From positions 11,780,001-11,844,000 of the forward strand of contig NC_042998.1 of the NCBI RefSeq assembly GCF_006345805.1: a DNA stretch of 64,000 nucleotides, in the 5' to 3' direction. Of this stretch, positions 1-64,000 are shown piece by piece. The number at the start of each line of letters is the position of its first letter. The first letter of the stretch is position 1. Origin of the DNA: Octopus sinensis. Its lineage: Eukaryota. The translations under genes were made by a program, and so were the position numbers. The notes under the pieces were generated by a model. That model was given only the letters and a program-made list of their open reading frames with translations, had not been told where the DNA came from and did not search any database.

Positions 1-20
1 CCCTCTCTCTTTCTCTCTAC

Positions 21-97
<77 letters not shown>
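21..97. repeat. (TA)n microsatellite preceded by (CT)n
   Basis: Direct inspection. Confidence 0.95.
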
Positions 98-100
<3 letters not shown>

Positions 101-439
101 GCATAGATATATAAGTATATATACGTAAGCAGAAATACATATGCATACATACATGAAACAAACGAAAGAGTACATGCGTTTCTGTTGCGTGACAGGTAGG
201 ATTTTAGAGTACTTAATTCTGGTTATCTCTTTCACATAATATATATGTTTCTCAAGGTTTTCTCATGGCAGCTATGAATGTAATAATCTGTTTCAAAATT
301 TCAAATTTCTGCTTTTTAGCATCTTCTATAGGTATAATAATATAGGTATATATTATTCCAAACAGTTTGATTAGGATTCCATGCTACTTCAAGATATATA
401 TATCAAAAATAAGCAACAAGAATAACTTCGATAATTTAG

Positions 440-519
440 TACGATCGTTTCACGCAACATCACATTTTATTAAATATTGTCACTATTACAACAGTTTTAA
501 AATGTTGAGCAATCATCCG
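440..519 (-). ncRNA. Degenerate type I hammerhead-like motif with extended stem II
   Basis: Minus strand: CGGAUGA (U4G variant), long hairpin (CAACAUUUUA...UAAAAUGUGAUG), then GAAAC-GAUC-GUA with a palindromic stem III loop. Stem I pairs poorly. Confidence 0.45.
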
Positions 520-712
520 ACATTTATAGAGGTTTTCGATTAATACATAATTTTCATATCACCCCATGGATTTATATGGATAACACCATACATAATTCTG
601 GTGCATCTAGCTTAGGTACCATATTCATTTGAATCTAAATTTTGCTGACTGACATATTTATATATATATGAATTATTAAGGTGGCTATTCGCAATTTACA
701 ACCGAAAGGCAA

Positions 713-872
713 CAAGTACAGTCGTCACTAAAGTAACTGAGGGTGGTAGTGACCACAAACATTGCTAGAAATAAGAGTGAAAACAAAGAGGCAAAGAGTT
801 GTATTGACTCTTGTCTCTAGCAATGGTGTTGAAGACCTGCACCCTCAATCACTTTAATGACGACTATACTTG
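713..872. mobile_element. Imperfect foldback / MITE-like element (about 65-bp arms)
   Basis: caagtacagtcgtcactaaagtaactgagggtg...cattgctagaaataagagt is the imperfect reverse complement of actcttgtctctagcaatg...caccctcaatcactttaatgacgactatacttg. Confidence 0.6.
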
Positions 873-877
873 AATCT

Positions 878-945
<68 letters not shown>

Positions 946-1099
946 ACAGGTAGCAGAGTTAGCGGTTATAGTAACCGACTAAGGGATAAAATATCCGTAT
1001 TTACTCTCATGCTTTGAATTAAATAATAATAAGCTACAGATGTGGTTCAAATGATTTGTTGATCTAAGGTTTTCTCTCCATTTTCTAATTATTTAAATG

Positions 1100-1273
<174 letters not shown>

Positions 1274-1403
1274 GAGGGCATATCACGCTATCTACCTGAC
1301 GATTTCTTGTTAAGATTCCTTATTAAGAAGTTATCCTTAATTGTTAAATTTAAATTATATATATATATATATGTTAAGCAGTGTCGATTTTTACAATTCT
1401 GTA

Positions 1404-1416
1404 AATAATAATAATA

Positions 1417-1485
<69 letters not shown>

Positions 1486-1532
1486 AATAATAATAATATA
1501 ATAATAATATAATAATAATAATAATGATAATA
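1404..1532. repeat. (AAT)n/(GAT)n microsatellite
   Basis: Direct inspection. Confidence 0.95.
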
Positions 1533-1865
1533 TTTTATTAGTTTAAAGTTTATAAGCGATCATCGTGCAATGATTAAAGAAATAGTCTAATACTGGGTTA
1601 TTTAAGCCTTCAACGGAATAAAGTAGGTGTTCCCGTACGCATGGGACTGGAAACCACTGTTCTTTGTTTTCGCGACTAGCGTGTTGACTACACATTTACA
1701 CGACTGTGTTGACGCATTTATTCTAAACGTACATTTAACGAATCAGATGGCTTTCATTTTCTCAAGGAATGTACTTATACTCTTTAAATATTCCCAAATA
1801 TACCTATTACGGATTTAAAGACAGATAATAAAAAAGAAACCGAATTAAAAACATTTATCCCATTA

Positions 1866-2080
1866 ACTCTTTTAACTCTTTTACTTGTTTCAGTCATTTG
1901 ACTGCGGCCATGCTGGAGCACCGCCTTTAGCCGAACAAATCTATCCCGGGACTTATTCTTTGTAAGCCCAGTACTTATTCTATCGGTCTCTTTTTTGCCG
2001 AACCGCTAAGTGACGGGGACATAAACACACCAGCATCGGTTGTCAAGCAATGCTAGGGGGACAAACACAGACACACAAAT

Positions 2081-2117
<37 letters not shown>

Positions 2118-2247
2118 CATATATACGACAGGCTTCTTCCAGTTTCCGTCTACCAAATCCACTCACAAGGCATTGGTCGGCCCGGGGCTATAGCAGAAGA
2201 CACTTGCCCAAGATGCCACGCAGTGGGACTGAACCCGGAACCATGTG
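1866..2247 (-). mobile_element. tRNA-derived SINE family A, 5'-truncated
   Basis: High similarity to copies at 17526, 18127, 44341 and 59912. B box GGTTCAGTCCC, internal (TA)/(TG) tract, tail CAGCATGGCCGCAGTCAAATGACTGAAACAAGTAAAAGAG. Confidence 0.92.
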
Positions 2248-2883
2248 TTTATCTTTTCTTAAAACACGCCTCACACTCGCACAAGTTACCAAGTTTGTGC
2301 GGGCAAGGGTCTAATGGATTAAGTCTATTCCACTATAGCAAACTGAAAGGTCGTTGTCCTATAGATATCAAGGAGAAAAGTAACGTAACCTGAACTGCGG
2401 TGGAATTGAATATTGCTATAGATGAAAGTAACTAAAACTTGGAAAGCATTCAGTCCATCATTTCTTATACTCACTACCGTGTACCATTGTAAGCAGTATA
2501 TCGATTTTGCATCCAGTATGTTAAAATGCTACTTTCAGTAGCATTAGTAGAAATTGTACCACTCGATATATGTTTCAAATATTTTATTTCACGTTTCTTT
2601 TTATAATTCACTTTTGAAAGCAAGACAAATTCATTCATATCTATATACGAATATGTATGCTTGTATGTATGTATGTATGTACGTATGTACGTACGTATGT
2701 ATGTACGTATGTATGCATATATGTATATACATTTGTGTGCGTGTTTTAGTAAATTGCTGGAATCAAGTGCTTTTATATGATAAAAACACAGCAAACATTG
2801 ATTGAGTAAATGACTTAGTACATGTGTAGTGGGCAATATTTTGCATTATACCGTTGACAGCTACTTTTAAGTGACTTGTAATC

Positions 2884-3425
<542 letters not shown>

Positions 3426-3719
3426 TTAGATTTATTTGCATACATATAGATGTACATTAGAAACACACACATATTGCATACACATATGTATGTGCATGTG
3501 TGTCTAGCATATAACACAAAGAAAGCCGAAGACGAATTGAATTATTGCCAATTATTATTGTTACTCTAACTTCATGATCATCTCAGGTGTCCGGATAAGT
3601 TGGCACAGAATTTAAATTTAAATGTTGCCATAAATCATATCTAAAGTTATCTCAAGTATACCATAGTCAGAGATATTAGATTCAACTTTAGTGGACGCTG
3701 AACTTCGATATGCGTGTAT

Positions 3720-4075
3720 TAGGGTAAATGTGAATAAGCGTATAAACCATCATGAGGAGTTGAAAAGCATCAAACTTCTGTGAATTGACGGAATTAATTT
3801 TCTGTATTTGATTTGAAATAATTAGTTTATAAAGAAAATATGAAGGAGTCAATAAATAGTCTGAATTAGTAGTCGATGACAGGTTTTCCAAAGTTAATCT
3901 TGAGTGTTGCATAAGCGTCAATGTCCATTATCTCAAATGTCAACTGGACTAATTTCCATAAAAGTTTGAAGATTTAAGCAAACGACAAATAGAAACATTT
4001 TATTGAGATATAAAACAGTTGCAACGAGGTAATGGGAAAACTAGAAGACATCTGATGGGAGATTACTACTGGTAT
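3720..4075 (+). pseudogene. Highly degraded Chapaev3 (CMC)-like transposase C-terminal relic
   Basis: 3898-4073 reads LECCISVNVHYLKCQLD*FP*KFEDLSKRQIETFY*DIK...RHLMGDYYW. This parallels the recalled motif LGCNMSxKxHxLHSHLDxFPENxGxxSxEQGERFHQDIK...MxADYCW. Confidence 0.5.
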
Positions 4076-4149
4076 TTTAGGAGATCTACTCTGGAGTGTG
4101 GAAGCACTCCGTCGGTTACGACGATGAGGGTTCCGGTTGATCCGTGAAT

Positions 4150-4720
4150 GTGGATGCGTGAATGTAAGAAGCGGAATGAGATATGAATTACTTATTTCAC
4201 TCCTTCAGATAGGTAATTAGTGTAAGAGAGCATGTGAGACATAAGTTTTGTTAAGAAGAACGTGAGAAGTGGTGGGAGGAAGGACTGCCAATGCGGGTTA
4301 CATATAGTTATAGTTTTACATAAGCTTTAATACAATGGGTGGGGGGAGTGAATTTGTAGAACGACGAATTAATTGCACTGCAATATGAAATTGTTTGAAT
4401 TCCGCTGAGGTCCTCTAAGTCTACCTTTCGAAATGGGATTGATGGCTGGCAGTACCTGGAATACTTGTCCAGAGAGGTAAGTATGTTTGTACTGAAAAAG
4501 GTAAGGTTGTTATTGGCTTAGTTGCAGGTTAGTTTTGGAGTATATGCTCGTGAAATTCTACAGCTGTGGACTGAGCTATAAGTGTGGAAGAATAAAGAGG
4601 AAAGAAGCATATCATTTGTGCTGAAGATAGGTTGCAAGGATTAGAGAACTTTTCACATTTGGCAAAGGTCTGCATGTGTTGGTGAATCAGATAGAATTTA
4701 GAGAAAGACTTAATTTAGTT

Positions 4721-4800
<80 letters not shown>

Positions 4801-5520
4801 TGTGTGTATTTGTGTGGTAAAATCACGTATAGTAAAAATGATACTTAATCCGCTAGAATGCTACATATAAAATCAACGTAGTCTAGACCTGCTGGGATCT
4901 CTGCTATGCAAATTGACTAGAGATCTGAGCAAAAGACCAGAAAGTCTAATGGAAATTTAACAACGTTAGAGATATGTTACGTGAATCATGGAAACATAAT
5001 TTACTTCCTTTCAGTTCATTTTAAAAGTATTATAATGATGTGTAAATATAAAGAGATTAGTTTAGTATGTAACTTCACACTTGTGTTACACTTAACATTC
5101 TTTGTTTGTACAGTTGTATTGAATTTGTGTGGTCTATTTAGATGAGGGAATGGCATGTTCACCTATTTAGCTGTTCCCATAAGAGTAACTAATAGAATAT
5201 ATTTACTATCAGAAGTAATCAACATTTAAAGATCATCATCATCATCAAGAAAATTTTCGGTAGCCTGCTAATTTGAAGTGACAAAGGTTCCAGGATGAGA
5301 CTCAAGATTTTGTGCAAGATAATGCAGAGTAGATGATCCTATTAGACAGTGATAAAGTGATTCGATAGGAATAAAATCATAAATAGTTCGATAAAACTTG
5401 TTTTAGAGGTCAGAAAGAAACTAAAGGGTTTTGGAGAGTCATTGATATGAATTTATGAAGAGTCCTCTACTTTCTCCAGTGTAACTACTTTTCTGAAATT
5501 TGGTCTCAACAGATTGGCTT
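4150..5520 (-). pseudogene. Very old non-LTR retrotransposon relic (RT/RNase H-like traces), interrupted by (GT)n
   Basis: Only faint motif traces on the minus strand, with many stops. Confidence 0.25.
4725..4796. repeat. (GT)n microsatellite
   Basis: Direct inspection. Confidence 0.97.
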
Positions 5521-5639
5521 CTTTTCATTATGAATGATAGCTGTTTATTTGAGTTGAGAATAGCAAGGAAATTGCAATGTTAAGTGTATTATTGTAAATT
5601 TTGTGAAATACTTGCAACTATAACTAAGAATTGAACTTG

Positions 5640-6200
5640 TGTCGTGAGAGAATATTCAACCCACTAGGCAATCGCTACAATGTGCATCACCTTCGATTCT
5701 GCAGCATCACACTCCCTTCCTATAATGTGCTCCTCTTTCACTCTTTCAACATTCTGTTCCGAGAGTGATCTGACCTGCTCTCTGTATTGTTAAGCATTCG
5801 TCTTTTTAGTTGAATTATGAAATTTTATGCAACCTTCTTAGAATATGTGTTGCACCTTAGATATCAGTGCTTGAGAAGATCTATTAGTTAGCTATGTTTA
5901 AGCGTGAAGAGCCTGATATTCAGAGTTTCAGTAGAACATATTATCACTGATGATGTCTTCTGGTGACCTCTGGTCTTCGATACATCAATGACTGCATCAC
6001 AAAGACTGGATTTCCTCTCCAGAACCAAAATATTCTCCAGTATCTCATATTTGAGACGTTGCTGCTATTACACACACATATATATTCCAGACTGCATCCA
6101 GTTTGGTCGAAAGTCACTCATTAATACTCCAAAATCTGGCCTATAAACGTACTGTTTCCGCACTCTGCTCCCTTTTCTGCCATTACAGTGGTTGCTCTTC
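5640..6200 (-). pseudogene. Degenerate RTE-like LINE 3' relic
   Basis: Frameshifted traces of the RTE C-terminal motif (ESVLLYGSExW...LDG) near 6060-6180. Confidence 0.35.
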
Positions 6201-7334
6201 TGGAAACTGACCGATTTAGTCACATCCACTTAGAAGCATTCTTTTGTCCTCTCGTCACCCATTTTGTTAGCCTAATCTATTTTCTTCCCAGCCCCACCAC
6301 CCACTTATTTCCTCCCACCTCCACCACCACCACCACCTATTTCTTTCCTCCCCTTTATGTTTATGTTTTTTTTCGGTAACAGTCCTAAACTTGCAGCTGT
6401 TGAATGTTACCAGTTTCGGATAGTTTAGGGTAGGCAACGGGCATAGCGCTCTTCTCCCTAAATGTATGTTGTGGAGGATCGTGGATTGAAGTCAAAAACT
6501 TAGCGGATGTAAAATACTTTATCTGACACCTAAACTGATAACCAATGATCACACACTGCCACTTTCCCTCCATAGGACATATCGTAGTCCTAAGAAATGC
6601 TTTTTTTTTTTAGTTGATACTGCTGCTGATACCATTACTGACACTTCACTTGGCTAGTGCTCCGGATAAGTATATCTTTAATCAAAGGTATTCCTATTAT
6701 CACTGTCTCACCTTTATCCAGGCATTGTCTACCCCGTAATACATTATCCAGTCTGTCCACCTTTTGAAGAAGGTGAAATGAAATTCGATTGCTAGTTGTA
6801 TTGCCGATTCGTTGTTTCTTTGTATATTATGTGTCTGCTAAGGTCACAAGTTCTGCTCCTCCTCTTTAGAGTAATAAATCTAATGTTAAAAATTAATAAG
6901 AGAACACACACACACATATGGCACCATGAGAGGTCAGTGTCAATTAGGTGAGAAGCTGATTCTGTCTTCACTACAACTATTACTGAAAATAATCAAATAT
7001 ATCAGCCATTTCATGGCAGTTTATTTGATTATTGACATTGTTATTCGTGCTTTGAGCCAGGATTTTGATTATTAATGAATCCAATTTGCTGGTCTTCATG
7101 TTACTAATTCCCTTCGGAAAAGCAAATACTTCATACCATAATTTGCTGTTCTGTTTATTGCTTGGGTATCTTGGTTCTCTTTGTATTAACTGAACTGTGT
7201 TTGCTTTCTTCAGTTTACTTCAAATCAATGTGTACATAAACATTCATGCGTTTAGTAACAAAACAATATATTTTAGATAAATCAAAAATTACAGTTTAAG
7301 AAGAGAGAAAAATAACTTAATATTAAACAGCTGA

Positions 7335-7547
7335 AAGGCGGCGAGCTGGCAGAGACGTTAGCACGCTGGGCGAAATACTTAACGGTATTTCGTCTGTCTT
7401 TATGTTCTGAGTTCACATTCCGCCGAGGTCGACTCTGCCTTTCATCCTTTCGAGGGCGATAAATTAAGTACCAGTTGCGTACAGAGTCCATCTAATCGAT
7501 TGGCCCCCTCCCCCCAAATTTCGGGCCTTGTGCTTAGAGTAGAAAAG
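7335..7547 (+). mobile_element. tRNA-derived SINE family B, full length, with 16-bp TSD
   Basis: Head GGCGGCGAGCTGGCAGAG, B-box-like GAGTTCACATTCC, central GTCGACTyTGCCTTTCATCCTTTCG...GATAAATTAAGTACCAG domain (Meta/Sauria-like). Perfect flanking repeat aatattaaacagctga at 7319-7334 and 7548-7563. Confidence 0.92.
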
Positions 7548-7960
7548 AATATTAAACAGCTGAGATTAATTCTTTCTCCTTATATTGGATAACGAAATTA
7601 TGATTTATATGTAGTTTCACATCCAAGCAACAGATTTGGTTTTGTTTTCATCACAAGTCAGTCCATATTAAAAAAAAAAGGAAATCAAGTGCTATTCTTA
7701 AACCAAGTTCCAGAACAGGATTCGGATAGAATTGTGCGTCAACTTATTTTCAGATTTTTAGCTATCTCTTACGTCACAGCCCCAACAGTTATTGTTTTTA
7801 TTATCAAATATTGAGACTTAGCATGTTATTTACCAATGTTATTTATGTAATAGAAATGTAAATATAGTCCCTACGCGATGACAGTTTAACATTTACGCCA
7901 TAAATCACAAATAAATGTTCACGTATCTATTAACCCTTCCTGAATAGCATATATCTGTTT

Positions 7961-7974
7961 CTATCTATCTATCC

Positions 7975-8045
<71 letters not shown>

Positions 8046-8050
8046 CATCT
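7961..8050. repeat. (CTAT)n microsatellite
   Basis: Direct inspection. Confidence 0.97.
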
Positions 8051-8601
8051 GTCGGCCTGTCTCTGTCTCTCTTTCTCTCTCCATCTAATTAATATACATT
8101 GACATATGCAAGCATAACGAACATGTGTAAACATGTGCATTAACACACACACACACATACACACACGCACACACACACAGAATGTTTGTGATAAATATAT
8201 ATTTTGCATCAACAGGGACTTCAAGGACATTTAACGATTTCCTATTGATACATTTCATCAGAGTTTAAATGTGAAAATGAAATAAATATGTAAATAGAAC
8301 TGAGAATCAATACCATTTGAAATTAAAAAGAAACAAAATATAAATAAAATAATAAGAATGAAAGCAAAAGGAACATAATGATTATCGTATTCTCGAAATT
8401 TCATTACATCACTATAAATATTTTTCTGGAAGAGTTTGCTTAGATGTTATGTATATATAACGTGTAAGAAGAAGTATAGCTTTTAGAGAGAATTTACTTC
8501 GAATCGGCACAAACGTGATGCATTTTAAGAGAACGTGCTTGCGATTTCCTATATAGTTTATCTTTTATTTGTTTCAGTCATACACTTTTCTATATCTTTT
8601 A

Positions 8602-8884
<283 letters not shown>

Positions 8885-9256
8885 ATGCATATAATTCAAT
8901 TATTGGTTAGCTTCGGGTCGGTCTTGGACAAACAGGGTTATGATCAAAAGCATTCGAGGCGCATCCAAAAGATAAAGATATATACGGATTTAGCTGTGTA
9001 TTTCACGAAAATATAGGTCAATGTAAATTAATTTAGTTACTTGTTGAATATCTTCCTAGCCAGATAATAACCACTTTGTATTCTCTTTGGACACTAAATT
9101 TATAAACAACAGTTGAACTATCGTTTTAAGAGTTATAAAAGCATTTCTAGATTATTTATTGTGCAAATAATCGATTCCGTAAGTCATCCAGTATACAACC
9201 GTTTACATCTCCATAGTAATTCTTTCGTTACCGTTTCGTTAAGAATGTGGGGGTCT

Positions 9257-9300
9257 GCTTCGCTGAGGAAATTATAATAATACCGAAACATGTCCAGAGT
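9257..9300 (+). ncRNA. Minimal type I hammerhead-like motif (PLE type)
   Basis: GCUUCG-CUGAGGA-(eroded stem II)-GAAAC-AU-GUC-CAGAGU. Core intact, palindromic ACAUGU stem III, 5/6 stem I pairs. Confidence 0.55.
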
Positions 9301-9400
9301 TTTCTTCCGTAGTTTCTTGGGAAATCAGAATAATATCGTAGTTTCCTCGTCACATATTTCTAGTCAGCTTTTAATACTTTCTGTATAAAATATATTAAAT

Positions 9401-9896
9401 ATCGTGATGTAAATATGCCATTTGAATATGGCTAACCCCTAAGGGTGGATGTTACTGTAGTTTTTAGCCCCAGGAAGACATCTCCAGCTGGCTATAGACA
9501 TACTTTCTGTGCCCTATCAGTATTTGCAGAGGGAAGCCATCCTTCCCGTCTTCAACTTATGATACACACGGACCCGAGTTTAAAGGTATTGACCTATCAT
9601 CAGCGTGTGACAATCACAGTTGTCGATAGGAAGGAGGTTCTCTTTACAAATACATATACTTTTTCCAGTGTTCAGTGACACTGATATTGAAAAAGTGAAA
9701 TCAAACAATGATAAATATCAGAGTGAGTTATCAACACTAGCAGAAACACATCGTGATGTAAATATGCCATTTGAATATGGCTAACCCCTAAGGGTGGATG
9801 CTACTGTAGTTTTTAGCCCCAGGAAGACATCTCCTCCAGCTGGCTATAGACACCCTTTCTGTGCCCTATCAGTATTTGCAAAGGGAAGCCATCCTT
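9401..9896 (-). mobile_element. Retrozyme-like element: 1.4 copies of a 349-nt monomer containing a hammerhead
   Basis: Direct repeats at 9401-9544 and 9750-9896; HHR at 9565-9609; the target-like sequence aatatattaaat is present on both flanks. Confidence 0.75.
9565..9609 (-). ncRNA. Type I hammerhead ribozyme motif (one core substitution, G12U)
   Basis: CACACG-CUGAUGA-UAGGU-CAAU-ACCUU-UAAAC-UCGG-GUC-CGUGUG. Perfect 6-bp stem I, 4-bp stem II, GUC cleavage triplet. Confidence 0.75.
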
Positions 9897-10198
9897 TATA
9901 TAATATATTAAATATAATATATTAAATATATTAGCTCAATATGACCTCTCCTTTTGCTAACAATAACGACAATAATAACAACAAAAATTATAAACAACAA
10001 CGGCAACATAAATAACTATAACAGTAGGGATCTTCATATCCTGGGTAAACATTTGTCCCAGGATGTATGTTTAGTGGACTTGAATTCAAAACAGAGAAGC
10101 AATATGAAAATCGAGTATTCAAACCACGAAACTGTTTCATAATGAAAATCATGGACATGTAAAGAAATGCGAACAAGAACGACAGCAGCTGAGATATC

Positions 10199-10400
10199 GA
10201 TGTTATTTAGCCTGCGTCAACCTTGATCGATCACACCTATGATGAAATGCATTCCAGTCATGACCACCCGCCGTCCTTTTTGGCGTATGTAGATCTACGT
10301 TATCTAATGTGTCTTGTTTTTATTGAAAAAGATAGGGTGTGATTTGAAGATTTAGCTGCTATCTCTCGCAGATCGATCGAAAATCTTCCAGTTGCAGCGA
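10199..10400 (+). mobile_element. Old interspersed repeat (SINE-like)
   Basis: gttatttagcc...gatcga...cctatgat.aaa.gcattccag..atgacc; related degenerate text near 6640-6790, 8906-9060, 56760-56900 and (minus strand) 41970-42500. Confidence 0.5.
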
Positions 10401-10427
10401 CGTCCAGTAGCAGCAAATATTGCTGCA

Positions 10428-10459
<32 letters not shown>

Positions 10460-10583
10460 AGCTGCTGCTGCTGCTGCTACTACTACTACTACTACTACTA
10501 CTGCTGCTACTACTACTACTACTACTACAGCTGCTGCTGCTACTAATACTACTACTACTACAGCTGCTGCTGCTACTACCACC

Positions 10584-10624
<41 letters not shown>

Positions 10625-10667
10625 GGCTGCTGCTGCTGCTACTACTACTACTAATACTACTACAACA

Positions 10668-10706
<39 letters not shown>

Positions 10707-10985
10707 GCTGCTACTACTACTACTACTACTACTACTTGTATTAGAAGTTGTACTAATAGTAGTATTAGTATTTCTAGTTGCAGTATCAGTTATAGTATTA
10801 GCAGTAGCAGCAGAAGTAGTTGTAGTAGTAGTGGTTACTGTAGGAGTAACAGTAACAGCAATAGTCCTAGCAACATTCACTTTAGCAACAGTAATGTTAG
10901 GGGCAACATGAACATAGTGACAGTAGCAGTTGTAGTATTAGCAGCAGCAGTAGTAGTAATAGTTGTAGGAACAGCAGCAGCAGCA
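10428..10985. repeat. (CTA)n/(CTG)n tract followed by degenerate (AGT)n/(AGC)n
   Basis: Direct inspection; source of the poly-T/L/S/V ORFs. Confidence 0.95.
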
Positions 10986-11218
10986 GGATACGAGATTAGT
11001 CGTTCTTCCCCAAAAGTTCCAAAAATAAATGGAGCTAATATTTACGTCACTGATTACTAAATACGATACGATGAAACTTGAACTGGAAAATCCTATGAGT
11101 AATCATGGCAATTAGCAGCTTGTTGGCTCTGCTTATAATAGATTTATGAGAAATGAACTAAAATGTTTTGGGGAATATTCTTGTTCTTAAATATTTTTGT
11201 ATTTTGATGACCGATATT

Positions 11219-11461
11219 AAGATGGCGCGATGGCAGAAGCGTTAGCACCCGAAAAAGATGCTTAGCGCTGTTTCTTCCGGCTTTACTTTCTGAGTTAAAA
11301 TTTCGCTGAAGTCGTCTCGCTGAAGTCGTCTCGCTGAAGTCGTCTTTGCCTTTCATACTTTCGGAGTCGATAAAATGAGTACCAGGTGAGCACTGGGGTT
11401 GATGTAATCGACGTAGCTCCTTCCCCGAAATTGCTGACCTTGCGCCAAAATGTGGAACCAA
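11219..11461 (+). mobile_element. SINE family B with internal 14-bp triplication
   Basis: Similarity to the 7335 copy; tcgctgaagtcgtc x3 at 11303-11344. Confidence 0.85.
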
Positions 11462-11567
11462 TATTTAGTGATGTTCTGAATCAAAATAGCGCCGATGTCA
11501 ACTTTCTCTTCGAAATAAAGCAGTACTCCGTTACTGGGATCAGTTTAATCAATTAGCCCCGTTAGAT

Positions 11568-12023
11568 GAATTACTGGCCACCTGCCTCAATCAAAAATTA
11601 TTTGGATGTTCTGAATTCGCATCCAATAGAAACCAACTATACTTTTCAGATCTCCAAGGTCGATGAACTAACATACTGATCAAGAACAAGGTTGATTTAA
11701 GGAGCTAATATCACCTCCAAATTACTGGGTCTATGTTTAAATTCGAAATTATTTAAGTGTATGGATAAAGTGAATGGCAGAGTGTCTCACAAAATACCTC
11801 GAATTACTGGCCGCGTGCCTCAATTTGGATGTTCTGAATTCGCATCCTATAGAAACCAACTATACATTTCAGATCTCCAAGGTCGATGAACTAAAATGTC
11901 GGTCAAGAACAAGGTTGATTTAAGGAGCTAATATCACCTCCAAATTACTGGGTCTATGTTTAAATTCGAAATTATTTAAGTGTATGGATAAAGTGAATGG
12001 CAGAGTGCCTCACAAAATACCTC
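11568..12023 (+). repeat. Tandem duplication of about 225-230 bp (two copies) of an old SINE B-like body
   Basis: gaattactggcc...cacaaaatacctc at 11568-11800 and 11801-12023, near identical apart from a short indel. Confidence 0.88.
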
Positions 12024-12599
12024 GTAATTATTTCATCCGGCTTTTTATATTGTAAGTTTGAATCCCGCCGAAATCACGTGGCGGCAAAAGTTTGAAAGAA
12101 AGAGATTTATTGTTTCAGATATTGGAGGACTATTCAAAATGGCTTCTGTATTCTCATCTTTGACGGTCGGCCAGCAAGAGAAGATGCTGGGAATTGGGTA
12201 AATTTGAAGATGAAACTTGTTCGCAGTAAACAGATCCCAATACTAAACACTATAGCTTGACCGAGAACAGTAAGAACATGAATAGCAACACGAATAATGA
12301 TAAAGTAACAATATAAACAACGTAAGCAATAACAACAGCTATAGCATCAATAATAACAGTAGAGGCTGGTTTCAGCTGGAAAACCACTGCCGTCGCCCAT
12401 AAAATCAAAAGCGGAGAGAGGAATTCATTGCTACCGCTCTCACCCGGGAAAGAACAAACTGCAGAAGTGCTAATGGAACAACTATTGTCATAACAGTAAT
12501 AAGCAGTGAAAGTATCAGCAACAATAAAGGTAACGGCTGTGATAGAGGTGGAAGCACGTCATTTGCCGGTGTTATAAATTTTTTTGATTTAGTGCCACT

Positions 12600-13200
12600 G
12601 TCCGCCTCACATAAAGTCAGTATCTGGATGAAGTAGGCCGACATATCAACAGATCATCAAAATAGTATATAAACATGATAAAATGTTATTCTCGCAACAC
12701 TAGAGCCGCTCTTTGGCTAAACAGAAAATATAACTGGGATAGAGATGCACATTAAGAGACATAAACAGATGAATATTGCCTGAGTTCGCTGAAATTTGCT
12801 TGAGAAGCTTTTGGCAAGACGCAGAGTCTGTCACAAGTGCCCACCAGTTTGGTTCATATGAGTCACTTTCCTCTAGGAAACCTTGGCCCAGGAGCACTCT
12901 ACCATCCTATGTCGAAATGAGAAATTTACACAGAAACCATTTTACGTAGGATGGAGAGTGAGCAGTGTAAATTTTGACAATATACCACCATAATTGGACA
13001 TCTGGTGGGTAGCAAAATACGTTGCATTGGAAGCGTCTAGCATCCTGTAATACGAAAAGATTTCAAAAACAGAATAGGATTGCAATTGAATTAGAGATCT
13101 TGATAAAGATGAAACTTGAGACGAAGGCCAAGTTCCCCGATGTACGAGATCTTGGGAAGGCAGCAACTGTAGGTAACAGGGGAGAGTAGAAAACCTAGAT
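12600..13200 (+). pseudogene. Degenerate RTE-like LINE internal relic
   Basis: Faint traces of the RT N-terminal region (..PxxW..., FPxxxDLG). Confidence 0.3.
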
Positions 13201-13519
13201 GCTTCAAATGTGGAAACACTGACTACCTGACAGCCTTCTCTTGCACCAACAACAGGAAGTGACATCTGAAAGTTGTTTACCACTGCAAGCACCAACAGCA
13301 AAAATAAGCATAAGCAAGTACAACACCGTCACCGACCTCAATACCAACAACAACAACGTGTAACTTCATCAACATTGATTAAGCATGAGCAGCAAGGCTG
13401 AAAGCAACACTACAACAACGTCAACACACCTTAACGGCTCCCACATCACTGGTTATATAGGCAACAATAGCTACAGTATACCCCGAAGCAACAGTAAAGA
13501 GATCAAAAGGACAAAACCC

Positions 13520-13690
13520 ACATGAATTTTGGTATTTGTTCCGGCTTTTACGTTCTGAGTTCAAATTCTACCGATGGTGACTGTGTCTTTCATCCCTTTG
13601 GGGCTGATTAGATGAAGTACAAGTCAAGTAGTGGAGTCGATTTAATGGACTGCATCCTTCCATTTATATTTCAGGCCTTCTATATAAAGG
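13520..13690 (+). mobile_element. Old SINE family B fragment
   Basis: cgttctgagttcaaattc...ctttcatccctttgggg...gtcgatttaat. Confidence 0.7.
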
Positions 13691-14069
13691 AATTTTAACC
13701 TGAACAATAGTCCAAAACCAAAACGGCTTCTCTACTCAGGGCTTGTATAAATTATTGAAGGTCAGCTTTTGCATCAAAGAGAACATCTGTCATTACTCAA
13801 AGTAAAAGATATTCGTACCTGTAAAATTAGCTATCGAAGTAAACTTCAGGTACAGTGTATTTGTCAATGTACAAGGTGTGTCGAATGACCCCCACGATAT
13901 CACCGAAGTTTTACAGCTCTAGAGACTTCCAAACATATCTAGAATAAAACATCGTATACGAAACAAACTCGGTGTCATTTCATTTGAGACTTGAAAGGAT
14001 TTAAGGGATAGTATTTCTACAGGCTCATACATGTAAAACGTATAAATTTCGGTGTCTACAGTATAATTG

Positions 14070-14359
14070 GGAATACAGTAAAAGAGGGAATACAAAAGAG
14101 TGACAGAGAGAGAGAGGAGAAATGGAAAGAAAGGAAGAGACGTAAACAAGAGACTATGGCACTACAACCAGCCAGGAAAAGTCTTCGCTACATTTGCGGT
14201 ACCTGCCAGAGGGAGTGTTTGTCCAGGATAGGACTACACAGCCACAGCAGGAAATGTATCAGGACATGAAATATAAAAGCCGGACTAGACTACAAAAAAA
14301 AAAAAAAGTAAACATGCGCAACTCCATTGTCTCCCGAGACAGAAAGGATGCCAATACAA
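14070..14359 (+). mobile_element. 5'-truncated RTE/BovB-like LINE 3' end with 13-bp TSD
   Basis: Encodes a C-terminal zinc finger YICGTCQRECLSRIGLHSHSRKC. Tail ccattgtctcccgagacagaaaggatgccaa. TSD tacagtataattg at 14057-14069 and 14360-14372. Confidence 0.85.
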
Positions 14360-14685
14360 TACAGTATAATTGATTATTCTGTATATGACTGACATTTATT
14401 TTAATTATACTAAAAGGAACTAATTAACTACAGTGAGTAAATAAAAATAACTTATATGACAAGACATGACCATGCTCTACTACTGTTTCAATAATATTAA
14501 TAATCGTTTCTAATATAGGCACAAGGTCACTAATTTGGTTGAGTGGGTGGCGGTGATTGTACTATTCAAGATCTCGAAAGACGTATGATCGGAGATAGTA
14601 ATGAAATTAAAGTAGTGGCAAACGAAAATAAAAACAAACCGACGCATCTCTGTGCGTGTGTGTAAGTTTAAGTCTTTTGGCAACT

Positions 14686-14765
14686 GGAGATAAGGTCGGG
14701 CAATTGTCGTGCTGATGAAGGTTATTGTGTCAGAAACATGTGTCTACAACTATCCTCTTATCTCT
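14686..14765 (+). ncRNA. Type I hammerhead ribozyme motif with intact core and long stem I
   Basis: GGAGAUAAG...GUCGUG-CUGAUGA-(weak stem II)-GAAAC-AUGU-GUC-UACAAC...CUUAUCUCU. Confidence 0.65.
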
Positions 14766-14960
14766 AGGCAACAAGCCTATCTCTCTCTCTCTTTCCTTAA
14801 GCGCATTTCAGTTTTGCAAAATTTTTGAATCTTGAGATTATCTGGCCTTCTCAAGTGGAGCTAGTCATAATTGCTACTTGGTAATTATGATACATTCTCT
14901 AGAGGTGGAGAGAATTTTAATAAATCAAGAATCTTTGTTGTTTGGTATTTGACACGCCTG

Positions 14961-15091
<131 letters not shown>

Positions 15092-15100
15092 TATCAATCT

Positions 15101-15908
15101 ATGTTTCTTTATTAGCCACACAGGGCTGCACACAGATAGAACAAATTACAAGGTAGAGCTTTTCTTTTGAAGGTTTAAAAAAAAAAAAAAAAAAATGATA
15201 AAATAACAAATAAAATAAAATAAAAAAGGGGGGTCGATCAAAAGGGATCGTAAAAGGAGAGAAAGAGGACAAAAAAGGGTGGGGTTTAAAAAAAAAAGGG
15301 GGAGAGGAAAAAAATTGATCAATAGGGATCGTTATCACAGAAATGTCAATATGAAGTGTAAAGGGGAGGACAGGTGAGGTTTACCCGTGGAAAGAAAAGC
15401 CTACGGAAAAGACCACGGTAACCTCGGTCAATGAAGTCACATGTTATATTTCTTTTTTTTTTTTTTTTTGCAAATAAGCAACTCTCTGTATTAATTTTTA
15501 CGGTTCATAGAATCATAGTCAAGGTGGCTTCGTCATTCATACGTGCCATCCTTGCTACATTCACCCATCTTTTTTTAAAACATTCACTAGACAAAACTTG
15601 CCTCTCTACTCTCACTTTTTTCTTCAAGTGATACTTGAAGAAGTTGATGAGAGATTGACCAGAGAGGAAAGTGTTTGTCTCTAATCCTTTCAGACGCGTC
15701 CACCAGATACATTCTTTCGCCATAGCCACAAGTATGATAAAAATAGCTCTTCCTTCCAGTTTGAAGGAAGGAGGCGTGACGATATTAACGATAGACTCGG
15801 CTGATAAACCGACACGTCCCACACGTGACAGCAGTCGTTCGACATAAGCCCACAGGTGGGAAATTGCTGGACACTGCACGATTGCGTGCAGAGCGGTTTC
15901 GTCGCTCA
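15101..15908 (-). mobile_element. 5'-truncated Tx1/L1-like LINE (ORF2 C-terminus 15505-15909 plus 3' UTR)
   Basis: Zinc-knuckle remnant ETALHAIVQCPAISHLW and IWWTR motif; T-rich 3' UTR ending AATAAAGAAACA directly into (TAGA)n. Confidence 0.85.
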
Positions 15909-15910
15909 AT

Positions 15911-16025
15911 CTATGTATGTATGTATGTATGTATGTATGTATGTATGTATGTATGTATGTATGTATGTATCTATCTATCTATCTATCTATCTATCTACCT
16001 ATCTATCTATCTATCTATCTCTCTC

Positions 16026-16100
<75 letters not shown>
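15911..16100. repeat. (ATGT)n then (CTAT)n microsatellite
   Basis: Direct inspection. Confidence 0.97.
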
Positions 16101-16101
<1 letters not shown>

Positions 16102-17525
16102 CATGTATGTGTGTGAATGTGAGTGTGTGAGTAATTGAAACTGAATGTTTATCTCACGAGATTAGACTTTTGCCACTGCGGTCTTCAGCATGTATATGTG
16201 TTTATGCACAAAAAACATTCACGCAGCAGGTGACAGAGAGAACGAGTGAGAGAAAATAATAGAAACTAACAAGCGAACTCTTTGAGCTAATTCAATTCAT
16301 TTACCAGTTAATAAATGTTTATGCTCAACTGAATGTTTCGTGTAACCTGGATGTGTACTCTATAATATCTGCTTGTAATTTGAAATGCTCTTAGCCTCTC
16401 GCATTAATATCTTCTTAAATTCACAGATTGGTCTTCGAATATACAATTTACTTCAAACTAATTTATATAGTTCACTCTGTTGAAAACAACATTACATATC
16501 TGAATGGATAGTTAACCTCCTCTAGCTTTCCTACATGAATTTAGTTTGTAATATTGGATTGATAAGCATATTTTGTTTTAAAGTTTACGTACGGATATTA
16601 ACTTGTCACAAATTACGTTGTTTTATGCGTTGCTTTATGTGCTGTTTCGGCTTTTTAGCTCTTGCTATTTTCCATTTGGTTATTTGAGTCGATGTTTAAC
16701 GGCAATGTTTATTCATTGAAATTATAGGATTAACGGTTACGTTTATATATTCATGACAGCTAATTCAGAAATGGGGAAGATGGGGGAAGAGAAACGGTTC
16801 CTGCGTTAACAGAAAATGGTGAAAAGAGAGCTGGATTGTGGGTAGTGGCGTAGTTAGTATTTTTCTCAGTGGCTGGGGGTAAAGACAATTTTGTAGCTCT
16901 TACATTTTAATTAACAGGCATGATACACAAGAGAAAACTATAAGTCTTGACCTAATGCCCCATTCATCAGCTGTTAAGCATAAAGGGGTTGGGGGATTGC
17001 GGAGCCCACCACCTGCGAGACCTTGCATAACTTAAGCTAAGTTCATTCTGCAAGACCTTCTACTTCCAAAAATTTTGTCTTCTGGTTCCTTGCCGAATGT
17101 TTCTCACAACTTTACATAATCTTCCTTTCCACATTCTCTTCACAAAGATCACATTTGTTAGGGCCAACCTTGCAGAAATTTACCACATTAACATCCCGTT
17201 TAATCCCCTAATTCCTATTGTCTCAAGCTTTATGAAGACATACAGTTAGTGATCATGTGTGAAAATCACTCTGACTAACCTAATCAGAGAAGTTGACCAG
17301 CTATGATTATAAATTTCCCATCCTTCTCACTCAATGTGTTCCTTAGTTTGCAGAAAAAACAAAGCAGGAGTACACGAAACAGGAGTACGCAATACAATAT
17401 TCCTTTAACTCCGCAAGGAAGAAATCAGAAATGTTGGTATGTTTCAAACAGCGTTCCCAAGCATTTTCAATGGGTTTTTGTTTTTACGATATTAACTCAA
17501 ATCTTTAATTCTCTGAACATATTCA

Positions 17526-17915
17526 GGCGCAGGAGTGGCTGTGTGGTAAGTAGCTTGCTAACCAACCACATGGTTCCGGGTTCAGTCCCACTGCGTGGCA
17601 TCTTGGGCAAGTGTATTCTGCTATAGCCCCGGGCCGACCAATGCCTTGTGAGTGGATTTGGTAGACGGAAACTGAAAGAAGCCTGTCGTATATATGTATA
17701 TATATATATATATGTGTGTGTGTGTCTGTGTTTGTCCCCCTAGCGTTGCTTGACAGCCGATGCTGGTGTGTTTATGTCCCCGTCACTTAGCGGTTCGGCA
17801 AAAGAGACCGATAAAATAAGTACTGGTCTTACAAAAGAATAAGTCCCGGGGTCGAGTTGCTCGATTAAAGGCGGTGCTCCAGCATGGCCGCAGTCAAATG
17901 ACTGAAACAAGTAAA
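17526..17915 (+). mobile_element. SINE family A, full length
   Basis: A box TGGCTGTGTGG, B box GGTTCAGTCCC, CORE-like CTTGGGCAAGT segment, internal (TA)(TG) tract, conserved tail. Confidence 0.95.
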
Positions 17916-18126
17916 TGAAAAAGAAACATGATTATGGATCATTGCATTTGTTCCCATATCTAGAAGCTACCCTTTCCAAGCACTTCAATTTCTCCTTCTC
18001 CATCTGTCTCTCTCACTCCTACTCCCACTCTCTTCCTCTCTCCCTTCTTCTCTCCCTCCCTTCCTCCATCTCTCTCTCTCTCTCTCTCCACCTATCTCTG
18101 CCACTGTGAATGCTCTACAATATGTA

Positions 18127-18525
18127 TACTCCTTTACTCCTTTACTTGTTTCAGTCATTTGACTGCGGCCATGCTGGAGCACCGCCTTTAATCGAGCAAC
18201 TCGACCCGGGGACTTATTCTTTTGTAAGCCCAGTACTTATTCTATCGGTCTCTTTTGCCGAACCGCTAAGTATCGGGGACATAAACACACCAGCATCGGT
18301 TGTCAAGCAATGCTAGGGGACAAACACAGACACACAAACACACACGCATATATACATATATACGACGGGCTTCTTTCAGTTTCCGTCTACCAAATCCACT
18401 CACAAGTCATTGGTCGGCCCGGGGCTATAGTAGAAGACACTTGCCCAAGATGCCACGCAGTGGGACTGAACCCAGAACCATGTGGTTGGTTAGCAAGCTA
18501 CTTACCACACAGCCACTCCTGCACC
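18127..18525 (-). mobile_element. SINE family A, full length, inverted relative to the 17526 copy
   Basis: Reverse-complement match over the entire length. Confidence 0.95.
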
Positions 18526-19802
18526 TATATATTTCACAAAGAGCAAATTTTCAGACTTTCAGTTACGTATTCATAAGAAAAACTTTTGGATGATAACTCA
18601 ACCAGCTAGAAATAGCTGTCAAATCTTCTCCAACTGTGGTAGAAAAGTAGGCGACATGCTGAAAAAAACCCCCAAAACGAGATACATACGGTAGAGTAAT
18701 ATATCGTATTTTGTTCAATTAGATTTGAACTAGGGCGAAATATCAAGAACAACAAAATACGATTCAGTGAATCGTCAAAGATTTATTCACGATCACGCTT
18801 CAAGCTGCAGATTAGAGATATATACTTTCCTCTCTCTCTCTCTGTTTCTTTCTCTCTCTCTCACTCTTTGTTGTGCATGTGACTTTGCCATAGTTACGAG
18901 TTGATGCAATCCTTTTGAAGGAAACTGGGTTGACGGAAATTGTGTGGAAGCCTGTCGGATGTACTTGTATTGGTAATTAATTTAAAATTCCAGCCTCGTT
19001 ACGCTGATTTGCCTTGTGAATCACACAAAGAGTCCGAATGTCGGCAGAATACTCAGCGACTTACACGCTAATTAAACGAATCTGATGTTCAGCCGATCGA
19101 ACAATTGAAAAGCCGAAAGTAAAGGCGGATCCATTTTCCTTCTTAGCTTAACACGTTAAAATAACAAATGTTTTGGATCAAATCGCTAACAGAAATGAGC
19201 AGAACAGACGACACATTAATAGAATGACACGAGAAGTAACGGCCAGATTGTGAATTGTGTTTGTCTTTCAAGTTGTGAACTTTTGGCATATCATTTTTGT
19301 TCATTTGATGAAAAGCATAAAAAAGATATGTTACGAAAACATGGTGTCATAAGGAAGCATATGTATACTTATTTGTATATGCGTATGAGTGTATATATCT
19401 AAGTGTGTTTGTGTACGTATATATATATATATATTTTATTCATATATATGTATATATAATATATATACATATTTTTTTATGATTTATTACCAATGGTTGG
19501 CATGCATAAATAAATTCATAACACACAACATTTATATGAAATGTAAGAGTGCATAAAATATTGGTTTGGGTTCTAACTGGCCTATTTAGTATGTAAGGAG
19601 TCCTGTCAATGGTCTCCTCTCTGTGTGTAAAAATACTTTATGCACTTTATATTTTTGAGAAAGTATATGTATATATATGTATATGTACATGTGTGTATGT
19701 ATATATATATATATATGTATATGTACATGTGTGTATGTATATGTATATATATGGATAAATGTATACATACATACATACATACATACATACACACACACAC
19801 AT

Positions 19803-19852
<50 letters not shown>

Positions 19853-19856
<4 letters not shown>

Positions 19857-20999
19857 TTTGCTACCAGTGGTCTAGCGAGAAGAAGAAACTAGTCAATAGA
19901 CTAAATATTATTCATTTAAAAAATGCACTGTATTTTTATATATATTATATATATATATATATATTTTTCTCTAGTTTCAGCTCAGAGCTGCGGCCATGCT
20001 GATGCGCCGCCGTTTTGCGCTACACTGTTATTACGAAGAACCTCGTCTAATATGTGGCACTTGGTGAAGAATGGAGTTTGATATAGCTACTCTCATTTGC
20101 ACCTCTTGCCGTGAGGTAGGTTCATCTGGGACTCTCGACAGGAAGATGTCCAGCTTTGATTTAAAAACTGCTACATCTACTTTCTGCAAGTTCCTCAGAC
20201 TCTTTGGGAGAATATTAAAAAGCTGTGGGCCCTTGAAACCCAGGCTGTTGCAGAAGCTGGTCCTGAAGCGTGATGGCATTGCTAGGATTTTTGGAACTAT
20301 GCAGTGTCGTCCCGTTCTAGCATTGGTGTAGCTTACAATGCCAACATTTGGCACAATTCCTTCCAGGATCTTCCAGACATATATTACTGCATACCTCTCC
20401 TGTCTTCTCTCCAGGGAGTAGAGTCTTAGCTGTTTCAACCTTTCCCAGTAGCAGAGCTGTTGCAAAGAGACGATCTTCTTTGTTAATCTTCTCTGGATTG
20501 CTTCAAGGTCCGCTGTTAATTTCACACTGGTGGGTGACCATAGCTGTGAGCAGTAATCCAGGCGGCTGAGGACGAATGTCCGCCAGAGGACCATCATGGT
20601 TTCCTTATCTCTGGTTCTGAATGTTCTAAGGATCCTCCCAGCCAGTCGTCTGCACTTTTTCGCCATCCTGGTAATGTGCACTTGGAAAGAGGTGTCATCA
20701 CTCATGTCGATACCCAGGTCCCTCACAGAATTAGGCTCTGGGATTGAAATTCCCTGTGGACCGGTGTATCCTGTAAGTTTAATATTCAGTTTTGGATGCT
20801 GGTAGCGCAGGGCCTGGAATTTTTCAGCATTAAACAGCATATTATTATCCTCAGCCCATCTGTAGATTGAGTCCAACTCCTGCTGCAGGTGTGCAAAATC
20901 GCTGGGGTTCTGTATTTTCTGCGAGACTTTCGTATCGTCTGCATAGCTGGCCAGAGTGGCTATATATAAAATATATATATATATATATATATAATATAT

Positions 21000-21045
<46 letters not shown>

Positions 21046-21132
21046 TATAAAAATACACTGCATTTTTATATGAATAATATTTAGTCTATTGACTAGTTTC
21101 TTCTTCTCGCTAGACCACTGGTAGCAAAGAAT
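19853..21132. repeat. About 93-bp inverted repeat pair (19853-19946 / 21040-21132) bracketing a LINE fragment
   Basis: attctttgctaccagtggtctagcgagaagaagaaactagtcaatagac... and its near-exact reverse complement. Confidence 0.9.
19964..20960 (-). mobile_element. 5'-truncated CR1-group LINE: open RT C-terminal frame (about 20960 to 20031) and 3' tail
   Basis: SYADDTK, VRDLGI, SRLDYCSQLWSP and YWERLKQLRLYSLERRQER motifs, with no internal stops. Confidence 0.92.
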
Positions 21133-21174
21133 TTTTTTACATTTTTTTGCTACCTCAAGATTTATTAATTAATT

Positions 21175-21177
<3 letters not shown>

Positions 21178-21221
<44 letters not shown>

Positions 21222-21238
21222 ACAGACACACAGACACA

Positions 21239-21299
<61 letters not shown>

Positions 21300-21442
21300 G
21301 CATATATATATATATATATATGTATGTATGTCTGTATATCTACGTATGTATATATGTATATGTATGTATATATATGTATGTATGCGTATGTGTATATTTA
21401 TGTATGTATATATATATGTATATATATATATATATATATATA
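21178..21442. repeat. (CA)n/(TA)n compound microsatellite
   Basis: Direct inspection. Confidence 0.95.
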
Positions 21443-23388
21443 GTAGAAATATGTTGCAAAAAGAAAATATAAAATACACGTGGAATTGTAAGGGGAAATA
21501 AGAAAAATCAACGAAAATGCACATTGCAAATAAAAAAAGAAGAGGCTTTTTATGAAAGGTAATGACATATATATACATTTTGATGGACTGAGGTAGTAAT
21601 AAAGTCATAAAAGTCATTATTATGAGATGATTAAAAAGTCAGAAAGCAAAGCAACAATGGTTTCGTCATAAGCTATTCATTGCTTTGAATAAACACCGGC
21701 TAATGAACGGCGTCAGGTCTAATAGTTCCTGAGTAAAAATATTATTTGTAAGGGAGGTAAGTAGTTCTGGATTTAGTGCAGTTGTGTTAGATATAGAACT
21801 GTAATGTGAATGGTGTAGGGAGTGTATAGGGGTTAGTGGTGTACTGTATCAAGTTGTGTGTTCATATTTAGTTGGGCAAGATATTTATTGATGAAAATTG
21901 CCTCTTTATTCAACCTTTGTTGCATTGTGGTGTTCTGTGAACAATGATGGAAGGTGAAGATTTGGAAATTAGGATTAAGATTCCTGGCACACCTCTCTAT
22001 GTGTTTACTAACCTGTAACTGTCTGTATTGTGGGTGGCGGATTTGCTCTTTGTGGATGGTGGTTCTTCGACGGAGTGATATTCCTGTTTGTCCAATATAG
22101 TGGTTACCACATCCTAAGCATGTCATGACATAGATTAGATTTTCCCAGGCGCAGGTAAAATTTGATTTGATCTTAAATATTTCTCCTTGTCTGAAGTGAA
22201 ATTCTGAACCCTCCAAAATGTGGTGGCATGTTCCACAGTTAGGACGACCACATGTTTTCAGTTTTGGCTCTGTTGTTAGTGGATATAGTCTTGTGCTGGT
22301 TAATATTTCTTTCAGTGACTTCGGTTGCTTTTTATAATTTTGTATGAGCTTAAAATTTCGTTCATTATTTTGTCTGCTGTGAGGATGGGAAGATTTGGGG
22401 TGATAATGTTGAAGGCTTCGTTGTTTCTAGGGTTATGTGTGAAAATGTACGGGAGTATTTTAAAGTCTGGTTTAGCATTTCGGCTAGTTTTCCTTGATAT
22501 TTGTATATCTATTCCTTAGCTCTTTTAATGCCTTCATTTATTAATGAGATTGGGTAATGTCTTTTAGTTAGTGTTGATCTAAGTTCATGGAGTCTTTGTT
22601 CACGAGTATATGTATCCGAAACTATGGTACAGATTCTTTTCGCTAGATTAAAATGTATATTAATTTCTATGTGTTTGGGGGTGGCAAAGATGTCTGTTTC
22701 TATGTCGTTGGTAACTATTTTAATTAACATGTCTAGAAAAGGGAGTTGTTTACTATTGTGTTCCATAGTGAATTGTATATTGCTATGTATGTTGTAAAGC
22801 ATTATTTTGAAATCAAGGAGTTTGTCCATGCTGTCTTTCCAAAGTATAAAGCAATCATCCAAATATCTCTTCCAGTTCTCTTTTAAGTAGCAATTAAAAG
22901 AGGCGCCATATTTTTCTAGTGATTATTGGTATAACTATAAGTTCTAAGTAACCCATTACAAGGTTTGCAATCACTGGAGCAGCTCTGGTTCCCATTGCAA
23001 TTCCACATTTTTGTCGATAGTAAGTTGTATCGAACATGAAATAATTGTTCAGCAAGATGAATTTGAGTGCTTCGATTATAACACTGTGGTTAATGCGTCC
23101 TGGGATCTCTTCTGGGTATTTTTCTAGCCAGAATGTAATTGCTTCTATACCATAGTCGCGTGAGATATTGGTGTACAGATTCACCACATCGAACGATACC
23201 AGCAGGGTTCCTTCCTTTACTGTCTTCGGGAGGTGGTTCAGCATGTCTAGGTCATCCCTGATAAAGCTTTTCACATATTTTAAAAAAGGTTTGAGTAATA
23301 TGTCGAGGAAGTTGCTCAAACGGTGGGTTTCACAAGAAGGGCCAGCTATGATGGATCTGAGTTTGAGGTCAGTACTCTCTATCTAAAG
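21443..23388 (-). mobile_element. Penelope-like element, Neptune-type (RT, Cys linker, GIY-YIG), 5'-truncated and disrupted
   Basis: LVSFDVVNLYTNI, GIAMGTRAAP, RYLDDCF, LPFLD; linker CGRPNCGTC; NLIYVMTCLGCGNHYIGQTG. (TA)n on both flanks. Confidence 0.92.
21653..21716 (-). ncRNA. Hammerhead-like motif in the PLE 3' region with extended stem II
   Basis: CUGACGC (A9C), GUUCAUUAGC...UAUUCA-AAGCAA-UGAAUA-GCUUAUGAC, GAAAC-CAUU-GUU. Confidence 0.5.
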
Positions 23389-23739
23389 ATATATATATAT
23401 ATCATAAACATTTATATTATTAAAAATGTGTGCATTGGCTCACATATGTGAAGGTGTGTATATGTATGTATTAGTATATATATGTCTGTATATGTATATA
23501 TGTACGTGTGGATATCTAAGTGCACGTCTGAGCGTGAGTGAATATGTGTCGATATGTCTATGTATGTGAGTGAATGAATACGTGTGGTATACGTGAAGAT
23601 ACACCGTGATTACCTTGTTATATTTGTTGTTTTATGACTCGTTGTTCGTATATGGGACATTTCGTTTGTGTTTGTATTACTTGGGTTTTTGTTTTATGTA
23701 TTTAAATGGTTTTTCCGCAGTCCGTATCATTTGTTCCGC

Positions 23740-23972
23740 AGTCTTTAAAATAATTTGGTCGGAAAAAAATATGAATTCTGTAGACAAGATCAGAACAGTA
23801 CTTGAGGAGTTTTTTCGTTACGGACAAGTAAATTTTGGAAAGGGGCTTTGCAAGTCTACCAGACAGATGGAAGTGTATTGTAGAAAATGAATTGAAGGAG
23901 AGTATATTTTAGATTAAAAAAGAACTTTATCTTAATTTTGGAAAATAAAAACCGCATTATTTATAGGATGAC
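23740..23972 (+). mobile_element. Mariner 3' fragment (same family as 46778-48014)
   Basis: aaaaaatatgaattctgtagac.agatcagaacagtact...gagtatattttagattaaaa shared with 47790-47960. Confidence 0.85.
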
Positions 23973-24958
23973 TACATATATATACATATATAAATACATG
24001 CATGCATACATACGTACACACAAACACACACACATATATATATATATACATATGCAAACAATACACGTATGTATGTGTGTGTATGTAATTACAGATATAT
24101 GATAGAATGCGGATGAAAATATTTTATTTTAAAGAAATAATAGATAGGAATCTTTCATGTTTTAAATAGTTTTTACAATGAGGTCCCTAAACATGCGAAA
24201 CAATATAAGCTGAGCACATATAGTTAAACTTTCTCTACATTTAAGAACGTACAAGTAAACCTTCCGCCTTGCTGCTTAGGACACATACTTTTGTGCATAT
24301 TTTTATATTCAGATCGTTTTCTAATTTGAAAATAGAAGAATGTAGCGACATTTGAAATCAGTTTGAAGGAAAAAAATAGTTGCCACACATTTTGTAGTAA
24401 TAAAAAAAAAAACACCAGCATTTAATTGGTAAATCTCATTGATTTGTCTTTTGCAATCTATACGGGTGGACAGAGGGTTGAAAACATAAGAATGAATTAG
24501 CTGTAGTTTGAAAACGCATGGCCCTATTTGATTGTGTGCCTGTTTGTGTGCGCGGGCAATGATGTCTCTGTTGGTAAATAGCTATGTAAGTGAATAAGCG
24601 TTTATACATATATGTAAAGCTATGAGGTAAGAAGATAATGAATTTTATTGGTTTCCTGCTCTGTTTATAGATTTTTGTTTTCCCGTCTTTATGAATACGT
24701 TATAAATGACTTGATACCGTGCAAGTGCCTGTTCATATCATACACTATTATACTTATATATTGTTCGACATGCTTTGACTATCGGTATCGCCTCAAAAAC
24801 CTCAAATCGTATTTTCTCCAACTCCAGTGTGAGCGATGCATATACCTCCCTCCGTCCCTCCGTCCTTCCCTACCTACCTACCTACCTACCTACCTACCTA
24901 CTTACATACATACCTACCTACCTACCTACATACATACATACATACACACATACATACA

Positions 24959-24994
<36 letters not shown>

Positions 24995-25122
24995 TATACA
25001 TACAGACACACACACGAACACACATATAAATAAATATATACATTTACACACATGTATATATGCGTATGTATTTATACATGTGTGTGTGTGTGTACATATA
25101 CATACACACACACACATATATA

Positions 25123-26711
25123 CAAGGTGTCCTCCCAAAATGTGTGGCACATTGAATGAGTATAAAGTCAGTGTTTATTAAAATCCGTTTCAGTTTCTAA
25201 AGTTAATAGACTCTACTGACAGAGTTGAAATCTTTATATATAAAAGAGAGGTTGTGTGCTGTCTATCTCCTACGATTTACATTCCTAACTACTCCCACAT
25301 TTTGTGGTGCAGTTTACCAAAACCGGGTATCTTATAGTCGTGATTCATATCGAGCCCTTCTGGGTATTAGCGCGCGTCTACGATGAGTCTACGATTTAAA
25401 AAAAAACTTACCATCATTGTTTTCCATTTTAATGCATTTTTCGATATTATATAAGGGAAGTAACTCTCTAAAAATGTCTACAATGAGTCAACGATTAAAA
25501 AAAAAATTTACCATAATTTTCTTTCCATTTTTAATGCATTTTTTTGCTATTTTTTGGCTATAACTCTCTAAAAATGCTTATATAGTTATTTCCCTTACAA
25601 ACCCGAGCAACGCCGGGCGATACTGCTAGTAATTTATAAAGATTTATAAAGGTTTATTTTCAAACTGATGACAGTTCTGGTTTATGCACTTCTGTTAACT
25701 CGAAAGAATGGAGGCATTAGTATCCAGAATAGGTTCCTACGGTATTTGTGTTCATTCTTGTTTTTGTACGGTAAACTTTATCGTTCACGTAATCCCAAAT
25801 AAATAAAAAAAAAACCAGTCCACTGGTGTGAGATCTGGTAAACGTGGAGTTTCACCTAATCTGCTTTTTAGGCAAAATCTCATCAAATTAGAACCTTGCA
25901 TTAATATGGTAATATAGGTGTGATCCATCTTGATGGGAATAAAGGATTATCACGTCAAGTTCGAGTTAATAAAATCAGTCGCATTACCGTAAAAAAGAAT
26001 AGTGCAATTAATCCTTTTGATAACACGCTGCACCATACTGTAACATTTGGCAAATTTATGTAATGCTCCTTCGTAATAGGCAGATTCTCAAGTCCCAGTA
26101 GGTGCAACTGTAGTGTTTAATTGGACCATTTAATCAAAATGTTACCTTAGTCACTCTAAATAATCTTTGTTAGAAGTGTGCATTTTCTACATATTTTGCC
26201 AAGTACCATTCGCAAACCCCACCTCTTCGGTTCGTGTCATCTTCATTGATAGCATGAACTATTCTCGGAATGTAAACTTTTCCAATGACCTCGCTTCAAA
26301 GTCCGATGGATGCTTGTAATTACTTTCGCACGATTCGCTTGAAACACAGCTTTTCTTGAACGTTGACATTGCGTTTCTAGTACACATCCTTGCTTTGTGG
26401 TGCTTGGCGTTGACCAGGGTCTTCTGGAAAGTTCCTAGTGGACATTCTGGAAAATTCTATATGTCTCAAACTTATCTCTAATTCGATTATATTAAATTGT
26501 ATAGATGAATCTGTGTGACACTCTCTCCTTATCTGTCTTTGTACGTTGACCGCATTTTCAAACTTCCAGTGGAATTTAGGTTAAATTTCGTTTGTTCAGT
26601 AATTAACCTGCCATTTTTCATTATTTGTAATGAATTAAACCTAGCAACAAATAAACATTGGGTGAGATATCAGCGGTTGAAATGTGTATGCATATTTCTG
26701 GGAACCTCTGT
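25123..26711 (-). mobile_element. Degenerate Tc1/mariner element (DUF4817/rosa-like transposase) with nested Helitron
   Basis: Imperfect TIRs caaggtgtcctcccaaaatgtg / catatttctgggaacctctg with TA flanks. Minus-strand traces VHAINEDDTNRR..CEWYL, HQDG, PDLTPVDWF. Confidence 0.7.
25231..25629 (+). mobile_element. Non-autonomous Helitron
   Basis: A|TC start, subterminal hairpin cccgagcaacgccggg, CTAG|T end, no TSD; internal tandem duplication of about 100 bp (25377-25576). Confidence 0.88.
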
Positions 26712-27434
26712 ATATATCCAAAATAGATACAGATTCTAAAAATATGTATAACATATTATCGTGTTCTAACTTGCTATATTTATATACACCGGCACTGTAA
26801 GGCTCTAATATTCTCAGCTTTGCTTATTAAGTAATTTCCCTTACATATAACACTCTCTGAAATCTAATTCGATACCCAGAATGTTTATGAAAACGGGTCT
26901 CCATAGCAGCGAGATACACTGGAATTGGAAAATTATATATATTGAATATTGTTTCAGTGCTCCAATAATTATCCATTTATTTCTTGCTGAAAATTCTAGA
27001 ACGATGAAAAAAAGACAGTAGAGGATAGCATACATACGTTTGTTATAATGAATACATATACATACACACACACACACACACCACACACACACATACACAC
27101 ACATATGTATGTATGTATGTATTTGTGCATGTATATGTGTATGTATGTATGTAATCATGTTTGCATGTATGTATATACATATGAATAAAAATGTATACAA
27201 ACCCCACATTTATACCTACCACCCATGACCATGTATATATATATACATACACATACCTTATATATATTAAATTAGAGATAAAACCACTATTAGGCAAATC
27301 AAACAGTGAAAAACATAAACCAATACATAGAAATAAAATTAATATAATATACAAAATATATAAATAATAAAATTCAAAATTTAAATTATTTAAATTTAAA
27401 GTTAAAATTAGAAAAAATTATACTTATAAATTTT

Positions 27435-27470
<36 letters not shown>

Positions 27471-27567
27471 TTATTATCTTAATTTTTATTATTATTTTAA
27501 TTTTTTTTATAAATATAGCTATCAAAAAGTATTAAAAAGTTGAATATAAGATAAAGAGTAAAACCAC

Positions 27568-27656
27568 TACGATTGTTTCATGCCCATAACCTAATTCGAA
27601 TAACAATAATTTAAATTCAATTAATAATTCGAATTATGGTTATAGTCAATCTTCAG
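27568..27656 (-). ncRNA. Type I hammerhead-like motif, intact core, very long stem II
   Basis: CUGAAGA-UUGACUAUAACCAUAAUUCGAAU...AUUCGAAUUAGGUUAUGGGCAU-GAAAC-AAUC-GUA. Confidence 0.65.
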
Positions 27657-28699
27657 GTTAATGATAATATTTAAATAAATAATCAAAAATATTTAAACAA
27701 TATTTTTTAATAAATAAATAAAATAATAATTTTTCTTATAAGAAACTCTATTATCAAACTAGAAACTTTAACGATTATGATTATGTCATACAATCGATTA
27801 TAATGTTAAATATTAATTTTTAAGTATTAATTTTTAAGGTAAGAAACCCACAAATAATCTAATCTCAGTTATAGTCAATATCTAATTACATGAATACTTT
27901 ACAAAAAAAATTACTATTCATGTTATTAAATATAATTTCAAGTGAAATAATTATATAATATTTGAATAATAACTAAATTATCAATGAAAATATATAAATG
28001 TATATAGATATAAGAATTAAGATCTAAAATTATCTCTATCAATAAATATATATGCACGTATAATAAAGACCTAATAAATTAATTATTCATTATTACTTAT
28101 AAAAATATTAAAAGATTAAAGATGAAATAGCTAATTGTAAACAAACAAACAAACAATCTTAAAAGAACGCTATAACTAATTAACGATCCATATATCTCGT
28201 TGGCTAACTAATAACTTTCAAATATGGTATAGTTAAGAAACTAAAATGAAATAATAAAATACTTAATGAAATATTCAATCCGTAGTTATATAGTATCAAA
28301 TAAATACTACGAATATATTTATCAATGGAAAAAATATTATCAATTTAAAAAAACAATATATAAGTTAAAATAACAATTATGAAAAATTTAAAATAACTAT
28401 CAACAAATATAGTTATTTAGGACTAAAATTAATGCTATCAATACATGTAATACATGAAACCTAACTTTAAAAAACTCGTATAACTGTTAACGATCTATGT
28501 ATCTCTTTGGCTAAGTAAAGTCTTACGAATAAACGTAAAGTTAAAATCTAATAATTATATAGAAACAACTACGATAACTAGATCATTACATAACCATCAG
28601 TGTTTATATAAAATACAATATTATACAATAAGACTTATTAAAATATTTAAATTTAAAAATTTAAAAATCTTAAATATAAATATATACTTACCTTTGCGA

Positions 28700-30990
28700 G
28701 GTTTTGTGACACAAGAGAGTTGGTTTATACAGAACGATGACCAGGAATTCTGTCGAAAACCATGCGTAACAGAAGAATGAACATTCAGTGCTTCTTAATA
28801 AAAAGAATTACAGTCCAGTAAACGGTAGGAAAATGCCAGCACAAATTTTGTGATTTTGTAATCAATCTTCCTTATAATTTGCTAACAGGTCCGAAATTTA
28901 AACCAAACACTGACCGAGAAGAATGGAAGATCATCAATTGTATCAAATAAGATCACAATATAGTTATTAAAGAAGCTGATAAAAGTTTAGCCGTAGTTAT
29001 TATGAATTCGGAACAATAAATAAACACTGCACAAGCTTTTCGTCGTGACAACACTTACTATGAAAACTTCATAATTGCTAGCAATCCAAAATAAAGAAGA
29101 CGCTCACTACCCTTATCGAACAGCTCCAAAAGGATTTAACGGAAGAGGACAAGGCCTATTTAACAAGATTTGAATGCAAAACCCCCAGTTTTTACTAACT
29201 CGCTAAAATCCGCAAGAACGAAACAATAAATGAAGCTTGTAGTAGGTCAACTTCATTGGTTATTAATATGCCACTTCTTAGAGCTCTCAAATTGAGATCA
29301 AATGTGGCAGGTCTGTCCTGTGAAACCCGTAAACTCAGTAATTTCATTGACGTATTTCTGAAACCTACTCTTAAACATATACCATGCTTCACTAGAAATG
29401 ACTTGGACATTTTAAACCATCTCCCGAGAAAAACCAGCATGGAATCTATTTTCAACTCATTCGATATAGTAAATATCTGCGGGGCGATTCTACACGAACA
29501 TGGAATAGGAGTTATACAGCTCTGGTTGGAAAAAGTTCCAAATGACTTCCTGACCAAACTGGGAAAGAATTTATCAATAAATGATTAAAATTCATCCTCC
29601 AAAATAACATTTTTACTTTCAACTACAACACCCACAGAAAAATATCTGGAATTGCAATGATGACGAAGGTGGCTCCCACTTTTGCTAATATTGTCATGAC
29701 ATACTTAGAAGTTCAAATATACGAGTAAGCAGACTGAAACTTAGCGATAACTTCCATAAATATGTGCCAACTGGAAATGCTGCCTGGACGATTGTTTCAT
29801 TCTGTGATCACATAATCTGGACCAACTCCTGGAGTTTAAAAACTTAATTAATAACGTAAACCACAGTGTTTAATTTAAACTAGAATACCGTAAAACACAG
29901 TTACTCTTTTTGGATAGCATCGAGGAACTTAATCTCTGTTTTGAAATGCAGCGGGTGTGGTAGAGATTACATAAGTCAAACCAGCTTGACCTTGAAGGTC
30001 AGAATGAAGGTACATAGACAAAAGATTCGTGATCCAAAATAGGAAGATTCCTGTAAGATCTAGTTCTGTGATCCGCGAACAAACATCCAAATGTTCCCTC
30101 TATATCAATGTTCCGGAAACAGTTCAGCCCAATTCAGATGGAATAAGGAGTATATGATTATCAGGAAATACAGACCACAACTAAATACCCTATAACAACA
30201 CTCCAGAGTGAGAAATCTCAATTTATTTACTAAAAATAACTATAGATATAAATCAAAAGTTGAAGTAACGTGCTACTTCAGGGATTCGAAACCTCATATT
30301 CAAACTACGGTGCAACTACACCATGTACCTTCTGAAACACAAGTTGCTGACGTCACTCTAGATTTAACCAATTAAATATTTTACTGGTAAAAACCGAATC
30401 TTCAGGAAAAAAAAAAACATTCAACTGACCGAGACCATTGGCTTCTTAAGGGAATCAACCAACCGGAACACTGGACGACCGGTAGACGAAAACAAGTTAC
30501 CAAGACCTTTGACAAAAGAGAATGACGTATGCAGAAAATCAACCAACCAGAGCACTGAAACTATGCAGTTCAATAACAAGTGACCAAAACAGTCGATAAA
30601 CAAAGGATGTTACTTGGAAGACCGCTGGATTCCTGCGAAGTCAAAATCTGTGATCAGAATATCGTAAAATCAAGCGACGACATATTCAGACAGTCAGCCA
30701 AACAAAATAGTAGACCGCAGGCGGACAAAAGCAAATAATGTGATTTAATTTATAACTAACCAGAACTTGAAGTTATATCTTAAAAAATCTGTATATATCG
30801 AAAGCAATATCAAGATCTCACTGGCAAAACCAGCAACGAAGGATCTTCCTTCATGCACTATAACAGAAGTTGTAAAAATATTCTAACACTTTTAACACTT
30901 CAACATATCTAATTGTTAATATAACCCGTACTGAACTTACAATCATGTATGACTGTTATGGAACTCGTCGAAATTTGGACTTTATTATTA
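28700..30990 (+). mobile_element. Old, heavily disrupted Penelope-like element (Neptune-like)
   Basis: IVIKEADKSLAVVIMN, LRSNVAGLSCETRKLSNFIDVFLKP, SFDIVNI, GIAM, LDDCF, and a GIY-YIG remnant (CSGCGRDYISQT). Confidence 0.85.
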
Positions 30991-31005
30991 TCTAACTGGG
31001 AAATT

Positions 31006-31170
31006 TATTATTCCGCACGCGTAAGCGAAAGCAGAGTATTGTAATCACTCGTTTTTTGTCTGTTTGTCGGTGTGTTTTCAAATTTACTGGAAAACAGCAG
31101 AACGGATTTTCACCAAATTTCGCAGAAATACTCATTGCGTGAGTGGCTAGATTTGATTCACCTGCCATTA
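31006..31170 (+). mobile_element. HINE/Helentron-like non-autonomous fragment
   Basis: TT start, gcg...gcgaa..gagtattgtaatcactcg, (gtct)-like tract, ggattttcaccaaattt. Confidence 0.55.
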
Positions 31171-32719
31171 TTGAAAGACTTTCAAAGCACTTCTCAAATT
31201 CTACGCAATATTTTCTATAAGTACTTTTTGTTCACTTTCTTTTTCATATGAATCGAACCTCGTCTGCGTGAGTATAGATCATGGAACACCTATGCGCGTA
31301 GAAACGTGTGGGTAAATACATACATACATACATATATACATACATACATACATACATACATATGCGACTCTGTATGTGTGCATACGCATGCGCGTGTACA
31401 GTGATGGATTCGAAGATTTCGTTCATTTACGAGTTGATTTCTTAATTTCATCGGAGTATAAATGGTGTTACTTAAAAAAAAAAAAAATTAAAAAGAGTCG
31501 AACTTACAAATTTCCTGATAGGCAAGGTTTAATTCAGTTCAATTAAAAAGCATAGGTAAGCAACGCATTGTAAACCATAGTATAATTTACGGAAAAAATT
31601 TATCTGCGCGCAGGGTATGCATTACACATCCGATGCCTTTTTTCCTCCTTAGATATTGAAATTTGTATGAACATTTGCATTTTTAAAGCATGTTTTCTGT
31701 GTATAAACATTATCTCCATACACGCCCGATAATGTTTGCTTCTTTGACGTTCACTCTTGATATATAACCATTGATTTGCAGACCTCCTAGTTCTCTTTCG
31801 CCAAATACTAAGCTTTGTCCTTAGTTTGAACGACCTTATCTCCCTCTTTAGCTCTCCTTTTCTCTCACTCTTCCTCTCTTTTACTTTCCTTATCACTCAC
31901 TTTCGTGATAAAGACTACTCGCAATCCTCTTTTACCCGTTCCTGATGGATTGCAACTAATTTCTGTATCTTCTTTTCAGGTTTCCTTAACATAAGTGCAC
32001 ACCTATATGATATCTCCGTCCTTCAGATAAACGTATTTGAATGCTTTCATATAGCGATATCCTTCCTACTCTTTTGCTAGGTGGTCATTTATCATTTATG
32101 ATCGATCTGGTTTCCTAATGCATATATGTTCCTTTTGAGGAAAAACAAGGATATATTGAGACATATGTACTATTGTAAGGAATTGACTACGTAATAAAAG
32201 AAATACATATACACAGACCTGTACACACACAAGCACACACACGTACTTATAATTGTGTGTATATACAAACACACACACATATTTATAATTGTGTGTATAT
32301 AAAACACACACACATACAGAGACACTCAGACACACACAAGCAGATACACACACACACACACAAGCAGATACACTCACACACAAAAAAAAAACAAAATATG
32401 CATACAAAGTTTCACATTTCAAAACAATACGCTTTCACGGAATTGGCACGATTTTATTGCACTGCTGGCATGTTTCAAGGAAATATTTTATGTTGTTAAC
32501 TTTTATCCAAAACGTTTATGCAGAAATAAAAAACTCTGCCAGGCGTGTTCCGCCATTAAAATGGAACGTAAGAAAAGGTTATTGTTACGAAGTTTATTCA
32601 GTATCTCATAAATCGACAAAATGTTGGATTAAATACATTACAGTATTCATTCAGTCTCTCTCTCTCTCCCTCTCTCTTCCCCCTCTCTCTCTGTATATAT
32701 ATTATATATATATAATATA

Positions 32720-33098
32720 TTTTTTCTCTCCTTTTTTCTGTGTACCTTTCTGTAGAAGAGCGTAGGCTCGAAACGTAAAAGACTTTTTCTATTCCTGAGC
32801 GTTATAATAATACATCTGTTTGTTTTGTACACCCCCTGTCTTCGTCTTTTGTTTTTTTCGTAAACTTTCCTTATAATATATATATATATGCCATGTTGAT
32901 TCGCTAGCTTCTGCACGCATTTTTTTCTCTCCTTGTTTCTTTCCGTGTTTCTTTTCTGTGTATCTTTCTGTTTAAGAGCGTAGGCTCGAAACGTAAAAGA
33001 CTTGTTTTAATTATTATCCTGAGCGCCATACTAATACAATTGTTTGTTTGTATTCCACCTGCCTTCGTCTTTTGTTTATTTTCATAAAGCTTCCCGTT

Positions 33099-33100
<2 letters not shown>
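32720..33100 (+). mobile_element. Tandem pair of PLE pseudo-LTR-like units (period about 218 bp), each with a minimal hammerhead
   Basis: Units at about 32720-32877 and 32920-33100. HHRs at 32745-32782 and 32963-33000: CUUU-CUGUnnA-A-GAGC-GUAG-GCUC-GAAAC-GUA-AAAG. (TA)n flanks. Confidence 0.75.
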
Positions 33101-33135
<35 letters not shown>

Positions 33136-33627
33136 CAGACACGCACACACATGCACACACACACATATATATTGTTTTGCTTTAGGTACCGATTCTAAAT
33201 CATGCTGGACTAGAATTTCCTTTTTATCCTCTCAGGATAGGTGGTGGCAGCGGTCGATCTTATGATCGAACCAAACGAACTGTATTTTCACTTGATCTTT
33301 AAAATACGATGTTATGTTTCAGCTCCATCTCCGACATTTGGAAATGACGCAACATTCGAACTCAGAAAAGATTCCGGACGGCAACCAGGTTAATAATTCT
33401 GAAATTACGCCGCCGTAGACCGAAGATGAAGTCAGAATGTTTAAAACGTAAACATTCAGCACAATGAGTCGGTAAAAGTAGCGCTAAAAATTCTACCCAG
33501 CACTCTAAGGACCCTATCAATCCGAAGCCCTCGCGCGACCATTTTCTCCCTTTTTCAGACGGTTTGTCTTGGATGATTTTATCTAACCAAAAGCGGTGAC
33601 CTGGCAGAGTCATTAGCACACAGGACA

Positions 33628-33757
33628 AATTTTGCCGAGGTCGAATTTGCTTTCATTCCTTCCAGGTAGATAAAATAAGCATTGGGGTCGATGTATTCGA
33701 CTTATTTCTGTTCCCAAAAAACGTCATGCCTCGCGCCTATAACAAAAAAGGATTATA
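33628..33757 (+). mobile_element. Old SINE family B fragment
   Basis: gccgaggtcgaatttgctttcattcc...ggggtcgatgtattcgact. Confidence 0.65.
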
Positions 33758-34067
33758 TCATGTAACCTGTCGTTCTCACTTTCTAAGATTGTTTTAAAAA
33801 AGATAGTCAACTGCTATATTTAACTGCTATTCCTTGCAGCTCGAGCGACCACGTGAAGGTTCGCTTGTTGACTTGATTTATAAATTTTTATATAAACATA
33901 TGTAGTAGCTGTGAGTGACTGAGCATCTTTTCAGGCATAAAAAAGTAAACAGTTCGTGTCCAAATTTTTTGACAGTGCCCCTTTCTCCAATACGCACACA
34001 CACACAAAACCCCAGCATATTTTTAAATTCTTGGTCTATAAAGCAATAGTGATTCTTTCATAATATT

Positions 34068-34125
34068 GCATGGCCACAGCTCATTAGCTGAAACTGGAAA
34101 ATCAAATCAAAATCAAATCAAATAC
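34068..34125 (+). mobile_element. Isolated LINE/SINE 3' tail with (AAATC)n end
   Basis: gcatggccacagctcattagctgaaactgg matches the tail of the CR1-like LINE at 19964. Confidence 0.6.
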
Positions 34126-34492
34126 ACATCTAGGTATCTAATTACTAGGTTAATTAGATATATTGCTGGAATCGAATATAGCAGGATAGTTGCATTATTA
34201 CCAACCGTTTAGTTAGAATATTACAGAATTCTACTTCATGGGTTTGACATAGCATGGGGGATGACATGCCTTATGTAATGTCTTCATTCGTGATCCGAAT
34301 AGAGGATAGTTAAGAAAGTTACTAGACTGGTCTCGCAGATAAGTTGATACTTAACTTTCTGAGCACTGATATTACAACAGGAAGAACTCTATGTGGTCTC
34401 ACAATCTATGACAAAGAACGACTAAATGTCCATCATGTCACGTTCTACAGATATAAAAGTAAATTTACACACTGGGCAATGTAGTCCCATGT

Positions 34493-34966
<474 letters not shown>

Positions 34967-35247
34967 AATACATATGTGTGTGCCTTTTGTTTGGATGTAA
35001 ATTAATTCACAATTATAACGTATAATTTGATTCAACAAATTTTGTGTTTGTGTCATTGATTTGCTAATATCAGTTTTTCTGTTTAGAATGATTTCAATAT
35101 CAATTACGACTAAAAAGAACGCAATGTAATTTAGATCTTTATGTAGATAATTAAAATAAGTATCGCATATATTAATACATTTCAAGAATGGAAGAAGGTA
35201 TAGAAGAAGGCGAGGCAGGCACAGGCTTGGCAGGCGCAGGCGTAGCA

Positions 35248-35642
35248 GACGTAGGCGTGGCTGTGATAAGAAGCTTGCTTCACAACTACATGATTCCGGG
35301 TTCAGTCCCACTGCGTAGTACCTTGGGCAAGCGTCTTCTACTATAGCCTCGGGCCGACCAAAGCCTTGTGAGTGGATTTGGTAGACGGAAACTGAAAGAA
35401 GACTGTCGTATATATATATATATATATATGCATTTGTGTATCTGTGTCTCTCCACCATCGCTTGGCAATCGATATTGGTGTGTTTATGTCCCTATAACTT
35501 AGCGGTTCTGCAAATCAGACCGATAGAATAAGTACTAGGCTTACAAAGAATAAGTCTTGGGCGTCGATTTCTTCGACTGAAACCCCCTAAGATGGTGCTC
35601 CAGCACGGCCACAGTCAAATGACTGAAGCAAGTAAAAGAATA
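35248..35642 (+). mobile_element. SINE family A (older subfamily)
   Basis: Full-length similarity to the 17526 copy. Confidence 0.92.
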
Positions 35643-36729
35643 AATGAATATATATAAAAGAAAAAAGCGAAAAAAGAGACACAAAAATGTATGAATTTTA
35701 AAGGGAGATAACGTGCTAATTCACAATGAGCAGAAAACCTGGTTCGTTTACTTGCTGCACATTATATCAATACGTATATCGTTAATCAGAGATACACTGG
35801 AACGCTATATTAAATGACATTCTCTTTAGTATATACATATAAACTTAAGTAATTATAAATACATTTCTCTGGGGATGCATATGAACAGCTGCAGAGAATG
35901 CAAATTTCCGGTCTGGAAACTAGAAATTTAGTACTACCTTATCTACTTAATTATGGTGTTAAAATAAGCATTTCGAATATTAAAGTGTTGCATTTTAACA
36001 TCTTTTGATTTGGCAAACGTTTATGGGAACGAGTTAAGCTTCACAATCGGCTGAATTACAAGTACATGTTTTGAATTCCTTAGAAGTATCAGGTAAATTT
36101 TACTCTAAATCGGAAGGTAGAGAGTTGAAACATAATACTATAGATATCACTCCCACTTCTTTATTCATATTATTCTTAGAAGAAAACCCCCAAAAATTAT
36201 TCAACTGATGATACAGCTCTTGGCTCTTAAAAACAGCAAAAACAAATCTACGAAATCTCCTTAACAAATTTTATGTATTGATTACAAATGAGTTGAGGCG
36301 GCAATCTGGCGGATTCATTAGAGCACCGGCTTGTATACTCTGGTAGTCATTCCCCACCTGTACAATCTGAATTCAAATTCCTGTCTAGATTGAATGTTGC
36401 ATTTCCGCCTTCTCATTCGGTAATACGAGCTACAATTACGGACGATATCCCGTTTCTTCTCTCTCGGTATCAGCAAAGAGCAAATAAATGAGTACTAATG
36501 TAGCTTATTTATCCAACAAAAGTTGCTTTCATCGGGCTAAAAGTTTTTGCCAGAATTCATAGAGGCAGGCATCAACCAGCTTAGCATCTTAAGATGCCTT
36601 TTACAAATGGCTTCGCACATTTATTATATGAAAAAGAACAAGACTATTCGAGCAAGTTATAAAACGATATTTGATTATCCTATCAGAATAGGAGGGGATG
36701 CAAGTGCCTCATAGACCTGCTCAGACATC

Positions 36730-38200
36730 TGCAACTGTCTGACAGGTAGCGACTGAACTACACGAATGTACCAATGTGGACATGGACCAACCGCATCGGG
36801 TCGTCCAGATCATATTCAGGACAGTAGATAGGGATAGTGTAGGTTTTCAACAATTTTACATAGCCAGCTACATAGATCACAAATTTGTGACTTGTACCCT
36901 CGACTTAGATAGGAATCATAGGCAGGGTCCCGGTTACTGGAAGCTCAACGCGTCTTTCCCGGCTAAGGTGCTAGCGGAGAGGTTGGCGCTTGTCGTCGAG
37001 AAACTGGTCGACAAGGCGCAAACATGCACCGTGCCGGGCAGGAGTATCCATGACAACCTCCAACTGATGCGCTGCATCATAGACAGAATAGTTAAGGAAC
37101 CTGGCACGAGTGGGGCGCTGATCAATTTGGATCAATTATAAGCCTTCGATAGGGACGGCCATCATTGCTTAGAGGCTGTCTTTAGGGCGGCTGGTTTCGG
37201 CCCCGTCTTCCGCGGTTGGATCGCTGCTTTATATAGCGGCATCCACTCGGTAGTTCGCGTAAATGATCATCTATCCAGACCATGCGACATCACGCGTTCG
37301 GTCCGTCAATGGCGCTCCCTATCGTCACTTCTGTATGTATCGACTCTACAACCACTAATGCGGAAGCGGACGACGCTGAGGCTGAGGGGCATCCCACGAG
37401 AACTGGGATGCGGGAGGAGCGTGGCTGCATACGCGGAAGACGTTACCGTCATAGTGTCGAGCCACAGACGTATCGATCTGGTCGGTGAGACACTAAAAGA
37501 ATACGAAGTCAGTGGGCTTGTGGCTCGGCACCTGCAGAAGCAAGTGCATGCCATCTAACAGCGTCTCCCTTGTGATGGACTGGTTAAATTGCTCGGGGTC
37601 TGGTTCGGTCCGGACCTCCAAATAGAGATGAACTGGGACGAAATAACGAGCAGAGTGGCCACTCTCACCCAGCAATAGGCAAAGAAGCTATCTCTAAAAG
37701 GTCGGGTTGAAGTGGCAAATGCGTACATTGCATCCGTCATCTACTACCATCCGACCGTCGTGTTTTGTCTCGACCATACCATCACAAAACTGGAGTGCAT
37801 ACTCTTCCGATGGAAGGGAAACGTTCCGATGGTCAGGCGATCCATTTGCTGCCAGCATCCGCTAAATGGAGGGCTGCGCACACCGCGGTTAATGATGCGC
37901 TGACATGCGCTGAGACTGCAACATCTCCAGCATTTCATAGACGACGGTGAACAGGTGTGGCCGGCGTTTGTGAGACGCGCTTTACCGCACTTCGTCTTTT
38001 TAAGCGAACTGCTATCGAGGATAAAACAGAGACCGAGGCTGGGCGAATAGCACTGCAAGTGTCATCTTGCTCTCGAGCAACTCTGTGCGACTTCAATTCA
38101 ATGAAGACGTTTTATAGAGGATTAGTGGAGAGGTGCCACGACGTTCTTGGGGAGACACTGGGCGTCGACGTGGAATACTTGACCCGCCTCTTCAGGACCA
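36730..38200 (+). mobile_element. Degenerate, internally deleted Tx1-like LINE
   Basis: Endonuclease end (DHKFV...GPGYWKLNAS) joined directly to RT (AKVLAERL...GRSIHDNL, LINLD, AAYAEDVT, KLLGVWF); stops and frameshifts. Confidence 0.85.
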
Positions 38201-39102
38201 CTATCTATTTATGTTAGCTAGCTCGCTCGAAATTGCATTTTTATTGCCGGATTCCAACCCACTGGGACACAACTCAGTGTTCTTGTAAAAATGCGTGGAT
38301 AAGTCACCCAAGAAAACATTTTACTTGAAAAATAATACTTGCCGAACAATTTTCAACTAATTAAAATTTTGTTACTCCAAGTGTTTAGAACGATTTTACT
38401 GTTCATTTTCCAAAGCAAATTGTGGTAATTAGGGATTTTAATGAAAAGCTATATCAGAATAAACTAATGATTGCCCGTTTGCACATCTGAAGCGATTGAT
38501 GTATATTTTTCATTGTTTAAAATAAATGAAAAAAGCGAGTGAGTAATCACGCACAACGAAATCCTCTATTATAATTTCATTCACAATTTAGATGCACAAT
38601 AGGAATATAAATGATCACAAGGGTGTTATTGAAGGAAAGGAATAGCTAAAAGAAAAAAGAGAAAAGAAATTGCTTTTTAGAGATATTGTAGAGATATTTA
38701 GAGATATTGTAAGAGTTGTGCTTTGAGATTGGATCGATGCGGAATATATTAAGATATAATATATTCAAGTTGAGATCTGATTCTGAATTGCAGTGATTTT
38801 CTGGTAACAGGTAAAAAAAAAATTTTTTTTAATGTAAAAGAAATAAGATATAAGCGAAAGCAGGTACACTGGGAAGACAGTTTTATATTTGCTGGTTGCA
38901 ATTTCACTGAAGCATGTATTTTTAACATAAAAAATAGAGTGGGGACAAATGAGAAAGGATTACCTATGCAGTTACGGTGAAAACATGAATTATAAAAATG
39001 TATGCATCACTGGATGTAGAAGGGCATGACATAAATTAGGAATGATGACATTACTATAATGCAACAATGGCTTTATGAATAAATAAGTTGCCTCGGAAAC
39101 AT

Positions 39103-40356
39103 ACAGTGGAAGTAAAAATCGGATGCTCGCATCTTTCTCCAAATGGATAAATGTTCACATAATTCCTTCAATAGTCATAATAATAAGTCGCTCCCGTTGT
39201 GACCATGCCGCCATTTTTGCATGACATGTTGTGTCTGAACTTACACTATTCAATATGTCCCTTAATTTTTTTAAGACAAGAGGGTATAAATAAGAGAGAT
39301 GTGGGGACTACTTCTAATAAACCGAAGAGTTACATATGTTTCCTCGTTGGTAATTTGTCTATGTTACTACACAGACTACAGTCATCTTCAAAATTGTTCC
39401 TACCCTTGATATCAGAAGATATCCAACTCAATTCATAAGACGCTTTGCATGAGAAAGAAGAGTTCCAGCTATAATAGTTCAGACAATGGTGACAGAAGAC
39501 TTGAAAATGTAATCGTAAATGAGATTTGTGAGGTACCTTGTTGCGCCAGGACAAAAGGCTACAAGTTGGGAGAGGGCAAAGATCATCTTGAACAAAGTGA
39601 AGCATAATCCTAGAGTGATCTTTTACACAGAAGAGAAAACATTTCACCAAAGATAAGCACACACATAGACACAACAGGCGAGTTCTCGCTTCACACTCTC
39701 ACAAGAGAGCCAACGATGTTATTTTCTGGTGCAAAACCACGCAAAGGTGATGATTTTTTGCCTGAGTAGTATTTGATAGCAAGAAGATACCATTGATCAT
39801 ACTTGCGAAGGCTGAGGGATTGACAGGAGTTAATTATGTTCAGGTTTTGAAAATTTTAAAGACCTGGATTCTTTCTGAATATTCTGAGGCAAGAGATGAG
39901 GGGAAACTCAACAACTTCACTAAGAACTTGACATTTACATTCCAGGAAGATGGAGCTCCTTGTCACACAAGTGTAGTGGCTCAAAAATCTCTCAGAGATG
40001 AGTTTGGGAGCAGGTTTTGTGATAAGGACTCTTGACCTCTTTCATCACCTGATTTGAATCCTTTAGACTTAAGTATTTGGAATTACCTAGTCAGAAAAGC
40101 CTGTGAGAATCCCCACAATAACCTGCAAACCCTCAAAAACACTATCCGTAGGATGTAGGAAGAGAACATTGATGAGGAATTCATTAAGAAAGCTTGTGAT
40201 GCAGTCAGGGAGAGGGTTGAGGGGGGTCATTGACAAAAGAGGAGCAACTCCTAATGCCTAACATTTAGGATTGTGGTCACGATTGTCTCTGGCACTTGAA
40301 ATAAGACTTTAAATATTCCTTTAAACATTGTTCCAATCCTTTCTGAGCATTCGATC
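39103..40356 (+). mobile_element. Degenerate maT-like (DDxD) transposon
   Basis: FTFQEDGAPCHT...*PLSSPDLNPLDLSIW. TA-CAGTG left end; partial TIR match tcggatgctc / gagcattcga. Confidence 0.8.
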
Positions 40357-40938
40357 CTGAGTTAAGGTTAATTATTTTTGAAAATGTCATTTTCGTCCAT
40401 GATCAACTTCATCACGATTCTTCAGTTGACCTCGGAGTGTAATTCTTGCTCAAAGTACAGTCCAATAGTGTTAGAGAAACTTCTGATAATTCAATTAAGT
40501 TATCTTTAATCATTCCTGAGATGCAAACATTCGAAATTGAATCTAAAATTTGGACAATTTTTCTGGTACACCCGGTATATACTCACAAATTTATATAGTA
40601 TGTTCCCTACATACCTTGCAGTCTCTACATTGGATGCTGCATATTCAATTGGATGCTGAACCATGACAGATCACTAAAGAAATACTTTATTGCATTATGT
40701 TACAACGATCAAATGAAGCAATCAATGTATTTTGGATAACGTGTAATAGAGTATGTCCTAAGGACGTTGTAGCTTCTGTCACACAATTTCCCATTTATTC
40801 CAGTTTCTATTTTCTATCAACGGTGATATGAGAAAGTGTTATTTGATTATAATTATGCACTTTATTTGTATTGCACATTGCACACTATGATGTACAAAAT
40901 TTGAACTCCTTGGTTAAGGTATACATAAGAACATTTCA

Positions 40939-40979
<41 letters not shown>

Positions 40980-40984
<5 letters not shown>

Positions 40985-41187
40985 GCATCCTTTTTGTCTT
41001 GGGAGACAATGGAGTTGCGCATAAAGTAGTCTAGTCCGGCTTTTACATATATAAATATATATATATATATATAGTAGTCTAGTCCGGCTTTTATATATAT
41101 ATATTATATATATATATATATATAGTTATATATATATATATAGTTATATATATATATATATATAAAGTAGTCTAGTCCGGCTTTTAT
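40980..41187 (-). mobile_element. RTE 3' tail fragment in (TA)n with a thrice-repeated 21-bp unit
   Basis: Reverse complement of the tail of the 14070 element; agtagtctagtccggctttta x3. Confidence 0.85.
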
Positions 41188-41624
41188 ATATATATATATA
41201 TAATATATATAGTTATTTTTGATCATGTATATATTTATGTTGATGTTGTGAACTGTTAAAGAATTATTTCAATTACTTTTGCTCTAGCCCGAAATAATTA
41301 ACAAAGATAATTAGTGAAACTTCTGCAAGAAAGTACTGCACCAATTTTATTTTGCGTAGCCTACCTGTCAAACATTTGCAGTCGTCCATGAACAAATTTT
41401 GACTGCCTTTAGTACAGGCAATATACGCCTACATCAAATGAAATGATTCAATTACTCGTCAATGAGAGTAAAGAAAAGCAATTAAGAAAATTAGAAGCCA
41501 GAAATTACCAAAATGTAAAAGTTAATGCTTTCACAACACAAAAGAGGAAGAAAATCAATACTAAAAATATACGTGAAAGAGAATGGTTTAAACAAAATTA
41601 GAACAGTTACAATAATTTGGCGTG

Positions 41625-41767
41625 TATATTCCACCGAGGTAGACTTTGCCTTTCATCCTTTTGAAGTCAATAAATTAAGTACCAGTTGCGTATTGGGGTC
41701 GATCTAATCGACTGGCTCCCTCCTCACCAGAAATTTCGAGCCTTGTGCCTAGAGCAGAAAAGAATAT
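41625..41767 (+). mobile_element. SINE family B 3' half
   Basis: Similarity to the 7335 copy. Confidence 0.85.
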
Positions 41768-42096
41768 TTTGGTGTGTATCTATACAGTTTCTATCTCTTT
41801 ATTTTTTCTAATAATTTTGGGTCAAACCAAATATCAAGTGATAGTTTTCTAATATGCCACGTAATATGATCGAACGCATAACATCGTGATAGCAAAAGGA
41901 ACTTCATTGCCGTACGGCTATTCTGACGTCTTCAGGTAAATAGGTTAACCGCTATATCTTTTTACAGCTTGCTAGAGATTGCAGCTGCACTTTATTGAAA
42001 TATCACTCATATTCTCCTGAAATGACACCTTACAAGGTTAAAAAGGAGATATTCGATAATGTGCTTGATAAATTCTAGGAAAATAAAATAGTTATG

Positions 42097-42446
42097 AAAT
42101 TAATAGTTATCGCCATGCTAATACGGCAGTCTTATAAATATAAGACTAAAGCTGTCGCTGATTAGCTCCAAGAGGCCACCGCCTCAAGCTAGCTATTTGA
42201 AACATGCCTGCAGCTGTCTGAATGGCAGGATGAAGCGGCTGACCTCCCTTGTTCGAAGGTTTGTAATGGACGCAGGTTGTGTGTCAAATAGCTAGCTTGA
42301 GGCGGTGGCCTCTTGGAGCTAATCAGCGACAGCTTTAGTCTTATATTTATAAGACTGCCGTATTAGTATGGCGATAACTATTAATTTTCAGTAACGCTGC
42401 CGTAATCTCCTTTAGAGATACTTAGTAATTTTAATATTTCTATTAT
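42097..42446 (+). mobile_element. Non-autonomous PLE/retrozyme-like insert with 104-bp inverted arms and 13-bp TSD
   Basis: Arms at 42097-42200 and 42284-42387 (one mismatch). TSD taaaatagttatg at 42084-42096 and 42447-42459. HHR 3' half GAAAC-AU-GCC at 42199. Confidence 0.8.
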
Positions 42447-42749
42447 TAAAATAGTTATGGTTGGAACGCTTTGATTGTATATCTGCTTAATAAGGTCTTC
42501 CATGAAACGAAACTATGGACACACTGAATAATTGCTGCATATTTCTAATGGAGACCTACTTTGAGAGTCTGCAATAGGGAGAACTAATTGATACAAGTTT
42601 TGAAGAATTATAACTAGCGAGGTGAGAGCGCTAAGCAGTGAGATGTATAAATGCATTGTTATAACCAATTCGAATATGCTAAAAGCACGTTCACTGTGTT
42701 TTGTCATGGAGAAAATTTTTTGCTGTAGACATATGATGTAAATACCCCA

Positions 42750-42852
42750 ATCAGCTCGCAGCGCCACCTATCCAGACTGTGAGATGCAAGCATTTCAGAA
42801 GAGTTATCTCCTCTTTAGTCACAAAAGCCGGACGGTGGCGCTGCAAGCTGAT
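42750..42852. repeat. Short GC-rich inverted repeat (MITE-like)
   Basis: atcagctcgcagcgccacc ... ggtggcgctgcaagctgat, with an inner tgtga/tcaca pair. Confidence 0.7.
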
Positions 42853-43599
42853 AAGAGAGACGATTTGTCTTATGTTTTTCCAGAGGGAGAAAGGTAATAT
42901 TGACTTAGGCCGGAATCGATCTCAGGCTACAGAGAGCTGAAGGGAGGAATACAAAAATCGGATGCTTTCATGATGATGTCAGTTCGCCGCTTTACGCTTT
43001 GGACCTAACATGAAAAAGAATTAATACGGTGCACTTCACATATAGGTAAAGGCCGTGAAGAAACAAAGTATTTCACTATTATCAAATGCATTAGATTGTT
43101 AACATTGTTATTCATTGATATCATTGTTATACCTTGGTGTATGTAACAAAATTGCAGCGAACCGGCTTTATTCGGGAAGTAAAATCGTGTTGCGATGTGA
43201 ACCTCTATAGTTCCTGAATTAAGAAATGATGGTTGTAATACTAGCAATTATACAGGCAATTCTGTAATACAGACCTAAGCTGTTGAAAAGTTATTTTTAT
43301 AACACTGTTTCAATTTCTCTTCTTAGCTTCAAGTATATCGCTAATATCGTACTTATATGGATTATCAAATTATTAGGACATCAAACAAAGTGCCTTCAGT
43401 ATAAGTTCAACTTCTACTGAAAAAAGATTGTTTTCCATCATTCTGGAGAACGATAAAATAAAGTACCTGTTATGTAATCGATTGATTCAAGATGTCTCAC
43501 CGCAAATGCGAAACTTTGTGCCTATGTTAGAAATTAATACTATAGAACTTTGATAATTGCGTCTCATTCAGAAATCATGGGCTTCGTGTCGATCTAAAG

Positions 43600-44792
43600 T
43601 AGGGATTCTCAACGTTGGCGGTATCGCTCCTAAGGGGGCGCTGGACATGTCTCAGTAGGTATTAGGATTTAGGAGTCAGTGAAGCGGGGTGGTAGTGAGG
43701 TAACATAATTAACATACTAAATTTTACCTTTAGTAGTAATTATATTATATATGATAAAACTAACAATTGCTATAAAAATAAAATTAGAGATATCGTGGCT
43801 AAAGGCGTTTGAACAAGGAAGATTAAGTTTTGATTTTGTATTTCTGTCTTGAATAGTATTTTTAGGCGTGCAGTCTTGCATGTTATCTTCGCATATTGTT
43901 AAAGAAGACACTGAAAGAAGACTTAAGTTTTAAAGAGTTTACTAATATTAGAATATCTGTTTGTGTCATAAATTCATTTCTGTCTAATATATTTTCTGCT
44001 CAACGGAGTTTACATGAAGAAATTATCGACTTAAAAACGGATTTCAAAGCTGAAGTACATTTTTAACAGCTTAGCTATGAATCATTCTGGCCCACGATGC
44101 AAAACAAGTATCCCCAACATTGGCAAGAAATTAAATTACTGTTCATTGCTCTTCCTTCGTCATATTTAATAGAGAAAGGATTCAGTGCGGCGTCGCAATT
44201 GCTGACTATGACACAAAATACATTTGCAATATGCACCCCCCCCCCCCGATTTATGACTTCTTTTGACTAACACTGAACCTGATATAAGGAATTTAGTTAG
44301 ATTTTATCAGGCACAGGGAAGTCATTGACATGCGATATATACTCTCTTTTACTTTTACTTGTTTCAGTCATTTGACTGCGGCCATGCTGGGGCACCGCCT
44401 TTAATCGAGCAACTCGACCCCGGGACTTATTCTTTTTGTAAGCCCAGTACTTATTCTATCGGTCTCTTTTGCCGAACCGCTAAGTAACGGGGACATAAAC
44501 ACACCAGCAACGGTTGTCAAGCAATGCTAGGGGGACAAACACAGACACACAAACACATACACACACATACATATATATATATACATATATACGACAGGCT
44601 TCTTTCAGTTTCCGTCTACCAAATCCACTCACAAGGCATTGGTCGGCCCGGGGCTATAGCAGAAGACACTTGCCCAAGATGCCACGCAGTGGGACTGAAC
44701 CCAGAACCACGTGGTTGGTAAGCAAGCTACTTACCACACAGCCACTCCTGCGCCTACAAAAAAAAAAAATTAAATAAGGTTAAGAACTACTG
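43600..44792 (+). mobile_element. Internally deleted hAT (Charlie-like) transposon with nested SINE
   Basis: TIRs tagggattctcaac / gttaagaactactg; degenerate 8-bp TSD atctaaag / atccagaa; dimerisation-domain remnant ESFWPTMQNKYPQHW...FIALPSSYLIEKGFSA at about 44010-44210. Confidence 0.82.
44341..44754 (-). mobile_element. SINE family A, full length
   Basis: Near identity with other family A copies. Confidence 0.95.
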
Positions 44793-45693
44793 ATCCAGAA
44801 CACCAACTGAAAATTAGGTTCAGTATATCCGTCTTTATTTAGACACTGTTTGTTTTTAGCAAGCTACGTTTTGAAACCGAATAAAATAACATAGCACAAA
44901 TGAGTAAGTAAGCGAACGAATAAACGAGGAAGATAAGAAGAGATAGAGAGAAAGAAGAGAAAACTACGAAACGCACACGTGAGAGAGGGAGAGGGAGAGA
45001 CTGAGTGTGTATTTGTATTTATGTGGCTTGCTATATTTCTATAATTCTCCTGTTGTCGGATAAGTTAGGATTAATCTTACATTAACTTTCATCAGCTTAG
45101 GCAATCAATATACTGGTTAGCTGTAGTAAAGATAGCGTTGATGAGGTTGATGATGACGATGATGATGATGATTATAACACGGACGTCGACTTCCTTATCG
45201 ATGGGGTTAATATTCATCAGTCATTTATTTGCAACATGCATCATAAAATAAGAGTAAAGTACATCAGTAATATGATAGGCATACAAAAACAAAAATCAAA
45301 TAAATATATAACTATAAACAACATATATCTTTTAAGATTACAAAAATAACAAAAAAAAAAGAAAAAAAAACAGAATTCTAAATAGGATTCTTTCAAGAGG
45401 CAAAATGCTAATAACACACGGGTTTAATCATGCTCCCATTTTCATGGTTTCTCAGACGAAAAGATTAAGTCGCACAGATATATATGTTGAGTACTGAAGA
45501 GAAAGCTAGCAATTTTACAGCTAATAAAGATGCCAAAGAGCGCCGTGATCAAAATGTAGCGAGACTTTGCAATCAAAATGAATTAATCGAAAAGAAAAAG
45601 TTAACGTTGACACAATAATTCAGACTGTCAAATAGGTTGAATATTTGGCATGTGTGCGTGCGTGCGCGTGTGTGTGCGTGTCCGTACCTGGGC

Positions 45694-46187
45694 ATGTATG
45701 TATGTATGTATGTATGTATGTATGTATGTATGTATTATGTATGTATGTATGTATATATGTATGTATGTATGTATGTATGCATGCATGCATGCATGCATGC
45801 ATGTATGTATGTATGTATGTATGTATGTATGTATGTATGTGTGAGTACGTATGTATGTATGCATGCATGCATGTATGTATGTATGTATGTATGCATGTAT
45901 GTATGCATGCATGCATGTATGTATGTATGTATGTATGTATGTATGTATGCATGCATGCATGTATGCATGCATGTATGCATGTATGTATGTATATATGTAT
46001 GTATGTGTGAGTACGTATGTATGTATGCATGCATGTATGTATGTATGTATGTATGTATGTATTTATGTATGTATGCATGCATGCATGTATGCATGCATGT
46101 ATGTATATATGTATGTATGTATGTATGTGTGAGTAGGTATGCATGCATGCATGCATGCATGTATGTATGTATGTATGTATGTATGTA

Positions 46188-46277
<90 letters not shown>

Positions 46278-46278
46278 C

Positions 46279-46319
<41 letters not shown>

Positions 46320-46323
46320 CCTG

Positions 46324-46363
<40 letters not shown>

Positions 46364-46419
46364 CCTGTCTATCTATCTATCTATCTGTCTATCTATCTAT
46401 CTATCTATCTGTCTATCTA

Positions 46420-46458
<39 letters not shown>
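45694..46458. repeat. Long compound (ATGT)n/(ATGC)n then (GTCT)n/(CTAT)n tract
   Basis: Direct inspection; source of many spurious ORFs. Confidence 0.97.
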
Positions 46459-46460
<2 letters not shown>

Positions 46461-46777
46461 ATTGGTCATACATATACATATATTGATATACTACATACAC
46501 ATGTGCGTACGCATACATAGACACACATACATAAAGACACATAACTGCTACATATCGTTGGATTTATCTTGTTTTCTAGTAGTCTTACAGAATTTTTAAT
46601 CCATTTAATAAGGACAATGACAATGGAATTAAACTTTGCAATAAACTTTGATAATTCTAAGTGCCTGTTGTTTCATTGTAGCATATTTTCGTTCACTAAC
46701 AGTAAATACCACACATGTGGACATCACACACTAAATACCACATGTAAATATCACAAAAGCTTAAATACATATTTGTA

Positions 46778-48014
46778 TTGGGTCATCCCATAAATAATAT
46801 TTATTTCTTACTTACCCACAGGGGGTAAAACATAGAGAGAACAAACAAGGACAGACAAAGAGATTAAGTCTATTACATCGACCCCGATGTACTTAACTGT
46901 TACTTAGTTTATCGACCCCGAAAGGATAAAAGGCAAAGTTGACCTCGCGGAATTTGAATTCATAACGTAATGACAGACGAATTACCGCTAAGTATTTCGC
47001 CCAGCATGCTAACGTTTCTGTCAGCTCACGAGAAACATTAATGCTTTATATGGCGATCGGACAATAAGCGTAAGCCAGTGTCAACGGTGTTTCTAGAAAT
47101 TCCGGGCCGGAAACTACAGTCTAGAAGACGAGCCTCGCCCTGAAAGATCTGTAGAGCTCTACGAGGACGTTCTACAAACCATGGTGGAACAAAGTCGCAT
47201 CGTAATTGTAGTGGAACTAGTATGGAGGCTTGGATTTGGTCATTCAACCAATCATCGACACCTGCGTGCCATCGGAAAAGCCAGCTAATTGGGTCAATGG
47301 ATTCCTCACAAACTTTCCTAGTCTAATTGCGTGCAGAGAATGACTTTACTCTTCTTTGATGTCATGTCTCACGAATGAACCTTTTTTAGACCGAATAGTG
47401 ACTGGTGAGGAGAAATGGGTTCTCTATAGAAATGTCAAGCGCCGAAGACAGTAGGTAGGGAAAGGGGAAACCCCAGCACTTCAGGCTAAAGAAAGTCTTC
47501 CCCCACGTAAAGTGTTGTTATCTGTTTGGCGAAATATGAAATGTTTGAACTTTAAAACCCAAGCCAAACGATAACAAAGGACATCTACTGCGAGCAGCCA
47601 GAAGCGCTAGAAGAAAAACGACATCTTTGATTTCAAGACGAAAGGTATTCTTCCATCAGGATAATGATTAGTTTATATACAGCGAGAACAACATTCCGAA
47701 GGCCGGAACAGTTTGAATGGGTAACGATGCGCCACCCAGCGGACATTGTCCCATATGATTATCATTTACTCTGAAAATCATTTGGATTGAAAAAATATGA
47801 ATTCTGTAGACGAGATCAGAACAGTACTGGAAGAGATTTTTCATTAGGAGGAAGTGAATTTTGGAAGACGGGCCTTGCAAGTCTAACAGAAAGATGGAAG
47901 AGCATCGTAGAAAATGAAGGTGAGTATATTTTAGATTAAAAAGGAACTTTTTTTATCTTAATTTTGAAAATTAAAAGAAGTATAACAATCTGCATTATCT
48001 ATGGGGTGACCCAA
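46778..48014 (+). mobile_element. Degenerate mariner transposon with TA TSD and nested SINE
   Basis: TIRs ttgggtcatcccataaataat / attatctatggggtgacccaa; FLDRIVTGEEKWVLY, KVLLSVW and FHQDN motifs. Confidence 0.88.
46810..47030 (-). mobile_element. SINE family B variant nested in the mariner
   Basis: Reverse complement of the family B head and central domain, with a different tail. Confidence 0.8.
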
Positions 48015-50417
48015 TATAATTAAGCGAATTTTTAAGACGAATATATTGCAATATCACTTCACTTAGACATTTTTTAAATATATGTCCTACAAATTATGAT
48101 TCACTAGAACACGAGTATATAAACATTTATTAAAACATATATATAATTAATACGATAATATGGAGAATTATTGGCTATACAGATCGCACTTATTACTTAG
48201 AGTAAAATTAATATTTATACACCAATAATTACTTATGAATTTATTAACAAATAAGCTCTTTTTTATGGTGAACTGTAATAATATTATATTTAGCATAATT
48301 TACGAAAAAGAAAATTAATGTCATCTTACCAACCATAAACAGAGTATATACTTGACAGAATTTTGATCCGTTTCTCCTCATATACTGAATTACTTACGAA
48401 TGTCGAATAAAGTGCTAATGTGGAATTTATGAGGTTAATTCGATATGCGAAGGGTTATCATATATCTCACTCTTGGATAATTAACTTATTGCATTATCAT
48501 GCAACACATATTGAGCTCTTCAACTCAAGATCACCGATAAAAATATAATCTTATAAAACATTTAACAATCTTGTTTATGTAACATCAATTTTTGAAACAG
48601 TCTTCTGTCGAACCGGTGCTTATATTCTGCTTCTGATAGAGTTAAGCAGAGGATATATAAGTATCCTTCAAAATGTTATCCTGTCATGGAAAGGTATTCC
48701 TGGGGGATAAAGTCAGAAGCATCAAATCCAGCGTTGTTAATGATTACAAAGACAGACCAAAACAACGTCATGTTATTAACTTACCCTCTGTCTTTTAACA
48801 GGTTTTCCCCCTAAATGCTTCACAACCACCATAGAATGACGTGAAATAAAACTGGGGTAGATGCTTCTACAGGGTGAGTGACAATATGCATTGCCAGATA
48901 TTGTAGTAAATCAGCTATTCTCGAGTTTCTTTAAGGCCAGAGAAAATCTTATTGATAGTTTACAAAACTGAAACGGGGTTCACAATAGATTATTTCATGT
49001 TTCGTGGGTTATCTTTTACTTTTTTCACTCATTGGAGTGAAATATATTAAAGACTGATACATATTCGATTGGTTTCTTTTTGCCGGAAATCTTTATTAGT
49101 AATCGAAAGTAAAATGGAAATCGATTGTAACTACCACTCTGTATAAATAAGTGATTTAGTTTTGAGTAATTTATGGCTAATTTCACTCATAGAAATGTGT
49201 ATCTAGTATAGTAATTGCACCAAAGCGTCAAGAAGGAGACATGAGTTCGTGTCTTATTGTACGCTTAGATTTGATTATCTTTCAGATATGTCGATTCGGT
49301 TTGGCGTTTTCATAAATTTTACAACTAAACAGTATGGCTTCACTAAATAGGACTGTATCGAGGATCCGTCCACGTGGAGATAGAATGGAGACATTAGATG
49401 CATATGAATGATATGATTTTGTTAGTGTTTTAGTATTCCGAAAGTAAAAGATTGTTTACATTGTTGAACACCAATGAGAACACACCCCGAACGCATTGTT
49501 GCAAAGCGAACTTCCTAATTGCACAGCTATGTTTAGCTCCCAACAGCTATGTTTAATTCCACAACATTTCTTCCATATATGAACGTAAACAAAATGCAGA
49601 ACGCAGATAAATAAGGCGGCAGAGTAACGTATTGTGTCATGGATGCCGAATGGTTTATCCAGCTAGATCAGCTTTTGTATATACAAACAATAATACCACC
49701 AAAAAGCAAATATGTCAGCCATTCTGCCAAGTTGAGATTCTGAGGAGAGAGAGGTGTTCACAAATGTATCATAAGTATTTTGCTTAAGATATCTTTGATC
49801 AAATTTCTGTCCCACCTATGAGACTCCCAGTTACATTTCCATTAATATTCTCCAATTTATCCAATATACAGCAAAGAAATGAAGAAGAAAATGAGGAATA
49901 ACGATACACCAGAGAATTGCAATCGACTACAATCAGTAAGATATAAGCACTGTAAAATATCATAACTTTCATCAAAAGCACTTTTCTATAAAACAGTCTA
50001 GGCATTCTTTTTATTTAAGTGCCTTGGCTGCATAGAAATACATTATCCACCGAAGAACTGGACACTAGGTCTTGACTATATAGTAATTAACTCTCAATTC
50101 AATTTATTATTCCATTTAGCCTTCAATAACCAGCGATATTTCTTGTTATATTAAACATGTATATTCCTTCAATATCTTTCTATCATTTCTGGTTAATGCT
50201 CTCAAATGTCAGTAAATACTAACCTTGATTGCGAGCCAAGAAATCTTTTATCTATTGATCAGAGGCTTTGTCAGGGAAGAGATTTAGTTTTCAAGGACCT
50301 GATGCTTACTAGGGAATTAAATTCATTTAAAGATCAAAGAAAAAAAGTACGCATATCTCTTGGCAGCAATATTAATTATTAATATTAAAGCACGTTTAAA
50401 TTGTAAGCGAAACTTGT

Positions 50418-50606
50418 AGTGGTAATGTGGATAATGATGATGGTGATGACGATGATGATGATACTGATAGTGTTGGTAGGGATGATTATGGTAATTGAAA
50501 TGAACAAAGCTGCTACTGCTCCAGCTGCTTCACCTGCTGTTGCTACTGTTGCTATTGCTACTATTGTTGCTGCTGCTGATGATGATGACGATGACGATGA
50601 TGATGA
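50418..50606. repeat. Degenerate (GAT)n/(GCT)n tract
   Basis: Direct inspection. Confidence 0.8.
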
Positions 50607-52033
50607 GGTTCAATGACATCAGTCATCTTTGATTGAGAGGCGCTCCATTACATTTATGTAGCTAATCCAGTCTCGAGGATAAGCATTAGCTAACTGAGAC
50701 ATTTTTTTCGATAGAACCTTATCAGGAAGTCGTTGTTCAAATTGTGAATGTGCTAGCCTTAATGATAAGTTTTTGAGGAGATAAATAGAACATATCAATC
50801 TTTCCGTGTGCTTTATTGATATGATTCATTTCTTTACCCCAACAAAGCCACACAAAAGAAGAGATAAATATAAAACAATGAAATCAATCCAATATATGAC
50901 CGAACTGATATTTATTTTTCTTCACCTCTAAATGTTTGAAAAGCAAAGTTGACTTGAATTATATTTCAAGATAGAACAAAGGCGGATAATCTAAATAGCG
51001 GTATTAATATCATCTAATATGTTACCCTTACACCACTACATTATTGACATTATATATACATGAAGTGCTATCGTTACATTACATACTTGAGATCCCATTC
51101 TATTTTGGTTTCTCACTGATCAATAGATAACAAGATGAAGATAAAAGTTACTTCATCTAGTTATGATTATGCTGATATTATTGTTGAAATTTAAAATTTG
51201 GATTTCATGGATGTGATTCAAGTGACCAGAGAGAAGTTTCTTGGGGGTAATAAATATGAAATCAAAATTACTAATTTGTTTGAAAACTTTGTTATCTAGG
51301 TATTAAATACGATCTTTTTTTAGTTTACACTAGCAGAAATAGGCGCGTTCTGTAAGTTCTTGTATACTGTCACACACAGGTAGTGTCTTAAGACGTTTGG
51401 CCCATATTAATATTTAGCGTAGAAATTCAGCTCGCTACAGTGACTTATAATAATAATAAGAATAACTTAGCGATGCCACCTTCATGTAAAACAAGTTAAA
51501 TTAGAGTTATAGGGAGCAATTAAGAATTAAGATGAAATGATGACGAGAAAATATTGATATTAATCAAGGATTAATATTATTCTAATTACTTCGGTCAAGT
51601 ATAGGTAGCACCTTATAACATCACTAGTAAAACATGAAATGAGTATGCTCCGTGGAGAATAGTTTGTGGGTGCTTCGTTTGACTGAAGTCTCTTCTTTGG
51701 ACAAGCTGTTGACCATGATCGGGATTATGGAGTTTGAGGTGTAACCATAAAGCGAAATGTTTCCAATTAGGAATGGAAATTGTATTAAGGATTCTGGAAG
51801 TTGATTTACTGTAGGCATATATTGGGAAAAAGTAAAACATAAATATGTGACGTTACATACACACTTGGTACTTTTAAGAAAAGCAAAGAAAATAAGAAGC
51901 AAAAGATATGACCACAATGGAATTTGAATTCAGGGTGGAAATAGCTCGTCCTTGAATATTTCCCACCAGTTTACTATGCAAATGGTAAAAATATCTGACC
52001 AAAAACTTTGCACTGAAAATCCGATATCGGTGT

Positions 52034-52072
<39 letters not shown>

Positions 52073-52799
52073 CATGTCTCTTCTTGGAAAAGTAATATTT
52101 TAAGAATAAGTTAAATTATATTATCTCTACCGTTTTGCTATGTGACTTGTTGAAAAATTCATTATTAGAAATTTACAGTTTCATGGCAAGATAATTTAAA
52201 ATGAAATATATTCAGTTCAAATTAGAAACCAGCTTTAAAATGGAATACATTAAAGATTTATATCTCTGCTTTGTTTGCAATGTCTTTTAGTTTTTTAGTG
52301 AACAGGAAATGAATTCACAAGACAGGAAATCAATGGAATTTATCAGTAACTAATCTTCTTACGTCATTTTTATTATTTTTACACAATTGCTGCTTCTATT
52401 TTCAAAACTGCACACAACATGTGATCTTCGCTTGATTCTCGAATGGATTCAAATGACCTATATATTCAATTTTTTGTTTTTGGTTAAACATAAATCGTCA
52501 TTCTAATTCTAAAAGGTAAACGTACGATTGAAATGAATTTCAACGTAGTAAAAATAGCAAAATAAATCTGTGTAAATAAATAAGTATAGGTAGGGGTGCT
52601 TGTGTTAGTAACTAACAAGTTCTTATTTAAAGGATAATTATTTAATATAACAAAACTTTCTGCTCCCTCAAACACATTGTAAGCGAGGGTTATACTGAGA
52701 GTAATGCATGATTCTTTTCCTAACACATGTCGATCAAATTGCCTGTGTTTGTTGTTTAACTCTTCTTGTACAGTAACACTTATACCTGTTCTTCATTGA

Positions 52800-53320
52800 G
52801 TCTGTTACAAAGGAAGGGTTCAAGATGACATCTACGACAGGCTACAAGATCTGACACCATTGACTAGAACAGTAAGCACAGATGGTTGAAAACGTTATAG
52901 AAAGAGAAACCAGCACTGAAGACAAACCACAGAATAGGGGACCATCTGCAACCACTGACACAGATTCCCAGCGAGCGTTGCGAATTGGTTCGTGCCGAGA
53001 GACGAGTCACAAGCCGTGAGGTTGCTTCACGACTAGACTGTGATACAATGCCTTACAGAAGATAATGGAATACTTTTGGTGTCAGAGAGTGTTTGCAAGG
53101 TGGGTCCTTGGCAGCTGGTACCCGATTTACAGAGGGGAAGGTTGGAAGTCTTTTCTGATCTAGATGTATTTGAAATCAATGAAAACATATTTCCCCTACT
53201 CTAATTTGGTGACAGGGGATGAAACAGGGGCGTATTTCTTCTTCAAGACCTAAGAAATTCAAGAACCATCATGCAGCTCAAGAAACTATCATGGCTATTT
53301 TTAGTGTCATTCTCTTTGAT
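52800..53320 (+). pseudogene. Mariner transposase N-terminal relic
   Basis: TSTEDKP, ELVRAERRVTSREVASRL and VFARWV (WVPxxL motif), with frameshifts. Confidence 0.65.
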
Positions 53321-53559
53321 TGTTTTGGACGTGCCTGTACTCATCGAGTAATGTACTGAGACATTAGAAAAAGCTTAATGAAACAAACAGAAGACGCCGA
53401 AGAGGAATCTGTAAACAATCCATATTTACTATGAAAAATTTCCGATATTCCCCCAAATTACCTGTCATATGATGAGTAGCACTCCAATAAATATATTTTA
53501 TTAACTACATTAATAAAACAAATGCCATAACACATCCAACATTTACCAGCTATAATCCA

Positions 53560-54200
53560 CTCACGTACAGTCATTTTCGGTATGTACACACCTGCTCTAA
53601 TGCGTCTTCCACGCCTCAAAAGAACAACAGAACTGCTTTTCTTGATTACCGCTTAAATCACTTGTAATTTCGTCTGACTTTCGTCTACTGTCTCGTAATG
53701 GTATCTCTTAAGATTCAATTTCATTTTAAGAAAAATATCAAAGTGGCAAAATGAAAGGTCAGTCGAGTGCAAAGTGTGTAGAATAAGCAACTTTATTTCT
53801 TTGTCAAAACTTTAGTCATGTTGAGGGAGGTGGAAACGGGCGAGATGTAATAAGGTAACAATCAATAGCTGTTGCGTCACAATTCCAGTCGATTTTGTCG
53901 CTTATCTTCTCTACAGACTGCTTGCGAAATAAATTTTCAGTGAAAAATTACCTTGACATCGGAAAACAGAACAAAACGAGATAATACTTTCCGTTGTTTT
54001 GTGGACATGTCACACTTTCGTTGGCTTTGGTGATTGTGAGTGCTTCCATTGCTATGATTGCTATTTTGTCCCATGATCGGGTCATTGCTGTAAACTCAGA
54101 TTATTAATTTAGATCATTAATAACTTTCCTACAAAGCCGTCTTTCATCAAGTACAAAATGCGGGAGATAGGTTCATTATGGATGAGTTCCCAAATTTTAC
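53560..54200 (-). pseudogene. Possible second mariner relic (C-terminal part)
   Basis: Faint traces only. Confidence 0.3.
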
Positions 54201-55246
54201 CACATTTTCTGGCATTTTTTCTAGTGACCAGTGACTTTAAGTAGCTTCCCTTTTGAACTGTTACTCATTAAGTTTTGAAACCTTTGTGTCACAGAAACCC
54301 ACACACACATAATATACATACATATATACATACATGTACACGCACACATGCGTTCACACACACATATTGTGCATGCTTTGTGTTCGATATTCAGATGTTC
54401 GTTTCTCTCTTTTTCAAACACTTCGTTCTTTTCCTAATACATGCTTATTTCTGAATTAAAATCCTTCATATTGTTTCATTTTATTTTCGTCAATGTGCAT
54501 AGTATCGACAAGGCCAATGATATTTATTGCCCAGATATAGATTTTGTTTCCTAATCCTATTCATACGATCGTTACAGAACCAGTTCATAATCAATATATC
54601 TGCTTAGCAGAGGATATTTTCTTGTTCATTTTGAATGAAAAAAAAACACTAGAGCTATGATAACATTACCCAGAGTCTTGATAAAAGAAAAAAAACATCA
54701 AGATTCTAGATATAAGATTATTTTTTCGTCAATGTCAGCTTATATCGATATAGAAATAACATTTTTATAGTAGAAAACGTAATAAGTAAATTTAGCAAAT
54801 TTAGATATGTTCTTATAACATGGGAAAATGTTTCGAGCAAAGCCATTCTCTGGATAATGGCAGAATAAAAACAAAATTTGTTCCCCTAAAATGTGCTTAG
54901 TACGAGACTTCATTACAGACATGCAGAAAACCTAGTAAAGTGTGGGAACTTTACAAGATGAAATCGTCTCGATGCATACTACTGCTAGCTTCTTAGTTGG
55001 ATCTTTAACATCTTCCTTATATTTTAAATTACACGAATCTATGTTAAATTAAAGATTGTAAGGCATGATTTGAATGAGACTTCACTTTAAGGATTTGACA
55101 GACATTTACTATAACAATACTCCGTGCAAAACTAAAAATATGGTACTCTAGTCATAACACCAACTTGAACTTCTAACTTGTTGTCTGTTGATGTCTCTGG
55201 GTGGGACTTGGAGTCAAGTTGTACAAATACAAAGCAAAAGCCAACC

Positions 55247-55508
<262 letters not shown>

Positions 55509-55686
55509 TGAACGAACTATTGAGTTTGGTTTAATGGCCTACCAATGCATACTATGAGTTTCTTTGCCCTAGGAGTCGGGAAGACGCTCGGCAAGAAATG
55601 AAAGCAAATTTGAAAGAAGAAAAAAAAAATAGTAAAACAAATATTAATGATCATAATGATTCACATACAGACATGTATATACGTAG

Positions 55687-55687
<1 letters not shown>

Positions 55688-55717
<30 letters not shown>

Positions 55718-55885
55718 TGTATGTATGTATGTATGTATGTATGTATGTATGTATGTATGCATGCATGTATGTATGTATGTATGTATGTATATATGCATAT
55801 ATGTAGGTATGTATGTATGCATGTATGTATGCATGCATGTATGTACGTATGTATATATGTATGCATGTATGAATGTATGTCTATG
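55688..55885. repeat. (ATGT)n microsatellite
   Basis: Direct inspection. Confidence 0.95.
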
Positions 55886-58800
55886 TGTACTAATTCTACA
55901 TATTTGGCTGCCTGTGTAAGCTTGAAATGTAGAGGTTAATCATTGTTGCTTACATAGAGTATTAACCTCATTTAAGATCGTGAGATTTGTCAATCTGACG
56001 AGGATATTTCAATATTCTTCATGGTTCTGTTCATTCATGAATTATGTTCAAGCGAAGATTTTAACCACTCCGTTATTGATTTCAGTGATCGATAATATAT
56101 GGTTCTTTAAATGGATTTCGCAGACATACTGTTTCATACAAGCTCACCCATAAGCACATACGCATATACACACACATATATATATATATGTATATATACA
56201 GATTTACAGACAGAGAGCTACACTGACGCACAGATGCATATACATACAAATATATATACATATATATGTATATACACATATGATGAAATTTTAATCAATC
56301 TCTAATGGAAGAAAATGCAAACACAGAAACACAGACTCTCACAACACTATCACTCACACAGACACATATATGGATATTTTTTTCCTATCAGACATTGATT
56401 ATAATTCCGTGAAGCCATGGAAACAAACATATTTGTTTACCTCTAATAAATGCTATTGTTTCAATATCGAGATCTGTAAATCAAGTGCTGCTCTCCGTAA
56501 TGCATCAAATGAGACGCAGATTGAAGTTTTTTCACTTCACTGAAATCTATATTCTATTAAATTACAAAAGATTTTCGTTGTTCACTAAAGAGATTCTGAA
56601 TAGCGTCCTTGAGAATTCCTGTCCACCGGAATGTAGTTTTAGATATTAATACCAGGAACAATAGTATAATAACGGACAGAATTCATCAAGCATTTCGAAG
56701 TGTCGTTTCGCTTTCTGAATTTAAATTCTACGAGAGTCGTTAATATAATTCCATTAATTATTGTTGCTATTTAGCCATAGATGAGCACTAATTGAGTTCA
56801 CTTACGTATATCTAAAGACTTTACAGCCGTGACCTACCATCTTTATTCCTACTGCTTTCTGATTGAACAGTAACATCCAATACGTTGTTCTTTTACTTTA
56901 GGTTTTTCATTCTTCCAAGGATGATTGAAATAGTTTTGACGTACTAGACTCGATTCGATCGAGTGATTCTGACCTCCCAACAAATTGCTGAAACGAGGTC
57001 AGAATATCGCTGAATGAAAGCAGCCGTTTGAAAATCAGACTGATTTTTGTTTCAGTTATTTATATTTTTATTTTGCAGTTTTTTGTATATTTTTGGACAT
57101 ATAGCGATAATTAGAGAAAATAGATTTCTCTGAAAATATTATATTTGAATAAACTTCAAGAATAATGCATGAATAATAGGATAATTCAAAACATTATGGA
57201 TTTCTTTTTAATAAATGTACATCAGGATTATGCTATCACTTCATTTCATTTTGCGTTCATTCTTTTAGCTAGTTTATAACAATTGTTTTCCTTGTCAGTT
57301 CTTTCTAATCTAGTATTGCTACATGTAAAATATAATGTATCCAAAATGTATCAGTTTCAGTTAAATTGTTATTAAAGATGTGAATGCACTAAAACAACAC
57401 ACTGATGCATTCTAATTAAACTAATAACTAAAAATAACTTTTTAAAAAATCGATAAGAAATGATATTCAAATTAAATGCGACCATTCTACATGTATTGAT
57501 TTTAGTTTTGAGCTGAAGGTCGCACATACTTTAAAGATGGACTCTCTATAGTTGATGGAACTTTCCCAATATATAGCTAGTATTTATTGTAACTGACACC
57601 AGGAGCATATTGTAAATGACACCGCTCTGTAAAGATATGTTTACTGGAAACCATTTTGTCAAACATCTAATGTTTCAAACAATCACATGCTTTAACTCGC
57701 TATATATGAATCATAGCCTCAGGAAACAACAGAATACACAAAAAAGTATCTCTCCTAAATACAGCTTTGCAAGTGCTAGCAAAAATATTAAAGGCGTTGT
57801 TTGATAAAGTAAATTCACTAAGAAAGTGGCAAAAACTACTGTTCTGAGATAATAACTTCTGTGCTCTATATTTTGGGGTTTGAATAGCGTTCTGGATAAA
57901 TTTATTCTTTCTATTCGGGTTGAAAAATAATATACTGAGGCTGAAAATAAAATTGCTCCGTTAATTGCACAAATGAAACCAATAGTTTATAGAACAAATT
58001 ATAGAGAGAACAGTAAACTAACGGAACCTTCACCATATAAAAAAAAAATTAATACAGGAAATGCTTGCTTCCTCACAAAATGAACGCAGATTAATACCAT
58101 CATAAAATATGAAAAGGATGAAGAAAATCACACATTTTTAAAACTGCAAATTGACAAACACTTTTACTCTTGAAAGTGAAACGAAATGTAACGATGATTA
58201 AAATAAAATAGTGAAAATGATGCAATAATGGACATGATTTCTAATTCATGGTTAAGAAGGAGACTCTGCATCTATGCATTTTTTTGAGATGGATTCCATT
58301 CCGCATCACTTGGAGCTAGTGTTGTCTACCTCATAATATTAAGTTGGGAAGTGCATTATGGTTGACATGTGAGACAACGTGTAGATTTGTCGTATATACG
58401 CTTGCATGTGTATGCACGTATGTAATTGTGTGTGATATACATATATATACATATATGTATATATATATATATACATATATATATATTACATACACATAAA
58501 AGGGATGTCCTGTAAGTGGAAATCCCTTTTATATGTATGTGCTAGACCACTGGTTTTAAATTGATATAAATTAAATTAATATTCATTTTATTCACCCTTA
58601 TTATTTTATATATGTATATATATATATATAACAGCTGTAAGAAATTTAATGATTCTAACAATGTATATTATGTTTTTAATAATTACTTGTATTATTATCT
58701 TAAATGTATTGAATTTTATACTGTAAATATGTATGTTATTTTGGTTGTAGTTTTGATAATTAAATAAGACAACATTCTAATATCCTAAAGCTGATAATCC

Positions 58801-59569
58801 AACTAATGTGCTTCTCCATTTTCTTATTTGTAATATATATATATATATCCTCCTTATGGTTGAGTAGACGCTAGAATATGGAGAATGCTTTCTAATCTGG
58901 GTAAAATCATTACGAAGATAAAGAGCTGGCTACAAGCAATGTAGCTAGCTTAAACATGTAATAAAAGTAAAACAGATGCACAAACATGTATATATAAGAT
59001 TATATATTTGATATAGTTTACAATAAATGTCATACAAACGTAGCCATAAATGTAACAATTAAAGTAGTTATTTACATCTGTTTCAAAAATTCAGCGACAG
59101 GTTGATGTAAGAATAGATTCGAAACCGAATATGCGTACTGATGTTGTATTACACATAAAACATAGAAAAAAATTATGAACACGTAACATGAAATCTATGC
59201 GAATCGAAGTTATAGCCTTTCTGCTACCTCATCCGAACTGTTTTTGCGAAGTGGTATCAAAATCAGACCTATCTGGTAGCGGACTGGTATTTGAGGTTAT
59301 AGAAACACCAATAAAAGACGGAGGAAATGTGGGTTAGTGACGGTGAGTTAGAAATAGTGATAGTAAGAAAGAGTGTGGGATATCGAGCGACGAGAAATAA
59401 GAGAAGTGAAGAAGGGGGGGTAGAAGAGAGAAAAGTATGCAAAGTAAGAATTGATAGAGAAAAAGGAAACGAGAAGGAAACGCATTGAGCAAATAAAAGG
59501 TTATTAATAGTTACAAAGAATCAGACTAGCAGAGACTTGTCATAAATCAGAATTAGAAGACAAAACAAG

Positions 59570-59872
59570 GGCATGTTACCCTGCCGAGTTCGTTTAAAGA
59601 CAAATGTAAAAGAAAGGAACATGTTGGGCTCCCCTTGCAACTGAGTGGCTAAAGACTCTTTGCCGGCTAAATACAGTATACCTCTCTGCGCCACTGATGT
59701 TACCCAAGAGAAAAGCAAAGGGGCCGATACAGCTTGGCACCAGTGTCGTTGCAACTTATTTCTACAGCTGAGTGAACTGGAGCAACATGAAATAGAGTGT
59801 CTTGCTGAAGAACAGAACATGACACACAACCTGGTCCGGGCATCGAACTCACTACCTCGTAATTGGGAGCTC
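59570..59872 (-). mobile_element. tRNA-derived SINE family C
   Basis: Minus strand: B box GAGTTCGATGCCC, then CAAGACACT...GTTGCTCCAGTTCACTCAGCTGTAGAAAT central domain. Confidence 0.75.
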
Positions 59873-59911
59873 TACACACACACACACACACACACATTGT
59901 ACGTATGCATA

Positions 59912-60322
59912 TACTCTTTTACTCTTTTACTTGTTTCAGTCATTTGACTGCGGCCATGCTGGAGCACCGCCTTTAGTCGAGCAAATCGACCCCGGGACTT
60001 ATTCTTTGTACGCCCAGTACTTATTCTATCGGTCTCTTTTGCCGAACCGCTAAGTGACGGGGACGTAAACACACCAGCATCGGTTGTCAAGCAATGCTAG
60101 GGGGACAAACACACACACACAAACATATAAACACACACTTATATATATATACATATATACGACAGGCTTCTTTCAGTTTCCGTCTACCAAATCCACTCAC
60201 AAGGCATTGGTCGGCCCGGGGCTATAGCAGAAGACACTTGCCCAAGATGCCACGCAGTGGGACTGAACCCGGAACCATGTGGTTGGTTAGCAAGCTACTT
60301 ACCACACAGTCACACCTGCGCC
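59912..60322 (-). mobile_element. SINE family A, full length
   Basis: Near identity with other family A copies. Confidence 0.95.
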
Positions 60323-60630
60323 TATATATGTCTTATATATGTCTATATAAATGATTATTAAAGCTGAATATCTCGTTGGACGTCATTGCGATTTTCAGCT
60401 GAGAACTGTTTGGTCGGTTATTCATATTTCTTGTGTATCTGACCTCGTGACTCCACGTGTTCATTTATTTGCCTTTCGTGTTTGCCGATTAAATGTTATT
60501 TTTTCTGCATTTGTCATTCGGTATTAATTAAAGGGGCGAATGATTATAATTTGATTAATGATTCAAGAGTTGTTAATCCAGTTAAGGTTTTTTTTTCTTA
60601 GTTTCTTTTTACTCTTGCATTGTGTTTGCA

Positions 60631-61335
60631 ATTGTTGATATTTGTGCGTGGGTTTAATTCTGAAACCAATTAAGACGGTTATATTGCTAAAAGATGTTCT
60701 TGGTTGATTCTGTGCATGTTTGTACGTATAAGTGTGTGCCCGCGCATGCGTGTGTGTGAGTATATCGAACATTAACGCGAGCATATCTAACATTAATGTC
60801 ATTCATCGTTTTGTCTTTTTCCTAAAATATCAATAAACTGATACTATTCGAGTTATTCTCGTCTTCAGTTCGCATGATAGATGCTTGGATAGTCTTGACA
60901 GTTCATAGAAAATTTGCCTTCACTATATGTCATATGGGAAACAGTACCATATTTGGATTACATATAAATAACATTTCCTTGAGACATATTCCTTTACACA
61001 TATAGCGGAAATTTATAACGAGCATCAATACAATCTATCTTCTCTTTGTATATACATATAGATGTACATATATTCATGTCTATACTCTGTCTGTCTATAT
61101 CTGTAAATATATATATATATATATATATATAATGTATTTATATATATCACATATATATAAATATACATTTGTATATTTGTATATCACATATATATAAATA
61201 TACATTTGTATAAGTGTGTGCCCGCATGCGCGGGCACACACTTATACGTACAAACATGCACAGAATCAACCAAGAACATCTTTTAGCAATATAACCGTCT
61301 TAATTGGTTTCAGAATTAAACCCACGCACAAATAT

Positions 61336-61342
<7 letters not shown>
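60631..61342. repeat. 120-bp inverted duplication (60631-60750 / 61223-61342)
   Basis: Exact reverse complement by eye; the ORF track shows the same peptide HARAHTYTYKHAQNQPRTSFSNITVLIGFRIKPTHKYQQ on opposite strands. Confidence 0.93.
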
Positions 61343-61387
<45 letters not shown>

Positions 61388-61404
<17 letters not shown>

Positions 61405-62623
61405 ATATGGGTTGGACAAAATAATGGCACCGCCTAGCACCATAGAATCATACTTTTGAAATATCTATAAAACCGTCAAAGGGTTGTTTATTTTTATGTT
61501 TTGTGATTTATTATTTGTGTTGCTTAATAGGTTTTGCTAAAATTGCTGTTTCTTTTCAGATATCATCAAAAAAAGGTCATTAAAATTCATTAAAATGCCA
61601 GATCTATTGACTTTCAATAGATCAAATTGTTGGTGCTCGTATGGCAGGCGCTAGCGTAACGAAAACAGTCGAAATGTTTGGTGTAGCAAGAAAGTAATGT
61701 CTCGAAAGTAATGACAGTCTTTGAGAAAGAGGGAAAAACTTCCTCGTCGAAACAAAACTCCGGAAGAAAACCGAAGCTCTTACGCGAATTGTTAGAAAGG
61801 ATCACAAAGTACAGCTCCCAAAATTACTGCAGAGCTTAATGACCACCTCGAGAACCGAGTTTTCACAAAAACGGCAGCTGCACATAGCTGGATTCCACGG
61901 GAGGGCTGCAATCAGAAAACCACTACTTTCAAAAACAAACGTTGCGAAGCGTTTAGAGTGGAGTAAAAATAAAATTGATCCCTAGAGCAGTGACAGATGT
62001 TATTTTCTCGATCGAGTCATCCTTTACCTTATTTCCGACCACCGGCCGAGTGTACGTGTGGAGACAGCCAAAAGAAGCATTTGACCCAGACTGCTTTCTT
62101 CCAACTGTTAAGCACGGAGGAGGATCTGTGATGATCTGGGGAGCTATATCATGGAAATCCGCCGACCCAATGGTTTCCCTTAATAGCAGAATGAATACTC
62201 AAGAGTATTTAAGCATTTTATCTGATAAAATTCATCCTATGGTTGCAGAACTGTTTCCGGAGGGAAACGCAATCTTTCAGGATGATAATGCACCAATTCA
62301 CACAGCTAAAGTTGTTACTGAATGACACGAGGAACATTCTAGTGAAACTGAACATCTTATCTGACCACCACAGTCCCCATATCACAATATTATTGAACAT
62401 TTATGATGCATTTTAGAAAAACAAGTAAGGGGTTGATATCCTCCACCACCATCACTACAAGAACTGGAGAATGTTTTAGCTGAAGAATGAACAAAAATTC
62501 CTTTGGAAACAATTCAAAGCTTCTCCGAGTCCATACCGTAATTACTGACTAAGGCGGTCCTACCCCATATTAAAATAAATTTGTTTGAAATTTTAAGGTG
62601 TTACCATTATTTTGTCCAACCTC
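61388..62623 (+). mobile_element. Tc1-family transposon, DD36E spacing, pseudogenised
   Basis: TIRs ggttggacaaaataatgg / ccattattttgtccaacc; PTVKHGGGSVMIWGAISW and FQDDNAPIH...PPQSPYHNIIE (36 residues between D and E). Confidence 0.92.
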
Positions 62624-62640
62624 TTTAAACATATACGTGT

Positions 62641-64000
62641 GTGTATCGCGGTTTCCTCTTGAAGTTCCACGCTACCCCCTATTCCTCCCCCTTCATCGAA
62701 CCCACCCTCGCTCGTACCTCCCGCTCCCTCCTCCGCGCCACCATCCGCTCCACCCGCCCCCTCCTTGACTCCCTCAACCATCAACTTCCCCAGGCCTACC
62801 TCCTTCTCTCCGCCCTCTGCCCTCCACTCTTCACCCAACCTATCCTCCGCTTCATTCTTAATCTCAACCACCAACTCTACAACTACCTCACACACACAAA
62901 AAACAAAAAACTCCACCTCCTCCTCAACCCCTCACCCCTTCCCCATCCTCCCCCACTGTTCCCCCCTCCTTCGCACCTACCCCACCCTTCCACGGACCCC
63001 CCCCACCGTGACCTTCCTACGCCTAACCCATCTTCACCCAACCACCCCTACCCTACCCTTCACACCCCTGCACCCCCTCTGCCTGCCCCTAGTCCTCCCA
63101 CCACCCCGCTTCCTCGCGCCGTTGTCACTATACCCCCCAACCTCCCCCTCTCCGCCGCTGAGCGCTCCCTCCTCAGTAAGGGTCTCCGCTTCACGCCACT
63201 CACGCGCCACTGTGATGAGTTCGAGACTCGGGCGGACGTCAACCTGTTCCTGCGCCGCCTCAAACTTTGCGCATACTACCACGCGTCCCCGCAGCGTCAC
63301 AACAATCAGGATTGCCTTTTGGAGCTGGGGCGTCGTCCATCCATCTGGACGCCGCCCCCAGGCCTTTTCAGTAGCCTAGATTCGTTTGTACATGACTGCA
63401 ACGCTTTGGTCCACCGTTTCAACTTTGAACCAAGACCCCGCCGAGCCAACCTCACTCGGGCCGAATCCATTGCCCTTCGCCACCTCCGCCGACGTAATGA
63501 CATTGTCATCAAACCGGCGGACAAAGGCGGGGCAGTGGTAGTGTGGCGCGCGGACCTATACAGGGAGGAAGCGCTCAACCAGCTTCAAAATCCCCTCTTC
63601 TATCGCCTCCTCCCCTCCGATCCCACCTCCTCCTACCAACAGCGAGTGTCCTCCACCATCCGCGACCTCATCTCCTCCTCCGCTCTCCCACCCACCGCCA
63701 CCAACCTCATCGTCCGCACACCCCGCACCTCCACCATCTACTTCCTTCCCAAGATCCATAAACCCTCTAACCCTGGCCGTCCCATAGTCTCTGCTTGTAA
63801 TTGCCCCACTGAACTCATCTCCCTATACCTCGACCGCATCCTGTCCCCCTTAGTCGCAGCCCTCCCATCCCACATACACGACACCAACCACGCCCTCCGT
63901 CTCTTCAATTCCTTTTCCTTCCCTTCCAGCCCTCACACCTCCTCTTCACTTTAGATGTAAAATCCCTGTACACAGTGATTCCCCACAATGACGGTCTCCT
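62641..64000 (+). mobile_element. C-rich Penelope-like element ORF (N-terminus and start of RT), runs off the window
   Basis: LLSKGLRFTP, IVIKPADKGGAVVVW, LPKIHKPSNPGRPIVSAC. After a frameshift near 63940 it continues LFTLDVKSLYTVIPHNDGL. Confidence 0.92.

What the first reader, a model, noticed from the sequence alone, without database searches (positions are those of the whole stretch)
42199..42321. Covarying two-hairpin RNA domain downstream of the hammerhead, shared by two divergent elements
Seen: on the HHR-sense strand, the 9401 element reads GGCAC-AGAAAGG-GUGUC-UA-UAGCC-AGCU-GGAGGA-GAUG-UCUUCC-UGG-GGCUA. The 42097 element reads GACGC-AGGUUGU-GUGUC-AAA-UAGCU-AGCUU-GAGGC-GGUG-GCCUC-UUGG-AGCUA. 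Stem sequences differ but pairing is kept. The 7-nt and GRUG loops and the AGCU(U)/(U)UGG internal loop are kept. The stem irregularities are G-U pairs on this strand and would be A-C mismatches on the other. Both domains lie roughly 60-75 nt 3' of the GAAAC..GYC half and follow a shared CyUCCCU segment. Inference: a selected RNA motif, possibly an RT/endonuclease recognition signal, ligation platform or second catalytic element. I do not recognise it as a described family.
Basis: partly seen in the sequence, partly recalled or inferred. Interest (0 to 1): 0.75.

Follow-up and report, generated by a model that had tools for sequence, protein, structure and literature searches.

The report
Conserved docking hairpins of a retrozyme
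The two hairpins are the best-conserved part, after the ribozyme core, of a large family of small protein-free jumping RNAs in this genome, and they likely help these RNAs get copied by the enzyme of Penelope-type retrotransposons.

Summary
The hairpins are real, but they are not a domain shared by two unrelated elements. Both window elements are young members of one superfamily of 350-365-nt tandem hammerhead retrozymes, homologous over the whole unit. The motif has at least 5,032 genomic copies (0 in the reversed control) in 43 sequence clusters. It follows 47 of 100 hammerhead-pattern hits at near-fixed spacing. Covariation holds for the inner stem of hairpin 2 (tree-aware p about 0.002). 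It is borderline for hairpin 1, absent from two sequences alone (p 0.2), and no single pair passes an all-pairs test. The hairpins belong to a larger covarying fold that contains two fixed 3' ends. Two-armed insertions use one end per arm (22 of 24), and three insertions pair a retrozyme arm head-to-head with a Neptune-like Penelope arm. Best reading: part of the RNA signal that recruits the borrowed reverse transcriptase (0.5). Against it, five autonomous families lack the motif. The scan found these retrozymes, their two-armed insertions and shared hairpins before, on other DNA of this genome.

The parts
42269..42285 (+). Hairpin P1 (GACGCA/UGUGUC), family A copy
   Evidence: 88.7% of cells paired over 43 rows but mostly one-sided change; tree-aware p 0.03-0.05
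42289..42321 (+). Hairpin P2: outer stem P2a, internal loop with conserved C and U, inner stem P2b, GRUG loop
   Evidence: P2b has double-sided changes at 5 of 6 pairs, p 0.001-0.002; P2a nearly invariant, covariation not significant
42199..42208 (+). 3' half of the family A type I hammerhead; 5' half lost in this copy, cut triplet mutated to GCC
   Evidence: against family copies (core UUGAUAA...GAAAC AU GUC, U3-A8 variant)
42209..42262 (+). 3' strand of the predicted rod that extends hammerhead stem I, including the CCUCCCU segment (42243-42249)
   Evidence: Predicted folds of whole units; a local hairpin alternative shows no covariation (p 0.33)
42324..42399 (+). P3 domain enclosing P4 (42337-42356), P5 (42357-42372) and 3'-end site 1 (about 42385-42388)
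   Evidence: P3 p 0.0004 (20 long-tail clusters), P5 p 0.0002; RNAalifold finds P3; end mapping
42406..42446 (+). P6 hairpin (42406-42418) and 3'-end site 2 at the element end
   Evidence: (P6 p 0.025)
42097..42204 (-). Inverted second arm of the same insertion, ending at site 1 and truncated inside P1
42084..42096 (.). Left copy of a 13-bp target-site duplication (right copy 42447-42459)
   Evidence: identical 13-mers
9814..9865 (-).
   Evidence: (84.8 bits; the model's training set holds this copy)
9566..9608 (-). Family B type I hammerhead (CUGAUGA, stem II, core mutated to UAAAC here, GUC)
   Evidence: against family copies; a relative scores 32.2 bits on Rfam Hammerhead_1, gathering 34
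9465..9513 (-). Second, decayed P1+P2 copy 58 nt after the cut site, 3-nt deletion in P2b
   Evidence: (65 bits)
9401..9896 (-). Whole family B insertion, about 1.4 units of 352 nt, ending at site 1 in AT-rich DNA
   Evidence: longest ATG frame 39 aa

Best explanation
The two hairpins are a conserved, strand-specific part of the folded unit of a large hammerhead retrozyme superfamily, and they likely form part of the RNA surface by which a Neptune-type Penelope reverse transcriptase-endonuclease binds this protein-free RNA. Shown from sequence: tandem 350-365-nt units, one hammerhead core each, P1/P2 about 60 nt after the cut site, two fixed 3' ends downstream, insertions in TA-rich DNA as two back-to-back arms. 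Predicted fold: a long rod capped by the hammerhead, and a head of hairpins (P1, P2, P3 with P4 and P5, P6, P7). Inferred: the unit is transcribed, cut and probably circularised; the borrowed enzyme cuts both strands of a TA target and starts one cDNA at site 1 and one at site 2; P1/P2 help to load it, while P3/P5/P6 set the exact start points.
For: 5,032 exact pattern matches vs 0 in control, 758 more for a divergent branch. Motif after 47 of 100 hammerhead-pattern hits, 44 of them within a 9-nt spacing window; 0 profile hits in reversed loci. In 29 clusters picked by the hammerhead pattern, P1+P2 has mean top-base frequency 0.78 vs 0.52-0.63 in flanks, and P2b covaries (p about 0.002). G-U outnumbers A-C 51 to 24 on the sense strand. 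3' ends are bimodal: A 23 and 30 of 57, B 19 and 22 of 49; in 22 of 24 two-armed insertions the arms use different sites, in none the same. Three head-to-head insertions join a retrozyme arm to a 5'-truncated Neptune-like arm (L054, L287, L396); 2 of 98 visible Penelope 5' ends, where my arithmetic from local density expects about 0.05. Frangieh et al. (PMC11167929, parts 1-2 of 4 read) show two internal RT starts in an AC-rich loop, cutting of both strands, and a required RNA region 3' of the hammerhead.
Against: No P1/P2 hit in the fetched parts of five autonomous Neptune-like families, including near-full copies with 5' and 3' ends, so the signal is not shared with the likely helper as a SINE tail is with its LINE. 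The start sites lie in the P3/P5/P6 part, about 65 and 110-125 nt beyond P2, so nothing ties them to P1/P2 directly. No pair reaches E<0.05 in an all-pairs tree-aware test (best: a P2b pair, E 0.28). P1 is borderline and P2a not significant. The conservation figure is somewhat inflated because elements were located with a P1/P2 profile. One autonomous family (Neptune-781) gave 0 of 23 chimeric junctions. No binding, cleavage or expression data.
Confidence: 0.5

Rival explanations
1. P1/P2 bind a host factor (ligase, export or stabilising protein, or a ribosome-bound factor, as Alu does with SRP9/14, recalled) that protects the RNA circle or brings it near newly made Penelope protein; the enzyme itself reads only the P3-P6 part.
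For: Absence from autonomous families. Conservation is largely of sequence (P1, P2a, internal-loop C and U), as for a slowly evolving host protein. A newt retrozyme RNP with the protein NORA is described (PMC2837043, passages); a host ligase is proposed for circle formation (PMC7229834).
Against: The cut ends meet in stem I of the rod, about 60 nt from P1, so a ligation platform there is not needed. No host partner was tested.
Confidence: 0.22
2. P1/P2 are a folding or tertiary partner that tunes hammerhead cleavage.
For: Near-fixed spacing to the cut site. Penelope hammerheads are weak and protein-assisted (PMC11167929; PMC4209133 part 1).
Against: 53 of 100 hammerhead-pattern hits lack the motif. 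Stem I sequences vary freely between clusters while P1/P2 do not. No pairing between P1/P2 and the ribozyme shows compensatory change in a helix scan of 15 clusters, 1 of them misaligned.
Confidence: 0.1
3. No specific role: the hairpins are inherited from one ancestor and kept only by general selection for a compact RNA.
For: All members are homologous over the whole unit. Folding z-scores are modest (mean -1.09; 22 of 43 below -1). The all-pairs test is negative.
Against: P1+P2 is more conserved in sequence than the equally paired rod (about 4.2 vs 8.9 changes per column in the stem I extension; 0.78 vs 0.52-0.62).
Confidence: 0.1
4. The conserved letters are an internal DNA promoter element; the hairpins are incidental.
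For: P1 and P2a are conserved mainly as sequence.
Against: Compensatory changes in P2b, G-U bias on one strand and variable loop lengths point to RNA.
Confidence: 0.05
5. A second self-cleaving or ligating ribozyme.
For: Invariant unpaired C and U in the internal loop among the rows aligned, though 22 of those 43 rows were picked by a pattern that fixes them.
Against: No Rfam ribozyme hit on the motif. 5' ends of insertions fall in P1-P2 in 18 of 141 arms, about its share of length.
Confidence: 0.03

Closest known systems
Metazoan non-LTR retrozymes (Cervera and de la Pena 2020, PMC7229834; Li, Clavereau and Pollet 2026, bioRxiv 10.64898/2026.07.22.740005)
   Same: Short tandem units (mussel 350-390 bp), one type I hammerhead per unit, no long reading frame, thousands of copies, co-occurrence with Penelope-like elements.
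   Different: The parts I read (PMC7229834 passages and sections 14, 17; Li parts 1-3 of 5) describe no conserved domain besides the ribozyme. Li et al. tie retrozymes to pseudo-LTRs by homology; here no such homology was found and the link comes from chimeric insertions.
Penelope-like element PAc of Anolis (Frangieh et al. 2024, PMC11167929)
   Same: Two internal RT start sites giving an optional tail, AT-rich targets, both strands cut, required RNA region 3' of the hammerhead.
   Different: There the region is the start of the coding frame of an autonomous element, the sites are 30-40 nt apart and no structure was mapped in the text read. Here it is a non-coding covarying fold with sites about 43 (B) and 60 (A) nt apart.
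Neptune-clade Penelope-like elements (Craig et al. 2021, PMC8557442, passages)
   Same: Inverted 5'-truncated partner copy, tail at one end, (TA)n targeting. Several families with RT and GIY-YIG domains are in this genome.
   Different: They encode the protein and lack P1/P2 in the parts fetched. Clade is assigned from domain order and a Cys motif before the endonuclease, not from a tree.
Minimal and U3-A8 hammerheads of Penelope-like elements (Cervera and de la Pena 2014, PMC4209133, part 1 of 4)
   Same: Short palindromic helix III suited to dimeric cleavage; family A has the U3-A8 core swap already reported there.
   Different: Concerns the ribozyme only.

Membership tests
Non-LTR retrozyme | Short unit in tandem copies | tested here: met
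   Periods 365 (A) and 352 (B)
Non-LTR retrozyme | Type I hammerhead core in each unit | tested here: met
   Rfam Hammerhead_1 32.2 bits in 1 of 10 loci, below gathering 34; both window copies are damaged
Non-LTR retrozyme | No protein encoded | tested here: met
   Longest ATG frames 39 and 52 aa; 4 of 173 motif loci hold Penelope ORF pieces, none as part of the unit
Non-LTR retrozyme | Self-cleavage of the transcript | not testable with these tools
   Needs in vitro transcription
Non-LTR retrozyme | Expressed as circular RNA | tested here: inconclusive
   Only assembled contigs of runs guessed to be RNA. 76 of 141 arms read through the cut site and 4 stop near it, which fits circles or uncut multimers.
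Penelope-mobilised element | Inverted 5'-truncated partner arm and optional 3' tail | tested here: met
   window copy 42097-42446 with 13-bp duplication
Penelope-mobilised element | Co-integration with an autonomous element | tested here: met
   Three head-to-head chimeras with two Neptune-like families; one has a spacer of about 45 nt
Pseudo-LTR of an autonomous Penelope-like element | Motif present in the terminal repeat next to an RT-endonuclease ORF | tested here: not met
   No hit in five families; other clades in the genome were barely sampled
Known Rfam family (ribozyme or cis element) | Covariance-model hit on the motif | tested here: not met
   10 loci, all 108 hits to E 10 seen; only chance-level overlaps; 150 of 245 window hits seen, none there
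Coding relic of a Penelope ORF | Frame kept, protein similarity | tested here: not met
   L087 copy is a separate insertion; indels not in threes; no tblastn similarity

The most novel reading that the evidence does not exclude
The retrozyme carries its own RNA aptamer, absent from the helper, that captures a telomerase-like Penelope enzyme in trans. P1/P2 would be the anchor and the P3-P6 head the pair of template registers, one for each subunit of a dimer, so that one dimer can copy two different RNAs into one break. That would be a compact natural template module with a division of labour like that of telomerase RNA (recalled analogy).
Probability: 0.25. Interest if true: 0.8.

Novelty: new variant of a known kind. 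Interest (0 to 1): 0.5.

Why it matters
What a Penelope-type reverse transcriptase recognises in its RNA is open: the one in vitro study narrowed it to about 170 nt without a structure, and mobilisation of animal retrozymes by these enzymes is still a hypothesis in the papers read. This superfamily gives a covariation-backed map of a 350-nt template, two mapped start sites and named helper families, so the question can be tested with a short RNA and one protein. The element class itself is known, and the scan has met it often in this genome.

Tried and rejected
Coding origin of the motif (peptide-like reading in L087): rejected. Motif as pseudo-LTR of an autonomous element: L047/L377 looked like one, but 17 close relatives end about 95 nt further on without it, so it is a later insertion with deletion or a one-off chimera. 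Local hairpin for CyUCCCU: no covariation. Covariation of the rod base: alignment too poor to test. All-pairs covariation test: negative. Pattern scans of viral and metagenome contigs: 0 hits; no eukaryote collection was available, so spread beyond close relatives is untested. Sequencing runs: no RNA holder listed; laid contigs cover the unit under four organism labels but cannot show strand, level or circles. My first motif-first hammerhead count (82 full, 28 half, 78 neither, of 188) is not used as evidence: by eye the misses are truncated copies, mutated cores or longer helix III. L299 (same-orientation join through a short TA run) was not counted as a chimera. Literature searches; none listed a paper on this motif. 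Supplements were not read (Frangieh Figs S1-S2, mussel circle folds in PMC7229834, bioRxiv files closed) and may show related structures.

Full report
Observation. Both sequences stand at the given places and fold into the two hairpins on the hammerhead-sense strand. Two sequences alone do not show covariation (p 0.196). Hairpin 1 differs on one side only. The quoted B copy has no hammerhead before it. Neither window copy has an intact core.

What the elements are. The window lies in a 2.7-Gb animal genome rich in TA repeats, probably an octopus (inferred from size and from an earlier scan note, not tested). DNA searches gave 1,879 and 3,139 candidates for the two elements. Copies are tandem units of 365 and 352 nt with one type I hammerhead each; family A has the published U3-A8 core. 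The two units align along their whole length, also without the motif (z 7.0). The A copy in the window is a two-armed insertion, 42097-42446, between 13-bp duplicates.

Spread. A pattern for the motif has 5,032 matches against 0 in the control, and a pattern for a divergent branch 758 against 0. I fetched the first 100 of 6,940 hammerhead-pattern hits (903 in the control): 47 of 100 carry the motif, 44 of them within a 9-nt spacing window. The other 53 are other hammerhead families, chance hits and a few 3'-truncated members. 137 complete elements fall into 43 clusters at 88% identity, median identity between clusters 56%. Contigs of runs under four organism labels cover the family A unit.

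Structure. On a sequence-only alignment of 43 rows, 89.0% of 715 cells pair; P2b has double-sided changes at 5 of 6 pairs, P2a at 2 of 5, P1 at 1 of 6. 22 of these rows were picked by a pattern that fixes P2a. A tree-aware count of same-branch double changes gave P2b p 0.001, P3 0.0004 (20 long-tail clusters), P5 0.0002, hammerhead stem II 0.004, P6 0.025, P1 0.03, P2a 0.17. With only the 29 clusters picked by the hammerhead pattern: P2b about 0.002, P5 0.001, P1 0.05, P2a 0.43, hammerhead stem Ia 0.37. The p-values are not corrected for the number of helices, and the test missed a known helix, so its power is limited. An all-pairs test found no pair at E<0.05; its top pair of 16,110 in the longer alignment is a P2b pair at E 0.28, and in the motif-only alignment nothing stood out. 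So P2b is supported by covariation, while P1 and P2a are supported by conservation and G-U bias (51 to 24). The motif is one part of a larger predicted fold: a rod capped by the hammerhead, whose 3' strand holds CyUCCCU, and a head of hairpins.

Insertion footprint. 3' ends fall at two places, about 97 and 158 nt (A) or 140 nt (B) from the start of P2. In 15 of 16 A loci and 7 of 8 distinct B insertions with two arms, each arm uses a different site (one A locus is cut by a contig end). 5' ends are scattered: 76 of 141 arms read through the cut site, 4 stop within 6 nt of it, 18 stop in P1-P2 (the set includes arms preselected for length and some double counts). This matches the two internal RT starts and two-strand cutting shown for an Anolis element and the structure described for Penelope insertions.

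Helper. The genome holds many GIY-YIG Penelope-like elements, some with intact RT-endonuclease frames. Three insertions pair a retrozyme arm head-to-head with a 5'-truncated arm of such an element: L054 (found from the retrozyme side, 1 of 173 loci), L287 (spacer of about 45 nt) and L396 (direct join). From the Penelope side the counts are 1 of 52, 1 of 23 and 0 of 23 visible 5' ends in three families. At the local density of about one retrozyme per 47 kb I expect about 0.05 (my arithmetic). This is direct though sparse evidence for the helper. None of five autonomous families carries P1/P2 in the parts fetched.

Mechanism. Shown: architecture, linkage, end sites, chimeras. Inferred: transcription, cleavage, circles, and the role of P1/P2. 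I put 0.5 on a role in loading the borrowed enzyme, 0.22 on a host factor, 0.1 each on ribozyme tuning and on general compactness. That the element is a Penelope-mobilised retrozyme I put above 0.9.

Known or new. Rfam has no family for the motif. Seven literature searches listed none that describes it; the main text of a 2026 octopus repeat annotation has no occurrence of 'ribozyme' (PMC13282606, passages). Supplements were not read. Earlier scan notes on this genome already report these retrozymes, the two-site arms and shared hairpins. New here are the 43-cluster map, the tree-aware tests, the absence from autonomous families and the mixed retrozyme-Penelope insertions. Verdict: a real, likely functional domain of a known class of element; new variant, interest 0.5.

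Noticed in passing
L271-L325, 3' region (for example L285 about 2090-2150): An autonomous Neptune-like family (2,367 candidates) has a hammerhead-like fold with an A3-U8 core swap and a GUA triplet (seen by eye). Its longest copies end in the same 11 letters as family A site 2.
   Followed up: partly
L092-L102, 570-980 nt after the ORF: The young 781-aa family has a U3-A8 hammerhead core like family A but a short tail without P1/P2.
   Followed up: partly
L021:1378-1638, run X11: One contig differs at 32 of 261 letters and the run lists 32 A>G places, which looks like A-to-I hyper-editing of the sense strand. No DNA control of that organism; not seen in X14 of the same study.
   Followed up: partly
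window 9263-9294 (+) and 14712-14744 (+): Two more hammerhead-like cores without the motif.
   Followed up: no
L157, L178, L223, L230, L270: A GC-rich tandem family (about 290-nt period) with a hammerhead-like core and no P1/P2.
   Followed up: no
L258, L189, L202, L264, L226 and others, upstream of the rod: A seventh hairpin (P7) is conserved across clusters, 93% paired, without compensatory change.
   Followed up: partly
L156:577-640: A single copy lacks most of P2b, P4 and P5 yet ends at site 1 in a TA-type repeat. If it heads a subfamily it would argue against a need for those helices.
   Followed up: no
window 17514-17924, 18120-18535, 35247-35656, 44335-44756, 59910-60332: A dispersed repeat of about 410 bp in five copies, SINE-like, unrelated to the finding.
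   Followed up: no
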